Shown: positions 1 to 64,000 of the stretch, in pieces
Layout of the letters: the number at the start of each line of letters is the position of its first letter
How positions within the stretch are numbered: the first letter of the stretch is position 1
Sequence record: NC_054934.1
DNA: 64,000 nucleotides
DNA from: Escherichia phage teqskov
Reading direction: 5' to 3' (one strand)
Made by a program: the position numbers and the translations under genes
Notes under the pieces: generated by a model
Seen by the model: the letters and a program-made list of their open reading frames with translations, nothing else
What the model was told of the DNA's origin: nothing
Databases searched by the model: none

Positions 1-2
1 AA

Positions 3-566
3 ATGTTCTATTTCAAGAACTTCGTATCCACATCGCTTAAACCAAATATCTTCGGTGAGCATGGTAAAAACTATATGGCTCTAGATGATTCCGGCGCAGT
101 ATTTTCTGGTGAAGGAGAAGGTTCCGTTGATGCAGAAGATTTGATGCATATGGGTAGTCATTCTACATATGCTAATGAAGATGCTGAAACTAGCATGGGT
201 ATGGTAATTAAAGGAGCTGAGCGAATCAAAGTTATCGTTCCAGGTCATTTATCAGGATTTCCATCAGAAGCTGAAGTTATTCTACCACGTGGAATTTTAC
301 TGAAGATTAATAAAGTGAGCACGTACATGATGAAAGAAACTGCTTATAATAAGTATCTAATCGAAGGCACAATCGTTCCTCCTTCTGAGCAATTAGAAGA
401 ATCAGTATATGATGGCGATCATTTGATGGAAACTGGTGAAGTTCGTCCAATGGCTGGATTTAATCAATTCCTTGTAGAAGAATCAAAAGAAGAGGAAAAC
501 GAAGTTTCTCAAATCTTGGCTTCTTTGGTTAACATCAACGGAATGTCTAAAAAGTTCAAGATGTAG
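3..566 (+). CDS. alt: C-terminal part of a larger protein continuing upstream of the window; probable ADP-ribosyltransferase Alt
   Basis: ORF open to window start; PSEAEVILPRG resembles the E-x-E catalytic motif of ADP-ribosyltransferases; position next to gene 54 matches T4 alt synteny. Confidence 0.45.
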   Translation: MFYFKNFVSTSLKPNIFGEHGKNYMALDDSGAVFSGEGEGSVDAEDLMHMGSHSTYANEDAETSMGMVIKGAERIKVIVPGHLSGFPSEAEVILPRGILLKINKVSTYMMKETAYNKYLIEGTIVPPSEQLEESVYDGDHLMETGEVRPMAGFNQFLVEESKEEENEVSQILASLVNINGMSKKFKM

Positions 567-626
567 TTTACAAGTCCCTCGTGTTGTGTTATAGTAATCT
601 TACTGACATAACATGAGGAACACAAA

Positions 627-917
627 ATGAAATCTTCTTTACGCTTTTTAGGTCAAGAACTTGTAGTTGAAGGCGTTATTCCTGCTGATAACGCTTTTAA
701 TGAAGCAGTTTATGATGAATTTATCAAAATTTTTGGAACAGATAAAAAGTTCGGAATTTTTCCTTCTGAAAATTTTTCAAAGCCACAGCAGACTGAAAGC
801 ATTTTCCAAGGTGTAGTAACAGGTAAATTTGAGTCAGAAGCTCCGGTAAAAATTGAAGTTTATATTGAAGACAGTTTAGTTGCTTCAGTTGCTGCTTTTA
901 TTTCATTCCGTAAATAA
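627..917 (+). CDS. hypothetical small protein (96 aa) between alt and gene 54
   Basis: ATG ORF, followed by a GGGGACC-TTTC-GGTCCCC hairpin; no recognised motif. Confidence 0.5.
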   Translation: MKSSLRFLGQELVVEGVIPADNAFNEAVYDEFIKIFGTDKKFGIFPSENFSKPQQTESIFQGVVTGKFESEAPVKIEVYIEDSLVASVAAFISFRK

Positions 918-923
918 AAATAT

Positions 924-941
924 GGGGACCTTTCGGTCCCC
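924..941. terminator. hairpin GGGGACC-TTTC-GGTCCCC between convergent genes
   Basis: perfect 7-bp GC stem between the 96-aa ORF (+) and gene 54 (-). Confidence 0.6.
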
Positions 942-945
942 ATTG

Positions 946-1911
946 TTATATTGCTCCTAATATTTTACTTTGCGAGTTGACAATTCCCGTCATAGTATTA
1001 ATGTTTGAAATGCTTCCAGCAGTTCCTCCTAATCTACTAAGTCGTGAAAGCGAATTAGATAATCCAGTAACACCTCCACTATTTCCGAGAACACTTTGAA
1101 TGCCATTTATAGCAGCAGATTCAAGCCACTCAAGCGCAGCTTGTCTATCAACCGACCCAGCCTGCATGACTCTATACGCAAAAGTAACATCAAATGTAGT
1201 TATTTGGTTATCTCCATCATATGATAACTCAGGAGCGCTCACTGACACTGGAATGCATCCGGTGAACATCACCGCAGTATGAGGTAATCCATTACGAGCA
1301 TGAAGATTAACCTGAATATCTGCCTCGACATCCTGTGGCAAAGCACGCAGTCCAGTTACTGGGTCTTGAACAGCGTTAACCCAGTCTTGCATCGCACGAT
1401 AGTTACAAGCTTCTGAATCCATTCTAAATGAAATAACCAAAGGGTCCAATTCTCTCCCAGTTATACGAATATTAGGAGAGTTATAATTCCAGTCAGTTTC
1501 ATAGGATAATCTATTCTCTGGCATTTTTACAGAGTATATCATCAATCCAGATGAATTATATGCCATATTAAAGAAGTCAATTAAATATGTACCAACTGTA
1601 AATGAGCCCAATAAACTTTGAACTGTACGTTGACTCATGGCACCAATAAGATATTTACTAACCCCTGATTTTCTTATCAGTTTTTGTGTGCCAGCAGTAA
1701 TTAGCGTGGTAATTCCCTGATTAATATCGCCTTGAGATAATCCTAACCAGTCTGAATTTAGACCCAAGTTATTATAAGAAAAGTTGCTAATTGAACTTAT
1801 CAACGAAGAGCTTTTAGTTGATGGAGTTGTCGCAAAAACGCAGCTAAACATATTATTACGTTGGAAATCTGCGTTTATTGCTTGATTATTAAATTCCTCT
1901 AAAGAATACAT
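946..1911 (-). CDS. 54: baseplate tail-tube initiator gp54
   Basis: 321 aa, synteny 54-48-29; length close to T4 gp54. Confidence 0.8.
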   Translation of the reverse strand: MYSLEEFNNQAINADFQRNNMFSCVFATTPSTKSSSLISSISNFSYNNLGLNSDWLGLSQGDINQGITTLITAGTQKLIRKSGVSKYLIGAMSQRTVQSLLGSFTVGTYLIDFFNMAYNSSGLMIYSVKMPENRLSYETDWNYNSPNIRITGRELDPLVISFRMDSEACNYRAMQDWVNAVQDPVTGLRALPQDVEADIQVNLHARNGLPHTAVMFTGCIPVSVSAPELSYDGDNQITTFDVTFAYRVMQAGSVDRQAALEWLESAAINGIQSVLGNSGGVTGLSNSLSRLSRLGGTAGSISNINTMTGIVNSQSKILGAI

Positions 1912-3005
1912 TAAAAAGTCCCCGCATATAAAGAAGCACGGTTTAACGTGATAATTTCTCTCATAGTAATCTCAAGAGTAAATGTACTAGGGAGGTTTGG
2001 AGCAATAGCTAATCCGTTAAAGTTACCATTAGGTGTTTTATCAAATCTGATGCTCTGTATTTGGCATGGACCAAATATTTCCGTTTTTCCATCAAACTTA
2101 GATGTTGCACCAAAGTTTTTCACCATCCAAATTGTCGGGTTTGAAACTACTAGAACGTTAGTTAAGCTCGATGTCATTTTCTCAAATAGTGTTTTATTTT
2201 TAGCTGCGTCTTCCGGAGATAAAGGTTCAATTAACGTAGAACGATACCAATCATCCAAATACCCCTTTATTTCAGCAGCATATTGAGATTTGCCTGTTTC
2301 ACCATAAGAAAAATAGTTAAAATATTGATAGATATTGATAATAGCCATCAAATCTTCTGTTGAACGTGGAGTCAAATCCCATGTAAACACTTTAGTTCTA
2401 TTCTCAGCACCACCATACATACTTCTGGCTGTCGTATAAATCTGTTCATTATTATCAGCCATTATACCTTGTGTTATACTTTCCAGTGCCCCAAATACTG
2501 CAGTTGAAGCAATATTACTTAACACACCAGTAGCAGTACCTCCGCCTCTGCTGATAAGACTTTCTTGAACATCATTAAATCTATGTGATGATGTATCAAC
2601 GTCAGATTTAGATCTCGGTAAAAGAATGTTTGCGACAGGAGCTTTACTTATTGTTCCTGAATTATTGTTTGATATTAATCCATTTGATAGTTTTGATACT
2701 GTACTACTAATAGTGTTTCTAGCTGTACTTAAAATACTCGAAGATGAAGAAGAGTAGTTAGATCTCATCGATCTAAGACTTCCAGAATCCCTAGATGACA
2801 TATTGTATGCAGTAAATAATAATCCATTCTTATATAGATCTGTTACCTGGAAGTCCCCTGTAGTGTCATTACCACTAGCACGCCCAGTTGGAAACTGGGC
2901 AGTGTATGTTTTAGTTGCTACTTCTGATTTAGTACTCTGTCCGGCTGAAATTTTCTCACCGGACTTTTTAATTAAATCAGCAGTTATTTCTTTAACAATT
3001 GCCAT
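1911..3005 (-). CDS. 48: baseplate tail-tube cap gp48
   Basis: 364 aa, same length as T4 gp48; synteny. Confidence 0.8.
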   Translation of the reverse strand: MAIVKEITADLIKKSGEKISAGQSTKSEVATKTYTAQFPTGRASGNDTTGDFQVTDLYKNGLLFTAYNMSSRDSGSLRSMRSNYSSSSSSILSTARNTISSTVSKLSNGLISNNNSGTISKAPVANILLPRSKSDVDTSSHRFNDVQESLISRGGGTATGVLSNIASTAVFGALESITQGIMADNNEQIYTTARSMYGGAENRTKVFTWDLTPRSTEDLMAIINIYQYFNYFSYGETGKSQYAAEIKGYLDDWYRSTLIEPLSPEDAAKNKTLFEKMTSSLTNVLVVSNPTIWMVKNFGATSKFDGKTEIFGPCQIQSIRFDKTPNGNFNGLAIAPNLPSTFTLEITMREIITLNRASLYAGTF

Positions 3006-3013
3006 ATTATTCC

Positions 3014-4786
3014 TTAATTAACTCCAGTCGCATCAAATACACCAGGAGCAGTCGTGCTCGTTACGGGTGTCATATTATGAACGACAGTATTTTTCTTAAT
3101 AACATTATTAGTATTATTGATCGAAGGAGATGCTTGTTGAACAGGAGCTTGCTGTGCTTTGTTCTTTTCTATTACCTGGACTTGTTTTGCTTCTGGCGAT
3201 TTAGCAGAAGTTTCAGGTTTGGCATTAGGCTGATTTTTCTTGAGCTCTTGATAAGTAGCATCAATTTTAGAAAATCTAGCAGCAAGTTCTTTTTTAACTG
3301 CCGGTGAATTATTTAAATCCGGGTCATCCATCCGTTTTTTAAGGTCTTCATAGGCAGCTTCAACTGATTTAACCGTTGAGTCTTTACTCATATCAGCTGA
3401 ATCAGCATATTTTTCAAAACGAATCATCGCGGCACGGGCTTCATTAGCCTTCATTAAAGCATTTTTTCTTTCTTCAGGTGAAAGTTGCTTTAATTTTTCT
3501 TCTTCTGCTGCGCGTTCTTCATCGGTTGTCAATGCTTCTTTATTATCAACGCCACGAATCCAGTTAGATGCACGAGTTTTCCAATTAGCAATTTTATCTA
3601 ATCCTTTTGCTATCGGACCAAGGTCTCCGTTCATTCGTTTATCTTGATAATTTGCAACTTTTTCCTGGTCTTCTTTATTGAGAGATGCTCCAGTAGAATT
3701 TTGGAAATTTTCTAGTGCTCTTCCTTCTACTTCATCAGCGGTATCCTTCATGCCAGGAATGACTCGAAGAATTGCAGCAGATAATTTAGCCATTCCAAGC
3801 TGAATAAGTTCTCCTAAATTATAAAGAACCTTTCCAAGCCCTTCTACAATAGCTACCGTCAAACCGCCCCAATCTCCCTCTTCCCAGAATTTTTTAATTT
3901 CATCAATAGAACTAAAGATGCTCTGTAATAAAGGACCCCATGTTCCGGTTTCGCTAGAGAATTTAGTAAAGTCTGTACTAAACAAATCCCAAGCCTGCGA
4001 AAATTTATCTGACCAATATTTGAAATGAACCATCAGCAGATCTATTCCAACAACAACAGCCAATATCATTGCAGTCATTTTAGCAGCTTCAATAGCAGCA
4101 CTAACGGTATACTTAAATAGCATGCTTGATATTTTATCAGTAATTGAAATGGATTTCTTAAATCCAAAATCAACAGTCTTTGTTAATTTATCTAAAGCTT
4201 GAGATAATTTTAAGTTAAATGCGTCTTTTTTCTGTTTTTCTTCTGGCGATTCTTGTTTAGGTTCAACTGGCTGAGGGGTAGGGAAAAAATCAGCATCAGG
4301 ATCATTATTAACTGCTTCAGGAGCCGGTAATAAAGGACCCACAGATTCAGCTGTATCGTCCTCAACAACTTTAACAGGAATAGCGCTTTCAACCGTAGCT
4401 AAACTAGTTCCTGTTTGTTGAATTCCAGCTGTCTGAATTTTTTGTTCTAATAAACTCGTTAATTTATCTAATTTGCTTCCGAGTGATTCGCCTATTTCTT
4501 TATTGATATTATTGCCAATTTCAACAGTCTCGGCAATTAACTCAGAACCAGCAGTAGTATCACTCACTGCGCTTTCTACATTGTCAATTGCTCCAATTAT
4601 TTCATTCGATTTTTCTTCGACAGTTTGAGCAATTAATTCAGAAGCAGCTTGAGCATCATCCAATTTCGTAGATATATCGTTAAGTCCAGATAAAGTGTTA
4701 GAAGCGGATTTAGCCGCTTCCTGTGTTGGTTTATTATCTGAAATAACTTTTCTACGCATCGTTTGCATTTCTTGTGGCTTTTTCAT
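3014..4786 (-). CDS. 29: tail tape-measure / baseplate hub protein gp29
   Basis: 590 aa as in T4 gp29; extended low-complexity/coiled regions; synteny. Confidence 0.8.
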   Translation of the reverse strand: MKKPQEMQTMRRKVISDNKPTQEAAKSASNTLSGLNDISTKLDDAQAASELIAQTVEEKSNEIIGAIDNVESAVSDTTAGSELIAETVEIGNNINKEIGESLGSKLDKLTSLLEQKIQTAGIQQTGTSLATVESAIPVKVVEDDTAESVGPLLPAPEAVNNDPDADFFPTPQPVEPKQESPEEKQKKDAFNLKLSQALDKLTKTVDFGFKKSISITDKISSMLFKYTVSAAIEAAKMTAMILAVVVGIDLLMVHFKYWSDKFSQAWDLFSTDFTKFSSETGTWGPLLQSIFSSIDEIKKFWEEGDWGGLTVAIVEGLGKVLYNLGELIQLGMAKLSAAILRVIPGMKDTADEVEGRALENFQNSTGASLNKEDQEKVANYQDKRMNGDLGPIAKGLDKIANWKTRASNWIRGVDNKEALTTDEERAAEEEKLKQLSPEERKNALMKANEARAAMIRFEKYADSADMSKDSTVKSVEAAYEDLKKRMDDPDLNNSPAVKKELAARFSKIDATYQELKKNQPNAKPETSAKSPEAKQVQVIEKNKAQQAPVQQASPSINNTNNVIKKNTVVHNMTPVTSTTAPGVFDATGVN

Positions 4787-5316
4787 TCAAATAATCCAAT
4801 AATATTGCCAATTCCGGTTATTGGACCATTAGGGCCAGGAATTGCTAAAGTTGTAAAAATATCATTTGCCCATTTTAAAACGAATGCTGGCATCTCAAGA
4901 AAATTAATTTCTTTAACTTCATCATTGACCTTAAGCAAGCATTTGGATAACATATCGCTCACCGTTAAAAATTGTTCAAATTTTCCAGGAGGTCTAAAAT
5001 AAAATGTATTTCCTTGGTATTGAAATTCTAATCTTTGGCATACATAAACATCATTAATGTCATAAGTATAACCATCTATTTCTTTACGAGATTTAATCTT
5101 TCCATTAAATTCCAATAAATGAATGGAAACGAAATCAACTTCTGCTGGTGATAAATTCGGGCAAATAGAATCAATAAGAAGTTTTAAATTTTCATCAGGA
5201 CCTTTAACATCTTTTAAAATGTTATAATGTTTAAGACCCATTTTAGGAATAGAAACTTCTTTATTGCTTATTGGAAGAACTACTTTCTTCAGTGGTAGTA
5301 TCAGATTTAAATTCAT
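4783..5316 (-). CDS. 28: baseplate hub protein gp28
   Basis: 177 aa as T4 gp28; overlaps start of gene 27. Confidence 0.75.
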
Positions 5317-6436
5317 TTTTAACCTTAACTGGGTCTATTGTTTCCAGTTTCGTTGCATTAGTGAACATATATAGATGAGTTACTGAATTATTATTAGATA
5401 ATTCGTGGATAACTTCATCAACGTAAAATTCTGTTTTAAATTGGTTTTTACTATCATTAAAAATAATTTTAACGCCAGGAGTCAAGTTAAAATTACCGAC
5501 AGTAGAACATTTAGCATAGCCATCGTATTGTGCCATAGTTTGAAGACGAATAGCTTCTTCATATCCATTCCTATAAGTCATTTCAGAATAAGCACCTGAC
5601 CTTGACACTACAATAGAGTTTTCTCCCTTTCCTGTAGTAATCATTGGCAATGAAGAATCTAAAAATGAATGAGCATAGATAGTAGCGTTTTTCATTGGGT
5701 CGCGTTTATGAGGATTCGATTTAGTCAACCAAACGAAATCATATGCTAATGGATATTTTAATTCTTGGATGAATTGACCTATTAAAGATGGCTCACCGAC
5801 AATCATTGGATACGGTTCTTGATTTATCATCATATCATAGTCCATCATGTTAACTCCCATGATGTCTTGCCACACAAATACAAATTTGTCACTTCCTACA
5901 GCTAGAGCAACTTCTCTTACATAGGATAAATAATTTTCAAATGTACTAGTCCATGGAATATCAGGAACATAAGCATTTATAGCATTTATTGCTGGAGTTA
6001 ATAATGTGCGATCTTGATAAATGACACCAAGCATTTCTTTTATAGATTCACCTGCATCAGGGAAAAATGGTCTACCAAATTTAAGATTTTCTATAGAATG
6101 AATAGTTCCCAATTCAATAGCAATGATGTTATCACCTTTTGAATCTACGGACACAGAAAAATGCTTACATCCATAAATTCGTGTTTTAACATTATTAATA
6201 TCATTTGCATTAGCTACAGAAATCTGAATTATTTCATTTCCATCCATTTTTGTATGGATGTTTTTAGAATCATAAAACTGCAGCATTCCTTCATTTCGTC
6301 CATAAAGAGAATCCCGCATAGTTAATGTGGTAATAGTAGCAGCTAATTCAACAAATCTATTATTACTCCAAGCGTCGTAGCTATCAAATAATTTAACGCT
6401 GAGATTTGGATATCCTGGGCGTTGCAACATACTCAT
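5261..6436 (-). CDS. 27: baseplate hub protein gp27
   Basis: 391 aa as T4 gp27; synteny. Confidence 0.85.
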
Positions 6437-7185
6437 TATTGTTTATCCTTCTCAATCAGTTTTAATACGAATCCGCGCTCAGCAGGAATCATTTTCATTA
6501 TTGAATTTAAGCTATAATTACTTTTTACGAGTGTGTGATTAATTTGATAAAAAGTAAATATCTCATCTGGGTTAACTAATAGCTTAAACACGTCTACTAT
6601 ATCAGTGTATTTTTTAATGTACTTATTACAGCATGACATATGTAGAGTTAAATTAATAGGATTCATTGCATCGAGAATTTTTTCTAATGTTTCTATCTCG
6701 ATGGCATCAACAAGTTCTATTTGGCTTGATTCACTAATTTCCTTCCAATCATACCATATTTCATCTACTTGAACAGAATGAATATTTTCAGTAATCATCT
6801 TTGCTTTATTTTCATAAAACTCAGAAGGAAACTTTAATTTAATTTTAACATTAGCTACATCAAAAACAGGTTCCTTTAATTCTTTTTGATATATTTCAAA
6901 TGGAACTGTCTTTTCTTTTTTACATTTTGGACATACGAATGTGACTGGTACTTTTGTTTTACCTATTGACCCTACAAATACCTGCAAAAATATAAATGGT
7001 TGCCAAGTCTTCGGATAGTCTCCAAAATAATCATCAATTAAATCAGTAATTATTTCTTTTTGTTCTTGTGGTGACCGATGTTCTATATCGTTTCGAACTA
7101 ACAAAAAATCTCGATAATCTTCTACCGTAAATGGTTTAAAACGATGAACACCATCTGGTAATTTACAACGAATAATGTTTGCCAT
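6436..7185 (-). CDS. 51: baseplate hub assembly protein gp51
   Basis: 249 aa as T4 gp51; divergent from gene 26 across a late-promoter palindrome. Confidence 0.8.
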
Positions 7186-7202
7186 AGATGCTCCTTTTAT
7201 TC

Positions 7203-7214
7203 TATTTATAAATA
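7203..7214. promoter_or_regulatory. bidirectional late promoter palindrome TATTTATAAATA (genes 51 and 26)
   Basis: TATAAATA late-promoter consensus present on both strands in one 12-bp palindrome between divergent late genes. Confidence 0.6.
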
Positions 7215-7235
7215 TGATAAATAAAGGAGCTAAAT

Positions 7236-7862
7236 ATGTATGAATACAAATTTGATGTGAGAGTTGGTTCTAAAATAATCAATTGTCGCGCATTCACGCT
7301 TAAAGAATATCTAGAACTTATTACTGCCAAAAATAATGGTTCCGTAGAAGTAATTGTTAAAAAGCTAATCAAAGACTGCACAAATGCAAAAGATTTAAAC
7401 CGCCAAGAATCAGAACTATTGTTGATTCATTTATGGGCACATTCTCTCGGTGAAGTTAATCACGAAAACTCCTGGAAGTGCACCTGTGGAACTGAAATAC
7501 CAACCCATATAAATCTATTACATACACAAATAGATGCACCAGAAGACCTCTGGTATACACTGGGTGACATTAAAATTAAATTCCGATACCCTAAAATTTT
7601 TGATGATAAAAATATAGCCCACATGATAGTATCATGTATAGAAACGATTCATGCTAACGGGGAAAGCATTCCCGTTGAAGACTTAAATGAAAAAGAACTG
7701 GAAGATTTATATTCTATCATCACAGAGTCAGATATTGTAGCTATAAAAGATATGCTTTTAAAGCCTACCGTTTATTTGGCTGTTCCAATTAAGTGTCCAG
7801 AGTGTGGAAAAACTCATGCTCACGTAATAAGAGGCCTCAAAGAGTTCTTTGAGTTACTATAA
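7236..7862 (+). CDS. 26: baseplate hub protein gp26
   Basis: 208 aa as T4 gp26; synteny. Confidence 0.8.
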
Positions 7863-8260
7863 TGGCAAATATTAATAAGCTTTATTCTGATATTGACCCG
7901 GAAATGAAAATGGATTGGAACAAAGACGTTTCCAGATCGCTTGGATTAAGGTCAATTAAAAACAGTCTTTTGGGAATTATTACAACAAGAAAAGGTTCAA
8001 GACCGTTTGACCCTGAATTTGGATGTGATTTATCAGATCAGCTTTTTGAAAATATGACTCCTCTTACTGCTGATACGGTTGAGCGCAATATCGAAAGCGC
8101 AGTAAGAAACTATGAGCCACGTATTGATAAATTATCAGTTAATGTGATACCCGTTTATGATGATTATACTCTGATAGTAGAAATACGCTTTTCGGTCATC
8201 GATAATCCTGATGATATTGAGCAGATAAAACTGCAACTGGCTTCCAGTAATAGAGTATAA
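7862..8260 (+). CDS. 25: baseplate wedge / sheath initiator gp25
   Basis: 132 aa as T4 gp25; N-terminus [19 protein letters not shown] recognised. Confidence 0.85.
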   Translation: MANINKLYSDIDPEMKMDWNKDVSRSLGLRSIKNSLLGIITTRKGSRPFDPEFGCDLSDQLFENMTPLTADTVERNIESAVRNYEPRIDKLSVNVIPVYDDYTLIVEIRFSVIDNPDDIEQIKLQLASSNRV

Positions 8261-8326
8261 TGCTTCACGTATAAACGTGGTATAATGAATCTAAGTCCAT
8301 CCAATAACAATTGAATAGAGAACAAT

Positions 8327-8740
8327 ATGAGATTAGAAGATCTTCAAGAAGAATTGAAGAAAGATGTGTTTATAGATTCGACTAAATTACAGTATGAAGC
8401 AGCTAATAATGTGATGTTATATAGTAAATGGCTTAATAAGCATTCAAGTATTAAAAAGGAAATGCTTAGAATTGATGCACAGAAAAAAGTTGCTCTTAAA
8501 GCTAAATTAGACTACTACTCGGGACGAGGAGATGGTGATGAATTTAGTATGGATCGTTACGAGAAATCAGAAATGAAGACAGTTCTATCAGCTGATAAGG
8601 ATGTTTTAAAGGTTGATACCTCGCTGCAGTATTGGGGGATTTTATTAGATTTCTGTAGCGGAGCTCTTGATGCTATTAAATCACGTGGATTTGCTATTAA
8701 GCATATTCAAGACATGCGAGCATTTGAGGCTGGAAAATAA
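8327..8740 (+). CDS. uvsY: recombination mediator UvsY
   Basis: 137 aa as T4 UvsY; sequence recognised. Confidence 0.85.
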   Translation: MRLEDLQEELKKDVFIDSTKLQYEAANNVMLYSKWLNKHSSIKKEMLRIDAQKKVALKAKLDYYSGRGDGDEFSMDRYEKSEMKTVLSADKDVLKVDTSLQYWGILLDFCSGALDAIKSRGFAIKHIQDMRAFEAGK

Positions 8741-8964
8741 TGAGATATAGCATTGATGATGCTTTTAATTATGAAGAAGAATTTGAAACTGAGATTCAAT
8801 TCTTAATGAAAAAGTATAATCTTAAGCGTCAGGATATTCGTATCCTGGCCGACCACCCGTGTGGTGAAGATGTCCTTTATATTAAAGGAAAATTTGCCGG
8901 ATATCTTGATGAATATTTTTATTCTAAAGATATGGGCATTGATATGCATATGAGAGTTGTATAA
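8740..8964 (+). CDS. hypothetical protein (uvsY.-1-like)
   Basis: 74 aa ORF immediately after uvsY with ATGA stop/start overlap. Confidence 0.6.
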   Translation: MRYSIDDAFNYEEEFETEIQFLMKKYNLKRQDIRILADHPCGEDVLYIKGKFAGYLDEYFYSKDMGIDMHMRVV

Positions 8965-8992
8965 ATAGATATATAATTCAGAGGAGACAATC

Positions 8993-9160
8993 ATGTCAGA
9001 TAAGATTTGTGTTGTCTGTAAAACTCCAATCGATTCTGCATTGGTTGTTGAAACAGACAAAGGTCCTGTACATCCTGGGCCTTGCTATAATTACATTAAA
9101 GAACTACCAGTTTCAGAAAGTTCGGAAGAACAATTAAATGAAACACAACTTTTGCTATAG
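8993..9160 (+). CDS. small Cys-containing ORF (55 aa), possible zinc-ribbon-like protein (uvsY.-2 position)
   Basis: ATG at 8993 preceded by GAGGAG; C-x-x-C ... H-P-G-P-C pattern; below the ORF-track length cutoff. Confidence 0.45.
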   Translation: MSDKICVVCKTPIDSALVVETDKGPVHPGPCYNYIKELPVSESSEEQLNETQLLL

Positions 9161-9183
9161 TGTGACCTTTAGTCTATAGTTTT

Positions 9184-9212
9184 GGCCCTTCCTTTTCGGT
9201 TGGGCCTTTTTT
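9184..9212 (+). terminator. terminator-like hairpin followed by T-run after the uvsY operon
   Basis: GGCCCTTCC...GGTTGGGCC then TTTTTT. Confidence 0.5.
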
Positions 9213-9215
9213 AAT

Positions 9216-9446
9216 TTAAAAGCTTTCTTCTACTTCATCGTCTGAATCTTCTAATTCAGCTCTTTTTCCTGCCAAAGCATCTCTCACAGAGATGTCATCA
9301 GTATCTTTTAATTCAGTTTCTTTAACTCTTTTCTTATAATAAGCTTCAAGTTCTTCTAAACCTTCTAATGTTTGACAAGAGGCAATTTTACCCATAAATT
9401 CATCAATAGAAGCTTCATAAAGAAATTGTTTAAATTCTAGTAACAT
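9216..9446 (-). CDS. uvsW.1: UvsW.1-like small acidic protein
   Basis: ORF-track start is a TTG at 9458; first ATG at 9446 gives about 76 aa; lies directly downstream of uvsW in a different frame. Confidence 0.6.
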   Translation of the reverse strand: MLLEFKQFLYEASIDEFMGKIASCQTLEGLEELEAYYKKRVKETELKDTDDISVRDALAGKRAELEDSDDEVEESF

Positions 9447-9471
9447 CTTTTTCTCCAAAGGGCCGAAGCCC

Positions 9472-10983
9472 TTATAAATTAACTGTTTTCATTACGTAAT
9501 TAAATTTTTCATCTGCGTAGCGCTGAATACGATCAATGCCATGTTTTAAAAGATAGTTCAAATGAACGTATTTCTTTTTCGTATTAGCAGATTTTGGTTT
9601 AACACCGCAATCATCGATGAGGTCCCAGACCGTTGCGATTGTTTTAGAACCATGCTTACGTAATACGCGACCTATTGTTTGCAATACAATAATTTTAGAT
9701 TTAACACCGTGCGCTAAAACAACGTGATGCAGATTTTTAACTGAAATACCAGTAGAAAATACACCATAACTAGCTACTATAATTATTCCTTTACCATTTT
9801 CAGCTAAGGTTTTCATTATATTGCGGGTTTCGGTATCAACTTCCCCTGATACGTAATAAACTTTATCGTATTCATTTTTAATTAAATCGAAAATAGCTTT
9901 ACCATGTGATACATGTTTAAACATGACAAAAGCGTTTTCATCTTTTTGCGCAAGCTTAATAGCTAATTTAGCGATCCATTTATTTCTTTTACTAAGCCCA
10001 GTAATAATTTTTATTTCTTCTTGATAAGTTTTTCCCTTTAATTTAGTAGTGAACTCATCTGGATAGCGAAGAAAAATACTATTAATTTTTAGCTCAGTTA
10101 CTTGTCCATCTTCCATTAATTTAGAAGTCGTTACTGGCTTAAATATTTCACCAAACATTCCAACATACTGCATGATATTAGCTTTGCCATCACGTAATGA
10201 ACCTGATAGACCAAATTTAAACATACAGTTATTTAATCCTGATATGATAGATGAAATACTTTTTCCTGTAGCAAGATGGCATTCATCATTCATCATCATT
10301 CCAAATTGTGAGAACCATTCTTTTGGTTGTTTTACTACAGTTTGCCATGTACCAACAACGACTGGTGCATCATTTTTATATTTATCATCTTTTGATGCTC
10401 CGCCGCCAATTTTCTTTATCATTGCATGGCTGAATAAACGATAGTCGACGAAGTCATCAGCCATCTGAGTTGTTAAGGCAGTTGTTGGAACAATGATAAG
10501 AATTTTACCTTCATAATTTTCCAAATAATATCGCGCAAGCAAAGCTTGAATTAAAGATTTACCTGCAGATGTTGGAAGATTAAGAATTCTACGACGATTA
10601 ACTAATCCTTCGAACACTGCATCTTTTTGATACCAGTGCGGTTCAATTCTTTTATTTCCTGAATAGATTTCTAATTTAGAAAGCCATTCATCAAAATCTT
10701 TTCTTGATAATTCTTCTTTTTCGTTAATTTGCGGGTCAATCCAGGCTTTATAGCCAAAGTTATCACAGAACTTTTTAATTTGCCCGACTAAGCCGAATGG
10801 AAGAAGACGATTATAATCTAAAAGACGGATTCGTCCATCCCAGTGGCCATATTTGTATTTCGGATTAAAACGATACCCATCAGCTTCAAAGCTAAAGAAA
10901 TCACGGAGTTCATGAAATGTACTTTCTTCACAATCAATTCTCACGTGACTAAAATCATAAAAATGTACTTTAATGTCAGTCAT
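9472..10983 (-). CDS. uvsW: UvsW DNA/RNA helicase (SF2)
   Basis: 503 aa; helicase motifs (GKS Walker A, DECH); synteny inh-uvsW. Confidence 0.85.
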   Translation of the reverse strand: MTDIKVHFYDFSHVRIDCEESTFHELRDFFSFEADGYRFNPKYKYGHWDGRIRLLDYNRLLPFGLVGQIKKFCDNFGYKAWIDPQINEKEELSRKDFDEWLSKLEIYSGNKRIEPHWYQKDAVFEGLVNRRRILNLPTSAGKSLIQALLARYYLENYEGKILIIVPTTALTTQMADDFVDYRLFSHAMIKKIGGGASKDDKYKNDAPVVVGTWQTVVKQPKEWFSQFGMMMNDECHLATGKSISSIISGLNNCMFKFGLSGSLRDGKANIMQYVGMFGEIFKPVTTSKLMEDGQVTELKINSIFLRYPDEFTTKLKGKTYQEEIKIITGLSKRNKWIAKLAIKLAQKDENAFVMFKHVSHGKAIFDLIKNEYDKVYYVSGEVDTETRNIMKTLAENGKGIIIVASYGVFSTGISVKNLHHVVLAHGVKSKIIVLQTIGRVLRKHGSKTIATVWDLIDDCGVKPKSANTKKKYVHLNYLLKHGIDRIQRYADEKFNYVMKTVNL

Positions 10984-11033
10984 GTCTAAATACCATGTAA
11001 TAAATATATCTATATTTATACTGAGGAAATATT

Positions 11034-11714
11034 ATGATAGATAAAGATTATATTGCAGAGCTGAAGGCTCTTGATGATAATAAAGAAGCTAAAGCTAAAT
11101 TAGCTGAATACGCTGAACAGTTTGGTATAAAGGTCAAAAAGAATAAATCTTTTGATAATATCGTTGTTGATATTGAAGAAGCCCTCCAGAAGCTCGCTAG
11201 TGAACCTATGCCAGAGACTGATGGGTTATCTATTAAAGACTTAATTGATGCTGCTGATGCCGCAGAGGGATTAAAATATGACGATGGAGAAGTCAATCCA
11301 GAAGCAGCACTTCTGATTGATTCTCCGGTTAAATCTGACATTAAAATTGAAGTAGTAGAAACGGATAAAATTCCTGAAAATACCGATGTTTTGATTGAAG
11401 ATACTCCCTTTGTTGAAGAAAAATTTGAACAGGCTGTAGCTGAGATTATTGAATCTGAAAAGCCGTCTGTATTTACTCTTCCAGAAAACTTTAGTCCGAA
11501 TCTTCAACTGATTGGAAAAAATCCAGGATTCTGTACTGTTCCTTGGTGGATTTATCAATGGATTGCTGAAACTCCTGATTGGAAATCTCACCCAACTAGT
11601 TTTGAACATGCGTCAGCACACCAAACTTTATTTAGTTTAATTTATTACATTAACCGTGACGGATCAGTTTTAATTCGTGAAACACGCAATTCTTCTTTCG
11701 TAACATTAAAATAA
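11034..11714 (+). CDS. inh: inhibitor of prohead protease Inh
   Basis: 226 aa as T4 Inh; synteny next to hoc. Confidence 0.7.
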   Translation: MIDKDYIAELKALDDNKEAKAKLAEYAEQFGIKVKKNKSFDNIVVDIEEALQKLASEPMPETDGLSIKDLIDAADAAEGLKYDDGEVNPEAALLIDSPVKSDIKIEVVETDKIPENTDVLIEDTPFVEEKFEQAVAEIIESEKPSVFTLPENFSPNLQLIGKNPGFCTVPWWIYQWIAETPDWKSHPTSFEHASAHQTLFSLIYYINRDGSVLIRETRNSSFVTLK

Positions 11715-11723
11715 GGATAACTT

Positions 11724-13142
11724 ATGGCTTTTACAGTTGATATAACTCCTAAAACACCTACTGGAGTTATAGATCAGACTCAGCAGTTTACTGCTACACC
11801 CAGTGGTCAAACTGGAGATGGACCTATTACATATGCTTGGACTGTAGATGATGTTCCACAAGATGGAGCTGAAGCAACTTTTAATTATGTATTAAAAGGA
11901 CCTGCCGGTCAAAAGACTATTAAAGTAGTTGCAACAAACCAAGTCCCAGATACTGATGCTGAAACAGCAGAAGCTACTACAACTATCACAGTTCAAAATA
12001 AGACACAAACGACCACCTTAGCTGTAACTCCTAATAGCCCTGACGCTGGAGTAATCGGAACAGCTATTGAATTTACTGCCGCTTTAGCTTCGCAGCCATC
12101 GGGCGCAAACGCTACTTATCAATGGTATGTAGATGATTCTCCTGTGGGCGAAGCAACTAACGCTACGTTCAATTACACTCCTGCCGAAAGCGGGGTAAAA
12201 AGAATTAAGTGTGTGGCTCAAGTAACTGCGACAGATTATGATGCACTAAGCGTTACTTCTAATGAAGTATCACTGACTGTTAATAAAAAGGAGCAGACAA
12301 CTACTTTGGCAGTAACTCCTGATAGTCCTCCAGCAGGAGTAATCGGAACCCCAGTTCAATTTACTGCTGCCTTAGCTTCTCAACCAGTTGGAGCGTCTGC
12401 TACTTATCAGTGGTATGTAGATGATTCACAAGTTGGTGGAGAAACTAACTCTACATTTAGCTATACTCCAACTACAAGTGGAGTAAAAAGAATTAAATGC
12501 GTAGCCCAAGTAACCGCGGCAGATTATGATGCAAAGGAAGTTACTTCTAATGAAGTATCATTAACGGTTAATAAGAAGACAATGAATCCACAGGTTACAT
12601 TGACTCCTCCTTCTATTAACGTTCAGCAAGATGCTTCGGCTACATTTACCGCTAATGTCACTGATGCTCCAGAAGAAGCGCAAATTGAGTATTCATGGAA
12701 GAAAGATTCTTCTCCTGTAGAAGGGTCAACTAATGTATATACCGTTGATACCTCATCTATTGGAAGTCAAACTATTGAAGTTACTGCAACTGTTACTGCT
12801 ACTGATTATGATAGCAAAACTATTACAGCAGAAGGTCAAGTTCAGGTAACTGATAAAGTTGCTCCAGAACCAGAAGGTGAATTACCTTATGTTCATCCTC
12901 TTCCACATCGTAGCTCAGCTTACATCTGGTGTGGTTGGTGGGTTATGGATGAAATCCAAAAAATGACTGAAGAAGGTAAAGATTGGAAAACTGAAGATCC
13001 AGATAGTAAATACTACCTGCATCGTTACACTCTTCAGAAGATGATGAAAGACTATCCAGAAGTTGATGTCCAAGAATCGCGTAATGGATACATCATTCAC
13101 AAAACTGCTTTAGAAACTGGTATCATCTATACCTATCCATAA
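11724..13142 (+). CDS. hoc: Hoc outer capsid decoration protein with an extra Ig-like domain
   Basis: 472 aa; N-terminal Ig-like repeats and C-terminal capsid-binding region (HPLPHRSSAYIWCGWW) recognised; one internal domain is tandemly duplicated. Confidence 0.85.
   Translation: MAFTVDITPKTPTGVIDQTQQFTATPSGQTGDGPITYAWTVDDVPQDGAEATFNYVLKGPAGQKTIKVVATNQVPDTDAETAEATTTITVQNKTQTTTLAVTPNSPDAGVIGTAIEFTAALASQPSGANATYQWYVDDSPVGEATNATFNYTPAESGVKRIKCVAQVTATDYDALSVTSNEVSLTVNKKEQTTTLAVTPDSPPAGVIGTPVQFTAALASQPVGASATYQWYVDDSQVGGETNSTFSYTPTTSGVKRIKCVAQVTAADYDAKEVTSNEVSLTVNKKTMNPQVTLTPPSINVQQDASATFTANVTDAPEEAQIEYSWKKDSSPVEGSTNVYTVDTSSIGSQTIEVTATVTATDYDSKTITAEGQVQVTDKVAPEPEGELPYVHPLPHRSSAYIWCGWWVMDEIQKMTEEGKDWKTEDPDSKYYLHRYTLQKMMKDYPEVDVQESRNGYIIHKTALETGIIYTYP
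12003..12575 (+). repeat. tandem duplication (two units of about 285 bp) inside hoc encoding two consecutive Ig-like domains
   Basis: units TQTTTLAVTPNSPDAGVIG...SLTVNKK (12003-12290) and EQTTTLAVTPDSPPAGVIG...SLTVNKK (12291-12575); diverged at nucleotide level, protein near-identical. Confidence 0.8.
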
Positions 13143-13148
13143 TCATAA

Positions 13149-13168
13149 GGGGCTTCGGCCCCTTTCTT
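13149..13168 (+). terminator. rho-independent terminator after hoc (GGGGC-TTCG-GCCCC then TTTC)
   Basis: UUCG tetraloop hairpin plus T-rich tail. Confidence 0.65.
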
Positions 13169-13231
13169 CATTTTGAAAGCACACAAAACACAATCAGAAA
13201 ATGATGTATATAATTGCACCAACTCGATAAC

Positions 13232-13447
13232 ATGAGATTGATTATGAGAACTGAGGTTGTGGTGTTTACTCTTCATGAGTCTGGAAAGTCATTCATTGAA
13301 ATTGCTCGTGAATTAAACTTACAGGTGAAAGAAGTGGCTGTATTATGGGCTCGAGCTATGACTGCTAAGAATAAATTTGAAACTCGAGAAAAAGTTGTCT
13401 ATAGAAAAAGACATATCAATAAAAAGGTGAAAAATGGAACAGTATGA
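13232..13447 (+). CDS. hypothetical small protein, possible helix-turn-helix
   Basis: ORF-track start is TTG; first ATG at 13232; segment SFIEIARELNLQVKEV is HTH-like. Confidence 0.45.
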   Translation: MRLIMRTEVVVFTLHESGKSFIEIARELNLQVKEVAVLWARAMTAKNKFETREKVVYRKRHINKKVKNGTV

Positions 13448-13712
13448 TCTTTATGAAAATGAATCTTTTGCTAATCAATTACGCGAAAAAGCATTCAAAA
13501 GTAAACAGTTTAAGCTAGAGTGTTTTATTAAAGATTTTTCGGAACTTGCTAATAAAGCAGCTGAACAAGGTAAAACACATTTTAATTATTATTGTATTGC
13601 TCGTGATAAATTGATTACTGAAGAAATTGGTGATTGGCTGAGAAAAGAAGGATTCAGCTTTAAAGTCAATAGTGATCAGCGTGATGGTGATTGGTTAGAA
13701 ATTACATTTTGA
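13434..13712 (+). CDS. hypothetical protein (92 aa)
   Basis: ORF between hoc and rnlB in the position of T4 24.2/24.3. Confidence 0.5.
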   Translation: MEQYDLYENESFANQLREKAFKSKQFKLECFIKDFSELANKAAEQGKTHFNYYCIARDKLITEEIGDWLRKEGFSFKVNSDQRDGDWLEITF

Positions 13713-13721
13713 GGATTAATT

Positions 13722-14726
13722 ATGTTTAAAAAGTATAGCAGTCTTGAAAATCATTACAACTCTAAATTTATTGAAAAACTTTATAGTTTGGGATTGACTG
13801 GTGGGGAATGGGTAGCTCGTGAAAAGATTCACGGCACAAATTTCTCGTTGATTATTGAGCGTGATAAAGTGACTTGCGCTAAACGTACTGGCCCCATTCT
13901 TCCTGCTGAAGATTTCTTTGGGTATGAAATTATTTTAAAGAATTACGCTGATTCCATTAAAGCAGTACAAGATATTATGGAAACCTCAGCGGTTGTATCT
14001 TATCAAGTCTTTGGCGAATTCGCTGGACCTGGCATTCAGAAGAATGTCGATTATGGCGATAAAGATTTTTATGTATTTGACATTATTGTCACTACAGAAA
14101 GCGGCGATGTGACTTATGTCGACGATTATATGATGGAATCATTCTGTAATACATTTAAATTTAAAATGGCTCCACTTTTAGGTCGTGGTAAATTTGAAGA
14201 GCTTATTAAATTGCAAAATGATTTAGATTCTGTCGTCCAAGATTATAATTTTACAGTAGACCATGCTGGATTAGTTGATGCAAATAAATGCGTTTGGAAT
14301 GCCGAAGCAAAAGGCGAAGTATTTACCGCTGAAGGATATGTATTGAAACCTTGTTATCCTTCTTGGCTTCGTAATGGAAATCGTGTAGCAATTAAATGCA
14401 AGAATTCCAAATTTAGTGAAAAGAAAAAGTCCGATAAGCCTATTAAAGCTAAAGTTGAACTATCAGAAGCTGATAACAAATTGGTGGGAATTTTAGCTTG
14501 TTACGTTACACTGAACCGAGTAAATAACGTTATTTCTAAAATTGGCGAAATTGGTCCTAAAGATTTTGGAAAGGTGATGGGGCTAACTGTTCAAGATATT
14601 TTGGAAGAAACTTCTCGTGAAGGTATTACTCTAACTCAAGCAGATAATCCTTCTTTGATTAAGAAGGAATTAGTTAAAATGGTACAAGATGTACTTCGTC
14701 CAGCTTGGATTGAGTTGGTGAGCTAA
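13722..14726 (+). CDS. rnlB: RNA ligase 2 (Rnl2)
   Basis: 334 aa as T4 Rnl2; nucleotidyltransferase lysine motif K-I-H-G-T-N-F. Confidence 0.85.
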
Positions 14727-14733
14727 ATAAAAA

Positions 14734-14749
14734 GGGACCGAAAGGTCCC
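14734..14749. terminator. hairpin GGGACC-GAAA-GGTCCC between convergent rnlB and gene 24
   Basis: GNRA tetraloop hairpin flanked by A/T runs on both sides. Confidence 0.65.
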
Positions 14750-14755
14750 TTTGCT

Positions 14756-16039
14756 TTATTCATCAATAATAATTTTTGGTAATTTAACACCTAATAAAAC
14801 AGACAAATCTGAACGACCAGCCATTTTATCCATGTCTCCACCGTCAATTATTCTTGCTTCTTTTTCATCTTTTGCTACGGTATAAGGATTTGCTGATAAA
14901 GCATATCTAACTAATAAACCGATAGACGGCTGTAAGCTTTCTGGATCAACAACAACTTTAAATGCACCTACATGTTCAGGGTCATCTAAGTCGAGACCTT
15001 CTGTATACGGAGCATAGAAAATTGATCCAACAATTTCTTTTTCACCGATATTTTCTACTACACCAACGATTACATAATCTAATGGGCTGTTAGTATCGCA
15101 ATAAAGCGGTAAACCATTAGCTAAGAACCCGTAGGCATTTTGTGAAAGATATTTATCATCTTCCGGTTTATGTTTTAACCAACCTGATGCAGCAAGAATC
15201 GCAGCAGCACGAGCTGAAGCAACACAAAACGTTGCTGTATAAGTTGATTCTTTTTGGATATGCGAAACCATTTCACATACCATTCGGTATAATGAACGAC
15301 CCGCTTCAGGTGCAGATGCATAACTCAAATCAATGAATCCAGTGTCAGTAATTCCTGTAACTTTATAACGTTTTGATACTGTAATCAAAGACTGCAGAAT
15401 ATCTTTATTGATTTCATCTGCCATTTCAGTTGCAAGCAAATCTTCCAAGAAATTAGGAGCATCGAATCCATTTGCTTCTAAATCTTGTGCTAATTCAACT
15501 GTGATGCCAGTTTTAAGTTTACGAGATTTAACGGCGGTTTGCCATTTATTAATCTGGAATCTAGCATCCGCAATTTCACTATCAGAGCTTTCAAATTTGC
15601 TTGTTGATGCTGCGTCAGAAAATAGACGAACCTTTAAAAGAACAATTGCAATCTGAAGAGCTAATTCTAAATCGCTTTCTTCAATATCAGCAAATGGAGT
15701 ATCTTCTAATACTTTATAAACGATATTATTATATTTGAATAAATCGCCTTTATTGAGAGTTAATTTAGACTCTTCTGTCAATTCTGTGATTTGTTCTCGG
15801 TCTACATATCCAGCTTCGCCAGCGTAAGTAGCACCAGTTTTAAATGTAAATTCATTGTCTGGGTTAAGGTATTTGATACCATAAAAAGCAGCAACAGGTT
15901 GATTAGTTCTTTGCGTTGCTACAATGTCAGAATATATTAATTTAGTGGTAGCGCGAGTCAAAGCAACGAGATTTGGGCGACCGATTGAGTTGCTATTCGT
16001 TGTGGTTGATTCGCGCAGAAGTTCGTTGATTTTAGCCAT
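14756..16039 (-). CDS. 24: head vertex protein gp24
   Basis: 427 aa as T4 gp24; paralogous to gp23. Confidence 0.9.
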   Translation of the reverse strand: MAKINELLRESTTTNSNSIGRPNLVALTRATTKLIYSDIVATQRTNQPVAAFYGIKYLNPDNEFTFKTGATYAGEAGYVDREQITELTEESKLTLNKGDLFKYNNIVYKVLEDTPFADIEESDLELALQIAIVLLKVRLFSDAASTSKFESSDSEIADARFQINKWQTAVKSRKLKTGITVELAQDLEANGFDAPNFLEDLLATEMADEINKDILQSLITVSKRYKVTGITDTGFIDLSYASAPEAGRSLYRMVCEMVSHIQKESTYTATFCVASARAAAILAASGWLKHKPEDDKYLSQNAYGFLANGLPLYCDTNSPLDYVIVGVVENIGEKEIVGSIFYAPYTEGLDLDDPEHVGAFKVVVDPESLQPSIGLLVRYALSANPYTVAKDEKEARIIDGGDMDKMAGRSDLSVLLGVKLPKIIIDE

Positions 16040-16066
16040 TGCGCTTTCCTTTCAGTTTATATGATT

Positions 16067-16074
16067 TATTTATA
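16067..16074 (-). promoter_or_regulatory. late promoter TATAAATA upstream of gene 24
   Basis: octamer 28 nt upstream of start codon on minus strand. Confidence 0.55.
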
Positions 16075-16091
16075 CCATAAAAACAACTAAA

Positions 16092-16107
16092 GGGACCCGA
16101 AGGTCCC
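16092..16107 (-). terminator. hairpin GGGACC-CGAA-GGTCCC between gene 23 and gene 24
   Basis: GC stem with tetraloop immediately 3' of the major capsid gene. Confidence 0.55.
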
Positions 16108-16122
16108 TTAAATCGTCAAAGA

Positions 16123-17688
16123 TTAGATACCTTTAACATATACACGGCGGAAGTAAGCGTTCTTACCAAGGCTGTTCAGGATAGAAGGCATACCACTCTG
16201 AATGCGAGAAGCCGGAGCCTGAGCAGCGGATTCTGCAAATGGGTTGATACCGATACCGTAACGAGTTTTGAATCCCATTACTGGTTGGAAGTTCTTCGGA
16301 TCGGAACCACGCAGCGGAGTCAGAGCTACATATGGAGCATAGTAAATACCAGCATCCATTTCGTTCGGACCTTTATAACCTACAGTGAAATAATCCTGTT
16401 TAGCATACTGGTCGATATATACGCGGTATTTACCACCCAGAACACCAGCAAATACTGACTTGGTAGTATCAGTGTTAAAGCCGGTAGCCAGACCTTGTGC
16501 AGCATAAGAAATGCCAGTATCAACTGAAGCCAGAACGTTAACTACGTTACGGGAAGCGATAATGAAGTTACCTTCACCACGACCGGTCTGACGAGCAATT
16601 TCAACTGCTTCTTTGTCAATCTGGAACAACAGAGCTTTAAAGGATTCACCTGCCCAGCGAGCACCACGAATATCGATTGGGTCCTGGAAGTCAAATACAC
16701 CAGCTTTAGAACCCGGAGTCAGGGTCATACCAGATTTACCAACCTGTGCAGAGTAGTTAATCCAATCAACAACTTCACGGTTGATTTCCAGCATAATTTC
16801 TGTAGCCAGAATACCAGACAGTTCAGCATCAGCATCCATACCGTGAACAGCGCGGAGGTCTTGTGCTAATTCAATAGAGTAAGCAGCTTTCAGCTGACGA
16901 GATTTAGCTTCGATAACTTGCTTATCGATACGGAAGCCCATTTCATTCCATGGGTTATCGGTAGAACCATTGAAACCTTCCTGGAGTTCAGCGATAGAAG
17001 TAGCCATACCTTCAGCGATTTCTACCAGTGTACCAGCTTCCATTTGTTTCTTAATTTCAGCATCTAATTTAGCAGCATCAGTCGCGCCAGCATCGATTGT
17101 TACTTGAACAGAAGCTTGCAGATATACAGTACCAGTTTCCTGGAAGAAGTGAGTATAGATATCACCTACTGTGGTTTGTGTGCTAGCAGCCAGAGCTGGG
17201 AATTTCTTAGCAGCACCCTGACCAGAGAACATTGCATCTGGACCATACATTGGGTGGAATGCTTCTTTAGCGCCGGAAGCGATTGGGTCTTTACCATATA
17301 CCGCACGAAGTGCGAATACCTGACCAGTCGGGCTGTTCATCGGCTGAACACCACAAATATCGAAAGCAATCAGGTTAGGAATAGCACGACGTACCATACC
17401 CATAACAGCTGGGCCAATCTGAGTTACTGCGCCAGAAGTCTGACCTGCAGCGATGTTGGTAGCATTGTAACCGTGGTCACCACCGATTTCAGCTTCTGTT
17501 AAGAAAGAACCAAATGCCTGAGCAATTTTTTCGTCTTTATATTCTGGAGCTGTCTGGAAATCTTTTTCCTGGTTTTCAAAGATTTTAGCGATAATCGCTT
17601 GTTTGCTATTAGCAATTTCCGGTAAACCTTCACCTTCCAGTAATGGCTTCCATTTGTTCAAAAGTTCAGCTTTAGTTTTGATAGTCAT
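16123..17688 (-). CDS. 23: major capsid protein gp23
   Basis: 521 aa as T4 gp23; sequence recognised. Confidence 0.95.
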   Translation of the reverse strand: MTIKTKAELLNKWKPLLEGEGLPEIANSKQAIIAKIFENQEKDFQTAPEYKDEKIAQAFGSFLTEAEIGGDHGYNATNIAAGQTSGAVTQIGPAVMGMVRRAIPNLIAFDICGVQPMNSPTGQVFALRAVYGKDPIASGAKEAFHPMYGPDAMFSGQGAAKKFPALAASTQTTVGDIYTHFFQETGTVYLQASVQVTIDAGATDAAKLDAEIKKQMEAGTLVEIAEGMATSIAELQEGFNGSTDNPWNEMGFRIDKQVIEAKSRQLKAAYSIELAQDLRAVHGMDADAELSGILATEIMLEINREVVDWINYSAQVGKSGMTLTPGSKAGVFDFQDPIDIRGARWAGESFKALLFQIDKEAVEIARQTGRGEGNFIIASRNVVNVLASVDTGISYAAQGLATGFNTDTTKSVFAGVLGGKYRVYIDQYAKQDYFTVGYKGPNEMDAGIYYAPYVALTPLRGSDPKNFQPVMGFKTRYGIGINPFAESAAQAPASRIQSGMPSILNSLGKNAYFRRVYVKGI

Positions 17689-17706
17689 TTGTGTTAACCT
17701 TTAAAA

Positions 17707-18516
17707 TTAGAAACGAGATGCGACTTTCGCATATACACTTACAATATCTTCTGCACCCTGTGCAGCTTTATCTTCTACAGCTTCAGTGACGAAATTCAGT
17801 CCGGCTGCTTCAGTATCAGGAGTATTTATACTCTCAGTAATAGTGCTTTCATCTTTATTAGATTTCTTCACCATTTCTACGATTGCACTCAATTTACTTG
17901 AGAATGCATCTGAATAATCCATACCTTCGACCAGAGCAGAGACTTTTTCTTTTTGAGACTCAGTCAGATCTTTAGTACTTTCGCTCAATGCCACTTCACG
18001 CTGCACATAATTGATATATGCGTCACGCTTATTGAGTTCTTCGAACAGACGAGCTGATTCTTCTTTATGTTCTTGCAGCTCTTCTTCCATTTCAGCTACA
18101 ACATCAACTGATTCTTCTGGAACAACAACGTTGTGTTCAACAAAGAGCTCTTTTAATCCACCAAGCATGGATTCAAACAGTTCGGCTTTGATGCCTTTAT
18201 CAACTGCTAATTTATTTTCAGCGAGCCATTCTTTTGCAAGATGGTCAATGAATTTAGAAGCTTGCTCAGCGATTTTCTTCTCAGCTTTTTCTTCGGCTTC
18301 TTCTTTATTTTTTTCTACTTCTTCTTCTGCTTTTTCAGCAATTTTAGCGATATGAGATTCAGCTAATTTAACGGCGTGCTGCTTGACGGTAGCTTCGAAT
18401 ACAGTGCCGAAAGTTTCTTTTGCTTCCGGAGAAATATTAACTGATTCGAAAATACTATCAAGAGCAACGGAAGCATCAATTTTCTGCGCTTCGGCAATCA
18501 GTTGTTCTTTAAGCAT
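17707..18516 (-). CDS. 22: prohead scaffolding core protein gp22
   Basis: 269 aa; acidic coiled-coil; synteny. Confidence 0.85.
   Translation of the reverse strand: MLKEQLIAEAQKIDASVALDSIFESVNISPEAKETFGTVFEATVKQHAVKLAESHIAKIAEKAEEEVEKNKEEAEEKAEKKIAEQASKFIDHLAKEWLAENKLAVDKGIKAELFESMLGGLKELFVEHNVVVPEESVDVVAEMEEELQEHKEESARLFEELNKRDAYINYVQREVALSESTKDLTESQKEKVSALVEGMDYSDAFSSKLSAIVEMVKKSNKDESTITESINTPDTEAAGLNFVTEAVEDKAAQGAEDIVSVYAKVASRF
17823..17830 (-). promoter_or_regulatory. candidate late promoter TATAAATA inside the 3' end of gene 22, upstream of gene 23
   Basis: octamer about 135 nt upstream of gene 23 start. Confidence 0.4.
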
Positions 18517-18546
18517 TTTGTAGTCCTGTTGTTTAGATAATAATAT

Positions 18547-19185
18547 TTATAACGCTTTTTTCATGGCCTCTGCGAGAGCCATATAGGCGTCATCGGCACT
18601 TGTATCGGCTTCCGCCGTCTGTGATTCGGTAATTTCCTTAGGAGTTACCCATGCATCTGGAGCACTTGGACCCCATACTGCATCAACACCTACAGTTAAT
18701 TTGAATCCTTCGTTTACGATACGATAACCTTTATTTGTGTCAGTCAATGAACCTAATCCACGAGAAGAAACTCCTGGAATCCATCCGGCACGAATATTAG
18801 CTGCTAATTTATCTCCAGGACCATGGTCACCTTCAATAACACGAGCTCGTCCGTATACGTCATTTCCTTTCCACCACATATCTTCTATAATGATAGCGGC
18901 TTGCATCGGGTCAACATTAGCGCGTGGAGGATGATTTAATTCTCCGAGAGCTTGTTTAGTTAAAACTTGCTCATTAATATAGTCTTTTACCGCTTTTTCT
19001 AATATACGTTTTGGATAAAGACGTTTATTTCTATTGACGACTTCCGCTTGCATGAATATTCCTTCGATGTATAAACCCGGTTTTAAACCTAAGTCTTTTC
19101 CATCGTGAGATTCAAGCATTGGCACGCCATCAATAATTTCGCCAGGTTGACCCCAAGTTTCAATTAGTAATTGGGGTTCATTCAT
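18547..19185 (-). CDS. 21: prohead protease gp21
   Basis: 212 aa as T4 gp21; synteny. Confidence 0.9.
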   Translation of the reverse strand: MNEPQLLIETWGQPGEIIDGVPMLESHDGKDLGLKPGLYIEGIFMQAEVVNRNKRLYPKRILEKAVKDYINEQVLTKQALGELNHPPRANVDPMQAAIIIEDMWWKGNDVYGRARVIEGDHGPGDKLAANIRAGWIPGVSSRGLGSLTDTNKGYRIVNEGFKLTVGVDAVWGPSAPDAWVTPKEITESQTAEADTSADDAYMALAEAMKKAL

Positions 19186-19610
19186 TAGCTTAATCCTAAT
19201 GCTTTACGGCGTTTAAGAGCTTTTTTACGCTTACGCTGAGCACGAGATTGACCTGCTGGATTGGCAATCTTCGTTTTGGTAGCTTTACGAGCAATTTGTC
19301 TACGTTTTGCTTTAGACAGCCCAGTGGTTTGAAATGCATTACGTTCACGCGTTTTGCGGTCTTTAGTGCGAGTAATTTCACCACGGGCAGAAACATGTTT
19401 AACGATGAATTCATTTAACGGCATATTTTCATTAATAGAAGCTAATGCAACCGCTAAATCAGTTTCATCATCAAGCATATTCTCGACAATTGTATTTATA
19501 TCGTCTTTATTTAAAGCAGAAGACAATTCGTCAAAGCGACCCTGTGCTTCAGGAATAAGTGCTTCGACATTCTCGAGAACTAATTCATGAGTTTCAGGGA
19601 TCAGAAGCAT
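19185..19610 (-). CDS. 68: prohead core protein gp68
   Basis: 141 aa; basic C-terminus; synteny. Confidence 0.7.
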
Positions 19611-19848
19611 TATTCATCATCCTCGTCTTCGTCAGAGTCTTTGTCTTTTTTGTCGTCTTTATCATCACTATCTTCGTCTTCGTCATCATCCTCATCATCA
19701 GGTTCTTCACCTTCGATTAAGAAATTGCGAGCGATAGCGATTTTTTCTTCTTTAATTAAATCAATCGTTCTTGCAGCCATGGCTTCAGCAAAGAATTTAC
19801 GAGCGGCTACGAGGTCGTTTGATTTAATAGCTTCAATTAAACCTTCCA

Positions 19849-19849
<1 letters not shown>
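19610..19849 (-). CDS. 67: prohead core protein gp67
   Basis: 79 aa with poly-Asp/Glu C-terminus; synteny. Confidence 0.7.
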
Positions 19850-21474
<1,625 letters not shown>

Positions 21475-21506
21475 TTAAGCAGGATGGGGATTTCTCCCCA
21501 TTCATT

Positions 21507-21998
21507 TTATTCCCAATAATCGAGAGCAAGAGTTACTTCAAAGGTTTGGATTTCATTGTTTGAATCCCAATCTAATTGAAGTTCACCCACGTTAGTAGGC
21601 CACAGACCTTTAATTTCAATTTCTTTTGTTACTGTTTTAGCGTCACGAGCATATTGACGAACGATAGCGCTCTTTTTATACTCTGCAGGTTTTCCACCAG
21701 TAATTTCGTTTCCTTGACCAGCAGCAATGCTTTGCCAATCAACGAACTTCTGGCGAGCATCATGTGCCTCATCGTTCATTACTGTAACAGTCCAGTCATC
21801 GAATGTACGATCACCTGCTACGTTAATTTTACGGTTCATAAATCCGACTGGAATTTTTTCTACAATACCAGCTGGTAAAGCAGTGGCTTTACATTGGAAC
21901 GTGAAATTTTGTCCAAGATAAGAAATTTCTACTTGGAATAAGTTAGGTCGAGCAAAATCACCAGATTCAAACGCTCGTGTTACATCATCTACAAACAT
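21507..21998 (-). CDS. 19: tail tube protein gp19
   Basis: 163 aa as T4 gp19. Confidence 0.9.
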   Translation of the reverse strand: MFVDDVTRAFESGDFARPNLFQVEISYLGQNFTFQCKATALPAGIVEKIPVGFMNRKINVAGDRTFDDWTVTVMNDEAHDARQKFVDWQSIAAGQGNEITGGKPAEYKKSAIVRQYARDAKTVTKEIEIKGLWPTNVGELQLDWDSNNEIQTFEVTLALDYWE

Positions 21999-22012
21999 AT
22001 TAGCCTCTGTAG

Positions 22013-22020
22013 TATTTATA
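22013..22020 (-). promoter_or_regulatory. late promoter TATAAATA upstream of gene 19
   Basis: octamer 15 nt upstream of gene 19 start; a second copy at 22072-22079. Confidence 0.55.
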
Positions 22021-22114
22021 TCCCTATGTTTAACCTAGGGCATATAGAATTAAAGAATTAAGGATATAGTGTATTTATATGGCCTGCCGAAACAGGCCTT
22101 TAGAATGCACCGTA

Positions 22115-24094
22115 TTAACCTGCAAGACCAGTTAACTCATCGAAATCTGCACCGGTAGCAGTTGCTACGAAGTTTAAGGTAATGTAGTTAATGCTTCTAG
22201 CCGGTTGGATGTAGAATGTTGCAACAAACTCATTTCTATCAATTACTGACGGAGTGTTATTTGTTGTATCGCAAACTACACGATATTCATAAATTCCACC
22301 GAGAGCTTTAATTCCCTGTAAGTACTGGGCAGTTTCTGTGCGGAATGATGAACGAGTAAACGCATTGTTTAATTCGAACAAACGATATTTTGAACTACGT
22401 CCGATATTCGTTTTCAACATATTAAACAGACGACGAACGTTAATACGATCAAACGGAGAAGGAACAGAAGTAGCTGTTTTATCACCATACAATACGTAAC
22501 CATCACCACCTGTACCAGTTACTGGGTTGATAGCTTCTTGGTATAAACGGTCGCGCTGCGCCTGACGAGTTTCAATAGCAAGTTTAATAACGTTAAGAAT
22601 CTGGCCACGATTATAACCAGCTGGAGACATCCAAGTCTGAGAAACGTTATCAGTTCTTGCGCATAAACCAGCAATATCAGCTGCTAATGGAACCCAACGA
22701 TTCACATCATTATATTTGTCGTACTGATACTTGTAGTTACCATCAATTGCTGCGTAGGTTGAACTGATATTAAAGTTATTATCAGTGTATGAACCTGCTG
22801 CGGTTCTCCAATTGACTAAGTTATCAACAGCACGAGTTACAGGAATTCCAACTACAGTTTCACGCGGTGGTGAGCACAGTACTAAGCAATCTTGGCGAGC
22901 ATCCCCAATTGAAACGACGTGTTTTTGGACAGTAGATGCTGTTTCTAAAGATTCACCGGCACAAGAACCCGCAATAAACAACTGAACGTCAACAGATTCA
23001 CGGTCAGCAAAGAAGTCCCAAGCTTCCATCAAATCTCCTGCTGTTACTTCAGCATTTGATGATAAACCACCAGACAGAGTTAAAATTCCAGAGAAGCCTT
23101 CTGGCCAGTTTTGTGCAGTTGCGAAAATATATTCTGAACCACCTTTTGCGAAAAAGTCATCAATATAGATGTTACTATCGTAAATATCTTTTTCACCACG
23201 CTTCGTTGAAAGAACAACGCTTTGAACAATAGCATCATTGCGACGAACTATAATAGCGTATTGTGAATCAGTTTGTGGTCCATATCCAAACACTGCTTTG
23301 GCAGTAGATGCGCGTGTTCCGCCACCTGGATAAATTGGGAGTAATGCAGAAGCACCTTTTGCGTAGTCAGCTTTAGATACGATTTCAATTTCGATTTTAT
23401 CGCCCAACTCGCCTGGATAAAGAGCTACTACTCCTGGAATTCCATATTTTTCGAGATTTGCTTGAAAGTCAACAGCTGTCATAGCAGCTTCGGCATTTTC
23501 AATTTCAGCTAATAAAATACCAGAATCAGTAATAATTTTTCCAAGAGTTATTACTGCAGCTAAACCAGAGGAAGACGAAGAAATTTCCGCAGTCCAGTTA
23601 GAACCTAATGCTGGATATTCGCCTACTTCTTTCGCTTTAGCGATAATTTTTGCGGTAGGAATATTAATTTTCTTAATTTTTCCATCAGCATCTACTTCAG
23701 TAATTTTACCTTCTGTTTCAACATCTTCTGAAACATACTTAACAGTGATTTTATCTCCAACCGCGTAGTTACTACCTGGGGTAGAAATAGTGTATTCAAT
23801 ATTACCGGCAATCGGAGATGAGTTTTTAGCGGTATCTCTATCGACAGCACGCACAACTCGCAAATCATTTCCGTATTGTAAGAAATTCATTGCAGACATA
23901 AAATAGTCAGCAGTTTCAGCTGTAGGTTGACCAAAAGTATTAACTAAATCTACTTCATTTGTAACCTGTTTAATTTGAAAAGCAGGACCCCACTGGAATT
24001 TACCGGCCAAAGCTGCTGTACCAGTAGAGTTATTAACCACGGTGCTTTGAACCGTAGTTTCTTTGAGCTCAATGCCCGGAGATAATAAAGTCAT
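22115..24094 (-). CDS. 18: tail sheath protein gp18
   Basis: 659 aa as T4 gp18. Confidence 0.9.
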   Translation of the reverse strand: MTLLSPGIELKETTVQSTVVNNSTGTAALAGKFQWGPAFQIKQVTNEVDLVNTFGQPTAETADYFMSAMNFLQYGNDLRVVRAVDRDTAKNSSPIAGNIEYTISTPGSNYAVGDKITVKYVSEDVETEGKITEVDADGKIKKINIPTAKIIAKAKEVGEYPALGSNWTAEISSSSSGLAAVITLGKIITDSGILLAEIENAEAAMTAVDFQANLEKYGIPGVVALYPGELGDKIEIEIVSKADYAKGASALLPIYPGGGTRASTAKAVFGYGPQTDSQYAIIVRRNDAIVQSVVLSTKRGEKDIYDSNIYIDDFFAKGGSEYIFATAQNWPEGFSGILTLSGGLSSNAEVTAGDLMEAWDFFADRESVDVQLFIAGSCAGESLETASTVQKHVVSIGDARQDCLVLCSPPRETVVGIPVTRAVDNLVNWRTAAGSYTDNNFNISSTYAAIDGNYKYQYDKYNDVNRWVPLAADIAGLCARTDNVSQTWMSPAGYNRGQILNVIKLAIETRQAQRDRLYQEAINPVTGTGGDGYVLYGDKTATSVPSPFDRINVRRLFNMLKTNIGRSSKYRLFELNNAFTRSSFRTETAQYLQGIKALGGIYEYRVVCDTTNNTPSVIDRNEFVATFYIQPARSINYITLNFVATATGADFDELTGLAG

Positions 24095-24122
24095 TTTTAA
24101 TCCTCTTTAATATGCTTTAATA

Positions 24123-27263
<3,141 letters not shown>

Positions 27264-27304
27264 GATTTCTCCTAATCTGGGCTTTAATTAGTTTATAATA
27301 TTTA

Positions 27305-29006
<1,702 letters not shown>

Positions 29007-29019
29007 TTAAAAATCCTTT

Positions 29020-29035
29020 GGGGCCTTGCGGCCCC
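29020..29035 (-). terminator. hairpin GGGGCC-TTGC-GGCCCC between wac and gene 13
   Basis: perfect 6-bp GC stem. Confidence 0.5.
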
Positions 29036-29038
29036 ATG

Positions 29039-30490
29039 TTATGCTGGTGATAAAAAGGTAGAAAGCAATACCCATTCGCTGTCTTTACGAACGTAAGCTT
29101 GGCCATCTTTTGGAGCTTCAGGAATATAACCGGCTTCTTGGAGAGCTTGAACATCGTCTTGTAAAGAAGATATATTGCCTTTAGCTGTATTCACTTCTTG
29201 TGTAACTGATGCAATGTTAGTTTCGTTAGCTTTTATTGAATTGGTTAATCCGCGTTCTTCAACAGTTGAACCGTTTGGATTAGTTCCATTTACTAAAGTA
29301 TTTAACGCTACAACTTGCCCTTTAATTCCTGTGCTGTTATTACCAATCTCTACTTGTAGGTTTTGAACATCGTTATTCAAGCCTGAAACAGAAGTTTCAA
29401 TTGTAGAAACTCGGTTTAAAAGAGACCCAGGAGGAGAAGGTTGTCCACCGCTAGAATCAGTTCCAACAATTTGGTTTAACCACGAAACATTCGCTCTTAA
29501 ACCAGATGAAGTGTTTTCACCGACGATTCCATTTAAAGATTCGATTGAAGTTGTATTATCTTTGATTTGGCCTTTAATACTCGAAGGAATATCATCTGAA
29601 CCAATAGAAGTTTCAATAACGGTTAAACGCTGTTTAATACCACCACTTTGATTTAGCTCTAAATTAATAGATGCAATATTATCAGTGTTTGTATTAATCG
29701 AATTATTTCCTGGATATCCTATTGAGGTCTTAATAGCACTAATATCAGACTCAACTGTTGTCTGTTTAGTGTCAATTTCATTTAAGCGGCTGTAAATGTT
29801 TTGTGAAAAAGACGGTGGTTTCGGTCCAAGCTCTTCGCGAAGATTGCCAACTTCAATGGTCAAAGAACCTACATCAGATTCAATAAATTTTGTTTCTAAT
29901 TCACTTAAACGTATTCCCTGTGAAGTAATGACATCAGTATTATTAATAATGCGATGCTTCATTCCACTACTAGGATTTCCTACAACAGGAAGACCATTAA
30001 TATCTTGACCAGTGTATTGTCCAAGTTCACGCTTTATCCACAGTAAATCATTTCTGATCGTTCTGTATACAGAGTTGGCCTCGGAGTTAAATGGACCAAT
30101 ATCAGCAAGAATGTTGTCAACTGTACTATTAGTTCCATTTAATATTTCTGTATGTTCACTGGTTAGCGTTTTGAGGTCAGAAATATCCTTTTTATTGATA
30201 CTTATTTGTGCTAAAGCTTCTATATCACCAGATACATCTAAGATGCCCTGGATGGTTTTAATATCACTATTTGCGGTTTCTAAAGATGTTTTAAGTATTC
30301 CAATGTTTTTATCAAGAACTTCAACATTTCTTAGTACAGAAACTGTAGGTCTATTCATTGAACCTTCGCTTCCATACTGTGTGTCAGCTCCTAATATTTC
30401 TTCGCCGTTTTTAATCCAGGAAATGCGGCTCTGGCCCTCCTGCGGAGGGCCGTCAACGAATGGTAAGTCATTCAGTACAATATCTGTCAT
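29039..30490 (-). CDS. wac: fibritin (whisker) with C-terminal foldon
   Basis: 483 aa; C-terminal [27 protein letters not shown] is a foldon; coiled-coil repeats. Confidence 0.9.
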
Positions 30491-32070
30491 TCTTTTACCT
30501 TAATTATGTAGTTTAAAGAAATGTTCCATGGACGTGTTTCATTTCCAATTAATTCAGGACGATTTAATGTATATTTGGAATTTCGTTGTGATGCCGGGTC
30601 AATTTCATATCCGTCATTGGTGAAGTATGAACGGTTATCCCAGTCAAGTCCTTTACGTGTACCAACAAAATTTGATCTACGGGTATTACCGAATGCTCCA
30701 GAATCATCATGCTCACCAAATCCGCCCGCATGTTTATGATAAGACATCTGTTGTTTCTGTACTTCACCAACATATCCACCAGTACAACCTACACCTAATC
30801 TAGGTTTACCAAACTGGTCATTACCATTAACATTTGGATTTGTTAAGTGAGAGCCACGACCAGAGCCACGAACAAAAAGACCACGCATATCAGGTAATCC
30901 AGGATTTGATGAGCTTCCGCCATATCTTGTTCCAATTCTAGAAGCATATAATGGACAATCTGACGCTGAAACGGTTCCACCATGGCAAAAACGCCAAGCA
31001 TCACTAGGAAGACTATCAGCGGCCCACATCATAATAGCTCCGACAGGAATAGTTCTATCAATTTCATTTTGTGTTACGACACGCTTACCTTGAATATAAC
31101 CACCGGTCATGTTAACTGTTCCGGTAATATTTGCTCCACCTGAGGCTATTGTAAGCGTGTTATTAATGCGGAGTGTTCCATTAATAGTTTGACCGCCTCT
31201 TTGATGGATAACGTCAGCATTCCAAGCTAGTGCTGATGAAGCATCACCTCCACTCTGTGAGCCGGCAGTTGTAGTTAATTTAACTACACCTCTCATTGAC
31301 GTTGTAGAACCACGACCATTAAGAGTTGCACCAGTAACAGCAACAGAAGCATTATTCGAGTTAACTTCTGATTGTGTTCCTAATTTAATTACGCCTTTAT
31401 ATTCTTCAGTAGCAGATGAATTCATAAACGTATAAGGAGAAATTGCATAGCCTTCTCTTAAAGTTCCCTGACGAACCTGCGCTACTGTTGCTAATTGAAC
31501 AACACCTTGGTCCGATTCGGTAGCTGTGGTTTCAGAAGGAGCAATTTGCGCAATTAATTTAATAGCTAACTGCTGCGTTTTTAATGGAGTCATTGCAGTA
31601 GTATCATCTGCACCAGCTAATGCTTGCGGTAGAGATGATAACTTAATAACGCCAAGTGAACTTTCAGAAGAAATTCGTGTATCAAAAATGTGATTAATTG
31701 CTGTAGTAAATTTAGCCGGAGTTATAGATGATTCATTATTAACACCAGCTACAGCTTCATCGTCTGTTGAATAACGTGTAAGTCCATAAACTTCTTCGGT
31801 AGCATTTGGATATGATAATCTTGTTGCCAACGTTGCCGGTGTAACTGCTTTGGTATTATTAGTTCCATCTATAACTTCCTGTTCAGTGGCAAGAAATAAA
31901 ATTCCCTTTGTTGTTGACGATGCATCAGGAACTCCATTTACGCCAGCAGGAGAAATGGCTGCTATAGCAGCCTGAACATCAGTAATCTCTGGTGGAAAAT
32001 TCGTATCGGTAGGATCAAATTTTACATAACGAGATTCATTAGAAACGTGTTGATATGTATTATTACTCAT
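30487..32070 (-). CDS. 12: short tail fibre gp12
   Basis: 527 aa as T4 gp12. Confidence 0.9.
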
Positions 32071-32726
32071 GCTGTTCTCTCAAAATGATAAAGTACTGTA
32101 GGAGTCTGCTGATTATCTAAAGTTACAGTTTGTGCGCCTAATAAATTCCATGTACCATAGCCAGGTTTAGACTCAGAAATAATTTCCTGCGAAATAGTTA
32201 TTCCATATGTAGAATATGTGCTTAATACATGTTTTTGATTGTCTAAATAAGTAACTTCTAATTTACTACCATCTGTTGGATGGTCTTTATATGAATTGAT
32301 AGCAGTAAATGACGCAATAGCTTCTTGTAGTGCAACACGAACTTTGGCAACAAACTCGATAGCTGTCATTCCGGTTGTTGCTGAAACTGGAAGACCAAAT
32401 ACTAATACAGTAACAGGAGAACCAGGAGGAAGCGAATCATCTGTCACAGTTCCTGAAAATGCCCAATAATCAGTTTGAGAAACGCCCTCAGGAGAAACAC
32501 CAGTTTTATTAGTAATAATTGTACCAACGTCTTTTATAGAAAAATTATGAACGTCATTAATAGCTGATTCTACGTTTGGTTCATAAAATCCTTTCGCTAA
32601 TTGAGAAATTGTCACTGACCCAACTGATTGACGATTCATTACATCTATATTACCAGCTTTAGGTCTAAAACCAAGAAAATCGGCTAAGCGGGAAATAACT
32701 CCCGCTTTATTATTAAGTAAACTCAT
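32067..32726 (-). CDS. 11: baseplate wedge protein gp11
   Basis: ORF-track start 32744; ATG at 32726 gives 219 aa as in T4 gp11. Confidence 0.8.
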
Positions 32727-34534
32727 TATGCAATCCTTATCCAACGATAAACTGTAATATATGGTTGAATGTTAGTTATTGATGTTGGCGGAGTGTGAGT
32801 AGAGTTAGTAGATGCTTTAGCTTCACGGTATTTAGTGTAGATTGGACCGGATTCATCTGGATCGTATTGACACCCACCAACAATGACTGATCCATTTTCA
32901 TCAACTATTAGAACTTCTTCATCTGTTTCAGTTGCAGGAAGATTAGCATTTTCCAATGTAACAGAAGTAGAACCACCTGTTCCACCTGCAGTATGTGAAG
33001 GATTTCCACCCGAATCTAAATCGTTGTTATTTAGAGCAAAGTTAGGGTCCGAAATATCTTCATTCCATCCAACTAAAACTTTTCCTTGCCCAAATAATTT
33101 CCATGAGCCGAATCCCATATATGTAACAGGGTTATTTGGATTAACAGCGTTTTCATATATAGTTCCAATAGGATAAATCGTATCAAAGATATTTGAAACA
33201 GCATTAAATTCGCGTTGGTAAGATTGAACTGCTTCTACATTTGGCCAACCAATTTTATCGAAGTCTGTTAAATTTACATCACCAGAAATATCTACTCCCG
33301 GTCCTTGCGATACATAAAGATTATCAGTTTCATCAATAATCTCATCTTTTGTTAATAATGTACCCAAATCATTATTAAACCAGGTGATATTGATAATGTC
33401 ACCATGCTCAAATACTCTATCGAAATGTAAAATTTCCGGTATGCCGTTTTCATCAGTTTCAACTGAATAATCGGTATGAGATTGTTCCCAAGTTCCACCT
33501 AAAACAGAGCATTCTACTTCATCGTCTGAATCGGCACCAACACAATGAAATAATGGCATTCCAACTGTTCCAGCCAATTCCTGCAAAATCCCGTTAAAAC
33601 GAACCTCAAGAGAATTAGGATTAATAGGTTCTCCTGGAATTAATCCAAAAGCAGAAAATGGAATTGATTTCATTGTTGATAAATCAGTAACGTAAATACT
33701 TCCTTCTAAAGAAGTTTTTGACGTTAATTTTGAATCTAACAATCTAATTTGACGTCTTGTATATGAACTTCTCCACTGCGATACACCATCCATAAATGTT
33801 TCAATTTGAACAGTGTCACCAATATTACAAGGCTGTCTTAATCGAATATTAAATCCATCAAGAGGAACTAGTTCTCCTTCATTTTCGCCCGGAGAGCCAA
33901 AATCGCTGTTTTCGCTAAACACATCGCCGTAATACAATTCGTTACCACGATGTTTTACTCTGATGTTATTTACATTATAACTGGTTCCACGGAAAACATC
34001 TAAAAAGTCTGTTTGTCCTTGGACTTCGACTAAAAATTCTTTACGAGCTACATTACTAATGTCTGAACTGGTAATTTTGTCAATTTGTTTATTTTTGACA
34101 TATTCCCAACGTCCTGGGGCACAATACACTAGTTCTAAATCGCTGAATTGAACATTAATTTCAACTGGTACTGCAGACCCTTTAATCGTATCGCCGGAAG
34201 CAGCTACTAGTGTAACTGGGTTGACGTTCCATGTAGCAAATACGTCTCTAGCTCTAATTACCTTGTTGTAATCATTAACTGTACCCTTTGGAAGATTTAT
34301 AGTCACTCTTCCAGAAGATGTATTAATAGCGTACGATTTTCCCCATTCTGCTGTTAATGTTTGTCCTGATGAAGCATTATAAGTTTTCCAGGCACCGGCT
34401 GAATATGGAACATCACCATCACCGAGTTCATAATAAAGCTCATCAAAGTTTTCATTTATTTTTATACCACCTTTACGCAGGTAGTCACCGGTACCATCAT
34501 CTACAACATTACCGATATTAATATTTTGTTTCAT
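32726..34534 (-). CDS. 10: baseplate wedge protein gp10
   Basis: 602 aa as T4 gp10. Confidence 0.85.
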
Positions 34535-35400
34535 TATTGAGCCACCCCGATTTTCTGCGTAGCGATAACTTTAACTGCTGCTCTCATACCGACAGTTGAA
34601 GAACTTATAGTCGCCGTTACGTAATTTTCTTTAATACTAAATGCAATATTAGCGATTTCGTCTTCTTCGGTTTCATTCCCAACTTGCATGACAGCATATT
34701 CAGAAGAAATTACCTCTGAATTGACAGTATCCACAAGAATATTTATTTCTGCTGTTTTAATTTTTCTTCCATCTACCGATTGGCATGTAACTAGTAATTT
34801 AGCCATATTGTATTCAGTGCGATGAAATAGTGGAATATCAACTGATCCAGATGTAGAAATATTCCATGTACCTTCAGCTGGTGATTCCTTTTGTCCAAAC
34901 ATACTTTCAATAGAATAATTCCAAACCGACGTAGAATTATCAGATGAAATACAGCGTAAAGTAACTTTACTATATGGGCTAGTTACTACTAAATTACCTG
35001 AAACACCTTTAATTGAATCAATAGCTTGAATTGTCAAAGGATTAGTAACTGATATTGATCCGTTAGAATTAATGAATTCAACACAATCGCCGAGTTCGCC
35101 TCTTTCAATGATAACTTTAACACCTACAGTAGAGGTATCAATATCATGCCTAGTGCCAACTTTTACTGGAGTTGCATACTCTGCAATAGAGTGTTTTTGA
35201 TAATATCCAGTAGCATGGATAATTTGACCATCTGCTCCGGTGCCATTTGCTACTGCCATTTTACGTTGATCGCCAAACGCATTATAAATTGCGTTAAAAT
35301 CACTATTAATTTTATTACCACCGTCGAATAAGATATCACCAGTAGAAGCGTTACCAATTTCGCCGGTATCAATCAATTTCTTTGGTTCTTGAATGAACAT
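34534..35400 (-). CDS. 9: baseplate wedge protein gp9 (long tail fibre socket)
   Basis: 288 aa as T4 gp9. Confidence 0.85.
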   Translation of the reverse strand: MFIQEPKKLIDTGEIGNASTGDILFDGGNKINSDFNAIYNAFGDQRKMAVANGTGADGQIIHATGYYQKHSIAEYATPVKVGTRHDIDTSTVGVKVIIERGELGDCVEFINSNGSISVTNPLTIQAIDSIKGVSGNLVVTSPYSKVTLRCISSDNSTSVWNYSIESMFGQKESPAEGTWNISTSGSVDIPLFHRTEYNMAKLLVTCQSVDGRKIKTAEINILVDTVNSEVISSEYAVMQVGNETEEDEIANIAFSIKENYVTATISSSTVGMRAAVKVIATQKIGVAQ

Positions 35401-35424
35401 AGCGGTTTCCTTATGAGTTTATAG

Positions 35425-35432
35425 TATTTATA
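35425..35432 (-). promoter_or_regulatory. late promoter TATAAATA upstream of gene 9
   Basis: octamer about 25 nt upstream of gene 9 start; next to palindrome GGGAGCC-CATG-GGCTCCC at 35441-35458. Confidence 0.5.
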
Positions 35433-35463
35433 AAGAAAAAGGGAGCCCATGGGCTCCCTTAAT

Positions 35464-36468
35464 TTAAAATGTAAACAGAATATTGATTTCTTCTGTCTGA
35501 TCCATTGCCATAATAATAGGTGGCCTATTTTCCATATAAATCATTTCGCCCGAATGCCTCATTAAATCTTCCGGATCATAATAATCCTTTTCAGCTTTAA
35601 CGTTTGGGTCATTTGGATGAGCTTTAGCTTCAAGAGGATTCGTGATTATTGATATTTGTCTAAATCCTTTATTTCCTGGCAATGCAGCTTCAGGAAAATA
35701 AACTGAATCTAAATATGCTTTAAAACGGATAGTATTTGCCTTAACACGGTAAATTAATCCAAAATCATCTTGCTGCCAAGTGAGATTATCTTCATACCCC
35801 CATCTAGTCGGGTCTTCTTTTAATTCCTCAGGCCAAGGAACCACGATATATTCATTCGTGCATCTATTTATAGATACATCAGGCGGAATCTCAAATAGAT
35901 ATTCCCACACATACCCGTCCCCAGGTTCAATTGTTCCTTCAGCATCTCCTCGACCTTCAGGAGGAGTCATTGACCTAGCAGAAGGAGTCCATTTTCCACC
36001 TAACTTAAGGCATTCATCCTTATCAGTTAAAGATGCGATTGAACACATTCCGGTATCAGGAACATCTAAACAACGATATACTAACCAGCCTGCGCCTGAT
36101 TCAGTAGCGTTGTAAGGAGCTGAGTTACACACTACAATATCGTTAATTCTAAATGTGTATGGATCCGGATATCTAGTATCTCCCCAATCTCTGCGAGGAA
36201 TAACAGCATCAAGCATTGATGGAAGAACTTTTACTGTTCCCATCATATGAGTCCACATGTCAGTTACACCTAATACAGAATCGGTAGGATAAGGTGGGGC
36301 AAAGCCCACCTCATTTTCATTTGATGACCACGGTTCTGATCTTCCAAATGTGATAAAGATAGTGTTTTTATCCGGACCACTTCCAATTGAATTATAAAAA
36401 TTCAACATTTTTTCTGTTCTAAATTTTGAAGTAACTATCGCACGATAGATAACACTTGAATCATTCAT
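35464..36468 (-). CDS. 8: baseplate wedge protein gp8
   Basis: 334 aa as T4 gp8. Confidence 0.85.
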   Translation of the reverse strand: MNDSSVIYRAIVTSKFRTEKMLNFYNSIGSGPDKNTIFITFGRSEPWSSNENEVGFAPPYPTDSVLGVTDMWTHMMGTVKVLPSMLDAVIPRRDWGDTRYPDPYTFRINDIVVCNSAPYNATESGAGWLVYRCLDVPDTGMCSIASLTDKDECLKLGGKWTPSARSMTPPEGRGDAEGTIEPGDGYVWEYLFEIPPDVSINRCTNEYIVVPWPEELKEDPTRWGYEDNLTWQQDDFGLIYRVKANTIRFKAYLDSVYFPEAALPGNKGFRQISIITNPLEAKAHPNDPNVKAEKDYYDPEDLMRHSGEMIYMENRPPIIMAMDQTEEINILFTF

Positions 36469-39400
36469 CTATTTTAACCTGTGTTGGATTTTCAGGGTCT
36501 CTTGGATTTCCTATATTATCTTTTAGACGTTTATTAACTAAATCTCTAAATTGCGCAAATGTTGTTCCAGATGCATCAAATAAAGGACTCATTAATTTAC
36601 GTCGTTCAGACGGCAATTGACCTTGAAATATTGAATTATTATTTTCAGCATTATAGTCATCAGGAAGAGGATATTCTACACCAGCCATTGGGCCAGGCTC
36701 ATAAATTGCTTCGCCTGTTACCGAATCATGCTCAATTTCACCAGTTGGAGTCAATTTAGCTACTCTATCAGCATATTCAGTAGGCAATCCAGAATCCCAT
36801 TTATAGTTTTTGTATTTATTAATTATAGTCTCTGTGTGTTTAAGAGTTAAACCAACATTAATAAACATCGTTAAAAGGGTAATTGCTATAAATCCAAATC
36901 CTACTGGATGAACAAAACGAATAACGTCAGATTTCCAACGAGAAGAAGGTAAATTGGATTTAATTTTCATTACATAATATGATCGACTTCTATTAATATA
37001 GTCTATATTATTTTGAAGCAAATCCTTTCCTTTAACCCCACGAATAATTTCGCCTTCAAAACTAGGAAGTCTTTCTGCTTTAACTTCTTGGCCAGCAATT
37101 AATCGTCCCAAAAGATTATGAATAGTTACGGTCCATTGCAATTTACCATTAGAATAGCTTCTTTCTATATAAGTAACATTACATCTTCCTGTAGCTGTAT
37201 AAATCGTTTGTCCTACTAAGTCTTCAGTCAAAGAATCAGATTGAACGATTATATCATATTCAGTACCAGCCCCAGATTCAATTTCAATTTCAACCTCTTC
37301 ATTATAAAGAACTTTAAAAAGAAATTTGTATGATGCTTCAATTCCTTTAGTAGAATAAAAATCATAGCTACGTGATTCGAAAAATCTTGCAACAGCATCA
37401 CGTTTGTCAGCATTTAAATAAATGTTTCTTTTATATATCTCTGACCACAAATATTCCCATGCATGCTCTTCTCGTGGATATTTGTTACGAATTAAATTTC
37501 GTAAATTGTTATACTGAGTTCCATATCCATCAGAAAGATACTGAATATATGCTTCGCAAAATGCCTCAAAATTCGAATCCTGCAACAAATAAGAATCAGG
37601 CATCATTGTGCCAATCAATGGTCTTAAATCAGGGTCAGCCAATCCACGCTCTTCTTCAGGCGACCAAGGAGTTTCATGCTCTTGGTTTTGTAAAAATGCT
37701 TTTAAAAATACTTCAGTTGGCTTCCAAATAATTTCTACTGTATCTCTCACGCGATAGTTAAAATCATAGTAAGAAATTATTTCACCAGAGGCTTTATAGA
37801 AAAGCATCCCAGATGCATATTTTTTAAATCCAGTGAATTTAACATTTGGCATTACTATAGTGCAATCGCCATCATCCCAGTATTCATGAACTAATCTATC
37901 TGGTGATGTTTCCGGAATATTTTCTATAACTTTAGTGTATTTTAAATCAGCATAAACTACTACAACCCTATCAGAGTTGTTTATCCAACAACGTGTGTTA
38001 GATTTTTTAGACCAGTTAAAGAATGGTTCTGCATAGTATTTCATCGGCTGAGGAGTAAAAGTTTCCCAATCAGACTTTTCATCTGCTATAAATGCCATCA
38101 TATGATAATGCTTATCAGCTAACCATTCACGAGGAAATTCATATTTAACAGCACCGATTAACTGATATTTTGCTGCAGTTTCAGGGTCATTAACAACATT
38201 ATCACTTAAAAATTTAAAATTACTCGAAGACAGAGAAACTAATTTACCGTCAGTTGACATATTCGCATATCCGGGTTGAATACGTCTTCTTTCTTCTTCG
38301 GTATTACCAAAAACTCTTTTCCATGTTTTTTCGTCATGATTTAAAACATATATTCCTTTATCAGCGGAATCAATTATTTTTGATGTTCTAGGATTAGCAT
38401 TTAATGTTTCAACTTCACCAATAATAAGAGCAAAAACTTTATCACCGATAGAATCCATTTTATAGCATACTGCTTTAGGATTTCCGGTTATAGTCATTGT
38501 ATCAGGCTCAAAAAGCCTTTCCGAATATGTTGGAGATAATGGATCAGAATCTATAGGTGCATTACTCGTTTTTATGTATCTAACTTTGTCTCTGGCGACA
38601 ACGTAAATGTAATCATCGGTGCAAGTAATAGCTTCTGCAATGCGATATACATTCGCTGGCAAAGTTGCGTAAGTTGCAAAAATTTCTACATCAAATCCTA
38701 AATGTAATTGGTCGCCAAGTTTAGCGAATGTTATATCCTGAGAACTAAATCTGACATCGTCAGCTGACCATCTAACATCAGTCGATTTGCGGCCATAGAA
38801 AATCTTGTCGTATCCTAGAACGTATGTTGTGTTCGCAGATTGGTAATATACTGTCTTAGATAAAGGATATCCTACGCGGTCATTGAAGAGCTTTACAGCT
38901 TTCCAAGTTTGTCCTTTATCATTGGATACTTTAACTACAGGTTGATAACGCTCAAAAAGATATAGAATTCCTTCTGATTCCATCAAATAAACTCGGTTAA
39001 TATCCTTACATACTTGCTGAATAGAACCTTGTATTTCATGATACTCATTTTCACCAATAATAAAATTACTTATTGATGAAACATCAACATATGATGGGCT
39101 GAATTGAAATGATTCATTCATCAATGCAGCCATTATAGTGTCATTATTAAAATTAACATAATCAGAATTATTAAGAGTAAATTTTTCCTGAATGAATTTA
39201 TTGGCTAATTGCATTTCAATCATGTTTTGAAATGTATAAGCATTTGTAGCAAAAGTTTCAAACTCTTCGGTATAAATCCAATCAGACTGCTCAAAATCTT
39301 GTGCAGCTGTAGCTACTCTAATAACGTATGATGTCAATGGGTCAGCATCATCAAAAAAGAAGCTGTTATTTGCAGTATATCCTAAGTTAATCCATCTGTA

Positions 39401-39559
39401 TTGATTACTCGGGAGATTTTCCCCCGAGTTTGTTTTTGTCTCAGCGATTTCTACAAAATAGTAGAAATTAGCACCAACGTCATCCCAGCGTACTTGCACC
39501 TGATTTGCGGATAACTTGGAAATTCTGAGACTAGTGACTGAAGGTGCTTTTACTGTCAT
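36461..39559 (-). CDS. 7: baseplate wedge protein gp7
   Basis: 1032 aa as T4 gp7. Confidence 0.85.
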   Translation of the reverse strand: MTVKAPSVTSLRISKLSANQVQVRWDDVGANFYYFVEIAETKTNSGENLPSNQYRWINLGYTANNSFFFDDADPLTSYVIRVATAAQDFEQSDWIYTEEFETFATNAYTFQNMIEMQLANKFIQEKFTLNNSDYVNFNNDTIMAALMNESFQFSPSYVDVSSISNFIIGENEYHEIQGSIQQVCKDINRVYLMESEGILYLFERYQPVVKVSNDKGQTWKAVKLFNDRVGYPLSKTVYYQSANTTYVLGYDKIFYGRKSTDVRWSADDVRFSSQDITFAKLGDQLHLGFDVEIFATYATLPANVYRIAEAITCTDDYIYVVARDKVRYIKTSNAPIDSDPLSPTYSERLFEPDTMTITGNPKAVCYKMDSIGDKVFALIIGEVETLNANPRTSKIIDSADKGIYVLNHDEKTWKRVFGNTEEERRRIQPGYANMSTDGKLVSLSSSNFKFLSDNVVNDPETAAKYQLIGAVKYEFPREWLADKHYHMMAFIADEKSDWETFTPQPMKYYAEPFFNWSKKSNTRCWINNSDRVVVVYADLKYTKVIENIPETSPDRLVHEYWDDGDCTIVMPNVKFTGFKKYASGMLFYKASGEIISYYDFNYRVRDTVEIIWKPTEVFLKAFLQNQEHETPWSPEEERGLADPDLRPLIGTMMPDSYLLQDSNFEAFCEAYIQYLSDGYGTQYNNLRNLIRNKYPREEHAWEYLWSEIYKRNIYLNADKRDAVARFFESRSYDFYSTKGIEASYKFLFKVLYNEEVEIEIESGAGTEYDIIVQSDSLTEDLVGQTIYTATGRCNVTYIERSYSNGKLQWTVTIHNLLGRLIAGQEVKAERLPSFEGEIIRGVKGKDLLQNNIDYINRSRSYYVMKIKSNLPSSRWKSDVIRFVHPVGFGFIAITLLTMFINVGLTLKHTETIINKYKNYKWDSGLPTEYADRVAKLTPTGEIEHDSVTGEAIYEPGPMAGVEYPLPDDYNAENNNSIFQGQLPSERRKLMSPLFDASGTTFAQFRDLVNKRLKDNIGNPRDPENPTQVKIDE

Positions 39560-41538
39560 TGTGATATAGGCTCCAAATCGATAGTTAAGTATTGTGGACG
39601 TAAGTCATTTTCAAATACAATCAGTGAACCGTCGCGAGTAAAGATAACATCATCGGTTGGGTCAGAATATAATTCGATGGTCTGAACTTCAAATTTTTCA
39701 GATGTTAAATTAATTTTAGCGATATTCCAATAAATCACATCAGCTGGATAATTTATTTCACCGATAACATAGTATTTGTCGCGTCCATCAGAATTTGCTA
39801 ATTTGTTAAAATCGTTGCCTGTATACGGCTGAATGTTTTCATTTTCTGTAACATCGCCAGAAGCAAATGGACCAATAATAACTTTACCAATTCCTTTAGA
39901 ATCTCGGTCTGTTGATACTATACGAACGTCATATAATACATCTTCTTCTAAACCAGTATCAGGATTTACAACCTTTCGTCCAGAATTAAATGAAAACGTA
40001 TTAGATTCCATAGAACGATCTTTTATTTGATTATTGTATTTAATACCTGCTTCAGGTGTTTTATAGAAGTTTTGTACTTCACGAACAATTTGAATTGTCG
40101 CTGATGAACCAATGATAGAATGATCTGCATCATCTACATATGTCAACATCTTAGACTTGGCAAAAGACGAGTTAAAAATTTCTACATCTTCGGTATAATA
40201 ACGATCAATTTTATCAATTATTTGACCTTCGAGCCACTGTTCGGATTCTTGCAGCTTATTTAAAGCATATGTGACTTTTAAATTAGTCTTAATAAAAAGA
40301 TAATTAGGAGAAATAATTGATGGCGTAATAGGAGCTAAATTATAGTCTTTGAGATAATTTTTAATATCTTCACGTTGCACAGTAGTTAAATACAATCCTG
40401 ATTTAGGTTTAGCAGCAATAAATGCATACCCAGGTTTAGTAGAATCAGTGAAAGTCTGAACAGCTTGAATAATAGAACCAAATCTCTCTGAAACGAATGT
40501 ATCGTAGTCAGTCGCAGTTACGCAGCGTTGCTGGGTTTCGCGTTTAATAGTACCCAATTCGCGAATACGCTCAATATCTTCTGGATCACCGCCGCCATCT
40601 GCTCCGACAAAATCTGGGTCGTCGTTTGGATTTTCATTAATATTGATGACAGTTATATTTGTTAATGTATCTGCATATGAAAATCCGACTGCGCCATTCG
40701 CATCTGCACCGTTAGTACTGATGTACTCAATAACAATCGTAGAGTTCTGGGTAGGTTTAAGACCTCCGATATAATTAGCGGTCAAAGCTCCTTCAGAAGC
40801 ATTAACAGAAATTTCACCTTCGCCAAAATAGAATTCAGTGTTTCCATCAATAGTTTCACGCATATAGTAAATCGTTGATGTTGAACCAGCATGAACCATT
40901 GACTTTCTTGTCCAGTTAATCCATTCCGCTCCATCAACATATAATTTAACCTGGTTTCTATCAATATTTTTATCATAAATGATAATAGGTGTTAATTTAT
41001 CATAAATGATTTCAGTTCTTACTATACGTCCCTGGGCCAATTTTAAACGTGGAAAATATTGGTTATTTTTATCACGAATAGCAATAACGTCTTCGGTAGA
41101 AACGAAGTTATATGGATTAACAGAAGTATCTTTTGCATATGCTAAAAAGCGAGTTCCGCGAGGAATTGTAATGTAATTCCTATTCAATGCGTCGGTGCAT
41201 GTTAACATAATTTCGGTCTGCGCAGCGGATTTTGAAGTAGGTAAATATCCGTTATCTTGTGCAGCTTGAACAACTGAACTTCGTAAGTTAGCAGTACGCA
41301 TAAAGCTTTCATACACAGCAGCATTACCAAACTGTTGAATGTACAACGTATTATAAGCCAAAAGGTCACACAGAACGTTTAATCTTGAGCCTTCAAAATC
41401 ATAATCCAAAAATTCATTTTGGCCATTAAGCCATTCAATGAGGTTTTGTTTTATTTCAGCAAACGTACCCCCGACGAATATCTCGGGAATAGCATTTGCT
41501 GTTCTTGTTAATTGATAATTTACAGGGGTATTTGCCAT
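39556..41538 (-). CDS. 6: baseplate wedge protein gp6
   Basis: 660 aa as T4 gp6. Confidence 0.85.
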   Translation of the reverse strand: MANTPVNYQLTRTANAIPEIFVGGTFAEIKQNLIEWLNGQNEFLDYDFEGSRLNVLCDLLAYNTLYIQQFGNAAVYESFMRTANLRSSVVQAAQDNGYLPTSKSAAQTEIMLTCTDALNRNYITIPRGTRFLAYAKDTSVNPYNFVSTEDVIAIRDKNNQYFPRLKLAQGRIVRTEIIYDKLTPIIIYDKNIDRNQVKLYVDGAEWINWTRKSMVHAGSTSTIYYMRETIDGNTEFYFGEGEISVNASEGALTANYIGGLKPTQNSTIVIEYISTNGADANGAVGFSYADTLTNITVININENPNDDPDFVGADGGGDPEDIERIRELGTIKRETQQRCVTATDYDTFVSERFGSIIQAVQTFTDSTKPGYAFIAAKPKSGLYLTTVQREDIKNYLKDYNLAPITPSIISPNYLFIKTNLKVTYALNKLQESEQWLEGQIIDKIDRYYTEDVEIFNSSFAKSKMLTYVDDADHSIIGSSATIQIVREVQNFYKTPEAGIKYNNQIKDRSMESNTFSFNSGRKVVNPDTGLEEDVLYDVRIVSTDRDSKGIGKVIIGPFASGDVTENENIQPYTGNDFNKLANSDGRDKYYVIGEINYPADVIYWNIAKINLTSEKFEVQTIELYSDPTDDVIFTRDGSLIVFENDLRPQYLTIDLEPISQ

Positions 41539-41546
41539 TTTAAATC

Positions 41547-41840
41547 CTATTTAATGAATACTTTAGATGATGCCTGAGCCACAGTATCACCGCATGATAT
41601 TGGATCAGCCATTTGAACAGCTTTCTTTCCAGTGACATATACCTTAGAAGTTCTGGGTTGTGTCACTCCGCCATGTGTTTCATATGGCTTTTTAATTTCT
41701 GTATGTTCTGTAATTGGATCGCCTGCTACTAGAACAGCAATTCCTCCAGTGAATACTTTGCTTTGTGTAGCATTCACAACTGTTGGAGGCCACGCTTCAT
41801 GGCCAGCAGTAACACACTTATCATAACTTAATCCTGACAT
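41547..41840 (-). CDS. 5.4: PAAR-repeat spike-tip protein gp5.4
   Basis: 97 aa as T4 gp5.4; PAAR-like beta-rich sequence. Confidence 0.85.
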
Positions 41841-42398
41841 TTATGGCCTCTCATACACATAGCTTCTCAATTTATTAGCCCAACGACTCCAATTTCCAAC
41901 TATAGTTTTAGTATAATTTTTAACGAGAGTTTTTCTTACTGGAGCAGGAGGATCCGTCGGTTCAGTAGTATCAGAAGATGACCTAGAATTACTGCCAGAA
42001 CCTCCAGATTCACTTTGTTCTTGGTAGTCATATATTAATGTTACTTCGTAAGTGAATGTCTTCTGGAGATTTTGAGGAGCTTTCCACAAATACAACTGAG
42101 TATCAGAATCAGTAGGAAGTTCTTCCCATGAAGCAGCAGTTTTAAATTCATCGCCTAAACGATATTTCAACGCGTCATTTCCGAAACCAAATACAGATTC
42201 ATATGTTCCATATAAGCGATTTTCTTCTACTAAAACCCCAGGAGTTTCTTCGTAACTAGTTATATTTATAGATACTAACGTTTCACCTGTTTCTAATTGA
42301 GCGGTAAAGGTGACGTCGATAGAAGAACCTTCCATGGATTCTCCTAAATCAGCGCTCATTGGAAGTATATTAGCCAATGTCAATCCTCGATCCATCAA
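41841..42398 (-). CDS. hypothetical protein gp5.1-like
   Basis: 185 aa ORF between gene 5 and 5.4; ORF-track start overlaps gene 5 by 29 nt, so true start may be internal. Confidence 0.55.
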
Positions 42399-44097
42399 TT
42401 GTGTATTGACCAGATGAAATAGAACTCATAGATGCAATTTTTTCTGTCCAATCACCACCAACGTCCCAATCAACTGTCCCAGCAACTTTCCAAGAAAGAT
42501 TTCCATTTACTGTATTAGTCTGATTTCCTTCAACTAAAGTGGTAGCATCTCCTTTAACTGTAATGTCAGCATTACCTTCAACTACAATAGTAACATTACC
42601 TTTAACTAGGATAGTTCCATTACCTTCAACCGTCTTAGTTTCATCGCCTCGAACAAATATCGTATTGCTTCCATCTATTTGGTGAAGACGATTATCCATG
42701 TTGTAATAAATTTCTGATCCACCGACGTTAGTCTTTTTATCACCGGCTACCAAAAAATTACCATCAGCGTTGGTTATATCATACAAATTATCAACAGTTT
42801 TTCTTGTTCTTCTCCCTGACGGTGATACTTCTTCATAAGTTCCAGTTGGATGAACTAATCTATATCGTTCTTGCCCAGGGGTATCATCAAATTCCTGAAT
42901 ATGTCCACTTTCAGTTTCCATTGTATGCACATAAGGATATTCGCCTTTATATGAAGAAACTGGTTCTTTGAATAAAATTCTCGAGTCATTTGGAATAGGA
43001 GGGTCAGCAGGGTCAGAAGATTTAGTTACAGTCGCAGCCATTGCCGATAAAGACCTAGCTGGAGTTTTCACTTCAACACCATATGATTCCAAATTCCCCG
43101 TAAGAATAATCATGGTAACACGGGATGCACGGCCTTTTGTTTGTTGATACCACAATGAATCACGACCGGCTTTATATGCTTTTTCCCAATCTCCTGCTAA
43201 CATAGCAGTTAACATTGTGTTAAATTTAGCTACACCGCCAACCCCCATCTGAAATGCCATATTTTCTAATGCCATTTGACGAGAACGGTTGACAGCTTGC
43301 CAGACTGGTCCTACTTTAGAATGCGATTTAATGTCACGTTGCATATCAGCCAAATCACGCTCAAATAAAGTCGTCGCCTCTTCCATTGTAATAGAACCTG
43401 GATTTCCTGTAATTTCACGACCAACTTGTTTTGATAAAACTTTATTAATTTGAGCCATATCACGAACTGGCTGCTTCATGATAAGATGACCAATACCAAT
43501 TGTCGGATATCCTTCGGTATCCCAATAAACTTTTAATCTTAATCCTTCATCACGGCGAAGCATTTCAGCCATTGACATATTTGGATTATCATCAGTTGGA
43601 ATCTCTGATAGTGGTCTATCATCGGGATTTATTGCGGTGTCTAAGTTACTATCTTGAATAACATTAGAAGAGGAATCATATCCTACTTCTCCGCCTTGGT
43701 TTAATACGTTAGTATCATTTCCTAAACGTCTAGGATACTGCCCAGTTGGGTCAGAAAATCCTTCAAGTCTATTCGGTTTTTCGCGAACTATTCCACCATA
43801 CGTGCCAAGGACAATTCCGTTAGTTTTCCATTTGTCTAAAAAATGACCGTAAACTCTAGTTCCTTCTACCGGTCCAGTAACAGAACCTCCAATTCCTGAC
43901 ATTGCTGCAGAAGTTATAGGTTGAATAACTGACATCCATGGTAATTTTTCAGTTGGAATACCCATTACATCACCTTGTGCTCTTTGAGGTGGATGCAGAC
44001 CAACAACACGAACACGAACACGACCTAATTTTAATGGGTCCATTCTATCTTCAACAACACCAACAAACCAATTAAGGTTATTACTTATCATTTCCAT
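42370..44097 (-). CDS. 5: baseplate central spike / cell-puncturing lysozyme gp5
   Basis: 575 aa as T4 gp5; lysozyme motif GLRLKVYWDTEGYPTIGIGHLI; C-terminal beta-helix repeats (VEGN..). Confidence 0.9.
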   Translation of the reverse strand: MEMISNNLNWFVGVVEDRMDPLKLGRVRVRVVGLHPPQRAQGDVMGIPTEKLPWMSVIQPITSAAMSGIGGSVTGPVEGTRVYGHFLDKWKTNGIVLGTYGGIVREKPNRLEGFSDPTGQYPRRLGNDTNVLNQGGEVGYDSSSNVIQDSNLDTAINPDDRPLSEIPTDDNPNMSMAEMLRRDEGLRLKVYWDTEGYPTIGIGHLIMKQPVRDMAQINKVLSKQVGREITGNPGSITMEEATTLFERDLADMQRDIKSHSKVGPVWQAVNRSRQMALENMAFQMGVGGVAKFNTMLTAMLAGDWEKAYKAGRDSLWYQQTKGRASRVTMIILTGNLESYGVEVKTPARSLSAMAATVTKSSDPADPPIPNDSRILFKEPVSSYKGEYPYVHTMETESGHIQEFDDTPGQERYRLVHPTGTYEEVSPSGRRTRKTVDNLYDITNADGNFLVAGDKKTNVGGSEIYYNMDNRLHQIDGSNTIFVRGDETKTVEGNGTILVKGNVTIVVEGNADITVKGDATTLVEGNQTNTVNGNLSWKVAGTVDWDVGGDWTEKIASMSSISSGQYTIDGSRIDIG

Positions 44098-44671
44098 AAG
44101 ATTTCTCCATTATACGTATAAGGTCGTTCATAAATGAATTAATGTCTGATTTTGCTATTATTTTTATTTGACGAAGTTTTTCATTTTCAAGAACAGCCGC
44201 TTCATACGTATCGACCGCAGCAAGTGCTCCTTCATATTGAGGATATTTTCTAGCTTTATCGCCTTTGTCATACCAAACATATGGATTATCATCGTATGAT
44301 ATTAAATTATAAAATTTTTCACCGTTCTCATTCACATGATATACTATCTGGTCTCCACCCACATTTTTGTATTTTTGTATAGATGCTTGATAAGCAGCTT
44401 CTTGTGAAGTAATCCATCCATAATACGGATCATAATTATCATTACACATCAATAAAACCCAATACAACTGTGGATTTCCGTATATAGTATTTGCTAATTC
44501 TTCCGGGCGTGGTGAACCTTTAATATAATAAGTACGTAAGCGGTATCCCGCAAGAGCACGTTTGAAATAGTCTTTATAGTTTCTAAAAATATCTGTCATA
44601 GGAATAGTCGGCGCGTTTTTATTCACCGTTTTGGCCGCATATTCAATCGGATCAAAAAATGTAAAGAGCAT
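44081..44671 (-). CDS. 53: baseplate wedge protein gp53
   Basis: 196 aa as T4 gp53. Confidence 0.85.
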   Translation of the reverse strand: MLFTFFDPIEYAAKTVNKNAPTIPMTDIFRNYKDYFKRALAGYRLRTYYIKGSPRPEELANTIYGNPQLYWVLLMCNDNYDPYYGWITSQEAAYQASIQKYKNVGGDQIVYHVNENGEKFYNLISYDDNPYVWYDKGDKARKYPQYEGALAAVDTYEAAVLENEKLRQIKIIAKSDINSFMNDLIRIMEKSYGNDK

Positions 44672-44684
44672 GGGCCCTCCTGTT

Positions 44685-44707
44685 TATAAATATATTATCT
44701 ATTTATA
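44685..44707. promoter_or_regulatory. divergent late promoters: TATAAATA (plus, gene 4) at 44685 and TATTTATA (minus, gene 53) at 44700
   Basis: late-promoter octamers upstream of both divergent late genes. Confidence 0.6.
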
Positions 44708-44718
44708 AGGAGAATCCA

Positions 44719-45171
44719 ATGGCATATTCTGGAAAATGGGTTCCTAAAAATATATCAAAATATAGAGGTGACCCTAAAAAAATTACGTATAGATCAAATT
44801 GGGAAAAATTCTTTTTTGAATGGTTAGATAAAAATCCAGAAATTATTGCATGGGGTAGTGAAACAGCAGTAATTCCTTATTTTTGTAATGCAGAAGGGAA
44901 AAAACGTAGATACTTCATGGATATTTGGATGAAAGATTCTTCTGGACAAGAATTTTTTATTGAAATAAAACCTAAAAAAGAAACACAACCACCAGTTAAA
45001 CCAGCACATCTAACAACTGCAGCGAAGAAAAGATTTATGAATGAAATTTATACATATTCCGTTAATACCGACAAATGGAAAGCAGCGCAAGCTTTAGCTG
45101 AAAAGCGTGGAATAAAATTTAGAATTCTAACAGAAGATGGATTACGAGCTCTTGGCTTTAAGGGGGCATAA
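44719..45171 (+). CDS. 4: head completion protein gp4
   Basis: 150 aa as T4 gp4; divergent from gene 53 across late promoters. Confidence 0.8.
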
Positions 45172-45995
45172 TGGCTATTTTTCAAATAATTAATGAAAGC
45201 ACTCCCCAAGTTCCAAAGGTTAAGCAATCATTAAACGAAAAGAAATGGATTCAAATAGGTCTTGAATATAAAAAGGCCAAAGCAAAAGGAATGACAGGAA
45301 AGCAATTTGCTGAAGAAAGAGGAATCAAATACTCTACGTTTACTTCAGCAATGTCAAAATATGCTTCAGGAATTAAAACAGCTGAAAAGATTCAAAAGCT
45401 TGAATCAAAACCAATGAATAAACTCAATAAGCAAGAAAGACAACTGCTTATGATAAATTCATTCAGACAAACATTGCGCGATAAAATTCGTAATGAAGGT
45501 GCAGCAATTAATAATAAAACCAGAAAATGGTTTGCTGAAACTATTAAGCAAGTAAAAGGACATAAAGTTGTTCGCCCGCAGCCGGGACGAATATATGCTT
45601 TTGCTTATGACGCTAAACACAAGGAAACTCTTCCTTACTGGGATAAATTTCCTTTGATAATTTATCTTGGTTTAGGTAAGCATAACTTAATGTACGGATT
45701 AAACTTGCACTATATTCCACCTAAAGCTCGTCAGCAATTCCTAGAAGAGCTTTTAAAGCAATATGCAAATACACCTACTATTACTAATAAAACGAAATTA
45801 AAAATTGATTGGAGTCAAGTGAAAGGATTTAGGGGTGCAGACCAAATGATTAAGGCATATATACCTGGTAATATTATGGGTAGCCTTGTTGAAATCGCCC
45901 CGAAAGACTGGGCGAACGTTGTGTTGATGCCACTTCAGCAGTTCGTTTCAAAAGGAAAACGTTTCTCTGCAAACAAAGTCTGGTCAAATATCTAA
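45171..45995 (+). CDS. 2: DNA end-protector protein gp2
   Basis: 274 aa as T4 gp2. Confidence 0.8.
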
Positions 45996-46101
45996 TTCTA
46001 TTATCTTCCATTCTTTTCTGTTGTTTGTTCTAAATGGAATTGAATGGAAGGAACTTAGACCCATTATACCACCAACAGTTATAAAGCATTATGAGGAATA
46101 T

Positions 46102-46632
46102 ATGTCGCAAGCTCTGCAGCAAATTTTTAACCAAGCAAATACAACTAATTTTGTAGTATCAATACCACATAGTAATACTACATCTGCTTTTACTTTAAAT
46201 GCTCAGTCAGTTCCTATTCCAGGAATTAGAATACCTGTTACTGATACCGTGACTGGGCCGTTTGGACTAGGCCGAGCACAACGTCCAGGTGTTACATTTG
46301 AGTACGACCCACTCATCGTGAGATTTATAGTTGATGAAGAGCTTAAGTCATGGATAGGAATGTATGAATGGATGCTAGGAACTAGTAACTATCTTACAGG
46401 CGAAAATACTGCCCAAAAAACAGGTCCTGAGTACATTACGCTTTACATTTTAGATAATAGCAAAACTGAAATCGTGATGTCAATAAATTTTTATAAGCCT
46501 TGGGTTTCTGACCTGTCTGAAGTAGAATTTAGCTACACAGAAGATTCAGACCCAGCCTTAGTATGCACAGCAACGATTCCTTATACGTATTTTCAAGTAG
46601 AAAAAGATGGAAAAATTATAGCAGAAGTTTAA
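46102..46632 (+). CDS. 3: tail tube terminator / sheath stabiliser gp3
   Basis: ORF-track start 46021 is non-ATG; ATG at 46102 (MSQALQQ) with GAGGAA upstream gives 176 aa as T4 gp3. Confidence 0.8.
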   Translation: MSQALQQIFNQANTTNFVVSIPHSNTTSAFTLNAQSVPIPGIRIPVTDTVTGPFGLGRAQRPGVTFEYDPLIVRFIVDEELKSWIGMYEWMLGTSNYLTGENTAQKTGPEYITLYILDNSKTEIVMSINFYKPWVSDLSEVEFSYTEDSDPALVCTATIPYTYFQVEKDGKIIAEV

Positions 46633-46681
46633 TGCTTCAGTTTCATGTGTTATAATCTTAACTAAATTTGAGGAGAAACAT

Positions 46682-47406
46682 ATGAAACTAATCTTTTTAA
46701 GTGGTGTAAAGCGTAGTGGAAAAGATACTACTGCAGATTTTATTATGAATAATTATTCTGCAGTTAAATATCAACTTGCTGGTCCTATTAAGGATGCATT
46801 GGCTTATGCATGGGGTGTATTTGCAGCAAACACTGACTATCCTTGTTTAACTCGTAAAGAGTTTGAAGGAATTGACTATGATCGTGAAACTAATTTAAAT
46901 CTGACTAAATTAGAAGTAATTACGATTATGGAACAAGCATTTTGCTATCTTAATAGTAAAAGCCCAATTAAAGGTGTGTTTGTTTTTGATGACGAAGGAA
47001 AAGAATCAGTTACTTTCGTAGCATTTAATAAGATTGCTGACGTTATAAATAATATTGAAGATCAATGGTCAGTCCGTCGTCTGATGCAAGCCCTAGGTAC
47101 GGATTTGATTGTTAATAACTTCGACCGCATGTATTGGGTAAAATTATTTGCTTTAGATTATCTTGATAAATTTAACTCAGGTTATGATTATTATATCGTT
47201 CCTGATACTCGTCAAGATCATGAAATGGATGCGGCTAGGGCGATGGGTGCTACAGTAATTCATGTAGTTCGTCCTGGTCAAAAATCCAATGATACACATA
47301 TTACAGAAGCTGGATTGCCAATTCGTGATGGCGATTTAGTAATTACAAACGATGGTTCTCTTGAAGAACTTTTTTCTAAAATTAAAAATACACTAAAGGT
47401 ACTATA

Positions 47407-47407
<1 letters not shown>
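46682..47407 (+). CDS. 1: deoxynucleoside monophosphate kinase gp1
   Basis: 241 aa as T4 gp1; P-loop GVKRSGKDT. Confidence 0.85.
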
Positions 47408-48104
<697 letters not shown>

Positions 48105-48116
48105 CTTCATAAAGTT

Positions 48117-48146
48117 GTTTACACGCTGATGAGGTAGTGATACTAT
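48117..48146 (+). promoter_or_regulatory. T4-type early promoter (GTTTAC-N18-TACTAT), ip cassette 1
   Basis: -35 at 48117, extended -10 TG-a-TACTAT at 48141; ATG at 48177. Confidence 0.65.
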
Positions 48147-48176
48147 TACCTCATCAAAATTAATTAGGAAAATAAA

Positions 48177-48434
48177 ATGAAAACTTATAAAGAGTTTGCT
48201 ACAGAAACTATTATCACTGAATCTTCTCATGGTATGGAAGTAAAGCTTGGAATGGCTTTAGCTGAAGCTGAGCGTCTTTTTTCTCGTATTAAAGAACTTG
48301 CTGCTGCAGTCGATCCTTCATCTTTTAAAGGAGACCAAACTAAAGTTAAAGCACTTTTAGCATTATGCTCTGATGCAGGAGAAATCGCTAAGAACGGTTC
48401 TAAGATGAAGAAACGATTAGAAGATTTAAAATAA
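48177..48434 (+). CDS. internal-protein-like small protein with capsid targeting signal (CTS)
   Basis: N-terminus MKTYKEFATE matches the CTS consensus of T4 internal proteins; own early promoter. Confidence 0.6.
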   Translation: MKTYKEFATETIITESSHGMEVKLGMALAEAERLFSRIKELAAAVDPSSFKGDQTKVKALLALCSDAGEIAKNGSKMKKRLEDLK

Positions 48435-48446
48435 TTTCACAAAGTT

Positions 48447-48476
48447 GTTTACACGGGGTTTTAGTAGTGATACTAT
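48447..48476 (+). promoter_or_regulatory. T4-type early promoter (GTTTAC-N18-TACTAT), ip cassette 2
   Basis: -35 at 48447, -10 at 48471; ATG at 48513. Confidence 0.65.
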
Positions 48477-48512
48477 TACCCTATCAAAACAAATGTGAAA
48501 TTGGAGAATAAA

Positions 48513-48746
48513 ATGAAAACGTATCAAGAATTTATTGCTGAAGCTGCTGATGTAAAAGTTGAGTTTATTTACATTGGCAAGAAAGATAAAATGGGCGAAA
48601 TGCCTCATGGAGTTCTTCGTGATGCATTAGATAATTTCGGTCAACTCGGTGGTGAAGAGTTTGGTGATTATTTTGTTATCTATGGACCAGAAAAAGTCAT
48701 CGAGAAATGGGCTGATAAATATAAATCAATTTTTCGTAAAAAATAA
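48513..48746 (+). CDS. internal-protein-like small protein with CTS (IPI-family candidate)
   Basis: ORF-track start 48495 is GTG; ATG at 48513 with GGAGAA upstream gives MKTYQEFIAEA... (77 aa); own early promoter. Confidence 0.6.
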   Translation: MKTYQEFIAEAADVKVEFIYIGKKDKMGEMPHGVLRDALDNFGQLGGEEFGDYFVIYGPEKVIEKWADKYKSIFRKK

Positions 48747-48776
48747 GTTTACTTTTAGATAGGGTAGTGATACTAT
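48747..48776 (+). promoter_or_regulatory. T4-type early promoter (GTTTAC-N18-TACTAT), cassette 3
   Basis: -35 at 48747, -10 at 48771; ATG at 48805. Confidence 0.65.
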
Positions 48777-48804
48777 TACCCTATCTACTACTGAGGAGAA
48801 TAAA

Positions 48805-48990
48805 ATGAAACGTTGTGAATTAATTCGAAATGTTGCTATTGCAATTTCTGCTTCCGCTTTTAGTTTTTCAATGTTTGTTGGATTTATATGCGGATTATTA
48901 ACTACAGCAGAAAATGTGTTTTCACTTGTAGTAGCATTTTTAATTGGTTTAATCGCTATCGTTATGGATAAAATTTCTAAAGGTGAATAG
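48805..48990 (+). CDS. small hydrophobic membrane protein (61 aa, two predicted TM helices)
   Basis: own early promoter; GAGGAG upstream of ATG; hydrophobic composition. Confidence 0.5.
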   Translation: MKRCELIRNVAIAISASAFSFSMFVGFICGLLTTAENVFSLVVAFLIGLIAIVMDKISKGE

Positions 48991-49401
48991 ATGAGTATTA
49001 ACGAATATTATGTTTATGCCGGGGATTATGCAAATCCTTCTCATTTTGAAGGTAATTTAATACCTGATAAAGTTTTTAATACTCCTTTTGAAGCGTGGAG
49101 TTGGATTGAAAGTAAAAATGGATTTTCTTACCGTTATGTTGAAGTAACTGATTGGAGAGGAACTAAATATCCTAAAGACCATTATTACGTAAATCCATCT
49201 AAGGTAAATTTTCTTTTATTCGCAGGTGATAATTATTATCCTTGTGGCGGATATGATGATTTAATTGCGTATGCTGAAACAGAAGATAAACTGCGTGATA
49301 TCATTAAAGAAAATGAAAATAAACCAGATTATGGTTCCAATCGTTTCGACTGGTGGCAAATCGTAAATGCCCATACTCATGCTATCGTTGATAGAGGCTG
49401 A
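48991..49401 (+). CDS. hypothetical protein (136 aa)
   Basis: ORF with phage-like composition; coupled to downstream ORF. Confidence 0.5.
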   Translation: MSINEYYVYAGDYANPSHFEGNLIPDKVFNTPFEAWSWIESKNGFSYRYVEVTDWRGTKYPKDHYYVNPSKVNFLLFAGDNYYPCGGYDDLIAYAETEDKLRDIIKENENKPDYGSNRFDWWQIVNAHTHAIVDRG

Positions 49402-49403
49402 TA

Positions 49404-49697
49404 ATGATTCTTTATGCTAAAGTATCATCCATTGAAAATGGATATAAATATGATCAAGAAGCAGCTAAAGCCTTGATTGATGATTATGGCATTTTAACAT
49501 GTTTTGAAGTTGAAAAGGTTTACATTGACCGTTCATCTTCTCAGGTTAAATTAGTGAAGGAAGACCGTAAATTTAATACAGTAAATTTTGATTTCTTTAT
49601 TGAAACGGAAAAAGGTCCTCTTGAATATGATATTTTCAAGAATCCTTTGGGTCTTGAATGTATTGAATATACTTACATTAATATGGTGAGCAAATGA
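49404..49697 (+). CDS. hypothetical protein (97 aa)
   Basis: ORF 2 nt after previous stop. Confidence 0.5.
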   Translation: MILYAKVSSIENGYKYDQEAAKALIDDYGILTCFEVEKVYIDRSSSQVKLVKEDRKFNTVNFDFFIETEKGPLEYDIFKNPLGLECIEYTYINMVSK

Positions 49698-50209
49698 ATA
49701 TTTGTTTAGGTACTACAATTCCACAGGGTTACGTAATTGATGTCACTACCTGGGAAAATGATGGTGACAACTATAAAACTAAAACACTGTTTGGCGTAGA
49801 AGAGCATGAAATCTTACAATTCCAATATCTTTTAAAGAAGTTTAAAAGCAGACATTCTAGTACTAAAGCTGAACGTTATTGTGGTAATGGCTTGTTCAGC
49901 GAGCAATCGCTTTTTATTTATGAATACTTGGTTGAAGGACTGTTCTCAGAACAACTTTATCCAGAATTCATTAAAAAGGTCTTTGATATAGAAGTTGACC
50001 TTGGTAATAAATCCGAAGAAGACGAAGAACGCATATTTGACTTATTCTTTGTGAATGGTAATAAAGTGCTTGAAGGACTTATTAATATTTTAGGTAATGC
50101 TTCTGAGTATTATGATTATGATTTTTTGCGTGTAGTTGAGAGTGTTAAATACTCTTATATAGAAGAAGAAATTGTTTTGCCGACCGTTAAAATGTTTAAT
50201 TTGCTTTAA
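49694..50209 (+). CDS. hypothetical protein (171 aa)
   Basis: ATGA overlap with previous ORF. Confidence 0.5.
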   Translation: MNICLGTTIPQGYVIDVTTWENDGDNYKTKTLFGVEEHEILQFQYLLKKFKSRHSSTKAERYCGNGLFSEQSLFIYEYLVEGLFSEQLYPEFIKKVFDIEVDLGNKSEEDEERIFDLFFVNGNKVLEGLINILGNASEYYDYDFLRVVESVKYSYIEEEIVLPTVKMFNLL

Positions 50210-50295
50210 GAATTATTTGTTATTATTAACTCATACCGCACTGATTAATACCCTCTATCATCAAGGGTTCTTGTTTGAGAGCCTTTGTTAATAAT

Positions 50296-50368
50296 TGGGA
50301 ATTAGCCAAGTTGGTAAGGCATAGCACTTTGACTGCTAGATGCAAAGGTTCGAGTCCTTTATTCCCAG
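50296..50368 (+). tRNA. tRNA-Gln (anticodon TTG)
   Basis: cloverleaf folded by hand: acceptor TGGGAAT/ATTCCCA, anticodon stem TAGCA/TGCTA, loop CTTTGAC, T-loop TTCGAGT. Confidence 0.85.
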
Positions 50369-50369
50369 C

Positions 50370-50456
50370 GCGAGAATGGTCAAATTGGTAAAGGCACAGC
50401 ACTTAAAATGCTGCGGAATGATTTCCTTGTGGGTTCGAGTCCCACTTCTCGCACCA
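50370..50456 (+). tRNA. tRNA-Leu (anticodon TAA), long variable arm, encoded CCA
   Basis: acceptor GCGAGAA/TTCTCGC; anticodon stem CAGCA/TGCTG, loop CTTAAAA. Confidence 0.85.
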
Positions 50457-50461
50457 AATTT

Positions 50462-50536
<75 letters not shown>

Positions 50537-50545
50537 TTTAATTTA

Positions 50546-50619
50546 CTCCGTGTAGCTCAGTTTGGTAGAGCGTCTGCTTTGGGAGCAGAATGTCGTAGGT
50601 TCAAATCCTGCCGCGGAGA
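50546..50619 (+). tRNA. tRNA-Pro (anticodon TGG)
   Basis: acceptor CTCCGTG/CGCGGAG (one G-T pair); anticodon stem TCTGC/GCAGA, loop TTTGGGA; T-loop TTCAAAT. Confidence 0.85.
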
Positions 50620-50621
50620 CT

Positions 50622-50711
50622 GGAGGCGTGGCAGAGTGGTTTAATGCACCGGTCTTGAAAACCGGCAGTCGCTCCGGCGACTCATAGGTTCAAATCCTAT
50701 CGCCTCCGCCA
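50622..50711 (+). tRNA. tRNA-Ser (anticodon TGA), long variable arm, encoded CCA
   Basis: acceptor GGAGGCG/CGCCTCC; anticodon stem CCGGT/ACCGG, loop CTTGAAA. Confidence 0.85.
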
Positions 50712-50716
50712 GTTTT

Positions 50717-50792
50717 GCTGATTTAGCTCAGTAGGTAGAGCAGTTGACTGTTAATCAATTGGTCCATGGTTCGAATCCATGCATGTCCGCCA
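50717..50792 (+). tRNA. aberrant tRNA-like gene (Asn-type anticodon GTT) with non-pairing acceptor stem; probable chimeric or pseudo-tRNA
   Basis: D-arm, anticodon arm (GTTGA-CTGTTAA-TCAAT) and T-arm (CATGG-TTCGAAT-CCATG) fold, but 5' acceptor GCTGATT cannot pair with 3' CATGTCC (3 of 7 pairs); ends in GCCA. Confidence 0.5.
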
Positions 50793-50918
50793 AACTTGTG
50801 ACAGTTGTCACATTAATATCTACTTGACGCGATTATAGGGGTTGAACTGATCACACTTCTCTTAATTTCGTGTGAAGACATCTTGATTGTTGGAGTAGGT
50901 ATTGCTGTGAACTAATTA

Positions 50919-50995
50919 CGGGGTGTAACTCAATTGTATAGAGTAGCGGTCCTCTAAACCGCAGGTTAAAGGTTAGAATCCTTTCACCCTGACCA
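50919..50995 (+). tRNA. tRNA-Arg (anticodon TCT), encoded CCA
   Basis: acceptor CGGGGTG/CACCCTG (one G-T pair); anticodon stem GCGGT/ACCGC, loop CCTCTAA; T-loop TTAGAAT. Confidence 0.85.
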
Positions 50996-51016
50996 AATTA
51001 TTGAGAGAATAATATT

Positions 51017-51571
51017 ATGAGAAGTGATGTAGACTGGGACCAAATTAATTTGGCTATAAAAGCTGGATTAATATACCATGGTAATTTTGAAATAACACAA
51101 GAACTAATTGAAAATGTTGCTTTTCTTAAAATAACAGATAAGAAAAAATTCTTTTCTATGACTGAAGCCAAACGCTTGTCAAAATGGAAAGTATTTTGTA
51201 GGACTGCCGCCCTAAATCTTTTGAAATTTAAAGATGAATTTGATATAGAAAAAAGCTATCGACAGGCTTTCGTATACATAATGGTAGATACTACAAATCC
51301 TAATTATTATAAAATAGGAAGAAGTATAGAACCTGATGTTAGAGTTATAACAGCAAATACATTTTCACCGTTTAAAAGTTTTAAAATAGTATCATTTAGA
51401 TATTCCCAGGATGCAGTAGAACTTGAAAAATATATGCACAGCATTTATAATCAGGACCATATAAATGGTGAATGGTTTTTCTTTCATGACATAAGTTCCA
51501 TAGTTAAAAAATTAGATACTAAATCTACACAATTTGAAATACCAAATGAGAAACCGGGTCGCTACCGGTAA
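51017..51571 (+). CDS. T5orf172 / GIY-YIG-like domain protein (184 aa)
   Basis: C-terminal half has VYIMVD...YYKIGRS...R......ELEKYMHSIY...GEWF, matching the T5orf172 (GIY-YIG superfamily) pattern; lies directly after tRNA-Arg. Confidence 0.55.
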   Translation: MRSDVDWDQINLAIKAGLIYHGNFEITQELIENVAFLKITDKKKFFSMTEAKRLSKWKVFCRTAALNLLKFKDEFDIEKSYRQAFVYIMVDTTNPNYYKIGRSIEPDVRVITANTFSPFKSFKIVSFRYSQDAVELEKYMHSIYNQDHINGEWFFFHDISSIVKKLDTKSTQFEIPNEKPGRYR

Positions 51572-51589
51572 GTCGTCGGACTGATGTTC

Positions 51590-51859
51590 CCTGAGTAAGG
51601 AATTGCGTTAATAATCTTTGCGTTTATTGATGCCCTCTTACATCACAGCAGAAACGGCGCACCGAATTATCGATTCGAGGAAATATCTTTGCCGTAAGCC
51701 GAGTAGCGTTTTTGACGGAACGTTCGGATATGGTCGAGATATGGCCTTTTAAAAATATTGAGTAGCGTCAACTACTTAATAACCGGGTTCAAGTCCCGGC
51801 GTTTCGTACAAACACTTGCCTTAGCAGGTGGAACCCCGACAAGGTTGCCGCAAGGCTTA
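51590..51859 (+). ncRNA. structured non-coding region, possible small stable RNA(s) as at the distal end of the T4 tRNA cluster
   Basis: no ORF; tRNA-like T-arm hairpin CCGGG-TTCAAGT-CCCGG and several inverted repeats; ends at a rho-independent terminator. Confidence 0.25.
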
Positions 51860-51886
51860 GCCCCGACCGAAAGGTTGGGGCTTTTT
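51860..51886 (+). terminator. rho-independent terminator (CCCCGACC-GAAA-GGTTGGGG then CTTTTT)
   Basis: 8-bp GC-rich stem, GAAA loop, T-run. Confidence 0.7.
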
Positions 51887-51932
51887 AGTATAAATAAGTA
51901 TATTAAAACCACGAATTAAAACAGGAAATAAG

Positions 51933-52406
51933 ATGAAATCATATGCTCAATTTTTAAATGAAGCGGTGTTAAATGAAGCATCTAGCACTGAAATTCAAGC
52001 TGTTGCAAAAGCTGCCATTGCCGCGGGTAAATATTCCTATAAAGATGCTTCCGATGAATCACGATTCCAATTTGCTCGTGATATGAAAGCCGAAGGATTT
52101 ACAGGGAATGCAGTTAGTATGGCTTGGAAAAGTTTAGTTGCTACTGGAGCTGCTTTTGCAAAGGCTTCAGGTAAACCTGCTCCTAAGGCTGATCCTAAAG
52201 CAGCACAAGAAAAAAATATTGCTAAAGGAATTATCTCTAGGTATGAAGCAATTCTTAAAGAACTTTTGATAATCAAAACTGAAGGCCAAAAGCTAGCTCG
52301 TGCTTATAGTTTCAAAGATAACCCACATGTTCACTCTCTTGAATATGTTGAAGACATCCAAAAAATTATTAAAGACCGCATTTGGTCTGCTAAACAAATC
52401 AAATAA
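51933..52406 (+). CDS. CTS-bearing putative internal (head-packaged) protein, 157 aa, Lys/Ala-rich
   Basis: N-terminus MKSYAQFLNEAVLNEA resembles the CTS with L-x-E cleavage motifs; followed by a terminator. Confidence 0.5.
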   Translation: MKSYAQFLNEAVLNEASSTEIQAVAKAAIAAGKYSYKDASDESRFQFARDMKAEGFTGNAVSMAWKSLVATGAAFAKASGKPAPKADPKAAQEKNIAKGIISRYEAILKELLIIKTEGQKLARAYSFKDNPHVHSLEYVEDIQKIIKDRIWSAKQIK

Positions 52407-52414
52407 CATTCTTA

Positions 52415-52442
52415 GCCCCAGCCGAAAGGTTGGGGCTTTTTG
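52415..52442 (+). terminator. rho-independent terminator (CCCCAGCC-GAAA-GGTTGGGG then CTTTTT), near-duplicate of the one at 51860
   Basis: stem-loop plus T-run. Confidence 0.7.
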
Positions 52443-52575
52443 GTATCTAGGCCTTTCCGGGCCTCTCTGGGCATCATTTAGTTTATACCCTTTATAATAT
52501 ATTATCCTACCTTTTAATTGTCCCTCCTGACCCTAGAATTCCCTAAAACTTTTTAAAAAATTTTTTCACAAAACT

Positions 52576-52605
52576 GTTTACATCCCTGTTCTTCCATGGT
52601 ACTAT
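52576..52605 (+). promoter_or_regulatory. T4-type early promoter (GTTTAC-N18-TACTAT)
   Basis: -35 GTTTAC at 52576, TG-n-TACTAT -10 at 52600; 30 nt upstream of ORF 52637. Confidence 0.6.
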
Positions 52606-52636
52606 ACAACTATCAACTACTGATACAGAAAACAAT

Positions 52637-52912
52637 TTGGAGAATGAAATGGATAATTACGGCGAACTGTTCAACTTCTTTATGAAATGTGTTTCAGAAG
52701 ATTTCGGTCGTACAGTGAATGATATTAAAGTTATCGGTCCTGATCATCCGATGTTTGAAACTTACGCAGTAATGGGTAATGAAGACGGTCAGTGGTATAC
52801 TGTAAAGGTTGTGATTAACATGTTCACGGCAGAAGGTTATGTTAAACTGTCTTCTAAAGTTTACCATGATAACGACGAAATCGCAGAAGAATATTTCAAT
52901 AATATGAAATAA
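52637..52912 (+). CDS. hypothetical protein (91 aa, e.8-position)
   Basis: ORF downstream of early promoter. Confidence 0.5.
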   Translation: MENEMDNYGELFNFFMKCVSEDFGRTVNDIKVIGPDHPMFETYAVMGNEDGQWYTVKVVINMFTAEGYVKLSSKVYHDNDEIAEEYFNNMK

Positions 52913-52981
52913 TTGTGTACAAACACCAAGGACGGTGTTATTATAGACTTATCAAAAACAAATACAGAAACGGAGAAATAA

Positions 52982-53194
52982 ATGACTACTTTAATTATTT
53001 GGTTCGACGAAAATGAAGAAACATACTGCGTGAACATTGGCGAAAGCCCAATGCCAGAATTTGAATCTTCAGATAAAAACTCGGTTGTATCTTGGGCTGA
53101 AGGTTATAAAGCAGCAAAAGGCGATGTTGAAATAGTTTACAAACTCTTGGGAGTAGAGTATAATACTCCCACGGATTATAAAACCCTTAATTAA
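52982..53194 (+). CDS. hypothetical protein (70 aa)
   Basis: ORF with GGAGAA upstream. Confidence 0.5.
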
Positions 53195-53208
53195 CTAAAG
53201 GAAATGCT

Positions 53209-53802
53209 ATGAACATGCTGAAGAAAATTGTTGAGTTTATTCGCACTAAACTTGGTTCTGCTATGGCTAAAAATTTATCTGTTGAAGAACAGTATACTGC
53301 TGCGGCAGCAAAACTACTTGATAAGATTAAAGATCTAAAAACTGCTTCTGTTAAATCTATTAATGAAGAAAAACGTATTCGTGAACTTATTGTCGAAAAG
53401 AATCGACAGGCCGAATCAAAAGAGCGTGAAATTCGCAAGCTTCTTTCTGAAGGTCAAGATGTAACAATGCATGCTAAACTCGGCTTGCTATATCGTCGAA
53501 CAGCTGAACAGTTGACTACTAAAGCTGATGGTTATGCTGAAATGCGAATTGAAATCGCCAAGAAAGTAGTTGAATTGGATGATGCTCGCCAAGAACTTGC
53601 AGTTAAATTGGAATATATCCGTGAAACTCGTGCAGCAAATGCCCTTGGAATTAGTACTGCTGATGATGTAGTTGAAATTGCAGCGCTAACTAAAGTTGAT
53701 ATTGAAGATACTCTCGCCCGAGTTGAAACCTTTAATGGTAATATTTCTGGGGTTGAAACTACCTCTGCCGATGTTCAGGAATATATTAATTCTCTGAAAT
53801 AA
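53209..53802 (+). CDS. hypothetical coiled-coil protein (197 aa)
   Basis: charged, helical composition; followed by GGGGC-TTCG-GCCCC hairpin. Confidence 0.55.
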
Positions 53803-53843
53803 TGATAAGGGGCTTCGGCCCCTATTACTTGGAGTAAGTAGGA

Positions 53844-54449
53844 ATGAAAATGCAAAGTGATTTCAATTCAATGTTTGAAGAGTTCCAAAGACAGGTTGAT
53901 GTTCCAGACCAATTACTAAATGCTCTTAAACGCATGGCAGAAGGACGTAATTACTATTGGGGGTCTTCATATGAAACTGATGAAAGTCTTTCTGGATTTT
54001 ATAAAGGTAAAAAGTCTTTAATACGTCCTGGAATACTTATTAACAGTATTGAATCAATTCATTTATTAACATGCGATTTTGACGTTGAATTTACTGATTT
54101 TGTTTCTCCTGAATGGACGGTCTGTTATTTAAACGACGATTATGATTATCTTGGCGTTTATAGTTTAAGTGATGCATGGTTTAAACGTAATTTACAAAAG
54201 TCAAATTTATTCTATATTGATACTACTGTAAAATTTCAGGGCAAGAAATATTTCTTTACTCTTATAGTTGATTCTGAAACGAAGCATGAAAATAAACGTA
54301 TTCTTAGTAAAAAGAATATCTTAACTATTGTCGATGTTCTTTTTGATAAATTCGTAGAAAATCCTAATTTTGAAAGCGATTTATTATTAGAAAAATTTGT
54401 TAAGGAATGTAGAGAATATGTCAAAGCCATCACTATACCTTCCAAGTAA
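53844..54449 (+). CDS. hypothetical protein (201 aa) with C-terminal FVKECR motif
   Basis: ATG ORF; C-terminus shares motif and nucleotide repeat with the next three genes. Confidence 0.55.
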   Translation: MKMQSDFNSMFEEFQRQVDVPDQLLNALKRMAEGRNYYWGSSYETDESLSGFYKGKKSLIRPGILINSIESIHLLTCDFDVEFTDFVSPEWTVCYLNDDYDYLGVYSLSDAWFKRNLQKSNLFYIDTTVKFQGKKYFFTLIVDSETKHENKRILSKKNILTIVDVLFDKFVENPNFESDLLLEKFVKECREYVKAITIPSK

Positions 54450-54810
54450 ACCCTTAAAGTATGAATTAAAGCGTCAGATAATTTCTACTGATGTGTTAAT
54501 AGGTCCTGTGGTAGCTGTATCATTTGTGATTCTGCTGATTGCTGGAATGGTTATAGACGTTATGACTGATATTGAATCTGGTGCAATATTTGGAGCAACA
54601 CTAATTCTTCCATTGGTAGTTCCGCTTTTATTAGTACCTATAAATTGGATAGGATATTGGTATCAAGGAAGACACTATCGTAAACGTGTACGTGATTGGA
54701 AAGCTCAGTGTAAAAAGATTAAAAAGGAACATCAGCTTAAACTTGCTGCGCATGAATTTGATGAAATTATGAAATTTGTTAAGGAATCACGATGCAAAAG
54801 CCAAAACTAA
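54418..54810 (+). CDS. small membrane protein, paralogue family member (C-terminus KFVKESRCK)
   Basis: ORF-track start 54397 is TTG; ATG at 54418; two hydrophobic helices then a basic segment. Confidence 0.55.
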   Translation: MSKPSLYLPSKPLKYELKRQIISTDVLIGPVVAVSFVILLIAGMVIDVMTDIESGAIFGATLILPLVVPLLLVPINWIGYWYQGRHYRKRVRDWKAQCKKIKKEHQLKLAAHEFDEIMKFVKESRCKSQN

Positions 54811-55154
54811 ATAAAGTCAAATATTCTCTTCCTGAGGCACTATTAATTCTTGCCGTATCAGCATTTGCAGCTCTTGCAGGTAGTCTTATTGGATTGTTAA
54901 TTGACTGTTTTATTTTAAACATCGACGGCACAGTAATTATAACAGAGGTTTGGAGTGAACTTCGTTTTACTATAGCGATTTCATTATTTTCATTCTTTGG
55001 TACAATGTTATATTTTCATTATGATAATTTTAAAATAAATTGGCAAAGAAAAAAGGATTACAAAATACAATTAAAGGAATATAATAGCTACATGTCTTAT
55101 ATTGAAAAAGAATCAATGGAAGAGTTTGTGAGTGATTGTAGGAAAATTAAATGA
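54792..55154 (+). CDS. small membrane protein, paralogue family member (C-terminus EFVSDCRKIK)
   Basis: two hydrophobic helices, basic segment, conserved tail. Confidence 0.55.
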   Translation: MQKPKLNKVKYSLPEALLILAVSAFAALAGSLIGLLIDCFILNIDGTVIITEVWSELRFTIAISLFSFFGTMLYFHYDNFKINWQRKKDYKIQLKEYNSYMSYIEKESMEEFVSDCRKIK

Positions 55155-55639
55155 TTTTAAAAACTCGCTGGTATGATTTAGATGATGGGGACGATGGCAT
55201 TTCAGTTGATAGAGTTGATTGGAGTGGCTGTTCTGAAGATACAAAGAAACGATTAATTAGGGAGTTTAGAATGGGATATCAAGCAGCTAAGCCATCTACT
55301 GTAACAGATGATAAATTCGTGTGTATTCAAAATGGTCGTGCTAAGTTAACGAACGCTGATTGGTTCACAGATAAGAAGGTTATTCTGTGGTATATTATTA
55401 GTTTTCCTGTGACATCATTTGTATTTTGCTTCTTTGGAGAAAGTCCAGTAGGCAGAACGGAAGATTGGATTCTTTTAATTATACTTGTTAATATTTTTAC
55501 AGCAACAGTACTATCAGGAATATGGTGCGTGTTCATTGAAATGCCATGGCGGTTACGTAGGCAGCAAAAGATTTTTGATGAAAAGAAATATACTCAAAAT
55601 TTAAATAATTTTATCACTGAATGCAGGAAATTAAAATGA
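55151..55639 (+). CDS. small membrane protein, paralogue family member (C-terminus NFITECRKLK)
   Basis: two hydrophobic helices, basic segment, conserved tail. Confidence 0.55.
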   Translation: MILKTRWYDLDDGDDGISVDRVDWSGCSEDTKKRLIREFRMGYQAAKPSTVTDDKFVCIQNGRAKLTNADWFTDKKVILWYIISFPVTSFVFCFFGESPVGRTEDWILLIILVNIFTATVLSGIWCVFIEMPWRLRRQQKIFDEKKYTQNLNNFITECRKLK

Positions 55640-56076
55640 AAACATTATCAGCTGGTATTATCTTTATGACAGAAGATAAAGATTTATTTATGGGACGAGT
55701 TACTGGTTCTCGTAAGCCTGGAATGATGGCACATCGCTGGGATATTCCAAAGGGGCGTGTAGAAAATTCTGATTTAAGCGCATTAGATGCAGCACGAAGA
55801 GAATGCTCAGAAGAGACTGGTTTTAACAATTATAATCCAGACCTTCTAGAAGACCTAGGTGTATTTAAATATTCTAGTAATAAAGACTTACAGTTATTTT
55901 ATTATACGATTCCAGTAGAGCATGAGATGTTCAGAAATTGCCATTGCGAGTCTTATTTTGAAAATAAAGATGGTGTTATGATTCCAGAGATGGATGCTTT
56001 TGCCCTTATTCCTCGTACTCAGTGGCAATATGTGATGGGTCCTTCACTTTACCGAATAATGAACAGCCTCTTTTAA
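55621..56076 (+). CDS. nudE: Nudix hydrolase NudE
   Basis: Nudix box G-x5-E-x7-R-E-C-S-E-E-T-G (KGRVENSDLSALDAARRECSEETGF); 151 aa; alternative start at 55636 is translationally coupled to the upstream gene. Confidence 0.85.
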   Translation: MQEIKMKTLSAGIIFMTEDKDLFMGRVTGSRKPGMMAHRWDIPKGRVENSDLSALDAARRECSEETGFNNYNPDLLEDLGVFKYSSNKDLQLFYYTIPVEHEMFRNCHCESYFENKDGVMIPEMDAFALIPRTQWQYVMGPSLYRIMNSLF

Positions 56077-56607
<531 letters not shown>

Positions 56608-56666
56608 AGTTGTTTACTTTCTCCTAGAATTGTGATAGTATATTCACAGTTACTTGGAGGGATAAA

Positions 56667-57083
56667 ATGACTCGTATTAATTTGACTTTAGTATCTGAAC
56701 TTGCTGATCAACATTTAATCGCAGAATACCGTGAATTGCCACGTGTTTTTGGTATAGTTCGTAAGCATGTGGCAAACGGTAAGCGCGTTAAAGATTTTAA
56801 AATATCTTCCGAGTTTATTTTAGGTTCTGGTCATGTTACGTTCTTTTACGATAAGTTAGAATTTTTGCGAAAGCGTCAATTAGACATTATAACGGAATGC
56901 TTAAAACGAGGGTTCAGTATAAAAGATACTGAAGTTCCTGACATCAGCGATATTCCAGTAGAATGGAAAAATGATTATAATCCATGCAAATCAGCTATTA
57001 AATTGAGTCAACAACGACTTGATGAAAAAATTTTAATGAAACCACATTGGTATAAGTATTACGGTAAAAATATTTACATTTAA
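56667..57083 (+). CDS. denV: endonuclease V (pyrimidine-dimer DNA glycosylase) DenV
   Basis: 138 aa; [17 protein letters not shown]... recognised. Confidence 0.9.
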
Positions 57084-57092
57084 AGGAAACAT

Positions 57093-57566
57093 ATGAAAAC
57101 ATATCAAGAATTTATCACTGAAGCAGCTATTAATTCTCAAATTATTGCTGAATCTTTTACCGATCTTTTGAAATTTAAAAAAGGTCAAAAAATCACTGCT
57201 GTATTGGATGATGGTACAGAAGTTGAGATGGATGTACAGGGATATAATTATGCAGTAGATGGAAAACTGTATAATAAATCTCATGCTAAATTTGATTCAT
57301 TTGACGACTTTGTTAATACAGTTGAAGATGAAAAAACTCGTAGATCCATTGCAACTGGTGATGCTAAGGTTCTTATGGCACATGGTCATGAACGCATTCG
57401 CGCTAAACAGAATAAAATGGGTGAAGATAATTTTGCATTAGTTGGTTATCAATCTGGTAAACAAACTTATGGCTATCAACGTACTGCTACCATGTATAAT
57501 AAAAATGGTAAAATCGCTTTCGTGAATAGTAAAGGTTCTATTCAGTACGTTAAATCGTTCAAATAA
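57093..57566 (+). CDS. CTS-bearing internal protein (ipII/ipIII locus), 157 aa
   Basis: N-terminus MKTYQEFITEAAINSQIIAE; position after denV corresponds to T4 ipII/ipIII. Confidence 0.6.
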   Translation: MKTYQEFITEAAINSQIIAESFTDLLKFKKGQKITAVLDDGTEVEMDVQGYNYAVDGKLYNKSHAKFDSFDDFVNTVEDEKTRRSIATGDAKVLMAHGHERIRAKQNKMGEDNFALVGYQSGKQTYGYQRTATMYNKNGKIAFVNSKGSIQYVKSFK

Positions 57567-57707
57567 TATGGGAACAACCTGGACCTCATGATTCTATGAG
57601 GGATTCCCGCCAACCTGTAATAAGGTCGAGCCTGAGTGCGGTAATGGGTAAATACAGAAATGGACAATTCATGCGCCACGGAATGGCCCAAATTTAGAGA
57701 GAATAAA

Positions 57708-58247
57708 ATGAGAACATTTTTAACTGGTCCTTATCTATCCCTGATGAATGCTTTTACACACCATTCTGACGCTAGAGTAGAAGAAATTTGTAAAAACGAA
57801 TATATCCCGCCATTTGAAGAATTACTTAAACAGTACTGCACACTTCGACTAGATGGTGGACGTCAATCTGGTAAATCAACTGCAGTAACTAATTTTGCCG
57901 CTAATTGGTTGTATGACGGTGGAACAGTTATTGTTCTTTCTAATACTTCAGCTTACGCTAAAATTTCTGCAAATAACATTAAAAAGGAATTTTCGCGTTA
58001 TTCTAATGATGATATACGTTTTCGTTTATTTACTGATTCTGTACGCAGTTTTATTGGTAATAAAGGAAGTAAGTTCAGAGGTTTATCGCTTTCGCGAATT
58101 TTGTATATAATTGACGAGCCTGTCAAATCTCCTGATATGGATAAGATTTATAGTGTCCATATTGACACTGTACACTGCTGCTGTAATATTAAATGTTGTA
58201 TTGGTGGTATTACTCGTCCACAGTTTTTCGTAATCGGAATGCAATGA
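57708..58247 (+). CDS. small P-loop NTPase (Walker A GGRQSGKST, Walker B ILYIIDEP)
   Basis: ATG at 57708 with GAGAGAA upstream (the ORF track extends to an ATG at 57660); Walker motifs read directly. Confidence 0.55.
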   Translation: MRTFLTGPYLSLMNAFTHHSDARVEEICKNEYIPPFEELLKQYCTLRLDGGRQSGKSTAVTNFAANWLYDGGTVIVLSNTSAYAKISANNIKKEFSRYSNDDIRFRLFTDSVRSFIGNKGSKFRGLSLSRILYIIDEPVKSPDMDKIYSVHIDTVHCCCNIKCCIGGITRPQFFVIGMQ

Positions 58248-58573
58248 TGACAGACACTCAGCTTTTCGAATATCTTTATTTTTCGCCAAAAACTATTAAA
58301 AATAAATTGGTGAATCATTTTGAAATTTTGGCAAATAATAACACTTTGAGCGAATTTTATCCCAAGCAATACAAATTACAAAAAGGTATATTCAAAGGAT
58401 GCAGAGTTTTGTGCACTGCTCCTAATGCACGGCTAATGAATAAAATTCCATATTTTACCATGGAATTTATTGATGGACCTTTTAAAGGATTAATTACCCA
58501 AAGTTTAATGGCATATGATTCTGAGCCATTTTTAATTAAAGAACAATCTTGGATAAATTTATTTTCTAATTGA
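58244..58573 (+). CDS. hypothetical protein (109 aa) translationally coupled to the P-loop NTPase
   Basis: ATGATGA start/stop overlap at 58244-58250. Confidence 0.5.
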
Positions 58574-58580
58574 GGTTTAT

Positions 58581-58943
58581 ATGAAAGCATATCAAATTCT
58601 TGAAGGCACACATAAAGGCACTATTTATTTTGAAGATGGTATTCAAGCACGAATTATTGTCTCTAAAACCTTTAAAGAGGACTCTTTTGTAGACCCAGAA
58701 ATTTTCTACGGTTTGCATGCCCGTGAAATTGAAATTGAGCCACAGCCTACAGTTAAAATTGAAGGTGGTCAACACCTGAACGTTAACGTTCTGCGTCGTG
58801 AAACTCTGGAAGATGCAGTTAAGCATCCGGAAAAATATCCGCAGCTGACCATCCGTGTATCCGGTTATGCAGTTCGCTTTAACTCTCTGACTCCGGAACA
58901 GCAGCGCGACGTTATCGCTCGTACCTTCACCGAGAGTTTGTAA
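58581..58943 (+). CDS. autonomous glycyl-radical cofactor (GrcA/YfiD-like)
   Basis: C-terminal [29 protein letters not shown] contains the glycyl-radical motif RVSGY; 3' half has host-like GC and codon usage. Confidence 0.8.
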
Positions 58944-59164
58944 TGGCAAAGATAATTATTGAAGGTTCTAAAGATGTGCTAAATGCTTTCGCCGAGTGGT
59001 TTAGTAATTCAGGCGAACAGCAATTTAACGAAGCGTGGAATATGGGTGATATTGATGGAATTTATCCTACTACAGAAATTTCTGTTCAGGGATATGGCAT
59101 TCATGAACCTATTCGTTTAGTTGAATACGATTTATGTACTGGTGAGGAAGTCAAATATGATTGA
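58943..59164 (+). CDS. hypothetical protein (73 aa)
   Basis: ATG overlapping previous stop. Confidence 0.5.
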   Translation: MAKIIIEGSKDVLNAFAEWFSNSGEQQFNEAWNMGDIDGIYPTTEISVQGYGIHEPIRLVEYDLCTGEEVKYD

Positions 59165-59453
59165 AGATATTAAAGGTTATAAGCCACATACCGACGAAAA
59201 AATCGGTAAAGTAAATGCTATTAAAGACGCTGAAGTTCGTTTAGGACTTATCTTTGATGCTTTATACGATGAATTTTGGGAAGCATTTGATAGCTGTGAA
59301 GATGATGAACTCGCGAAGAATTACGCCGAAAGCCTCGATCAGTTAACTATTGCTAAACGAAACTCAAAGAAGCCAGTATGTGGGCTTGTCGTGCAGTGTT
59401 CCAACCAGAGGAAAAATACTAATGGCTCAATTAAGTGCAGGGTTTGGTTATGA
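59157..59453 (+). CDS. hypothetical protein (about 98 aa)
   Basis: ATG at 59157 overlapping previous stop (ATGA); ORF-track start 59121. Confidence 0.45.
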
Positions 59454-59700
59454 GTATTATACTGCCCCTCGTCGTGTATCTGTCGCTCCTAAGAAAATTC
59501 AAAGTCTTGATGACTTCCAGGAAGTAGTCCGTAAAGCTTTCCAGGACTATGCACGTTATCTTAAAGAAGATTCACAGGACTGTCTCGAAGAAGATGAAAT
59601 TGCTTACTATGAGCAGCGTCTTGAACAGCTTAAAAACTTACATGAGGTTCGTGCAGAAGTTTCAAAGTCTATGAATAAATTGATTAGATTTAAAGAATAA
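59422..59700 (+). CDS. hypothetical protein (about 92 aa)
   Basis: ATG at 59422 with GAGG upstream; overlaps 3' end of previous ORF in another frame. Confidence 0.45.
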
Positions 59701-59702
59701 CT

Positions 59703-59732
59703 GTTTACTTTTCCTCTTGACTGTGGTATAAT
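59703..59732 (+). promoter_or_regulatory. T4-type early promoter (GTTTAC-N18-TATAAT) for regB
   Basis: -35 GTTTAC at 59703, -10 TATAAT at 59727, ATG at 59760. Confidence 0.7.
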
Positions 59733-59759
59733 TTTTCTATCAGTTAAGAGGAGAATAAC

Positions 59760-60221
59760 ATGACTATCAATACAGAAGTTTTTATCCGTCGAAATAAGCT
59801 TCGTCGTCACTTTGAGTCGGAGTTTCGTCAAATTAACAATGAGATTCGTGAGGCATCAAAAGCAGCAGGAGTCTCATCGTTTCATCTAAAATATTCTCAA
59901 CATCTTCTTGATCGTGCAATTCAACGGGAGATTGATGAGACATATGTTTTTGAATTATTCCATAAAATAAAAGACCATGTTTTAGAAGTTAATGAATTCC
60001 TGAGTATGCCTCCGCGTCCTGACATTGACGAGGATTTTATTGATGGGGTTGAATATCGTCCTGGACGTTTAGAAATCACAGATGGAAATCTTTGGCTTGG
60101 ATTTACGGTTTGTAAGCCTAATGAGAAGTTCAAAAACCCGTCACTTCAATGCAGGATGGCAATTATCAACAGTCGTCGTTTACCAGGAAAGGCTTCTAAA
60201 GCAGTAATTAAAACTCAATGA
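59760..60221 (+). CDS. regB: RegB endoribonuclease
   Basis: 153 aa; MTINTEVFIRRNKLRRHFESEF recognised; own early promoter. Confidence 0.8.
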   Translation: MTINTEVFIRRNKLRRHFESEFRQINNEIREASKAAGVSSFHLKYSQHLLDRAIQREIDETYVFELFHKIKDHVLEVNEFLSMPPRPDIDEDFIDGVEYRPGRLEITDGNLWLGFTVCKPNEKFKNPSLQCRMAIINSRRLPGKASKAVIKTQ

Positions 60222-60228
60222 GGTAAGC

Positions 60229-60774
60229 ATGAGAAAAGCACTACTCGCTGGTCTATTGGCCATTTCAATGATGGCACATAGCTCCGAGCATACTTTCAGT
60301 AATGTCCAACTCGATAACATGCGTTACGCGTATCAATTCGGGGAACAATTTTCTAAGGATGGAAAATATAAAACACACAAAAATATCCACAAGAGCGGAT
60401 TAGGTCATATAATGGCTGCTATTTTATGGCAAGAAAGCTCTGGCGGAGTTAATTTAAAATCTAAACCAAAGCATCACGCCTACGGAATGTTCCAAAATTA
60501 TTTGCCTACTATGCGAGCAAGAGTTAAGGAACTTGGTTATAATATGACCGATGCTGAAATAAAAAGAATGTTGAATAAACGGTCCAATTCAGCTTCCTGG
60601 GCGTACATTGAACTTTCTTATTGGTTAAATATACATAAGGGCGATATAAGAAAAGCAATATCCTCTTATAATTCGGGATGGAATGTTAAAGCAGGTTCTA
60701 AATATGCTTCTGAAGTCCTAGAAAAGGCTAATTACCTTAAAAATAATAAACTTTTGGAAATAGTAAATGACTAA
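60229..60774 (+). CDS. secreted lytic-transglycosylase-like protein (vs.1 position)
   Basis: N-terminal signal peptide; ILWQESSGG resembles the SLT catalytic-Glu motif. Confidence 0.5.
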   Translation: MRKALLAGLLAISMMAHSSEHTFSNVQLDNMRYAYQFGEQFSKDGKYKTHKNIHKSGLGHIMAAILWQESSGGVNLKSKPKHHAYGMFQNYLPTMRARVKELGYNMTDAEIKRMLNKRSNSASWAYIELSYWLNIHKGDIRKAISSYNSGWNVKAGSKYASEVLEKANYLKNNKLLEIVND

Positions 60775-61108
60775 AATTTTGGTTTTATGTATAGGATTAA
60801 TTTCATTTTCTGCGTTAGCAGATACATCATATACTGAAATTAGAGAGTATGTAAACCGTACTGCCGCGGATTATTGTGGGAAAAATAAAGCATGCCAAGC
60901 TGAATTTGCGCAGAAATTAATATATGCATATAAAGACGGAGAAAGAGATAAATCAAGCAGATACAAAAATGATACATTGTTAAAACGATATGCTAAAAAG
61001 TGGAATACCTTAGAATGTTCAGTTGCGGAGGAGAAAGATAAAGCCGCTTGTCATTCAATGGTTGACCGTTTAGTAGATTCTTATAATCGAGGATTGAGTA
61101 CTAGATGA
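60767..61108 (+). CDS. small secreted Cys-containing protein (vs position)
   Basis: signal peptide MTKILVLCIGLISFSALA; synteny between regB and tk. Confidence 0.45.
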   Translation: MTKILVLCIGLISFSALADTSYTEIREYVNRTAADYCGKNKACQAEFAQKLIYAYKDGERDKSSRYKNDTLLKRYAKKWNTLECSVAEEKDKAACHSMVDRLVDSYNRGLSTR

Positions 61109-61584
61109 TTGTAAAATATATCAAGGGCGATATTGTCGCCCTATTTCTTCAAGGTAATATTATTGCGCATGGGTGCAATTGCTTCCACACAATGGACTCT
61201 GGCGTAGCAGGTCAATTAGCAAGAGCCTATCCTAAAATTTTGGAAATAGATAAAACCACTACCGAGTACGGTTCTCGTGATAAATTAGGCGATATGTCTA
61301 TTGTTTTTAAACATAATCCTACAGGATTTGGTATATGCTATAACCTGTATACGCAATATGAACCGGGTCCTAATCTTGATTATGGTGCTTTAGTAAACTG
61401 CATGATAGAATTAAATCTACAGGCAGAAACCCTTTTGTTTAAACCAGTAATTTACATTCCACGCATAGGTTGCGGTATTGCTGGCGGCGATTGGGATAAG
61501 GTTTCTAAATTAATCGACATGTTTACTCCTGATATTGATTTAATAGTGGTGGATTATGAAAGTACATTACCCGCATCCGTTTGA
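61105..61584 (+). CDS. macro-domain-like protein (putative ADP-ribose binding/processing)
   Basis: KGDIV...IIAHGCNC...MDSGVAGQLA and IPRIGCGIAGGDW resemble macro-domain motifs (GDIT..VNAAN..GGGV.. and P-x-IS-TG-x-x-G). Confidence 0.5.
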   Translation: MIVKYIKGDIVALFLQGNIIAHGCNCFHTMDSGVAGQLARAYPKILEIDKTTTEYGSRDKLGDMSIVFKHNPTGFGICYNLYTQYEPGPNLDYGALVNCMIELNLQAETLLFKPVIYIPRIGCGIAGGDWDKVSKLIDMFTPDIDLIVVDYESTLPASV

Positions 61585-61768
61585 TCCTAAAAACAAAGTG
61601 GAAATTATTCGTCAATGGGAACGCATTTGCCGTACTAAATGTCCAATTAATAGTCCGCATGATGTAGATAAAGACTATATTGGAACATTCGTTGAATATA
61701 CCTTTATTGATAAGAAAGGTCGTAAACAGCACGTAGAAGAATATTGCTTAAAGGTTACATGGTTATGA
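61556..61768 (+). CDS. hypothetical protein (70 aa)
   Basis: ORF overlapping end of previous gene. Confidence 0.4.
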   Translation: MKVHYPHPFDPKNKVEIIRQWERICRTKCPINSPHDVDKDYIGTFVEYTFIDKKGRKQHVEEYCLKVTWL

Positions 61769-61971
61769 GCCAAACAAGTATTCTTAAAAATGCCCACTGC
61801 GAAAAGTGTGAATGGCCGGTTGTTTTTGCTTTATGTAATGATGAAATGGCTTGTGATTTCGATTATTGGTGCTATTGTTCTAATAAAGGATGCATCAATC
61901 ATAAAGGTGAAGGATTTTATTCAGGATTTTATCCTTATCCTGATTTCGTTAAAGAAGGTAAACCAAAATGA
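61765..61971 (+). CDS. small Cys-rich protein (about 68 aa; C-x-x-C plus additional Cys/His)
   Basis: ATG at 61765 overlapping previous stop; ORF-track start is TTG at 61744. Confidence 0.4.
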   Translation: MSQTSILKNAHCEKCEWPVVFALCNDEMACDFDYWCYCSNKGCINHKGEGFYSGFYPYPDFVKEGKPK

Positions 61972-62137
61972 ATAGTTTTGAGTTACAATATGAAGTGTTA
62001 CGTGAGCTTGATAATTTAATTGAACTCGCTGTCAATAAAGGTTTTGCCATTGGAATCGGTCAAAAAGATACTGGTCATTTAACCATGGAAATATTTAAGC
62101 AAAAGCGAATTATTTTAAAACTCCTGGAAATTAATAT

Positions 62138-62323
62138 ATGAGTCTGAGTAAAGAACAAAAAGATAAATTGTTTGAGCTTATCCATGAACTTCTAGATGAG
62201 CATACAGAAGCAAACACCTTTTATGATGAATACGGCCCGCTATCTCCCGAACAACAGGAAGAATTTGCTGATCGGTTTGATAAGAAAGAAAACGAATTAA
62301 TAGCTTATGTGAATACGCTTTAA
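62138..62323 (+). CDS. hypothetical acidic protein (61 aa)
   Basis: ATG ORF upstream of tk. Confidence 0.45.
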   Translation: MSLSKEQKDKLFELIHELLDEHTEANTFYDEYGPLSPEQQEEFADRFDKKENELIAYVNTL

Positions 62324-62332
62324 GAAGGTGAT

Positions 62333-62914
62333 ATGGCGAGTTTAATTTTTACTTATGCAGCAATGAATGCTGGAAAATCTGCTTCTCTTTTGACTGCTGC
62401 GCATAATTATAAAGAACGCGGAATGGGTGTATTAGTTCTTAAGCCTGCTATTGATACTCGCGATTCTGTCTGTGAAGTCGTTTCTCGCATTGGAATTAAA
62501 CAGGAAGCGAATATTATTACGGATGATATGGATATTTTTGAGTTCTATAAATGGGCTGAAGCACAAAAAGATATTCATTGCGTATTTGTAGATGAAGCCC
62601 AATTTTTAAAAACTGAACAAGTGCATCAATTGAGCCGAATTGTTGATACATATAATGTTCCTGTTATGGCTTATGGATTAAGGACTGATTTCGCTGGAAA
62701 ATTGTTTGAAGGTTCTAAAGAACTTTTAGCGATTGCAGATAAACTTATTGAACTAAAAGCAGTTTGTCATTGTGGTAAAAAAGCGATTATGACAGCTCGA
62801 TTAATGGAAGATGGAACACCAGTTAAAGAAGGTAATCAAATCTGTATTGGTGATGAAATTTATGTTTCTTTGTGTAGAAAACACTGGAATGAATTAACTA
62901 AAAAGCTCGGTTAG
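62333..62914 (+). CDS. tk: thymidine kinase
   Basis: 193 aa; P-loop AMNAGKS; C-terminal Cys cluster C-H-C-G ... C-R-K-H. Confidence 0.9.
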   Translation: MASLIFTYAAMNAGKSASLLTAAHNYKERGMGVLVLKPAIDTRDSVCEVVSRIGIKQEANIITDDMDIFEFYKWAEAQKDIHCVFVDEAQFLKTEQVHQLSRIVDTYNVPVMAYGLRTDFAGKLFEGSKELLAIADKLIELKAVCHCGKKAIMTARLMEDGTPVKEGNQICIGDEIYVSLCRKHWNELTKKLG

Positions 62915-62956
62915 TGCAAAAGTTATAAATAGGTTTATCTAACTAAAGGGGTATAT

Positions 62957-63169
62957 ATGCTACAATTAACTGAAAAGCAACTTCGCAATCTTACTGTTCT
63001 TCAATTAGATGAAATTCGTAGGGAAGTTGGAAATGTTATTTCAGCTTTGCGTCGAGAAGTATCACTCAACCAATCTCCGGCAGACTATACTAGATTGCGA
63101 AATTTTGAAAAATACCTTGATAAAGTTAAGGCCGTGCATCGGCATAAAGTAAATACAGGACAAAAATGA
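62957..63169 (+). CDS. hypothetical protein (70 aa, rI.-1 position)
   Basis: ORF between tk and rI. Confidence 0.5.
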
Positions 63170-63181
63170 TAGGAGGCCTTT

Positions 63182-63475
63182 ATGGCCTTAAAAGCAACGG
63201 CACTATTTGCCATGCTAGGATTGTCATTTGTTTTATCTCCATCGATTGAAGCGAATGTCGATCCTCATTTTGATAAATTTATGGAATCTGGTATTAGGCA
63301 CGTTTATATGCTTTTTGAAAATAAAAGCGTAGAATCGTCTGAACAATTCTATAGTTTTATGAGAACGACCTATAAAAATGACCCGTGCTCTTCTGATTTT
63401 GAATGTATAGAACGAGGCGCGGAGATGGCACAATCATACGCTAGAATTATGAACATTAAATTGGAGACTGAATGA
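63182..63475 (+). CDS. rI: lysis-inhibition antiholin RI
   Basis: 97 aa; N-terminal signal-anchor MALKATALFAMLGLSFVLSP; sequence recognised. Confidence 0.8.
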   Translation: MALKATALFAMLGLSFVLSPSIEANVDPHFDKFMESGIRHVYMLFENKSVESSEQFYSFMRTTYKNDPCSSDFECIERGAEMAQSYARIMNIKLETE

Positions 63476-63858
63476 AATTCAGCGACTTTTCACAAAGTGG
63501 AAAACCTTCAAAGGCAGATGAATACTTAGGTTTATTAATGGCTGCACAAGCTTATTTTCATTCTGCACATTTTGAAACTAAAAGTTATGCTAGACACAAA
63601 GCATACGATTTTATTTTCTCCGAGTTGCCAGATTTGATTGATAAATTTGGTGAGCAATATTTGGGGTATTCTGGTAGAAAATACACACCTTCAATTCCAG
63701 ATGCCAGTAAACTTCCTACCGACACAATTAAAATGATTGATCGCATACTAGACCAATCTAACAGCATTTATAAAGAAATGCCTCCAGCCATTCAAAGCAC
63801 GATAGATGATATTACTGGAATGTTTTACCAGAGTAAGTATCTTCTTTCCCTCGAATAA
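63472..63858 (+). CDS. hypothetical protein (128 aa, rI.1 position)
   Basis: ATGA overlap with rI; followed by terminator. Confidence 0.55.
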   Translation: MKFSDFSQSGKPSKADEYLGLLMAAQAYFHSAHFETKSYARHKAYDFIFSELPDLIDKFGEQYLGYSGRKYTPSIPDASKLPTDTIKMIDRILDQSNSIYKEMPPAIQSTIDDITGMFYQSKYLLSLE

Positions 63859-63862
63859 CATT

Positions 63863-63886
63863 AGTCTCCTTCGGGAGACTTTTTTC
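63863..63886 (+). terminator. rho-independent terminator (AGTCTCC-TTCG-GGAGACT then TTTTT)
   Basis: stem-loop with UUCG loop and T-run. Confidence 0.75.
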
Positions 63887-63895
63887 ATTTTACCG

Positions 63896-63925
63896 GTTTA
63901 CTTTCCGTTTGAGCTGTGGTACTAT
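63896..63925 (+). promoter_or_regulatory. T4-type early promoter (GTTTAC-N18-TACTAT)
   Basis: -35 GTTTAC at 63896, TG-n-TACTAT at 63920; ATG at 63954. Confidence 0.6.
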
Positions 63926-63953
63926 ACAACCATCGGATAAAGAGGAGAACATC

Positions 63954-64000
63954 ATGAAAATTGAAGCACTCAATCAAGAAGGAAATATCTACGTCATCAT
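63954..64000 (+). CDS. 5' end of an ORF running off the window (MKIEALNQEGNIYVI...)
   Basis: ATG with GAGGAG upstream, downstream of early promoter. Confidence 0.4.
   Translation, partial: MKIEALNQEGNIYVI

Follow-up and report, generated by a model that had tools for sequence, protein, structure and literature searches.

The boundary between uvsW and uvsW.1 in Escherichia phage teqskov (sequence record NC_054934.1) raises a question of gene organization: does the hairpin-bearing junction separate two genes, or does it interrupt a single one? The stretch of DNA analysed, called the window below, covers 64,000 nucleotides of this genome. According to the initial annotation, the split could reflect two genuine proteins, a frameshift mutation or sequencing error, or else programmed frameshifting or termination–reinitiation helped by the hairpin; resequencing of T4 was taken to have revealed one continuous polypeptide. 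The junction is in fact an ordinary, already documented boundary between two T4-type phage genes. Very probably, uvsW and uvsW.1 are distinct late genes transcribed together, their junction is correct in the window, the UUCG hairpin between them is typical of a known class, and the fusion found in an old T4 record is an error. The main features of the region are collected in Table 1.

Table 1. Features of the uvsW–uvsW.1 region, with their positions in the window.
Feature	Position	Strand	Basis or context
T4-type late promoter box TATAAATA	11013..11020	minus	about 30 nt upstream of the uvsW ATG
uvsW, SF2 DNA helicase, 503 aa	9472..10983	minus	ORF, Pfam, PDB match
RNA hairpin AAGGGC-UUCG-GCCCUU, C(UUCG)G tetraloop	9458..9473	minus	sequence and folding
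Shine-Dalgarno (SD) GGAG of uvsW.1	9453..9456	minus	read directly from the sequence
uvsW.1, 76 aa, acidic, three-helix protein accompanying UvsW	9216..9446	minus	ORF, PF11637, 2JPN identity
Stem-loop GGCCC...GGGCC, predicted bidirectional terminator	9184..9206	none	between converging uvsW.1 and uvsY.-2

Both genes of the junction are encoded on the minus strand. The 503-residue helicase ORF (10983..9472) had been correctly delimited from the start, its stop codon being TAA (9474–9472). Its Pfam domains are UvsW_N (E = 3.9e-43), ResIII/DEAD and Helicase_C. Residues 2–502 of T4 UvsW in PDB entry 2OCA match it with E = 0, and the end of that chain coincides with the stop codon in the window, the C-terminus reading ...YADEKFNYVMKTVNL. 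The ORF adjoining uvsW on the same strand, 25 nt downstream, had also been rightly described as acidic, 76 residues long and placed in another frame: its ATG occupies 9446–9444, in the +1 frame relative to uvsW. This ORF carries the UvsW.1 domain PF11637 (Pfam, E = 1.5e-30) and is 100% identical to T4 UvsW.1 as deposited in the NMR entry 2JPN, a structure solved for the free-standing 76-residue protein. The palindrome had been accurately placed at 9460–9471; the 13 nt first given for the gap is the distance from hairpin to ATG, and the intercistronic gap itself measures 25 nt (9471–9447). Within this gap, the GGAG motif is separated from the uvsW.1 ATG by a 6-nt spacer (AAAAAG) and from the hairpin stem by a single nucleotide, and an SD-like motif also precedes the uvsW.1 start in relatives.

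The TATAAATA sequence upstream of uvsW is the sole late promoter box preceding the pair. Because no such TATAAATA box lies between the two genes, they appear to be co-transcribed late genes. Ribosomes would terminate at the UAA codon 9474–9472 and uvsW.1 would be translated from its own start site, made of GGAG, the 6-nt spacer and AUG 9446, yielding products of about 58 kDa for UvsW and about 9 kDa for UvsW.1. Since this GGAG-N6-ATG start site belongs to uvsW.1 itself, termination–reinitiation is not needed. As regards the relation between the two products, UvsW.1 has reportedly been found by Nelson and Benkovic to bind UvsW and to inhibit its annealing activity, and an artificial UvsW–UvsW.1 fusion made by the same authors is said to still unwind DNA. 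For T4 and five related phages, Nolan et al. 2006 (PMC1524935) reported a conserved bidirectional terminator, predicted to lie past the end of uvsW.1, and the annotation of OL960581.1 gives terminators on both strands at the position of the stem-loop listed in Table 1.

All the features that define the UvsW plus UvsW.1 two-gene module of T4-like phages (Straboviridae) are present in the window. The junction sequence is identical to that of the newer T4 genomes (OZ209023.1, OL964735.1), including the stop codon, the hairpin, the SD and the start codon, and the flanking genes are the same, with inh upstream and uvsY.-2, uvsY.-1, uvsY, 25, 26 and 51 downstream. T4 UvsW is nearly identical to its counterpart, which has 503 residues versus 502 in T4 through one extra N-terminal residue; T4 has in addition the segE homing-endonuclease gene before uvsW, which is missing from the window. 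The window thus represents a close relative of T4 rather than T4. More generally, the 72-nt junction of the window was recovered at 99% identity or more in 407 of 497 phage records, among which are the independently deposited T4 records OL964735.1 and OZ209023.1.

The comparison was extended to 79 related loci, 63 from IMG/VR and 16 from GenBank, the latter comprising two T4-type records and 14 loci from other species or genera (at least 12 named genera and one unclassified phage). In all 79, uvsW and uvsW.1 are separate ORFs, with no fusion, and the gap between them ranges from −4 (an ATGA overlap) to +66 nt. Frame offsets of 0, +1 and +2 were called automatically in 15, 17 and 31 IMG/VR loci, respectively, two of the +1 calls being start-codon miscalls that probably correspond to +2. 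The junction caller also placed the start codon or the uvsW stop wrongly in four IMG/VR loci (L033, L038, L056 and L064); L033, L056 and L064 were inspected by hand, the L038 junction is the same as that of L033, and none of the four is a fusion. Upstream of uvsW.1, its frame stays open for at most 138 nt in the compared loci. At the protein level, all 75 UvsW.1 homologous clusters are 52–96 residues long and carry PF11637 only, and a search of 5.8 billion proteins with UvsW.1 retrieved none longer than 96 residues. A weak match to UvsW.1 (E = 2e-4) was seen at the N-terminus of a 295-aa protein of Vibrio phage EniLVp02.

The option of two genuine proteins is thus the one borne out by these 79 split loci and by the separate structures 2OCA and 2JPN. 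Two observations had been named beforehand as pointing to an ordinary two-gene organization, namely an independently confirmed stop codon and the same arrangement in related phages. Both were made: the stop recurs in the 407 records, OL964735.1 and OZ209023.1 included, and the two ORFs recur in the 16 GenBank and 63 IMG/VR loci. The fusion belongs to the erroneous original T4 record.

The hairpin itself has a core GGGC-UUCG-GCCC at 9471–9460, which extends to a full stem of 6 bp (9473–9458). The loop, first read as CGAA, is UUCG in the mRNA, the former being the antisense reading. The TAA stop codon contributes its final two bases to the outer A-U pairs (9473/9472 with U9458/U9459). A free energy of −8.8 kcal/mol is predicted for the 16-mer, and partition-function folding in a 141-nt context gives pairing probabilities of 0.74–0.98 for the six stem pairs. 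The centroid structure of these 141 nt keeps three short helices only, the UUCG hairpin being the sole one at the junction. Comparison of the minimum free energy of the 76-nt junction with shuffled sequences gave z = −0.65, a non-significant value that is uninformative for a 16-nt element. The exact 12-mer of the hairpin occurs three times in the window, with further copies at 13150 and 53810, versus 0.02 expected; in 100 shuffles, a count of three was never attained. This recurrence is more than chance. Counting near-identical versions with a long stem, five C(UUCG)G hairpins are present in the window, following uvsW, hoc, the major capsid gene and two other ORFs, all of them 0–13 nt past a sense-strand stop codon. 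The copies after hoc, after the major capsid gene and after the ORF ending at 63858 have T-rich tails and resemble true terminators. Sequestration of the uvsW.1 SD, or a riboswitch-like control of the gene, was considered and rejected, the pairing of GGAG being weak, G-U-rich, heterogeneous and absent in phage F2.

The UUCG tetraloop was first found in T4 mRNA (PMC4371310). Judged from its sequence, the junction hairpin belongs to this known class of T4 mRNA C(UUCG)G tetraloops, described by Tuerk et al. in 1988 as summarised in PMC4371310 and in bioRxiv 10.1101/2022.08.31.505936. It shares with them the UUCG loop, the C:G closing pair and the short GC stem, as well as the intercistronic position on the sense strand and the occurrence of several near-identical copies per genome. 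No structural difference separates it from the class, the junction copy being followed by three U and then directly by the SD of the next gene. With regard to its function, the class and position of the hairpin point most likely to a 3′ stabiliser of the RNA or to a leaky terminator. The class is known for an unusually high thermodynamic stability, and for the junction copy the corresponding values are the predicted ones given above. Such an autonomous stem-loop, predicted to be very stable, would shield the uvsW message from 3′-to-5′ exonucleases, and it would be at most a weak, leaky terminator or pause site. Like intrinsic terminators, it is a GC-rich stem-loop at the 3′ end of a cistron; unlike them, it has a U-tract of 3 nt only and is followed by a co-transcribed gene without a promoter of its own. 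The tail UUUGGAGA (UUUGGAG) contains three U, where an intrinsic terminator is expected to have at least about five in eight positions, and a local terminator scan of the window did not call the junction hairpin. The annotation of OL960581.1 nevertheless lists it as a terminator predicted by TransTermHP and WebGeSTer, so that weak or leaky termination may occur. A literature search for maps of T4 RNA 3′ ends gave nothing usable.

Comparison with relatives provides another view of this element. The hairpin is identical in phage F2 despite a DNA identity of 79% over the uvsW region and differing flanks, and a compensatory change from G-C to A-U is found in the Krischvirus version. Each lineage with a gap of at least 25 nt has its own, unrelated hairpin immediately past the uvsW stop. 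These observations speak for selection on structure. Unrelated hairpins have been gained at the same junction in at least five lineages; placing an RNA structure between the genes of the helicase and its partner may therefore bring a modest benefit that recurs. Most genera have no hairpin at the junction, with gaps of −4 to +10 nt, and its function is therefore dispensable for the gene pair. A further observation concerns the SD region of uvsW.1, GGAGAAAAAGA, which agrees with the RegB/S1 consensus GGAGRAYARAA at 9 of 11 positions; a RegB cut at this point would leave a uvsW mRNA ending at the protective hairpin. However, late mRNAs reportedly escape RegB, uvsW goes unnamed in the RegB study, and the agreement is noted here as a remark only.

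Several other readings of the junction have to be weighed against two separate genes. That the split arose by a frameshift mutation, or by an assembly or sequencing error in a naturally fused gene, could be argued from the 587-aa fusion given by AF158101.6, NC_000866.4 and UniProt P20703, the latter still at 587 residues in a 2014 review table. This fused version, however, is found in only 2 of the 497 records, the identical AF158101.6 and NC_000866.4, whereas 407 independent genomes share the junction of the window, which excludes the mutation or error contemplated by the initial annotation. Moreover, all distant relatives have two ORFs, UvsW and UvsW.1 were solved as separate products, the former by crystallography and the latter by NMR, and the literature designates the fused version as the error (PMC1524935, PMC6486255), which leaves this explanation a negligible likelihood. 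Programmed +1 or −1 frameshifting before the stop, stimulated by the hairpin, would also join the ORFs, and it could take advantage of a uvsW.1 frame (+1) with 14 open codons before the ATG and of a stable hairpin lying immediately downstream. The 20-nt overlap AAAACAGUUAAUUUAUAA (A AAA CAG UUA AUU UAU AA) nevertheless contains neither an X XXY YYZ nor a shifty-stop motif, and no CUU-UGA preceded by an SD, as in prfB, is present. A −1 shift would lead into the wrong frame, with a stop after 13 codons. The hairpin begins inside the stop codon, and the 5–9-nt spacer typical of −1 stimulators is missing. Relatives display offsets of 0, +1 and +2, overlaps and in-frame stops; these three offsets together with gaps from −4 to +66 nt exclude a conserved frameshifting. 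Without a slippery motif and with a frame offset that varies among relatives, the programmed frameshifting suggested earlier is unsupported, and appears extremely improbable.

A more elaborate possibility is translational hopping of the gene 60 type, where peptidyl-tRNA-Leu would leave UUA (9477–9475) at the UAA codon, skip the hairpin and land on UUG (9458–9456) or UUA (9443–9441), both in the uvsW.1 frame, giving a minor fused UvsW–UvsW.1 product. Four features of T4 gene 60 bypassing are indeed present: a stop that follows the last decoded codon without a gap, a stem-loop tipped by C-UUCG-G and beginning at the stop, a matching codon downstream (UUA-UAA, then UUG and UUA) and an SD-like sequence in the gap. 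The UUA/UUG after the stem is, however, an automatic by-product of the pairing of the 3′ arm with UAA. In the F2 clade, where the hairpin is identical, the sequence from the post-hairpin UUA reads GGA GAU AAA AAU GGU ACU UGA and stops out of frame; in both F2 and the IMG/VR locus L023, landing leads to a stop after 7 codons and uvsW.1 starts with AUG GUA or AUG AUA, so the landing frame, in contrast to gene 60, is not conserved in relatives. The take-off UUA lies outside the 6-bp stem, and only weak G-U extensions in the minimum free energy structure include it. The SD spacing is also wrong, GGAG being 9 nt from the landing UUA instead of 5–7 nt and overlapping the UUG landing codon. No known nascent-peptide signal like that of gene 60 is evident in the C-terminal sequence of UvsW, the ORF downstream begins at a start codon of its own and yields a separate protein, and uvsW does not appear in a comprehensive recoding review. 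Hopping thus seems highly unlikely, and the hairpin is not a recoding signal. Translational coupling is somewhat different in that it keeps the two products apart: after UAA, a 30S subunit or a ribosome would reinitiate, with the aid of the hairpin, at the uvsW.1 AUG 25 nt downstream. At its foot, the stem pairs 9473/9472 of the stop codon with U9458/U9459, and GGAG follows after a single nucleotide, so that the refolded hairpin would set the stop beside GGAG, mimicking the packing of stop, SD and start seen in hairpin-less relatives. Classic coupling arrangements do occur in relatives, as ATGA and TAATG overlaps or as TGA/TAA followed directly by GGA/GAGG with the ATG 6–9 nt later, and coupling would hold the UvsW:UvsW.1 ratio fixed, as expected of partner proteins. 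On the other hand, uvsW.1 is itself equipped with a complete SD and spacer, and this SD does not lie in silico in a stable or conserved structure requiring upstream translation, its pairings being weak, of the G-U type and absent in F2. Coupling is rather unlikely; it is compatible with two separately initiated genes, a mechanism that it would supplement and not replace. In the T4-proper clade, either a minor hopped fusion of about 67 kDa, made by a small share of the ribosomes stalled at the UAA within the UUCG stem, or, less exotically, a termination–reinitiation coupling kept by the hairpin across the 25-nt gap could tune the proportion of free to tethered UvsW.1, a very improbable scenario in which this ratio would set the annealing versus unwinding behaviour of the helicase.

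With uvsW and uvsW.1 considered as two genes, the T4 reference record owes its 587-aa UvsW to a sequencing error. The initial annotation had reversed the actual course of events: the fused ORF is the old record, and resequencing split it (PMC1524935, PMC6486255). Five other T4-like genomes have two ORFs, and T4 resequencing confirmed two ORFs (Nolan et al. 2006, PMC1524935); the corrected uvsW/uvsW.1 pair appears in Kerr et al. 2007 (J Biol Chem 282:34392), as cited in PMC6486255. AF158101.6 reads TTTA-ATAAGCTTCGGCCC, versus TTTATAAGGGCTTCGGCCC in the window, in T4 OZ209023.1 and in vB_Eco_Some. Every one of these differences affects the stop codon or the hairpin's 5′ arm, and on balance 1 nt is lost. 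The stable hairpin thus probably caused the old reference to join the two genes, likely by band compression at its GC-rich stem on sequencing gels, as judged from the confinement of the differences to this 5′ arm and from the one-base loss. The small addition made here is that the historical T4 error maps exactly onto the 5′ arm of a UUCG hairpin, a probable case of a very stable hairpin corrupting gel-based sequence. The main value is one of correction. AF158101.6 and NC_000866.4 still carry the fused uvsW CDS of 1764 nt, and any new T4-like genome compared with the T4 reference will meet the same apparent frameshift again. Through annotation transfer, the 76-aa UvsW.1 is called 'DNA helicase' in hundreds of genomes.

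The junction between uvsW and uvsW.1 is an ordinary, previously documented two-gene boundary that carries an RNA hairpin of a type known from T4. The initial annotation observed it accurately, but its interpretation rests on a reversed account of T4. The additions made here are small: the historic fusion error coincides with a hairpin arm, other lineages repeatedly have unrelated hairpins at the same junction, and the old fusion lives on as the label "DNA helicase" given to UvsW.1 in many records. Direct reading of the sequence confirmed the coordinates first assigned to both ORFs and to the palindrome. From 9489 to 9438 (minus strand, 5' to 3'), the codons AAA ACA GTT AAT TTA and the stop TAA are followed by GGGC TTCG GCCC, TTT, GGAG, AAAAAG and then ATG TTA CTA. 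The uvsW stop and the uvsW.1 start are 25 nt apart, with uvsW.1 in the +1 frame relative to uvsW; the 13-nt gap first described is only the hairpin-to-ATG distance, and the CGAA loop is an antisense-strand reading of the mRNA loop UUCG.

Features of the uvsW–uvsW.1 region, UUCG hairpins of the window and junction hairpins of other lineages
Feature	Position	Strand	Details
Late-promoter box	11020-11013		TATAAATA; ~30 nt 5' of uvsW ATG
uvsW ORF	10983..9472	-	503 aa; stop TAA 9474-9472
UUCG hairpin, full stem	9473-9458	-	6 bp, AAGGGC/GCCCUU, two stop-codon A paired with two U; after uvsW, then next cistron's SD
Palindrome	9460-9471		mRNA sense GGGC-UUCG-GCCC
GGAG (SD of uvsW.1)	9456-9453	-	1 nt past stem, 6 nt ahead of ATG
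uvsW.1 ORF	9446..9216	-	76 aa; ATG 9446-9444
Predicted bidirectional terminator stem-loop	9184-9206		3' of uvsW.1
UUCG hairpin	13147-13164	+	after hoc; T-rich tail, terminator-like
UUCG hairpin	16109-16090	-	after major capsid gene; T-rich tail, terminator-like
UUCG hairpin	53808-53823	+	after 197-aa ORF; then next cistron's SD
UUCG hairpin	63863-63880	+	after 128-aa ORF; T-rich tail, terminator-like
Krischvirus hairpin			AGGGGC-UUUAAU-GCCCCU
Krischvirus E26 hairpin	2157-2201 (locus L011)		AGGGAC...GUCCCU; compensatory double change
L044, L045, L058 hairpins	near 560-600
L059 hairpin	near 560-600		AGCCUAC-UGAAA-GUAGGCU, then U-run
L060 hairpin	near 560-600		GAGGC-AAAAA-GCCUC
L081 hairpin	near 560-600		12-bp stem

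The 503-aa product matches T4 UvsW (PDB 2OCA) over its full length and contains the UvsW_N, ResIII/DEAD and Helicase_C domains; the 76-aa product shares 100% identity with T4 UvsW.1 (PDB 2JPN, NMR) and contains the Pfam UvsW.1 domain PF11637. The flanking genes follow the T4 order, with inh upstream of uvsW and uvsY.-2, uvsY.-1, uvsY, 25, 26 and 51 downstream. The homing-endonuclease gene segE, present in T4 (AF158101.6, OZ209023.1; 348-965 in locus L003), is absent 5' of uvsW in the window (10984-11060, uvsW-inh). Since segE is missing and the best 2-kb match in a set of 50,697 phage records reaches only 98.6%, the window comes from a close T4 relative (Tequatrovirus) outside that set and not from T4 itself; its UvsW has 503 aa, versus 502 in T4. 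The uvsW gene looks like a hotspot of mobile endonucleases: segE adjoins it in T4, phages G28, Metamorpho and KLB2 have annotated genes for group I intron, GIY-YIG or HNH endonucleases within or beside it, and it lies in pieces (gp114, gp114.1 and gp115) in Salmonella phage S16 (locus L006, 1-2193). The UvsW.1 C-terminus (window 9216-9260) is an acidic tail with an invariant last Phe (...EEDF or ...EESF) in 14/14 aligned homologues, and can be likened to the acidic tails found at the C-terminus of SSB-type proteins. As UvsW is reported to bind the gp32 acidic tail, according to a summary in PMC5314882, the UvsW.1 tail might compete for the same site.

The initial annotation had resequencing of T4 yield one continuous polypeptide, whereas the reverse is true: the fused version is the old record, and resequencing split it into uvsW and uvsW.1 (PMC1524935; PMC6486255). 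Nolan et al. (PMC1524935) reported two ORFs in five other T4-like genomes, and also that crystallography showed UvsW without the UvsW.1 part; the correction is dated to a 2007 work, as cited in PMC6486255. A 2014 review table gives UniProt P20703 as 587 aa. AF158101.6 still annotates a uvsW of 1764 nt (587 aa), with a note on "sequence discrepancies". The error was mapped by aligning the window, AF158101.6, the newer T4 assembly OZ209023.1 and vB_Eco_Some, which differ at a single spot: AF158101.6 reads TTTA-ATAAGCTTCGGCCC where the other three read TTTATAAGGGCTTCGGCCC. The differences are confined to the stop codon and the hairpin's 5' arm, with a net loss of one base, which removes the TAA and brings uvsW in frame with uvsW.1; the fused length is accounted for by 502 + 9 (linker ISFGPLEKK) + 76 = 587 aa. 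Band compression on sequencing gels classically arises from GC-rich, very stable hairpins, from which we infer the probable origin of the T4 error. Among 497 matching records, the fused version is limited to AF158101.6 and its RefSeq copy NC_000866.4, and the stop is confirmed by independent genomes, the 72-nt junction of the window being found at ≥99% identity in 407, among them OL964735.1, a T4 record deposited independently. In a large share of T4-like records, UvsW.1 (76 aa, no helicase domain) bears the name "DNA helicase" or "ATP-dependent DNA helicase uvsW" (e.g. OZ209023.1 CDS_0176, NC_054913.1 gp194), presumably a legacy of the fused annotation of AF158101.6 and NC_000866.4.

The junction was further extracted from 16 GenBank loci, together with 63 IMG/VR loci that a UvsW.1 profile retrieved. 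Two GenBank loci are T4-type records, and the other 14 come from relatives belonging to different species or genera: at least 12 named genera (Tequatrovirus efftwo, Karamvirus, Biquartavirus, Gelderlandvirus, Gaprivervirus, Marfavirus, Dhakavirus, Krischvirus, Kanagawavirus, Jiaodavirus, Pseudotevenvirus, Ceceduovirus) and one unclassified phage. In every one of these loci, uvsW and uvsW.1 are separate ORFs. The gap is -4 (ATGA), -1 (TAATG), 5-10 nt (built as stop, SD such as GGA, GAGG or AGG, and ATG) or up to 25-66 nt. Automatic calls place the frame offset at 0, +1 and +2 in 15, 17 and 31 IMG/VR loci, the +1 calls of L033 and L038 being start-codon miscalls, probably +2. Upstream of uvsW.1, its own frame stays open for 138 nt at most, and all 75 UvsW.1 clusters retrieved from 5.8 billion proteins are 52-96 aa long with PF11637 alone. 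No natural UvsW–UvsW.1 fusion was found in the 79 loci or the 75 clusters; the frame relationship is not conserved, and there is no slippery site. The programmed frameshifting initially envisaged thus loses its basis: in the window a -1 shift leads into the wrong frame, the overlap available for a +1 shift (A AAA CAG UUA AUU UAU AA) holds no known shift motif, and uvsW is absent from a comprehensive recoding review.

Ribosomes could instead hop from UUA at the UAA over the stem to a downstream in-frame codon, as in T4 gene 60, since the last uvsW codon is UUA, the UAA lies inside a UUCG-tipped stem, and UUG (9458-9456) and UUA (9443-9441) follow in frame. The likeness to the gene 60 take-off and landing arrangement is superficial, however. 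A post-stem UUA/UUG arises automatically when the 3' arm pairs with UAA, the strong stem does not include the take-off codon, the SD spacing is unsuitable and, in the F2 clade, which has the same hairpin, landing is out of frame with a stop after seven codons; hopping is very improbable.

Vibrio phage EniLVp02 (L017, 2150-3037) has a 295-aa protein, annotated as DNA helicase, with a weak match to UvsW.1 at its N-terminus (tblastn E = 2e-4, 41% identity); in this distant relative, the UvsW.1 domain may be truly fused to another protein. In L064 (520-600; IMGVR_UViG_2974786931_000001), the 120 nt inspected 5' of uvsW.1 are unlike the UvsW C-terminus, and the local arrangement may differ, e.g. 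by an insertion between uvsW and uvsW.1.

T4 mRNA is where the UUCG tetraloop was originally observed (PMC4371310), and the junction hairpin belongs to this same class. The window contains three exact copies of the 12-mer GGGCTTCGGCCC (9460, -; 13150, +; 53810, +) for 0.02 expected. A scan for long-stem UUCG hairpins returned five, AAGGG(G/A)C-UUCG-G(C/U)CCCUU or similar, all on the sense strand and 0-13 nt past the stop of a long ORF (4-13 nt for those other than the junction hairpin). The predicted fold gives -8.8 kcal/mol for the 16-mer and stem-pair probabilities of 0.74-0.98 within 141 nt, where the centroid structure keeps three short helices only, the UUCG hairpin being the sole one at the junction.

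Comparison with relatives points to selection on the RNA structure. In F2, the uvsW region has only 79% DNA identity to the window, yet the hairpin is unchanged base for base; the differences lie in the spacer and SD region (TTAGGAGATAAAA vs TTTGGAGAAAAAG). Every lineage with a gap of at least 25 nt has its own unrelated hairpin right after the uvsW stop in the GenBank and IMG/VR loci, including at least four lineages besides that of the window, with gaps of 43-66 nt (E26, L044, L045, L058, L059, L060, L081). A compensatory G-C to A-U change distinguishes the stems of E26 and L044. Most other genera have a gap too short for any structure. RNA structure at this junction is thus optional, yet, as judged from sequence comparison, it is gained independently and repeatedly.

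With one upstream late promoter, no TATAAATA box between the two genes and a predicted terminator after uvsW.1, the two genes are most likely co-transcribed late. We infer that ribosomes would stop at UAA and that uvsW.1 would be initiated from GGAG-N6-AUG, in keeping with the separate UvsW and UvsW.1 proteins that have been solved. By analogy, the hairpin would most plausibly block 3' exonucleases, and it may also cause pausing or weak termination by RNA polymerase; in both cases, somewhat more uvsW than uvsW.1 message would result. TransTermHP and WebGeSTer predict a terminator at the place of this hairpin in OL960581.1, but the U-tract has three residues only, which argues against efficient termination; the local terminator scan of the window did not call the hairpin. 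Translational coupling is another possible contribution, in which the stem would set the stop codon beside the SD. The uvsW.1 ribosome-binding region (9446-9456, minus strand; GGAGAAAAAGA) agrees with the RegB/S1 cleavage consensus GGAGRAYARAA (PMC1702504) at 9 of 11 positions. As this site was coding under the old fused annotation, it was probably left out of the intergenic GGAG sites tested for RegB. The window holds 23 TATAAATA boxes versus 9.8 expected, and two of them overlap on opposite strands at 7203-7214, in the short gap of the divergent genes 51 (-) and 26 (+).

Follow-up and report, generated by a model that had tools for sequence, protein, structure and literature searches.

The window analysed here, a stretch of 64,000 nucleotides from Escherichia phage teqskov (NC_054934.1), carries an open reading frame that is very probably the Tequatrovirus gene hoc, for the highly immunogenic outer capsid protein, in an allele with two diverged tandem copies of domain 2 and the domain order D1-D2a-D2b-D3-CTD. 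This high confidence covers our best explanation as a whole, including the putative binding to the capsid and the presumed longer fibre; nothing speaks against the anatomy of the protein as laid out in Table 1. Comparison of the open reading frames with the T4 and JK38 annotations gave the gene order inh-hoc-24.3-24.2-rnlB, which is that of T4, with homologues of 24.3, 24.2 and rnlB as the downstream neighbours of hoc. At the place of gp24.3 the window has a 77-aa open reading frame with a TTG start (13214-13447, + strand), while gp24.3 is a shorter, ATG-started frame in T4 (56 aa) and in JK38 and the calls on contigs L025 and L026 (67 aa). The additional length is probably due merely to an in-frame upstream TTG.

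Table 1. Position of hoc, its upstream neighbour and its parts in the window.
Feature	Position	Strand	Remarks
inh	11034-11714		upstream neighbour of hoc
hoc CDS	11724..13142	+	472 aa plus stop codon, 1419 nt; from the ORF list
Ig-like domain 1 (D1)	11724..12005	+	aa 1-94; aligns to T4 Hoc 1-94; beta strands in the AlphaFold2 model, pLDDT 85-95
Domain-2 unit 1, A type	12006..12293	+	aa 95-190; motif SPVGEATNA
21-nt stretch GTTACTTCTAATGAAGTATCA in unit 1	12252..12272	+	identical to the copy in unit 2
Domain-2 unit 2, B type	12294..12581	+	aa 191-286; motif SQVGGETNS; 92.7% nt identical to T4 domain 2
21-nt stretch GTTACTTCTAATGAAGTATCA in unit 2	12540..12560	+	identical to the copy in unit 1
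Ig-like domain 3 (D3)	12582..12863	+	aa 287-380; equivalent to T4 domain 3
C-terminal capsid-binding domain (CTD)	12864..13139	+	aa 381-472; nearly identical to T4 285-376

The repeat is a duplication of domain 2

Tandem Repeats Finder reported a single array (12024-12578; period 288, 1.9 copies, 77% matches, no indels, score 695). When the two domain-2 units are set in register they agree at 219 of 288 nucleotides (76%) and at 78 of 96 residues (81%), and each unit is one structural domain, in frame, with its boundaries in the linkers. The 69 nucleotide differences fall on the three codon positions as 15, 11 and 43, and the differing codons comprise 33 synonymous and 18 non-synonymous ones. 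By the method of Nei and Gojobori this corresponds to a dS of 1.14 and a dN of 0.137, with dN/dS at 0.12. The best 288-nt window at an offset of 288 has the said 219 matches, against a maximum of 127 over all in-frame offsets in 300 codon-shuffled genes. The remaining Ig domains of the protein share just 27-37 identical residues with each other or with the domain-2 units, which argues that the repeat is a specific duplication of domain 2 rather than an expression of general similarity among Ig domains.

A tandem duplication of an Ig-like domain in a 472-aa Hoc, with divergence at synonymous sites, was what the original prediction had put forward from the letters of the DNA, and both points are borne out by these measurements. 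The similarity of the units was also seen correctly, but at 81% identity they are better called similar than near-identical in protein; the unit length is 96 aa and not 95, and the interval of 12003-12575 given for the repeat was off by a few bases. A much smaller tandem of a 12-nt/6-nt period, GTTACTGCAACT, lies within domain 3 (12780-12804, + strand; 2.1 copies, low score) and encodes VTATVTAT, probably a reflection of a beta strand rich in Thr, Val and Ala. At the corresponding place the record of phage mobillu has an annotated repeat_region.

PKD, Ig_2 and Ig_3 signatures of Pfam were found in both domain-2 units and in domain 3. The structure was predicted with AlphaFold2 from 56 homologues, and the model has four consecutive, confident, all-beta Ig-like domains (residues 1-375, most of them with a pLDDT above 90), as the original prediction of four tandem Ig domains had anticipated. 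Strands were placed at residues 99-187 in unit 1 and 194-283 in unit 2, with KKEQTT and KKTM as linkers. The CTD was modelled poorly (pLDDT 32-56), and its fold therefore rests on sequence identity to T4. The top Foldseek matches in the PDB were tandem multi-domain proteins of the Ig or cadherin type, many of them adhesion molecules with four or five domains; they include MpIBP region III (4p99), Sidekick Ig1-4, ICAM-5 D1-D4 and Dscam Ig1-4, and the Hoc fragment of RB49 (3shs) was matched as well.

Comparison with T4 and other Hoc proteins

A phmmer search of the PDB returned T4 Hoc (5vf3_Z, 376 aa) with E = 1e-219. Residues 1-113 of the window protein align to T4 1-113 and residues 191-472 to T4 95-376, so that teqskov Hoc exceeds its T4 counterpart by exactly one 96-aa domain-2 unit, and T4 does not have the same four Ig-like units. 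The original prediction had described T4 Hoc as a protein of 376 aa with three Ig-like domains and a capsid-binding domain, and this was right (5vf3_Z; AF158101.6, 376 aa and 1131 nt). Gene and locus are otherwise the same in the two phages (PDB 5vf3, 8t1x, 8t9r; GenBank AAD42581), with D1, D3 and the CTD collinear and the CTD about 97% identical in nucleotides. Between window residues 377-472 and T4 281-376 there is only a handful of substitutions, and Trp402, Trp405 and Trp406 of the CTD (W306, W309 and W310 in T4) are invariant in the 56 homologues. The single domain 2 of T4 is of the B type except for a short block of A type close to the 3' end; it resembles unit 2 of teqskov, whereas unit 1 is the one without a counterpart in T4. 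Unit 1 is 100% identical to unit 1 of vB_Eco_Solly.

Other Tequatrovirus phages have Hoc proteins of the same 472 aa and the same D1-A-B-D3-CTD arrangement, among them vB_Eco_Solly (OY720021), KarlGJung, KK4, Yersinia phage PST (NC_027404), phiD1 (HE956711) and HP3.1. Their genes are 90-98.5% identical to that of teqskov over 1419 nt, with point differences only, and belong to the same allele class. The same gene extends to 568-570 aa in Escherichia phages UGKSEcP1 and UGKSEcP2 and in metagenomic contigs such as L025, with three domain-2 units and five Ig domains. In L025 (1501-3207, 568 aa) the nucleotide identity of unit 1 to its window counterpart is 99.3%. Units 2 and 3 both resemble window unit 2, at about 87% identity, and in unit 3 sites of the A and B types are mixed as a mosaic.

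Farther afield, Klebsiella phage PMBT63 has a Hoc-like protein with one extra Ig domain (PMC13435897), that of Serratia phage Muldoon has 10 (PMC10385173), and PNJ-9 Hoc is without domain 3 (PMC11853027). These proteins and RB49 Hoc (PDB 3shs) share with teqskov a string of Ig beads of varying number on a conserved C-terminal anchor, but the domains gained or lost are different ones. Two distant T4-like Hoc proteins of 472 and 471 aa (L006, 1501-2916, and L007, 1501-2913) are less than 50% identical to that of the window. In both, it is domain 3 and not domain 2 that has been duplicated in tandem to give the fourth Ig domain, and these gains are thus independent of that in teqskov. Hoc is about 280 aa long, with two Ig domains, in two further contigs (L012, L019), and about 550 aa long in another (L015); these gains and losses are independent as well. 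Taken together, these cases underline that hoc is generally prone to gain or lose entire Ig beads in frame.

The four-Ig allele is common

A megablast search of 50,697 GenBank phage records with the teqskov gene matched 681 records. The 40 best of these are single-piece, full-length matches of 1419 nt with 93.5-98.5% identity, including Yersinia phage PST, Shigella phage SHFML-11 and several BASEL phages; the closest is vB_Eco_Solly with 98.5%. Prevalence was estimated from 60 evenly spaced records of the 681, scored by the span in the record and the number of pieces. Twenty of the 60 have a single-piece hoc of 1419 nt and about 30 a gene of 1131 nt (T4 AF158101.6 and PNJ-6 among them), one has a gene of 852 nt, and the rest are partial matches. 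The four-Ig Hoc is accordingly an ordinary allele, present in about one third of the hoc-matching phage records.

Two simpler ways of counting carriers were tried and rejected. The 596 of 681 records that cover at least 80% of the query do not represent a carrier count, because genes for 376 aa yield two joined pieces that reuse one subject unit; T4 hoc itself reaches 100% coverage in 2 pieces over a span of 1131 nt. Unit 1 alone did not discriminate carriers in megablast either, since T4 domain 2 was still matched at about 80% and the identities ran continuously from 100% to 78%.

Length classes of the protein were taken from the 120 best clusters (90% identity) of a collection of 5.8 billion proteins. 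Eighty-one of them are of 376 aa (plus one of 377 aa), and 30 are of 472 aa, 29 of these with two recognisable domain-2 units; one further cluster of 468 aa also has two units, and the 472- and 468-aa clusters jointly hold 444 member sequences. Eight clusters are of 568-570 aa, UGKSEcP1 and UGKSEcP2 included, and have three domain-2 units. The domain-2 copy number in Tequatrovirus is thus one, two or three, and teqskov has the common middle state. The rarity that the original prediction had implied for a four-Ig Hoc is not supported: the allele occurs in hundreds of public genomes, and variation in the number of Ig domains has been published (PMC10385173, PMC11150434, PMC13435897).

The annotation of hoc in GenBank is inconsistent, with names such as Hoc, "PKD domain protein", "capsid and scaffold protein", "capsid whiskers protein" and "capsid vertex protein", and one of the proteins (P0012) is labelled "endonuclease [Shigella sonnei]". 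In some records, for example MZ234025, the gene is split into 2-3 CDS over 1418 nt, a pattern suggestive of frameshift errors. Many copies sit in records of E. coli or Shigella assemblies, and phage contamination is presumably the reason.

History of the domain-2 units

The 120 proteins and the Hoc of the window were split into 167 domain-2 units. When two-unit and three-unit proteins are compared, each of the first two units has its nearest match in the unit of the same position, at 88% for unit 1 and 88% for unit 2, against averages of 78-81% for unit 1 with unit 2. Judged by their sequences, the domain-2 units are positional orthologues across carriers. In each of the 30 two-unit proteins (that of the window and those of 29 database clusters) the two units share 71-82 of 96 residues, and the diagnostic motifs, SPV.EAT.A for the A type and SQVGGETNS for the B type, are kept in the two-unit proteins. 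Neither a recent duplicate nor concerted evolution was found in any of these 30 carriers.

For D1, D3 and the CTD, the window and the further Tequatrovirus hoc genes that were compared with it differ by a dS of 0.08-0.36, and the value of 1.14 between the units is at least three times higher. The original prediction had called the duplication old and retained, and these values, together with the constancy of the two units in all 30 proteins, agree with it. That the repeat might instead stem from errors of assembly or sequencing, or from a very recent duplication in teqskov alone, has a probability of practically nil. Nothing beyond the general proneness of tandem repeats to misassembly speaks for it; differences at 69 of 288 nucleotides leave no room for the mis-stacking of reads, and the same gene is found at 90-98.5% identity in many independently sequenced phages. 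These differences, the dS between the units and the independent carriers rule it out.

Orthologous domain-2 units of the window and other phages gave a dN/dS of about 0.13-0.23. Both units are under purifying selection (dN/dS 0.12-0.23 when the comparison between the units is included), from which it can be argued that both fold and matter. Distant T4-like genera did not serve as an outgroup for the ancestral number of units: the identity of their domain 2 to each of the two units amounts to about 27-33% only, and the fourth domain that they have arose from domain 3 by duplication.

Copy number changes by unequal recombination

A single-unit relative of the window allele was found in a Logan assembly contig from run ERR1305878 (L026; protein P0082, 376 aa). 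Its hoc gene is 99.6% identical in nucleotides to that of the window in D1, 100% in D3 and 99.6% in the CTD. Its only domain-2 unit agrees with window unit 1 at 62 of 62 discriminating sites up to unit position 245, and then with unit 2 at the remaining 7, which places the crossover within GTTACTTCTAATGAAGTATCA, the 21 nt common to both window units. This gene derives from a window-type allele by a deletion of precisely 288 bp. The junction is the product expected from unequal homologous recombination that deletes one 288-bp repeat, and the gene is not a precursor, because the reverse direction cannot yield two units that differ by 24%. The deletion indicates that domain-2 copy number is actively gained or lost by unequal recombination. 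The tandem arrangement as such is old and conserved unit by unit among its carriers, and units are removed from it by unequal homologous recombination.

The contig also has, between uvsW and inh, an open reading frame for a 205-aa SegE-like homing endonuclease of the GIY-YIG type (144-761, - strand); the window has only a 50-nt spacer at this place (10983-11034). A homing endonuclease beside hoc could promote local recombination.

A different origin of the pair has to be weighed at this point. Two single-unit alleles, one of the A type and one of the B type, may have diverged first and then been joined by unequal recombination in a mixed infection, in which case dS would measure the age of the alleles and not that of the array. 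We regard this as possible, though a minority option. Among the 376-aa Hocs the single unit is in most cases of the A type, in others of the B type (as in T4) or a mosaic; some of these units reach 94-99% protein identity with one of the two window units, and recombination in hoc is evidently frequent. However, the two- and three-unit proteins examined all have A before B and keep the positional orthology, and at least one single-unit form demonstrably derives from a two-unit form, not the reverse. Moreover, orthologous copies of unit 1 have diverged up to a dS of 0.61, so that the joined state is old under either origin. An old tandem duplication of domain 2 remains our preferred explanation.

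Over the first 20 kb of the window, vB_Eco_Solly is 97.7% identical, and hundreds of other T-even relatives are 95-99% identical. JK38, teqdroes and PhiZZ23 are among the closest relatives (97.3-97.5% over the 20 kb), and are exactly 288 bp shorter across the hoc region; the hoc sequence of JK38 has 1131 nt. Copy number therefore does not track genome relatedness. KarlGJung has about 620 extra bp somewhere in the 20-kb region.

It is tempting to carry this further, and we do so tentatively, with less than even confidence. Domain-2 copy number could be a selected, frequently switching length polymorphism, in which an ancestral multi-unit array has been repeatedly trimmed, and perhaps re-extended, at short identical stretches, so that the reach of the fibre and the number of surfaces that bind glycans or cells would be adjusted to the niche; the three-Ig Hoc of T4 would then be a derived, shortened protein. 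That T4 Hoc is itself a reduced form may be the case.

A presumed longer fibre with a second domain-2 surface

The T4 capsid carries 155 copies of Hoc, each a fibre of four domains and 180 Å, with the CTD bound to the centre of the gp23* hexamer (PMC10385173). In Hoc homologues the capsid anchor is conserved and the string of Ig-like domains varies, with as many as 10 domains in Muldoon, and work cited in the same source attributes binding to E. coli surfaces to Hoc domains 2 and 3 (PMC10385173). By homology with T4, the CTD of teqskov Hoc would seat one monomer at the centre of each gp23* hexamer. The Ig-like domains would then project as a fibre of four beads, against three in T4, and a fibre of this kind would be about 45 Å longer than that of T4, if 180 Å are divided among four domains. 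The extra unit would present a second copy of the domain-2 surface. In domain 2 of PNJ-9 Hoc, the residues S-L-T are reported to be critical for binding to MUC2 (PMC11853027); they occur twice in teqskov Hoc, at 183-185 and 279-281, which is a hint at the level of a motif only. Residue D342 of teqskov Hoc corresponds to D246 of T4.

It is plausible that the extra domain alters the reach of the fibre or its adhesion. Hoc is non-essential in the laboratory (PMC10385173), and the extra domain could therefore have little phenotypic effect. It might even be a neutral spacer, tolerated since Hoc is dispensable and its Ig beads are independent of each other, with no adaptive change in adhesion or reach. 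Forms with one, two and three units do coexist among near-identical genomes, as would be expected of a weakly selected length polymorphism. We nevertheless consider a neutral spacer rather unlikely: both units are under the purifying selection described above, the array is intact in about one third of the records in spite of recombinational deletion, and a neutral 288-bp repeat should vanish from a size-limited headful genome.

Concluding remarks

The four-Ig hoc allele is already known, in the sense that it is contained in hundreds of annotated public genomes. In the searchable literature we found general accounts of variation in domain number, but none that names the duplication of domain 2 in Tequatrovirus Hoc specifically; subscription journals may hold an earlier description. 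What is added here is the copy-number series of one, two and three units, the positional orthology of the units and a demonstrated deletion junction. With the four-Ig Hoc we are dealing with a widespread variant of a familiar protein, not with a novel type of system.

T4 phage display and vaccine design use Hoc as their standard scaffold, and the "bacteriophage adherence to mucus" model is built on this protein. To our knowledge, nearly all structural and functional work on Hoc has been done with the 376-aa T4 protein, and we know of no experiment on, or structure of, a four-Ig Tequatrovirus Hoc. In nature, roughly one T4-like phage in three has a four-Ig Hoc, therapy candidates such as HP3.1 among them, and five-Ig forms occur in a few. 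What has been learned from T4 Hoc about the length of the fibre, its antigenicity, display geometry and mucin binding may thus not transfer directly to phages with four or five Ig domains.

Follow-up and report, generated by a model that had tools for sequence, protein, structure and literature searches.

The stretch of DNA analysed here, 64,000 nucleotides of Escherichia phage teqskov (NC_054934.1; hereafter the window), is by its sequence that of a T6-like Tequatrovirus. Genes 1, 57A and 57B are followed in it by two small genes, ip5 and ip6, and then by trna.4, trna.3, trna.2 and the tRNA cluster; all features described below lie on the + strand. On its left the locus is anchored by the conserved gene 57B (47646–48104), which encodes Acb1, the anti-CBASS phosphodiesterase (Pfam PF23474, E 2.7e-60), and on its right by a conserved homologue of trna.4 (48805–48990; phrog_1692), both being found at the same positions in T4, T6 and PST. 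The trna.4 homologue is a hydrophobic, predicted membrane protein of 61 aa without a capsid targeting signal (CTS), known in the databases as 'Uncharacterized 6.6 kDa protein in segB-ipI intergenic region'. Between the anchors, ip5 (48177–48434; phrog_3499, E 3.7e-50) encodes an 85-aa precursor starting with MKTYKEF and ip6 (48513–48746; phrog_8111, E 1.8e-50) a 77-aa precursor starting with MKTYQEFIAEA. The ORF list extends ip6 to a GTG at 48495, and the ATG at 48513 is preceded by GGAGAATAAA. Both proteins fall, with E values of about 1e-50, into PHROGs families named 'internal head protein' and 'internal virion protein'. An earlier annotation of this DNA (the first-pass annotation) had placed two ORFs of these lengths and N-termini between 57B and the tRNA cluster, after the first two of three early promoters, and its description of their location and order stands.

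In a DNA search 194 phage records covered at least 80% of the 2-kb region, the top matches being Tequatrovirus genomes of 95–99% identity with an unchanged gene order; the region is 98.8% identical to that of vB_Eco_Some and 95.8% identical to that of T6. The locus is syntenic in T4, T6, PST and Bas37, the interval from 57B to trna.4 being one of the two ip loci. The two genes are annotated as ipV and ipVI in Yersinia phage PST, while the record of phage JB75 holds Ip5 and Ip6 with one promoter before each. The ip5/ip6 locus is real but already known, since the gene names and promoters are present in GenBank records.

The teqskov Ip5 protein is identical to the 'internal head protein' of RB68, is 95–96% identical over the full length to the proteins of T6 (96%), T2 and Bas37, and matches an 82-aa RB70 entry at all aligned positions; its protein cluster carries the UniProt name Ip5 (Q38630_BPT6, Q38378_BPR70). 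It shares with Ip5 of T6, T2 and RB70 the length of 85 aa, the place as first gene after 57B, the CTS and the ITE site, and differs from them by three substitutions in the N-terminal propeptide (Y4, E10, I12). The Ip6 protein is 100% identical to proteins of vB_Eco_Some, teqhad and KAW1E185 and shows, over the full length, 79% identity to T6 Ip6, 84% to the 'Ip6' of VR20 and 81% to the bas37_0260 product; Ip6 is among the UniProt names in its cluster.

To put these genes into the context of the locus, 40 loci were compared, 36 of them related loci fetched via 57B, with those of T4, T6 and PST added. The interval from 57B to trna.4 contains from zero to four CTS-bearing ORFs per locus, and the 66 such ORFs of the 40 loci form 17 families of mature domains. 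Genes of the Ip6 type are present in 16 loci and genes of the Ip5 type in five, in varied combinations and positions.

The motif GTTTAC-N18-TACTAT is matched exactly at 48117–48146, 48447–48476 and 48747–48776, the three early promoters that the first-pass annotation had pointed out; the third lies directly after the ip6 stop codon. With one mismatch allowed, the window contains seven matches to this motif against 0.41 expected. In promoter 1 the GTTTAC hexamer is followed by 18 nt ending in GTGA (TGn) and then by TACTAT. The promoters of cassettes 1 and 2 read TTTACA-17-TACTAT with TG ahead of the −10 box, and the promoter of cassette 3 reads TTTACT. The tested features of the T4 early promoter class, namely the −35 box, the 17-nt spacer, TGn, the −10 box and an A/T-rich upstream tract, are present, which fits the description of T4 early promoters as a UP/−35/TGn/−10 class (PMC2988021), and the cassette promoters are predicted to be of this T4 type. 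Promoter 1 differs from the T4 element upstream of ipI at two of 30 positions only (ACG versus ATA after GTTTAC) and is, judged by this similarity, its orthologue, with a predicted transcription start near 48153. The late-promoter motif TATAAATA does not occur inside the cassettes, the nearest copy upstream on the same strand being at 47044, which counts against a supply of protein sufficient for prohead assembly. As the first-pass annotation had implied, the third cassette does not drive a CTS protein; it drives the trna.4 homologue.

The −10 hexamer of every one of the three promoters sits within a hairpin. Hairpin 1 (48127–48156) has a 13-bp stem and a 4-nt loop (MFE −17.4 kcal/mol, z −3.58), hairpin 2 (48455–48482) has an interrupted stem of 5+5 bp (MFE −22.9 kcal/mol for 48435–48512, z −4.20) and hairpin 3 (48756–48787) a 14-bp stem (MFE −19.5 kcal/mol, z −4.22), so that the RNA fold energies lie 3.6 to 4.2 standard deviations under those of shuffled sequence. 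There is no U-tract after hairpins 1–3, and a terminator scan calls no terminator there; the hairpins might act as attenuators, as RNA stabilisers or as sites of recombination. Hairpin 2 is of the same type as the T4 element preceding trna.4. We considered that cassette 2 might be a chimera of two hairpin types and rejected this, as the T4 element before trna.4 shows the same GGGTTTTAG...ACCC arrangement; the hairpin of cassette 2 is thus a standing element type. Altogether 48 distinct promoter–hairpin elements were found in the compared loci, and their arms vary widely while mostly remaining complementary. A count of pairing in a fixed register over 46 distinct elements (66% paired versus 29–56% in shifted registers) was dropped and is not relied on, because the stems vary in length and have bulges, and folds of the individual elements were used instead.

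The similarity between cassettes extends well beyond the promoters. A direct repeat of 76 nt, covering the gene end, the A/T-rich tract, the promoter and the hairpin, flanks ip5: its left copy (48089–48164) includes the last codons of 57B (..DDLK) and its right copy (48419–48494), 83% identical to the left one, the last codons of ip5 (..EDLK). The likeness of the ends of 57B and of the first cassette gene, given as about 35 nt in the first-pass annotation, is therefore real but longer than stated. Another family of repeats spans the ribosome-binding site together with the ATG and the initial codons, so that the 5' part of the CTS-coding sequence lies within the repeated unit. The Shine–Dalgarno (SD) sequences of cassettes 2 (48503–48513) and 3 (48795–48805), located by motif search, both read GGAGAATAAAA, which is an exact copy of the recognition consensus of the RegB nuclease with S1; no further exact copy occurs in the 64 kb. 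Cleavage by RegB/S1 follows the 11-nt consensus GGAGAAUAAAA (PMC1702504), and cassettes 2 and 3 are accordingly predicted to carry RegB cleavage sites in the translation initiation region. The SD region of cassette 1 (48167–48177) reads GGAAAATAAAA, a one-mismatch (GGAA) variant of this consensus; GGAA sites are very poorly cut by RegB (PMC1702504), and poor cutting is predicted for cassette 1.

When aligned to IPI, IPII and IPIII of T4, Ip5 and Ip6 match at the N-termini only and the rest of both proteins does not align. The CTS assigned to both proteins by the first-pass annotation is borne out by this comparison. The first ten residues of Ip6, MKTYQEFIAE, are those of the T4 IPII/IPIII CTS in all ten positions, while the Ip5 N-terminus, MKTYKEFATE, is a CTS of the IPI type that retains Y4 and F7. 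In the IPIII CTS, targeting requires the aromatic residue at position 4 (Y4) and F7, processing requires I8 and E10, and the gp21 protease cleaves after L/I-x-E (PMC9026906). This motif is present in Ip6 as I8-A9-E10. In Ip5 the motif I13-T14-E15 is invariant among the homologues, even in one with a shortened propeptide, and resembles the ..STITE site of T4 IPI, whereas A8-T9-E10 is not conserved among them. By analogy with T4, the CTS would bring both precursors into the scaffold core of the prohead, gp21 would cut Ip6 after I-A-E10 and Ip5 after I-T-E15, and the small mature proteins would then be injected together with the phage DNA; packaging, processing and injection of Ip5 and Ip6 are thus probable on the T4 precedent.

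The predicted mature Ip5 is a basic helical hairpin of 70 aa (pI 9.2), for which AlphaFold2 returned two long helices packed as a hairpin (pLDDT 74). The predicted mature Ip6 is a near-neutral domain of 67 aa (pI 6.8), modelled as a compact beta-alpha-beta-beta-alpha-beta fold (pLDDT 85.5), and its superposition with the BFVD model for VR7 Ip6 gives a TM score of 0.95. Neither Ip5 nor Ip6 had a match in Pfam, and the PDB sequence searches gave nothing significant. The fold and sequence searches together yielded no informative neighbour for either protein and no likeness to IPI*, which was not among the PDB search matches. An exhaustive HMMER search with the mature Ip6 returned two relatives and, at E 3.8e-4, a repeat protein of 428 aa that was rejected for its low-complexity YGPEIG repeats.

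The two halves of ip6 have different histories. Compared with T6, codons 1–44 show a dS of 0.13, while codons 45–77 show a dS of 0.94 and 17–18 non-synonymous differences. The first half is T6/Bas37-like, and the second agrees with the allele class of three of the compared loci (L019, L020 and L022). The contrast in dS between the halves indicates that two old allele classes have been joined within the gene, making ip6 a mosaic. Positive selection was not detected in ip6 by the crude Nei–Gojobori dN/dS, which stayed below 0.3 throughout and was 0.28 in the variable half. At the protein level teqskov Ip6 agrees with T6 Ip6 and bas37_0260 in having 77 aa, adjoining trna.4, carrying an identical CTS and being almost identical over residues 1–45, and differs from them in residues 46–70, which come from another allele class; of the 77 residues, 15 differ from bas37_0260, clustered at 46–70.

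The anti-defence role of the internal proteins (IPs) is the standard view (PMC3012670, PMC12373910), and they have been described by Rao and Black as diverse defence proteins with only the CTS in common (PMC3012670). One of them, T4 IPI (mature form IPI*), inhibits the GmrS/GmrD enzyme of E. coli CT596. It shares with the genes described here the locus and the upstream promoter–hairpin–SD cassette, and with Ip5 also a CTS of the type ending in ITE, the small size and the basic character, but the mature domains are unrelated, belonging to separate families that do not align past the CTS. Neither of the teqskov proteins is therefore T4 IPI, the identity against which the first-pass annotation had proposed to check them. 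Each of the T4 proteins Ip1, Ip2 and Ip3 inhibits one distinct GmrSD variant, while ip4–10, a set that by its numbering should include Ip5 and Ip6, did not reproducibly inhibit the 15 GmrSD groups tested (PMC12373910). Phage T6 carries both Ip5 and Ip6 yet remains subject to restriction by GmrSD-ECOR17 and GmrSD-ECOR21 (PMC12373910), which leaves Ip5 without a known target.

For Ip6 a target can be proposed. According to a 2025 preprint (10.1101/2025.11.20.689424), bas37_0260, one of two genes at the Bas37 ipI locus, carries a CTS and is needed specifically against McrBC of E. coli K-12, its knockout being specifically McrBC-sensitive. Bas37 is phage KarlGJung (MZ501089), in which bas37_0262 is 57B, bas37_0261 the 85-aa gene and bas37_0260 the 77-aa gene. 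The bas37_0260 product and T6 Ip6 share 99% identity, and the product of bas37_0261 is Ip5. On the strength of this identity the reported McrBC inhibitor is Ip6, a link that is drawn here, the preprint not naming the gene as Ip6. McrBC cuts DNA containing 5hmC; the DNA of T4 is fully glucosylated, while T2 and T6 keep some non-glucosylated 5hmC (PMC13160076). The latter is a substrate of McrBC, which fits the role of Ip6 as a McrBC inhibitor. Since its Bas37 orthologue, with 81% identity, is reportedly required against specifically the K-12 enzyme, the target of teqskov Ip6 is likely, by analogy, to be McrBC. We infer that both Ip5 and Ip6 are inhibitors of modification-dependent (type IV) restriction. 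The specificity of the two proteins, which the first-pass annotation had called unknown, has thus in part been reported already, as the preprint describes a block of McrBC by the Bas37 orthologue of Ip6; the phrase now applies only to Ip5 and to the mosaic Ip6 allele.

The mosaic structure of ip6 bears directly on this assignment, as the 15 differences from the Bas37 allele mean that the specificity of teqskov Ip6 may differ. It is possible, although we consider it somewhat unlikely, that its target is something other than K-12 McrBC and that the C-terminal half of the second class sets the enzyme or the McrBC variant that is bound. The strong divergence of codons 45–77, of the L019/L020/L022 class, next to a T6/Bas37-like first half speaks for it, the differences between the alleles map to strands 3–4 and helix 2 of the model, and strict specificity for a single enzyme is seen with each of Ip1, Ip2 and Ip3. 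Against this, the protein core and the fold of Ip6 are conserved, and the dN/dS of the variable half indicates that it evolves under constraint.

Less probable is a view of Ip5, and possibly of Ip6, as generic internal head proteins that serve DNA condensation or ejection and have no specific anti-defence target. The small size, the basic charge and the simple helical hairpin of mature Ip5 would suit such a function, as would the missing target and the lack of effect of ip4–10 on the 15 GmrSD groups; the accessible part of the Bas37 preprint, moreover, mentions no phenotype for Ip5 (bas37_0261) in the screen. A housekeeping role, however, fits ill with a gene that occurs in only five of the 40 loci and is freely replaced by genes for unrelated proteins. 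In addition, the mature Ip6 is near neutral, and all four IPs of known function (Ip1, Ip2, Ip3 and bas37_0260) are restriction inhibitors. Inhibition of type IV restriction by Ip5 and Ip6 is the reading that we retain.

Related phages differ at this locus by whole cassettes, with breakpoints in the promoter/hairpin element and in the CTS codons. Between teqskov and T4, a 556-nt block of 96.8% homology running from 57B stops at 48200, inside the CTS codons, and homology resumes at 48767, inside hairpin 3, at 98.7%. One of the compared loci, L037, has Ip6 as its only CTS protein, and what is missing from it is precisely the ip5 unit that lies between the two copies of the direct repeat. Some elements in other loci have mismatched arms (L030:805, L021:1177 and L021:846) and look like the products that crossovers within the common −10 core would yield. 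The mapping of the breakpoints, together with the shuffling of 17 families across the 40 loci, supports homologous recombination in the cassette flanks and bears out the suggestion of the first-pass annotation that the cassettes are exchangeable. Each gene has a self-contained cassette for expression and targeting, in which an A/T-rich tract is followed by what by its sequence is a strong sigma-70 early promoter with its −10 box in a hairpin, and then by an SD sequence, an ATG and a CTS of some 10–15 codons; cassettes would be gained, lost and swapped by ordinary homologous recombination between the conserved flanks of about 75–120 nt during mixed infection. That the repeats are alike only as strong early promoters must be, and have no part in gene exchange, is very improbable: promoters of the same GTTTAC-N18-TACTAT form do occur elsewhere in the window (52576 and 63896), but the repeats are also alike outside the promoter, namely in the final codons of the gene before it, in the arms of the hairpin, in the SD and in the CTS codons, the homology breakpoints between phages fall in the cassette elements, the difference in one locus amounts to precisely one repeat unit, and the elements with mismatched arms resemble crossover products.

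Exchange of small genes at elements of this general kind has been described before. The PeSL elements of RB49/phi1 and other T4-like phages (Arbiol 2010, Comeau 2014) likewise combine an early promoter with a stem-loop flanking small accessory genes, and both they and the T-even IP elements are sites of modular exchange. In PeSL the stem-loop works as a transcription terminator next to the promoter. The teqskov elements differ from PeSL in that their stem is wrapped around the −10 box instead of being placed next to it and is A/T-rich, without polyG/polyC and without a terminator U-tract. The T-even IP elements have been considered to be analogues and not homologues of PeSL (Arbiol 2010, PMC2839356). 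The known IP variants number more than 30, and the T-even elements have been characterized as T4 early promoters plus A/T-rich stem-loops (PMC2839356); the same account is given again by Comeau 2014 (PMC4122927), where the differences in IPs between PST and T4 were noted as well. The polymorphism of the ip locus and its promoter/stem-loop elements go back, as far as the citations in PMC2839356 and PMC4122927 convey, to Repoila 1994. The first-pass annotation was thus correct in its reading of the locus, which is a rediscovery of one described in 1994 with named genes.

The second ip locus of T-even phages, occupied in T4 by ipII/ipIII next to gene e, is also variable and also encodes injected proteins bearing a CTS. 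It differs in genome position and in neighbours and is separate from the ip5/ip6 finding. In teqskov there is one CTS gene at this second locus, at 57093–57566.

Taken as a whole, the region is very probably the hyperplastic ip1 locus with the known genes ip5 and ip6 in exchangeable cassettes, whose products we infer to be injected inhibitors of type IV restriction. As a tentative extension, which we would not put beyond a possibility worth stating, the C-terminal classes of Ip6 (AAEDYGDKIVVTGPAA..AAEN versus GGEEFGDYFVIYGPEK..ADKY) may be specificity variants that follow different enzymes of the McrBC family or other enzymes of type IV, and Ip5 may inhibit a defence other than GmrSD. If this is true, teqskov would carry a specificity pair, Ip5 and its Ip6 allele, built by intragenic and cassette recombination. 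The recognition of bas37_0260 as the long-named Ip6 ties a function to a family present in 16 of the 40 loci, and such a function agrees with glucosylation being incomplete in DNA of the T2/T6 type. With its swappable set of injected anti-restriction proteins, the locus is a textbook example for the T4-like phages.

The two halves of ip6, one of the two internal-protein genes in the repeated promoter–hairpin cassettes between 57B and trna.4, have diverged to very different extents, with a dS against T6 of 0.94 over codons 45–77 (48645–48743) and of 0.13 in the N-terminal half. Judged from these sequences, the C-terminal and N-terminal halves belong to different allele classes, which indicates recombination within the gene. 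Mixed-type arms were also found in four promoter–hairpin elements of two related loci, L030:4805, L021:5177, L021:4846 and L030:4472 (locus coordinates, with the 57B start at 4001). The stems of these elements are broken because their two arms belong to different element types, and the mismatched elements look like crossover products of an exchange within the shared -10 core.

Proteins with the capsid-targeting start (CTS), or with one resembling it, are also encoded elsewhere in the window. A second ip locus (56113–57566, + strand) consists of gene e (56113–56607, +), denV (56667–57083, +) and the gene of a 157 aa CTS protein beginning MKTYQEFITEAA (57093–57566, +; phrog_3155, internal virion protein), so that the order is e-denV-ip, in contrast to e-ipIII-ipII-denV in T4. 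Away from the two classical ip loci, a third ORF (51933–52406, +; phrog_2280, unknown function) encodes a protein of 157 aa that opens with the CTS-like MKSYAQFLNEA; upstream of this ORF come a G+C-rich hairpin carrying a T-run (about 51860–51888) and, at 51889, the late-promoter motif TATAAATA.

The tRNA region (50296–50995) contains six tRNAs by ARAGORN (Gln, Leu, Gly, Pro, Ser and Arg) compared with eight in T4 and PST, and is followed by a 184 aa ORF (51017–51571). Between trna.2 and tRNA-Gln there is a 171 aa ORF (49694–50209, +), absent at that place in T4, T6 and PST but present in vB_Eco_Some and several IMG/VR loci.

In phage Bas37 the Ip5 gene (L048 3364–3621; MZ501089 145863–146120) is labelled 'internal head protein ipI' in GenBank, while the Ip6 gene, bas37_0260, is only 'hypothetical' there; nor does the HIDEN-SEQ preprint (10.1101/2025.11.20.689424) link the name Ip6 to bas37_0260.

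The sole same-strand copy of TATAAATA upstream of the cassettes (47044–47051, +) lies within gene 1, and late read-through transcription of 57A, 57B, ip5 and ip6 could start from it. The RefSeq label of 57B (47646–48104, +) is still 'RNA ligase'; Pfam (E 2.7e-60) identifies its product as the anti-CBASS phosphodiesterase Acb1, and a known counter-defence gene is therefore situated directly 5' of the injected-protein cassettes.

Follow-up and report, generated by a model that had tools for sequence, protein, structure and literature searches.

The 64-kb window, meaning the whole stretch of phage DNA analyzed here, is 95-98.6% identical to T6, PST, and other relatives, which identifies it as a T6/PST-like member of Tequatrovirus. 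Four genes follow one another on the plus strand in the order 57B, ip5, ip6, and trna.4, which is the arrangement of the T-even internal-protein (ipI) locus. Both ends of the locus are conserved. The left anchor is the Acb1-like gene 57B (47646-48104), annotated as 57B or anti-CBASS in related records, whose protein is 100% identical to that of T4. The right anchor is trna.4 (48805-48990), a 61-aa membrane ORF. Between them lie two internal-protein genes, also on the plus strand. The first, ip5 or ipV (48177-48434), encodes 85 amino acids with a capsid-targeting leader (MKTYKEF...) and is annotated as Ip5 in JB75 and IpV in PST. The second, ip6 or ipVI (48513-48746), was assigned the ATG start that yields the conserved leader (MKTYQEFIAE...). 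The products of ip cassettes are injected anti-restriction proteins, and Ip1, Ip2, and Ip3 each inhibit a different GmrSD enzyme (PMC12373910).

Three tandem early promoters are found 3' of 57B, each in an intergenic block that extends from the upstream stop codon to the downstream Shine-Dalgarno sequence (SD) and start codon. Over about 70 bp, the block comprises an AT-rich upstream region, the -35 element GTTTAC, a 17-bp spacer, a TGn-extended -10, the predicted start site, and the SD. Block 1, in the 57B-ip5 intergenic space (48105-48176, plus strand), contains a promoter-like match with a TG extension. Its -35 hexamer TTTACA (48118-48123) is set in the T4 early motif GTTTAC (48117-48122). 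The extended -10 GTGATACTAT (48137-48146), with the TG at 48138-48139 and the hexamer TACTAT at 48141-48146, forms the loop of a perfect palindrome. The left arm TGATGAGGTA (48127-48136) lies in the promoter spacer from -26 to -17, and the right arm TACCTCATCA (48147-48156) spans -6 to +4 and includes the predicted start, an A at 48153. Block 3, between ip6 and trna.4 (48747-48804, plus strand), has GTTTAC at 48747-48752 and the SD GAGGAG. An inverted-repeat search gave its left arm TAGATAGGGTA (48756-48766) and right arm TACCCTATCTA (48777-48787), the latter including the predicted start A at 48783, on either side of the extended -10 loop GTGATACTAT (48767-48776).

Palindromes thus bracket the extended -10 in two of the three promoters. 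A preliminary description of this DNA had quoted four 9-bp arms at blocks 1 and 3. All four are present where it placed them, and the perfect stems are in fact longer, at 10 bp in cassette 1 and 11 bp in cassette 3, each with the 10-nt loop GTGATACTAT. Two stem positions distinguish the palindromes from each other, and at both of these the two arms are altered together (G-C to A-T and A-T to G-C). The arms occupy variable promoter positions, namely the spacer and -6 to +4, and the conserved -10 is the loop. The 64-kb window contains three exact matches to GTGATACTAT, one at each of the ip-locus promoters and none elsewhere. With loops limited to 3-14 nt, the window contains 12 perfect hairpins of 9 bp or longer, compared with 5.2 +/- 2.1 in dinucleotide shuffles, and two of the 12 sit in identical register on an identical promoter motif. 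The chance of at least 9 complementary bases around one given loop, calculated from the window composition, is about 1e-5. Stems spanning a -10 also occur at the window promoters at 53136, 56613, and 59704, all of which lie in the early region; the late-gene part has none.

Block 2, between ip5 and ip6 (48435-48512, plus strand), is arranged differently. The -35 is at 48448-48453, the loop GTGATACTAT is at 48467-48476, and the right arm TACCCTATC is at 48477-48485. On the left side of this cassette (48447-48485), only three pairs are in register. The preliminary description had concluded that only the right arm is kept, and had taken this as a sign of a recombination breakpoint inside the promoter. 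The first statement holds for the in-register pairs but is overstated, because a displaced two-part stem still folds: GGGGT (48455-48459) and TAGTA (48462-48466) serve as an imperfect left arm, giving the pairs GGGGU/ACCCU and UAGUA/UACUA with a GUGA loop (-14.6 kcal/mol, z = -3.9). The breakpoint is not supported. The displaced left arm recurs in other phages at their ip6 promoter, and in T4 at the trna.4 promoter, as a perfect 7-bp stem, ATAGGGT...ACCCTAT. The displaced imperfect stem of cassette 2 is a conserved allele and not simply a broken promoter. Furthermore, an outer inverted repeat, AATTTCACA (48433-48441) and TGTGAAATT (48494-48502), encloses the entire promoter.

Promoters 1 and 2 read TTTACA-17-TACTAT with a TG extension (48118-48146 and 48448-48476), and promoter 3 reads TTTACT-17-TACTAT. 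All three predicted promoters match TTTACW-N17-TAYWAT, the consensus published for the PeSL promoters of PST/T4 (Comeau 2014, PMC4122927). By eye, no late motif TATAAATA or MotA-box was seen in the three blocks, and an Rfam scan of 47500-49500 at E <= 1 returned no matches.

The element class to which these blocks belong is already published, as PeSL and PeSL-like blocks that mediate cassette shuffling (Repoila 1994, Arbiol 2010, Comeau 2014). The palindromes noted previously are correct but ordinary: they are those of the already described PeSL-like blocks beside swappable ip genes. The T-even ip blocks of Repoila 1994 (EMBO J 13:4181), as described by Arbiol 2010 and Comeau 2014, are at the same locus, from 57B through the ip genes to trna.4. 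The units are the same untranslated stretches of ~70 bp, in which translation signals and an AT-rich stem-loop, variable in size, accompany a T4 early promoter, and they likewise flank interchangeable ip ORFs with a conserved leader. From these descriptions, no essential difference from our blocks is apparent. The PeSLs of RB49/phi1, PST/T4, and nt-1/KVP40 likewise combine an early promoter with a stem-loop within a short stretch between genes. Their stem-loops lie mostly between -35 and -10 or overlap the -10 (Arbiol 2010, PMC2839356; Comeau 2014, PMC4122927), and they share with the ip-locus blocks the frequent position over the -10, G-T pairs in the stem, and a promoter consensus. For PST, the stem-loops were placed "just upstream" of the promoter (Comeau 2014, PMC4122927). 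The PST sequence record does not annotate PeSL features, and the ip promoters and junctions are not covered in the eLife 2022 study of T4 deletions or the Nat Commun 2025 study of Ip proteins.

PeSLs are repeated in hyperplastic regions and adjoin insertions, deletions, and replacements. The same holds here: the block is present in three tandem copies, with further stems in the early region, and is associated with insertion, deletion, and replacement among close relatives. However, the T-even elements have been named PeSL-like analogues rather than homologues, having T4 early promoters and AT-richer stems (PMC2839356, PMC4122927). The RB49/phi1 stems are of the form GGGG...CCCC, and one cloned stem-loop (the SLS of PeSL211/210) reduced read-through like rrnB T1 in a lacZ reporter (Arbiol 2010, PMC2839356). 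The ip-locus stems, in contrast, are AT-richer and without a T-run, and their role is putative. Mini-circles from exchange between neighboring elements are a further trait of PeSLs.

Comparison of genomes shows how the blocks and the ip genes are combined. In an alignment of the window with T4 and RB69, conserved blocks surround unrelated ip ORFs: ip5 and ip6 in the window, ipI in T4, and ip and ipI in RB69. Phage L030 is without the ip5 cassette, and the deletion falls upstream of the left arm. Promoters with chimeric arms are present in L044, L076, and KM16. L044 has a left arm of type 2 joined to a right arm of type 1, and a type 3 left arm is paired with a type 1 right arm in all three phages. 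Some ip genes of KM16 have no promoter block at all, with fusions at AAAATAA microhomology. In L076, TACTATTACCTCATCAA is duplicated, which suggests slippage. The left arm of the trna.4 promoter is ATAGGGT-TTTAG in T4 and TTTTAG-ATAGGGTA in the window, and the difference looks like a circular permutation. Because chimeras with weakened stems persist in several phages and ip genes without a block occur in KM16, the hairpin is dispensable. Arbiol 2010 likened such elements to the attC cassettes of integrons, which are also single-ORF units with an imperfect palindromic boundary, exchangeable between genomes. Unlike integrons, the ip locus has no integrase, each cassette has its own promoter, and exchange is thought to occur by general homologous recombination.

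Next, we consider conservation of the stem itself. The 72-nt block 1 is found at at least 95% identity in 375 phage records, T4 among them, and the T4 ipI promoter has a 10-bp palindrome identical to that of cassette 1. Homologous promoters also carry many unrelated arm sequences, including TGATGAGGTA, GATAGGGTA, TGGTAGGAGC, GTGTAGGAGC, TGGTAGAAGAC, CCGGAAGT, AGGTCTATAG, and others. In a set of 93 distinct GTTTAC-N14-GTGATACTAT promoters, 51.3% of the cells of the in-register 9-bp helix are paired; shuffles give 43.8 +/- 1.3 (0/500), and slid controls give 36-42%. For the same promoters, covariation scores 0.284 versus 0.194 (0/500). The arm comparison across T-even promoters proposed in the preliminary description therefore does reveal covariation, as the arms differ yet stay complementary. 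Among 250 T-even-type promoter-like sites, a stem with 8 or more Watson-Crick pairs spans the -10 in 22.8%, as opposed to 4.0% when the right flanks are swapped, which is an enrichment of about sixfold for such stems. T-even-type promoters show register shifts of up to several bases and loops of 4 to about 18 nt.

We also asked where hairpins are centred, scanning 190 nt around each GTTTAC, with 80 nt on its upstream and 110 nt on its downstream side. Near 127 non-redundant promoters, this gave 39 perfect hairpins of 8 bp or longer, 19 of them centred within ~7 nt of the -10. Matches to GTTTAC-N15-TGGTATAAT, mostly on non-T-even contigs, were kept out of the main data and served as a negative control; here only 1 of 29 hairpins was centred on the -10, and stems were not enriched. 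The orthologous promoters of RB69, IME08, Roth01, and MP1 retain a hairpin spanning the -10 with different arms and registers, and orthologous promoters from five genera repeatedly carry arms of independent sequence. Single mismatches in the stem are more often G.T than A.C (20 versus 4 in the 250-site set; 26 versus 6 by sequence and 11 versus 5 by cluster). This excess is at most suggestive of structure at the RNA level, and could alternatively stem from strand-biased C-to-T mutation in the open-complex bubble.

Sense-strand folds of cassettes 1, 2, and 3 have energies of -17.4, -14.6, and -18.5 kcal/mol (z = -5.9, -3.9, and -4.7), versus -13.8, -10.1, and -14.7 kcal/mol for the antisense strand. 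The promoter consensus predicts a start at a conserved A 7 bases past the -10, at 48153, 48483, and 48783. As this predicted start is within the right arm, the hairpin would be possible only in RNA arriving from upstream and not in the promoter's own transcript. The predicted own transcripts are essentially without structure (-2.8, -1.3, and -5.3 kcal/mol for cassettes 1, 2, and 3). The sequence comparisons thus point to a stem-loop that is selected for pairing, is centred on the -10, and, given the predicted start, would be absent from the promoter's own RNA.

Two roles for such a hairpin in read-through RNA were tried and rejected. A translational block was assessed by partition-function folding of the read-through and own RNAs. 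From SD to AUG, the mean probability of being unpaired, in read-through versus own RNA, is 0.83 versus 0.87 in cassette 1 and 0.59 versus 0.68 in cassette 3. The ribosome binding site is not sequestered in these two cassettes, so no translational effect is predicted. In cassette 2, the values are 0.45 versus 0.67, a partial effect via the outer repeat. The identity of a canonical terminator was rejected as well. A terminator scan gave no match at any of the three hairpins, their stems have few G-C pairs, and their 3' tails (AAAATTAATT, AAAACAAATG, and CTACTGAGGA) contain no T-run. With intrinsic terminators they share a stable RNA hairpin right after a stop codon but lack the T-run and the G-C richness, and because the T-run is lacking, the "terminator" label of RB49/phi1 is not simply transferable to the ip-locus hairpins. 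The stem-loop is neither a canonical terminator nor an operator, and at these three cassettes it is not a translational switch either.

A parallel in logic is T4 gene e, together with soc, 49, and I-TevI, where a promoter lies within a hairpin that blocks translation of read-through RNA. The start predicted inside the structure would give the ip-locus blocks the same logic, with only RNA initiated upstream able to fold. The trna.4 promoter of phage X20 is a gene e-type arrangement at this same locus, with a 16-bp stem reaching from the -35 to the SD/AUG, and pairing with the SD also occurs at two window promoters, those at 56613 and 59704. Unlike the gene e type, the hairpins of cassettes 1 and 3 end ~10 nt before the SD and leave it free, and the embedded promoter is early (sigma-70) rather than late.

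Several other explanations of the stem have to be weighed. The palindrome itself could be a recombination hot spot at the DNA level, where hairpin or cruciform extrusion or a replication stall targets breaks and template switches to the promoter core. The arms of mixed type in L044, L076, and KM16 put some crossovers between the arms, the L076 duplication and the permutation-like left arm at trna.4 are in keeping with such events, and the stem motif as a target of a recombination protein was a speculation of Arbiol 2010 (PMC2839356). However, the DNA hairpins are weak, at about -8 kcal/mol with a 10-nt loop, and poorly suited to cruciform extrusion; the L030 deletion and the KM16 fusions lie outside the arms; and the G.T excess points to a structure in one strand rather than a two-strand cruciform. 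Moreover, short homology patches suffice for T4 recombination (Arbiol 2010, PMC2839356), and the entire block provides them. We therefore consider a hot spot improbable. Of the earlier proposal that these are recombination sites, the part that stands concerns the conserved block as a whole, for which the literature, the alignment, and the chimeras all speak; a contribution of the palindrome beyond ~70 bp of homology is unsupported. Conversely, the stem could be functionless, with template switching or gene conversion between arms producing and re-perfecting palindromes in a highly recombinogenic phage, where they would persist in otherwise unconstrained spacer and discriminator positions. The arms do fall exactly in such positions, broken or chimeric versions are viable, and neither a T-run nor SD pairing nor any other canonical signal goes with the hairpins of cassettes 1 and 3. 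Against this stand the independent arms at orthologous promoters in five genera, the roughly sixfold enrichment of stems over swapped flanks, and the sharp hairpin peak on the -10, which is seen in T-even-type promoters only. A neutral mechanism would have to act at the -10 of T-even-type promoters only, and we judge this explanation unlikely too.

Readings in which the hairpin acts on its own promoter fare worse. Dyad symmetry centred on the -10 is the classic geometry of a repressor site, and a dimeric DNA-binding regulator covering the -10 could switch the early promoters off or on, the mechanism of T4 early promoter shut-off being unsettled (Hinton review). A sequence-specific dimer site is nonetheless unsupported, because the half-site is not conserved: the arms vary widely and freely among homologous promoters, registers and loop sizes shift, and complementarity alone is kept. 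With no candidate regulator known either, the operator suggested in the preliminary description is extremely unlikely. That description had also raised a transcript 5' hairpin affecting stability; placed on the RNA that the promoter itself makes, it would stabilize that RNA or tune its translation. Stem-loops at the 5' end do stabilize E. coli and T4 mRNAs. Here, however, the left arm covers -26 to -17 and the -10 itself forms the loop, both outside a transcript that would begin in the right arm and is predicted to be nearly unstructured, which leaves this option with hardly any probability. Hairpin-dependent promoters are known in phage N4 and the F-plasmid leading strand, and one could imagine that the non-template strand is transiently extruded here, such that a -10 in a single-stranded loop speeds open complex formation or allows structure-dependent control. 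The exact placement of the -10 in the loop, the strong centring, and the sense-strand bias would fit. However, the spacer is double-stranded in the open complex, so the left arm is not free, the energy of the DNA hairpin is low, and ~77% of T-even-type sites, many of them strong, have no stem of at least 8 bp, while chimeras persist. Such a promoter mechanism is highly improbable. A broader possibility is that one subclass of T-even early promoters uses the -10-centred hairpin as an active control device that depends on its structure. A putative phage factor might recognize the structure in the non-template strand or the RNA and so contribute to early promoter shut-off, or the hairpin might tell read-through RNA from locally initiated RNA by new means. 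If true, the hairpin would be more than an insulator or a homology patch, but we regard this as very unlikely.

The explanation that we favor, and consider probable, is that the blocks are the T4-type counterpart of PeSL, in which the hairpin marks or insulates the end of the upstream cistron and the blocks act as homology patches. RNA that reads through from the upstream gene would fold into a 10-14 bp hairpin just past its stop codon, if it forms in vivo as we infer from the folds, whereas RNA started at the promoter, with its first base predicted in the right arm, would be unstructured. The likeliest role of the hairpin would then be that of a marker or insulator where the upstream cistron ends: it may signal pausing or attenuation, or protect the 3' end, and the promoter's own transcript would be unaffected. 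Apart from any effect of the hairpin, the conserved blocks are patches of homology at which recombination between phages swaps, deletes, or inserts ip cassettes.

For the T-even AT-rich stem-loop, the present analysis narrows the range of possible roles. The role of the blocks themselves is already published: they allow ip genes to be swapped with correct expression kept. Because the ip products are anti-restriction proteins that can be exchanged via the blocks with expression intact, the ip blocks help set the host range of these phages.

The window derives from a Tequatrovirus near T6 and PST (best match, 98.6% identity). Its gene order, 1, 57A, 57B, ip5/ipV, ip6/ipVI, trna.4, trna.3, trna.2 and the tRNA cluster, identifies the "ip-locus cassettes" of the preliminary description as the classical ipI locus. 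Cassettes 1, 2 and 3 are tandem early promoters upstream of ip5, ip6 and trna.4. The perfect inverted repeats described at cassettes 1 and 3 are present in the sequence, and a repeat finder extends both, still perfect, to 10 bp in cassette 1 (TGATGAGGTA, 48127-48136; TACCTCATCA, 48147-48156) and 11 bp in cassette 3 (TAGATAGGGTA, 48756-48766; TACCCTATCTA, 48777-48787). Both enclose the same 10-nt loop, GTGATACTAT, which has exactly three copies in the window, one at each tandem promoter. Base pairs differ between the two stems at two positions, and each time both arms are altered. Upstream of T4 ipI, GTTTACATACTGATGAGGTAGTGATACTATTACCTCATCAAAATTAATTAGG contains a 10-bp palindrome identical to that of cassette 1, and 375 phage records share the 72-nt block between 57B and the ip gene at 95% identity or more. 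Perfect hairpins with stems of 9 bp or longer and loops of 3-14 nt number 12 in the window, compared with 5.2 ± 2.1 in shuffles. Chance does not explain why two of the 12, at cassettes 1 and 3, share a register on one promoter motif.

In cassette 1, a 17-bp spacer separates the -35 element TTTACA (48118-48123) from the -10 hexamer TACTAT (48141-48146), which has a TG extension (48138-48139). Positions -26 to -17, within the spacer, form the left arm, the extended -10 forms the loop, and positions -6 to +4 form the right arm. Because the intergenic spaces with these promoters are only about 58-78 nt, the arms occupy the only free promoter positions. An IMG/VR scan for GTTTAC-N14-GTGATACTAT returned 112 loci; adding the copies from the window, T4 and JB75 gave an unfiltered set of 93 distinct promoters. 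Their alignment shows the consensus CTTATCAA after the -10 and an A seven bases downstream. Standard sigma-70 spacing would make this A the start site, at 48153, 48483 and 48783. Given this predicted start, the hairpin would be absent from the promoter's own transcript and possible only in RNA from the upstream gene, which argues against the earlier suggestion of a hairpin at that transcript's 5′ end.

Across the 93 promoters, 51.3% of cells in the in-register 9-bp helix are paired, compared with 43.8 ± 1.3 in shuffles (0/500) and 36-42% in slid controls, and its covariation score is 0.284 vs 0.194 (0/500). The arms of T-even-type promoters covary, which is the check that the preliminary description had proposed. 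In any register, at least 8 Watson-Crick pairs form across the -10 at 57 of 250 T-even-type promoter-like sites (22.8%), compared with 4.0% in a right-flank swap control. Over a 190-nt stretch in 127 non-redundant promoters, 39 perfect hairpins have stems of 8 bp or more, and the centres of 19 of these fall within ~7 nt of the -10. As a control, GTTTAC-N15-TGGTATAAT sites, largely from non-T-even contigs, showed neither stem enrichment (3/137 vs 2.2%) nor a hairpin peak on the -10 (1/29). At the orthologous locus, RB69, IME08, Klebsiella phage Roth01 and Morganella phage MP1 retain a hairpin across the -10, built from other arms and in other registers; in Serratia phage X20 its place is taken by a 16-bp stem that reaches from the -35 to the SD/AUG of trna.4. 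Arm sequences are numerous and unrelated (TGGTAGGAGC, GTGTAGGAGC, TGGTAGAAGAC, CCGGAAGT, AGGTCTATAG, GGAGCTAT and others). In these alignments, the conserved property is pairing and not arm sequence, and selection acts on the palindromes to keep them paired. Operator sites for a regulator, also proposed initially, are not supported, since pairing rather than sequence is kept.

Sense-strand RNA is predicted to fold at -17.4, -14.6 and -18.5 kcal/mol for cassettes 1, 2 and 3 (z = -5.9, -3.9 and -4.7), and the antisense-strand folds are weaker. As DNA, the hairpins reach merely about -8 kcal/mol. Lone mismatches in otherwise good stems of the 250-site any-register survey are G·T vs A·C in 20 vs 4 cases, and a separate tally has 26 vs 6 when sequences are counted and 11 vs 5 when clusters are. 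This G·T excess is only suggestive of a one-strand, sense-strand structure, and strand-biased mutation could mimic it. The hairpins have no 3′ T-run at any of the three cassettes, which weakens a terminator role, and a terminator scan found no match at them. An Rfam scan of the locus likewise found no match. At cassettes 1 and 3, predicted SD-region accessibility is about equal in read-through RNA and in the promoter's own RNA.

Cassette 2 had been described as lacking its left arm, with a suggested recombination breakpoint inside the promoter. It is not a simple loss, as a displaced stem still folds (GGGGU/ACCCU plus UAGUA/UACUA around a GUGA loop). In other phages, the allele reads ATAGGGT-TTTAGTT-GTGATACTAT-T-ACCCTAT, in which 7 bp pair perfectly around a larger loop, and the T4 trna.4 promoter carries the ATAGGGT...ACCCTAT version. 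Judged from these sequences, cassette 2 is a conserved variant with no evidence of a fresh breakpoint. An outer perfect 9-bp inverted repeat (AATTTCACA, 48433-48441; TGTGAAATT, 48494-48502) surrounds the entire promoter; the ip6 promoters examined in other phages lack it. This repeat extends as far as the GGAG in the ribosome-binding site of ip6, and in read-through RNA it is predicted to reduce SD accessibility from 0.67 to 0.45.

In an alignment of the window, T4 and RB69, the conserved flanks comprise the 57B or ip gene end, the promoter, the SD and the first ~10 codons; they enclose unrelated ORF bodies. Among the compared phage loci, L030 is missing the ip5 cassette, L044 has a chimera of type-2 left and type-1 right arms, and type-3 left arms are joined to type-1 right arms in L044, L076 (59-140, with a duplicated TACTATTACCTCATCAA) and Salmonella phage KM16. 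In KM16 (L241, 130-420 and 690-750), two ip genes with overlapping stop/start codons (ATGA, TAATG) follow 57B without a promoter block, and the chimeric promoter precedes a third. Weakened stems are tolerated in phages with chimeric promoters. The proposed recombination role holds insofar as exchanges occur inside and around the blocks, but the junctions are not limited to the palindrome. Accounts of the palindrome as a DNA-level recombination hot spot, a neutral by-product of template switching or a promoter-intrinsic DNA hairpin are rated low, as are the operator and own-transcript readings; specific counter-evidence stands against each of the five. The trna.4 promoter spacer shows an apparent circular permutation between the window (48753-48766, TTTTAG-ATAGGGTA) and T4 (L114, 7555-7568, minus strand, ATAGGGT-TTTAGCT). 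A short tandem duplication and then deletion would fit, with the left arm shifted beside the -10 and the spacer still 17 bp.

Three further early-type promoters in the window have stems across the -10: 53136-53185 (TGGGAGTA/TACTCCCA), 56613-56665 (AATTGTGA/TCACAGTT, plus outer CTCC/GGAG pairing with the SD) and 59704-59755 (CCTCTTGACTG/CAGTTAAGAGG, with the SD inside the right arm). The latter two look like gene-e-type translation blocks on read-through RNA. Compared with T4, the second IP locus (56613-57566) is rearranged. Directly after gene e (56113-56607) comes the homologue of the T4 ipIII promoter (GTTTAC...GTGATAGTAT), which drives a 138-aa ORF (56667-57083) that we take, by eye, to be endonuclease V (denV)-like; an ip-like ORF (57093-57566, MKTYQEFITEA...) follows without its own GTTTAC promoter. 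Elsewhere, a 157-aa ORF (51933-52406) starts with MKSYAQFLNEA, like an internal-protein capsid-targeting leader. Upstream of it lie a G+C-rich hairpin with a T-run (GCCCCGACC GAAA GGTTGGGGC TTTTT; region 51845-52406) and, at about 51889, the T4 late-promoter motif TATAAATA. This ORF may represent an internal-protein-like gene that is expressed late and lies apart from the two classical IP loci. The ribosome-binding sites of ip6 (48502-48507) and trna.4 (48794-48799) contain GGAG, at which the T4 endoribonuclease RegB cuts, and that of ip5 (48166-48171) is AGGAAA; RegB sensitivity may differ among cassettes. Three perfect 9-bp G+C-rich hairpins with 4-nt loops in the late-gene part, at 922-943 (ATGGGGACC-TTTC-GGTCCCCAT), 14731-14752 (AAAGGGACC-GAAA-GGTCCCTTT) and 35439-35460 (AAGGGAGCC-CATG-GGCTCCCTT), look like stable-tetraloop terminators or stabilisers.

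Earlier work has already described this class of element, the locus itself and its part in shuffling cassettes. Arbiol et al. 2010 (PMC2839356) defined promoter-early stem-loop elements (PeSLs) in RB49/phi1, with the stem-loop mostly overlapping the -10 or between the -35 and -10, showed by experiment that one such stem-loop blocks read-through, and proposed shuffling via recombination between PeSLs, including mini-circles. A passage there on Repoila et al. 1994 places PeSL-like elements, T4 early promoters with weaker and AT-richer stems, at both T-even IP loci. Comeau et al. 2014 (PMC4122927) extended PeSLs to PST/T4, where the promoter consensus is TTTACW-N17-TAYWAT, and restated the connection to IP loci. 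In T4 genes e, soc, 49 and I-TevI, it is established that the promoter is embedded in a hairpin, so only read-through RNA folds. The best-supported reading of the ipI locus has three parts, the first and third of which are demonstrated or already in the literature. The blocks are compact promoter/stem-loop cassettes. The hairpin would form in read-through RNA right after the upstream stop codon, most likely causing pausing or attenuation, or protecting the 3′ end of the upstream mRNA, and locally initiated mRNA would remain unstructured. The conserved blocks also provide the homology for ip gene swaps.

Follow-up and report, generated by a model that had tools for sequence, protein, structure and literature searches.

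Organization of the locus

The window is the whole stretch of DNA that was analysed, 64,000 nucleotides of Escherichia phage teqskov (NC_054934.1). The source phage is a Tequatrovirus of the RB32 type: over positions 48700–50300 its sequence is 99.4–99.6% identical to those of vB_Eco_Some, R5505, AdolfPortmann and KAW1E185 and 97.6% identical to that of RB32. On the + strand, which is the early direction of T4, gene 1 is followed by 57A, 57B, two ip genes, four ORFs and the tRNA cluster. The features of the four-gene block and its borders are listed in Table 1. A preliminary description of the region, made from the sequence, had placed four ORFs in the interval from the ip locus to the tRNA cluster, and its coordinates, gene spacing and setting all hold.

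Table 1 Features of the four-gene block and its borders (window coordinates)
Feature	Position	Strand	Properties or basis
Early promoter with overlapping stem-loop (PeSL; T4 PE1 homologue)	48747–48787	+	Repeat, consensus, hairpin and alignment
trna.4	48805–48990	+	61 aa, 6.6 kDa; predicted two-helix inner-membrane hairpin
trna.3	48991–49401	+	136 aa, acidic, pI 4.85; hypervariable N-terminal half, conserved C-terminal half
trna.2	49404–49697	+	97 aa, acidic, pI 4.69; highly conserved
Putative late promoter TATAAATA	49443–49450	+	Late consensus within trna.2, at the position of T4 PL2
RB32ORF135c/RB69ORF151c family gene	49694–50209	+	171 aa, acidic, pI 4.52, net charge −14
Middle promoter of the tRNA cluster with MotA box (T4 PM2 homologue)	50200–50226	+	Motif and X03016 annotation
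tRNA cluster	50296–50995	+	Gln, Leu, Gly, Pro, Ser, truncated tRNA remnant, Arg

Read from the sequence, the stop codon of the 61-residue ORF abuts the start of the 136-residue ORF (TAG then ATG, 0-nt gap), the 136- and 97-residue ORFs are separated by 2 nt (TGAtaATG) and the 97- and 171-residue ORFs overlap in ATGA. This packing is tight enough for translational coupling of the four genes. Shine–Dalgarno-like purine runs (GAGGAG, AAGGTGA, AGAGG and GGTGAG) lie 5–9 nt before the respective ORFs. The three soluble products, Trna.3, Trna.2 and the 171-residue protein, are all acidic, with pI values of 4.5–4.9.

The genes were already known. ORF2–4 of the T4 record X03016 are the present trna.4, trna.3 and trna.2 of T4, the first three ORFs are annotated as tRNA.4, tRNA.3 and tRNA.2 in RB32, RB69 and JS10, and annotations of the genes extend across hundreds of genomes. 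The earlier view of the block as four unknown genes is right in that no function is known for any of them, but three are long-catalogued T4 ORFs. In T4, trna.4–trna.2 have the same order, the same place between the ip locus and tRNA-Gln and the same upstream early promoter and stem-loop; the differences are the end of Trna.2 (…HHKW in T4) and the ip genes, T4 having ipI where the window carries two different ones. Trna.4, the first gene product after the ip locus, is 100% identical to T4 Trna.4 (NP_049748) and matches phrog_1692 (E = 6e-35 over residues 1–61). It has two hydrophobic stretches, charged ends and a GRAVY of 1.22, in keeping with the two-helix membrane protein predicted previously. 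Trna.3 is 100% identical to T4 ORF3 (NP_049747; phrog_1411); PF26894 is assigned to every Trna.3 relative in a precomputed table, and the protein belongs to the T4 Trna.3 family. Trna.2 is ∼93–97% identical to T4 Trna.2 (NP_049746) apart from its C-terminal tail and matches phrog_2023 (E = 1e-48), and PF27001 is found on all of its relatives. The 171-residue protein is 97% identical to RB32ORF135c and 83% identical to RB69ORF151c, which occupy the same place after trna.2. RB32ORF135c is itself annotated in RB32 as ‘similar to RB69ORF151c, 44RRORF127c’, a family that corresponds to phrog_2290 and from which the protein of the window shows no substantive difference.

Promoters and stem-loops

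The preliminary description assigned the block to a third early promoter, and this assignment stands. The promoter begins at 48747, 58 nt upstream of the block, and comprises a −35 element GTTTACT (48747–48753), a 17-nt spacer with TG at −15/−14 and a −10 element TACTAT (48771–48776). The stretch 48748–48776 (TTTACT-N17-TACTAT) matches the T4/PST early-promoter consensus TTTACW-N17-TAYWAT, which was published together with the definition of the PeSL (PMC4122927); the window contains seven matches to this consensus where 0.34 would be expected, and all seven lie on the + strand. A 39-nt repeat (family D3) occurs here in three copies: those at 48117 and 48447 lie ahead of the two ip genes and the third is the promoter at 48747, so that the three copies flank the ip genes. 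All three overlap stable hairpins (−16 to −18.5 kcal/mol, z of −3.1 to −4.5); the hairpin at 48756–48787 has −18.5 kcal/mol and z = −3.4, and 0 of 200 shuffled sequences were equally stable. In the T4 record X03016 the positions that align with this site are annotated as PE1 and as ‘pot. IpI terminator’. Judging from the early-class RNAs of the T4 orthologues, the promoter at 48747 is presumably active early.

The arrangement is like that of the PeSL (promoter-early stem-loop) cassettes described from hyperplastic regions of T4-type phage genomes (PMC2839356, PMC4122927) in its combination of promoter and hairpin, in the placing of repeats at gene boundaries and in the interchangeable ip genes. 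It differs in that the third copy in the window borders conserved, unshuffled genes, and only the upstream ip genes vary between phages.

Two further promoter motifs lie inside the block. The putative late promoter TATAAATA is offset by +39 from the start codon of trna.2, which equals the offset of PL2 in X03016. For middle promoters we used a MotA criterion of (a/t)(a/t)TGCTTtA centred ∼30 nt before the transcription start and 11–13 nt before a TAnnnT −10 element. The MotA box TTTGCTTTA at 50200–50208 is formed by the final codons and the stop codon of the 171-residue ORF and is followed after a 12-nt spacer by the −10 element TATTAT (50221–50226); PM2 is annotated at the homologous site of T4 (X03016). 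This ORF end supplies one of the ten matches to the pattern TGCTTYA-N11–13-TANNNT that the window contains, where 2.5 would be expected. The end of the 171-residue gene thus appears to double as the promoter of the tRNAs. No convincing terminator was found between this ORF and tRNA-Gln, so the early transcript probably runs on into the tRNA cluster.

Loss of the fourth gene in T4 and distribution of the block

When the window, RB32 and T4 are aligned, ∼0.5 kb is seen to be missing from T4 between AAATG motifs at 49692–49696 and 50190–50194. The junction is ambiguous by a few bases; the final 20 nt of the 171-residue ORF are retained, and these hold the TTTGCTTTA MotA box. This 20-nt stretch would have survived the deletion because the gene end doubles as the tRNA promoter, and the C-terminus of T4 Trna.2 differs because the next gene is deleted. 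In RB69, JS10 and T4-like phages that are further removed, a homologue of the 171-residue gene stands at the corresponding place; its presence is therefore ancestral and the T4 state is a loss.

A tblastn search of 50,697 phage records matched Trna.4 in 789, Trna.3 in 766, Trna.2 in 802 and the 171-residue protein in 582. With a gp1 at least 90% identical as a proxy for Tequatrovirus (502 records), trna.4 and trna.2 are effectively universal in this genus (504 records have a Trna.4 with 95% identity or more, and 515 a Trna.2 with 90% or more), and both are also common among Mosigvirus and Dhakavirus. Trna.3 is never missing, but its sequence is mosaic. The comparison of presence and absence across T-even genomes that the preliminary description had called for separates the fourth gene from the other three: the full four-gene block is found in ∼116 records, while ∼382 have an uninterrupted T4-type deletion junction. 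Among the phages with all four genes are AdolfPortmann and TadeuszReichstein of the BASEL set, with 98.6–99.5% identity to the window in this region. The 171-residue gene is thus present in ∼23% of the Tequatrovirus records and missing from ∼76%. Mosigvirus and Dhakavirus show the same polymorphism, and here trna.2 is sometimes missing too. The block is accordingly not a set of four uniformly distributed core T4 ORFs with known functions. The location had also been called a typical accessory position; this fits the dispensability of the genes in T4 (see below) and the patchy fourth gene, but trna.4, trna.3 and trna.2 are not variable in presence.

What varies in trna.3 is its sequence. When Kha5h, RB68 and WilhelmHis are compared with the window, the nucleotide identity is 95–100% over trna.4 and trna.2 and drops to 40–67% over 49001–49240. 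The hypervariable N-terminal half of Trna.3 sits between almost invariant neighbouring genes. Across 14 divergent clusters of Trna.3, the N-terminal 70 residues are 23–51% identical to the protein of the window and the C-terminal 66 residues are 70–86% identical; the conserved part carries the motif FLLFAGDNYYPxGG…FDWWQIV. An internal duplication (YVYAGDYxNP versus LLFAGDNYYP) was considered and rejected: hhalign of the N-terminal against the C-terminal half gave E = 0.47 and aligned an unrelated stretch. The Trna.3 alleles and the fourth gene occur in different combinations. The window has the reference allele with the 171-residue gene and T4 has the same allele without it; Kha5h has a divergent allele (56–57% identical) with the gene and RB68 has a divergent allele (likewise 56–57% identical) without it. 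Recombination has therefore taken place within the block.

Coding status, expression and dispensability

All four ORFs are genuine protein-coding genes under purifying selection, with dN/dS values of 0.08–0.22; against RB69 and JS10 the values are 0.10–0.22 (dS of 0.7–2.6), comparable to gp1, and for trna.4 they are 0.10–0.21. During T4 infection trna.2 and trna.3 appear early as both RNA and protein and trna.4 early as RNA (PMC9697503). In the HIDEN-SEQ transposon-sequencing tables for T4 on K-12 (bioRxiv 10.1101/2025.11.20.689424) trna.2, trna.3 and trna.4 are classed as ‘Non-essential’, with 23/25, 39/40 and 16/17 TA sites hit in the three genes. One conditional table of that work gives no significant change for them (adjusted p = 1.0). 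The sheets of the supplement include CBASS, RexAB, RnlAB, DarTG1, DarTG2, M9, clinical strains and Mokosh, and the main text of the paper names no trna genes.

[quoted passage not shown] The enrichment of Trna.2 with DRT1 could be indirect, for example via DNA adducts.

Searches for related proteins and folds

The preliminary description recognised no motif in the four proteins, and our searches bear this out. Pfam, NCBIfam and PADLOC gave no family for any of the four, only sub-threshold noise (DUF7554, XapX, TusC), and searches of the PDB by sequence or by broad profile, Trna.2 included, gave nothing significant. The Pfam set searched did not contain PF26894, hence the lack of a Trna.3 match by hmmscan. 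None of the four ORFs matched a curated defence or anti-defence family in PADLOC, Pfam or NCBIfam; PADLOC covers defence rather than anti-defence proteins, and the absence of a match to it says little either way. No homology of the four proteins to a characterized protein, domain or solved fold was thus detected. A resemblance of the stretch GYV..DDGNYKT to GFP was attributed to chance. No correspondence was established between the four genes and those of a Mosigvirus growth-inhibition screen.

Relatives of Trna.2 form 38 clusters among 1.84 billion representatives and are mostly stand-alone proteins of 84–105 residues without annotated domains; the N-terminal extensions of five longer relatives (164–223 residues) contain no Pfam domain.

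The 171-residue protein belongs to a broad family, which in a metagenome scan consisted of stand-alone phage proteins of 120–190 residues. In an alignment of 64 diverse members, Glu21, Asn22, Asp23, Gly24, Asp25 and Arg146 are invariant and Gly12, Tyr13, Trp20, Gly64 and Asn65 are nearly so. The protein of the window has all of the family features: the W-E-N-D-G-D loop near the N-terminus, the G-N motif and the C-terminal R-V-x-E. That polar residues are invariant at 25–35% overall identity suggests a ligand-binding, metal-binding or catalytic site. We found no Pfam model, solved structure or described function for the family, and the fold of the 171-residue protein, although predicted with confidence, matches no solved structure. 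RB69ORF151c and RB32ORF135c were named in none of the papers found in a literature search. Outside T4-like synteny the family has no recurrent neighbour genes.

Interpretation of the block

The locus is the RB32-type trna.4–trna.3–trna.2 block together with a fourth gene that T4 has lost, and we consider it probable that it forms an accessory early operon directed at the host, most plausibly in counter-defence or host takeover. The transcript would extend from the early promoter into the tRNA cluster, and the products would bind host components soon after infection rather than act as classical enzymes. Trna.4 would form a two-helix hairpin inserted in the inner membrane. In Trna.3 the fast-diverging N-terminal domain may contact a variable partner, with the conserved C-terminal domain serving a constant function, while the small, acidic Trna.2 would associate with the DRT1 defence complex or with its DNA adducts. 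The 171-residue protein would expose the invariant acidic W-E-N-D-G-D loop together with Gly64–Asn65 and Arg146 in an arrangement resembling a metal-binding or ligand-binding site. Counter-defence is the leading guess, given that Trna.3 has a diversifying N-terminal domain and that Trna.2 was enriched with DRT1.

The neighbourhood offers precedents, as the injected internal proteins include restriction inhibitors and 57B is the anti-CBASS nuclease Acb1, which in the window is 100% identical to its T4 version. Like the block, 57B/Acb1 and IPI* (an inhibitor of GmrSD) are early or injected, small, dispensable on laboratory hosts and encoded between gene 1 and the tRNAs. The block proteins, however, have no similarity in sequence or fold to Acb1 or the internal proteins, and the sole lead to defence is that between Trna.2 and DRT1. 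The strictly invariant polar residues of the 171-residue family also speak against a protein-binding inhibitor, as they are a better fit to an enzyme or a ligand binder. A possible relation between the McrBC inhibitor bas37_0260 and the ip gene upstream was considered; the near-identical phage TadeuszReichstein is Bas43, so no link was established.

The main rival reading, possible if rather unlikely, is that the genes have a role in general host takeover or in the physiology of the phage (membrane, metabolism or growth inhibition) and not in counter-defence; Trna.4 could then modulate an envelope process and the 171-residue protein could be a metal-dependent enzyme acting on nucleotides or other small molecules. 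Small early proteins of T-even phages often target essential host processes, as Emp of Mosigvirus AV110 does with MreBCD, and nearly all T-even phages carry trna.4 and trna.2. The invariance of the acidic loop and the G-N motif over 64 divergent environmental phages also points to a universal ligand rather than to a strain-specific defence protein. Such a role is harder to reconcile with the dispensability of the three T4 genes on K-12 in rich medium, with the ∼76% of Tequatrovirus records that do without the 171-residue gene and with the failure to detect an enzyme fold or family.

A more specific proposal, which we regard as distinctly unlikely, is that the genes form an unrecognised counter-defence set. 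Trna.2 would directly bind or inhibit the DRT1 reverse-transcriptase defence system, and the W-E-N-D-G-D protein would represent a widespread new fold, with a small-molecule or metal-dependent host factor as the target that it binds or degrades. If the proposal is true, T4 has lost one arm of its counter-defence toolkit.

The position of the block next to the tRNA genes raises the question of whether the 171-residue protein, and perhaps Trna.2, acts with the phage tRNAs, be it in their maturation, in protection from anticodon nucleases or in regulation. tRNA-Gln starts 86 nt downstream of the 171-residue ORF in the window, and the corresponding gene-to-tRNA distances are 79 nt in RB69 and 141 nt in the jumbo phage Muenster, which is outside the Straboviridae. 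The gene is found inside the tRNA clusters of Klebsiella phage Lion and contig L025, and Trna.2-like genes lie inside those of Erwinia phage Cronus, a 371-kb contig and L053. This proximity is not general, however: a tRNA lies within 1 kb at three of 39 environmental loci, with none within 5 kb at 34 of the 39, and six of 12 viral-contig loci have no tRNA in a flank of ∼4–6 kb. Moreover, the same tRNAs are retained in T4 and in ∼380 relatives that lack the 171-residue gene, and the absence of a recurrent neighbour outside T4-like synteny also counts against a shared function. The adjacency is better explained by conserved synteny, perhaps with hitch-hiking in tRNA regions, which are rich in homing endonucleases (SegB paper), than by function, and we judge a role with the tRNAs to be improbable.

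It is very improbable that the products are injected internal head proteins of the virion like those of the neighbouring ip genes. The block does follow the ip locus directly and has the same type of promoter cassette ahead of it, but the capsid-targeting leader MKTY(K/Q)EF..E, which the prohead protease cleaves and which is present in both upstream ip ORFs, occurs in none of the four ORFs of the block; the PHROGs class is unknown rather than head and packaging, and Trna.4 is predicted to be a membrane hairpin. Finally, the idea that the ORFs are non-functional and the region is a mere 5′ leader of the tRNA precursor transcript, which its location between the promoter and the tRNAs might suggest, can for practical purposes be dismissed, as it is refuted by the dN/dS values of 0.08–0.22, the Shine–Dalgarno sites, the homologues in 580–800 phage records and the detection of the Trna.2 and Trna.3 proteins in T4 infection.

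The reading that we prefer thus remains that of an accessory, host-directed early operon. To the known genes the present analysis adds the deletion in T4 that spares the MotA box, the hypervariable N-terminal domain of Trna.3 and the breadth and invariant motif of the 171-residue family. Phages with and without the 171-residue gene, and phages with different N-terminal domains of Trna.3, provide natural isogenic-like pairs, and Trna.2 is a candidate for interaction with DRT1. The block is part of the functional dark matter in the best-studied phage.

Variation within and around the trna.4–trna.2 block

Within trna.3, divergence is sharply concentrated in the sequence for the N-terminal half of the protein. 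Nucleotide identity among Tequatroviruses is 40–67% there, whereas the flanking trna.4 and trna.2 are 95–100% identical, and this difference suggests diversifying selection or allele exchange in this half of the protein.

Features of the block, its neighbourhood and related loci (window positions unless another phage locus, L, is named)
Feature	Position	Strand	Remarks
57B gene	47646-48104	+	Immediately upstream of ip locus
Ip5-like internal-protein gene	48177-48434	+	phrog_3499
Second internal-protein gene	48513-48746	+	phrog_8111
Trna.3 N-terminal half	49001-49240	+	Divergence hotspot
Truncated tRNA	50724-50781	+	Rfam, 51 bits, model positions 8-63
184-aa ORF	51017-51571	+	Directly 3' of tRNA-Arg; MUG113 / T5orf172 domain
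Direct repeats, 36 nt, two copies	51856-51891; 52411-52446	+	92% identical
157-aa ORF	51933-52406	+	Between the repeats; phrog_2280 (function class: unknown)
Distant relatives of Trna.2 / 171-aa protein	L051 4001-4246; L052 4001-4249; L053 4001-4249; L008 4001-4474; L025 2334-2762

The 57B protein is 100% identical to that of T4, which is the anti-CBASS nuclease Acb1; the label 'RNA ligase' persists for 57B in database records. At the position of T4 ipI the window instead carries two different internal-protein genes, each with its own promoter/stem-loop cassette (an early promoter with an overlapping hairpin) and each with the MKTY(K/Q)EF capsid-targeting leader. In phage Bas37, another protein from this locus inhibits McrBC, as a recent preprint shows; that inhibitor could not be linked to either window gene.

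The distant relatives of Trna.2 and the 171-aa protein listed in the table lie within or head tRNA clusters of diverged large phages, two of them with jumbo-sized genomes; this location does not hold for most members of the two families.

Within the tRNA cluster of the window, Rfam places a truncated tRNA, not called by ARAGORN, between tRNA-Ser and tRNA-Arg. As this interval is occupied in T4 and RB32 by tRNA-Thr and tRNA-Ile, together with segB, the truncated tRNA looks like a remnant from rearrangement of the cluster. The GIY-YIG homing endonuclease SegB is a feature of the T4 and RB32 tRNA region, where the window has a 184-aa ORF. Its domain matches have E values of 2.6e-9 and 3.4e-6 and the matching PHROGs are annotated as (homing) endonuclease; it may be a mobile endonuclease gene other than SegB.

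Further downstream, both 36-nt repeats are G+C-rich terminator-like hairpins, and the RB32 annotation records the same repeat as a '34 bp imperfect direct repeat'. Together with these flanking repeats, the 157-aa ORF has the appearance of a cassette that is mobile or has been shuffled.

Follow-up and report, generated by a model that had tools for sequence, protein, structure and literature searches.

How did a gene with the inner arms of a tRNA come to have acceptor strands that do not pair, and can it still produce a tRNA? The question is raised by a 76-nt element (50717-50792, plus strand) in the tRNA cluster of Escherichia phage teqskov (NC_054934.1); the window, i.e. the whole stretch of DNA that was analysed, comprises 64,000 nt. 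Our preferred explanation, with a probability of about 0.85, is that the element was left behind by a deletion of about 250 bp in the Tequatrovirus tRNA cluster, caused by recombination between the D-arms of the tRNA-Thr and tRNA-Asn genes, and that the resulting hybrid is probably dead.

The tRNA-like element and its surroundings

The window contains a T-even-type tRNA cluster (50296-50995, plus strand) in which the Gln, Leu, Gly, Pro and Ser genes (50296-50711) are followed, beyond the element, by an Arg gene. ARAGORN called these six tRNAs and skipped the element, which starts 5 nt past tRNA-Ser (Table 1). The initial annotation had credited the other six genes with perfect acceptor stems; this holds as far as pairing goes, since all seven pairs form in each of them, but Pro and Arg both include one G-U pair.

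Divided according to the tRNA structure, the letters of the element are GCTGATT TA GCTC AGTAGGTA GAGC A GTTGA CTGTTAA TCAAT TGGTC CATGG TTCGAAT CCATG CATGTCC G CCA. Three of its arms (D, anticodon and T) have the canonical form, and the CCA end is encoded. The anticodon loop has 7 nt, CTGTTAA (50748-50754), of which 50750-50752 are the anticodon GTT; the T-arm has the loop GTTCGAATC, and the D, anticodon and T arms are all paired in the Rfam alignment (model positions 8-63), in agreement with the initial description of the three arms as normal. The acceptor stem had been described as unable to pair, and this was confirmed: when GCTGATT is set against CATGTCC, only three of the seven pairs form (1-72, 5-68 and 6-67), with mismatches at positions 2, 3, 4 and 7. 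The Rfam tRNA model (RF00005) gave a local match only, from 50724 to 50781, covering model positions 8-63 with 51.2 bits; the Thr and Asn genes of an intact relative matched positions 1-71 of the same model with 72.9 and 72.6 bits, respectively. Three things by which a functional tRNA-Asn gene was to be recognised are thus wanting in the element: a 7-bp acceptor stem, a full-length match to the model and a call by the tRNA finder.

A change of boundaries or a sequencing error had been named as the two ways in which a paired stem might be recovered, and neither was borne out. The sequence AATCAGC, which would pair with the 5' strand, was not found within 50000-52000, and no GGRYRYG partner for the 3' strand was found upstream; consequently, the stem can be restored neither by shifting the boundaries nor by assuming one sequencing error. 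The best 7-mers that could be proposed ad hoc as alternative partner strands were scattered chance matches. A sequencing error as the cause of the mispairing was also rejected, because four of seven pairs are affected and each strand is exactly that of a real parental gene (see below). In the minimum free energy (MFE) fold, the orphan 5' strand pairs with the D-arm, the D-stem is destroyed, and the structure is no better than those of shuffled sequences (z = -0.9).

Table 1. Features of the tRNA cluster from tRNA-Ser to tRNA-Arg
Feature	Position	Strand	Remarks
tRNA-Ser(TGA)	50622-50711	+	Last intact gene upstream; ARAGORN, Rfam 62.6 bits, acceptor 7/7, identical to BCH953P2
Spacer GTTTT, 5 nt	50712-50716	+	As in relatives
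tRNA-Thr(TGT)-derived segment	50717-50742	+	Acceptor 5' strand GCTGATT, TA at 8-9, D-arm with Thr-specific extra D-loop A
Crossover interval, 9-nt block GGTAGAGCA	50734-50742	+	Common to Thr and Asn D-arms
Segment unambiguously from tRNA-Asn(GTT)	50743-50792	+	Anticodon arm, variable loop, T-arm, CATGTCC, discriminator G, CCA
SegB recognition core GGTTCGAATCC in hybrid T-arm, retained	50768-50778	+	Conserved core of SegB recognition sequence
3' acceptor strand CATGTCC of hybrid	50782-50788	+	
Spacer, 126 nt, from Asn-derived end to tRNA-Arg	50793-50918	+	100% identical in BCH953P2 and REP2
6-bp hairpin TGTGAC-AGTT-GTCACA at start of 126-nt spacer	50797-50812	+	-7.2 kcal/mol
tRNA-Arg(TCT)	50919-50995	+	First intact gene downstream; ARAGORN, Rfam 60.7 bits, acceptor 7/7 including one G-U

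The hairpin that had been pointed out behind the element is indeed there (Table 1). Since it sits in a spacer that is kept behind the intact Asn gene of relatives, it is unrelated to the rearrangement. It was discarded as a candidate terminator because it has no T-run and was not called as one; neither terminator-like nor promoter-like sites were found in the 126-nt spacer, and no terminator-like site was found from Ser to Arg. As a whole, the spacer is predicted to be more stable than shuffled sequences (-31.9 kcal/mol, z = -2.1); it gave no match to an Rfam family, and the T4 locus lacks a counterpart. The possibility that the element or the spacer (50717-50918) is a homologue of T4 rnaC or rnaD (species 1 and 2) was dismissed, there being no match in this interval.

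Homologues of these two RNAs lie downstream of the cluster, rnaD at 51546-51663 (99% identity, 119 nt) and rnaC at 51670-51808 (98% identity, 139 nt), and a terminator-like hairpin is found past them (51859-51882). Between tRNA-Arg and rnaD lies an ORF of 184 aa (51017-51571) that encodes a MUG113/T5orf172 domain and whose final 26 nt run into the beginning of the rnaD homologue. Arg directly adjoins rnaD in T4 and RB3, with no ORF between them, and the ORF of the window looks like an inserted, possibly mobile gene.

Comparison with intact relatives

A megablast comparison of the cluster with 50,697 phage records gave matches in 583 Tequatrovirus-type records. Of the matches listed, all those with a query coverage of 80% or more consisted of two pieces, the record having about 250 additional bases between them. 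The best matches were to Tequatrovirus BCH953P2 (OZ035785.1) and phage REP2 (OQ174501.1), both with the order Ser-Thr(TGT)-Ile/Met(CAT)-Tyr(GTA)-Asn(GTT)-126-nt spacer-Arg; the tRNA with the CAT anticodon is labelled Ile or Met in the records. Their neighbouring genes and spacers are identical to those of the window, but both carry complete Thr and Asn genes, with Ile(CAT) and Tyr between them, and the ARAGORN count was of ten tRNAs in the relatives (including Thr, CAT, Tyr and Asn) versus six in the window.

The first 26 nt of the element are those of the 5' end of tRNA-Thr (26/26 with BCH953P2; the same 26 nt are present in REP2, RB3, Sf21 and T4), and nucleotides 18 to 76 (50734-50792) are those of tRNA-Asn (59/59 with BCH953P2 and REP2). 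The identity to Thr, followed as far as it goes from the 5' end, and that to Asn, followed likewise from the 3' end, overlap by the 9 nt GGTAGAGCA, and this block therefore marks the crossover interval. Just upstream of it lies another 9-mer common to Thr and Asn, TAGCTCAGT, the two blocks being separated by a 1-nt indel; in the intact cluster, Pro, Thr and Asn all have TAGCTCAGT in their D-arms. A three-way alignment showed one clean gap, from the Thr D-arm to the Asn D-arm, of 262 bp relative to BCH953P2 and of 248 bp relative to REP2. The DNA that is absent comprises the 3' part of Thr, Ile(CAT), Tyr and the 5' part of Asn, and Ser to Arg, both genes included, take up 374 bp in the window (50622-50995) against about 622-636 bp in intact clusters. 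Identity to BCH953P2 is 100% in the flanks, over 454 nt up to the crossover interval and over 267 nt beginning with it; outside the cluster, the identity of the window to this phage is about 96.5-97%.

Judged by its sequence, the element is a Thr-5'/Asn-3' hybrid gene. What was looked for in such a gene was found: two parents from the same cluster, a junction in sequence common to both, and an interval that is lost here while relatives remain intact. The initial proposal of a chimera formed by deletion or recombination through the D-arm is thereby upheld by the alignment with intact relatives. Two of its details had to be amended. It had derived GGACATG as the missing 5' partner of CATGTCC; a partner strand is indeed missing, but the true 5' strand of the parental tRNA-Asn is GGATGTG, with two G-U pairs. 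It had also considered the T4-type tRNA-Thr to be absent, which is correct for an intact gene and incorrect for its first 26 nt, which persist in the hybrid; the parental cluster is of the 10-tRNA T2/REP2 type and not of the T4 type. In both parents the acceptor stem is fully paired (7/7), versus 3/7 in the hybrid.

Some variation was noticed among the relatives themselves. In the BCH953P2 record, 14 extra bases before tRNA-Tyr (around 2090-2115) lead to a run of 12 G, which is possibly a homopolymer sequencing error, and the Tyr gene of this record scored just 34.6 bits on the Rfam tRNA model. The gap between Asn and Arg is 4 nt in RB3, and Sf21 has an extra tRNA-His after Asn. RB1 and RB3, which according to the SegB paper 'lack several tRNA genes', were considered as carriers of a similar deletion and rejected, the RB3 genome having all ten tRNAs intact.

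The hybrid junction was not found elsewhere, be it in the phage records, where among the matches listed every one was in two pieces, or in IMG/VR, GTDB genomes and JGI metagenomes. The reciprocal Asn-5'/Thr-3' junction, expected of a tandem duplication, was not found in IMG/VR and the phage records.

Probable origin of the deletion and predicted fate of the hybrid RNA

The events proposed would start from a cluster of ten tRNAs in the order Gln-Leu-Gly-Pro-Ser-Thr-Ile(CAT)-Tyr-Asn-spacer-Arg. The recombination partners would be the near-identical D-arms of Thr and Asn, TAGCTCAGT(A)GGTAGAGCA, with the exchange taking place within GGTAGAGCA; unequal crossing-over, single-strand annealing after a double-strand break and replication slippage are candidate routes. 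Thr would thus lose its 3' two-thirds and Asn its first 16 nt, and Ile(CAT) and Tyr would disappear entirely; nucleotides 17-25 of Asn are the common block that would hold the exchange. The product would be a 76-nt hybrid made of the Thr 5' acceptor strand and of the body and 3' strand of Asn. We speak of a deletion by parsimony, on the strength of the many intact relatives, since a near-isogenic parent is not known.

The Asn allele matters here. In REP2, BCH953P2 and the window, the Asn D-arm is identical to that of Thr but for one extra base, whereas in the commoner allele of T2, RB3 and Sf21 (GCTCAATGGCAGAGCG) it is not identical. The end points of the deletion therefore coincide with a homology found in the window's lineage only, as expected of a homology-dependent exchange.

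Tequatroviruses thus carry two tRNA-Asn alleles with different D-arms. Their anticodon stems (GTTGA/TCAAT versus ATCGC/GCGAT) and T stems (CATGG/CCATG versus TATAG/CTATC) differ as well, and these differences are fully compensated.

The tRNA locus of these phages is known to be prone to nuclease-driven, UvsX/UvsY-dependent rearrangement (PMC13096335, PMC2330249). The clusters of T4 and T6 contain a gene for the homing endonuclease SegB, which cleaves tRNA genes at their 3' ends; it cuts nine of those in T2L, with a preferred site in tRNA-Asn (PMC2330249). In T6, SegB drives a UvsX/UvsY-dependent amplification of a tRNA-Tyr segment (PMC13096335). SegB brought by a co-infecting T4- or T6-type phage could accordingly have broken the 3' end of Thr, Ile(CAT) or Tyr, after which resection and annealing of the D-arms would have made the hybrid. 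This is a special case of D-arm recombination, with a defined trigger, and we hold it to be unlikely, although it deserves more weight than the other alternatives discussed below. Both the range of its sites in T2L (PMC2330249) and its effect on the T6 locus (PMC13096335) are in favour of such a trigger, as is the position of the Thr, Ile(CAT) and Tyr 3' ends between the two repeats; the window has no segB detectable by tblastn and would hence be a recipient-type genome. However, the preferred type of site, the Asn 3' end, is intact and outside the deleted interval (its core is listed in Table 1, and the motif RAWTSGAAC, taken from PMC13096335, occurs at 50769-50777 on the minus strand), and spontaneous unequal recombination or slippage would explain the junction equally well.

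A more radical alternative is that the phage has an intact 10-tRNA cluster and that the hybrid was created during library preparation or assembly, by template switching while glucosyl-HMC DNA was being amplified, or by a minority variant with the deletion being taken as the consensus. We regard such an artefact as improbable. The junction does lie in a short repeat, a place where polymerases switch template and mis-joins occur, but this repeat (9 nt, or 18/19 nt with the indel) is far below the k-mers of assemblers, so that repeat collapse in assembly is not expected. Although the junction is unique across the collections searched (phage records, IMG/VR, GTDB genomes and JGI metagenomes), the join is perfectly in register and yields a clean hybrid, and the same kind of event is known in biology, as the title of a 1984 paper on T4 hybrid tRNAs indicates. 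The state of the data for this group gives the artefact some credit: the closest record, that of BCH953P2, has the odd G12 run in the same cluster, and glucosyl-HMC DNA of T6 gave limited long reads (PMC13096335).

If the D-arm recombination explanation is retained, what becomes of the hybrid RNA? Its position between genes of the expressed type, with no terminator seen from Ser to Arg, suggests that transcription of the cluster still includes it. The stack formed by the acceptor stem and the T-arm is what RNase P and AsnRS recognise. From the analysis of its stems, the hybrid should be unable to form this stack, on which RNase P, CCA maintenance and AsnRS depend, and it would therefore be neither matured nor charged and would probably be degraded. 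Likewise, no mature product is expected from the unstable predicted fold, in which the orphan strand occupies the D-arm. The hybrid is thus most likely a non-functional scar. As a possible side effect, the loss of RNase P cleavage 5 nt past tRNA-Ser could impair the 3' maturation of that tRNA.

Two ways of granting the hybrid RNA a role were weighed. It might accumulate as an uncharged tRNA-like molecule with a flawless Asn anticodon arm, serving as a decoy for anticodon nucleases or modification enzymes or, through the lost RNase P site, as a block to tRNA-Ser 3' maturation, the deletion being kept because it changes the encounter with tRNA-targeting defences; we find this very improbable. 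Even less credible, if only slightly so, is a functional non-canonical RNA, i.e. a tRNA whose stem is repaired or tolerated, or a stable tRNA-like molecule whose Asn anticodon arm would serve as a decoy for such nucleases or enzymes. It is true that the three inner arms and the CCA end are intact, with no further decay relative to functional genes, but 76 nt at a lineage divergence of about 3% are too few for missing decay to count. Repair is limited to acceptor positions 1-3 in the known 5'-editing systems of mitochondrial type; the hybrid was rejected as a 5'-acceptor-edited tRNA of this kind, and the same argument stands against a repaired stem, since mismatches at positions 2, 3, 4 and 7 go beyond the first three. 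The destruction of the D-stem in an MFE fold that is no stabler than shuffles also speaks against a functional RNA, and the single occurrence of the hybrid in the collections searched gives no sign of conservation or selection. Phage tRNAs are nevertheless known counter-defence elements (PMC13096335).

For the phage, the consequence read from the gene content is that six intact tRNAs are kept and that Thr(TGT), Ile(CAT), Tyr and a functional Asn are lost, after which it would rely on the tRNAs of its host. The tRNA with the CAT anticodon, if it is an Ile tRNA, would read AUA. In the long ORFs of the window, ATA makes up 21% of the Ile codons and ACA 33% of the Thr codons, and the lost tRNAs could matter for the translation of these frequent codons. 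The loss of tRNA-Tyr could matter on hosts with defences that cleave tRNA-Tyr, such as Septu, which T6 counters with a tRNA-Tyr of its own (PMC13096335). For annotation, the cluster should be described as having six working tRNA genes, and not seven or ten, the seventh tRNA-like match being a Thr/Asn hybrid pseudogene.

Relation to known rearrangements of T-even tRNA clusters

The amplification of tRNA-Tyr in T6 resembles the deletion described here in that the same locus is rearranged via short homologies, and it requires phage recombination functions (PMC13096335). The outcome differs: in T6, a tandem duplication is selected by Septu and requires a resident segB (PMC13096335), whereas here tRNA-Tyr is removed by a deletion, in a window without segB.

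T2 (PV958097.1) also has a truncated tRNA-Thr gene after Ser, broken in the D-arm, where a 16-nt stub, GCTGATTTAGCTCGGT, is followed by unrelated DNA. The Thr D-arm has thus been a break point more than once. Unlike that of the window, the T2 stub is not joined to a tRNA body; it precedes an inserted 133-aa ORF (1288-1420 region), for which no Pfam match was found, and Ile/Met(CAT), Tyr and Asn are intact.

The closest parallel is within T4 itself. In 1984, McClain & Foss (Cell 38:225) reportedly described hybrid T4 tRNA genes that arose when different tRNA genes within the cluster recombined; our literature search on hybrid tRNAs and unequal recombination brought up nothing further. The locus and the phage group are the same, and in both cases the 5' part of one gene is joined to the 3' part of another through a conserved stretch, with loss of the intervening genes. 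The parents are different, since those of the window are the Thr and Asn genes of a 10-tRNA cluster of T2/REP2 type and T4 has no Asn gene. The present hybrid was met in a genome sequence and not obtained by laboratory selection, and its acceptor strands are unmatched, so that a stable product is not expected. The kind of event is therefore an ordinary one, known since hybrid T4 tRNA genes were named in 1984; the window adds a new example to it, and a clean natural one, of the way in which short D-arm homologies remodel the tRNA clusters of T-even phages.
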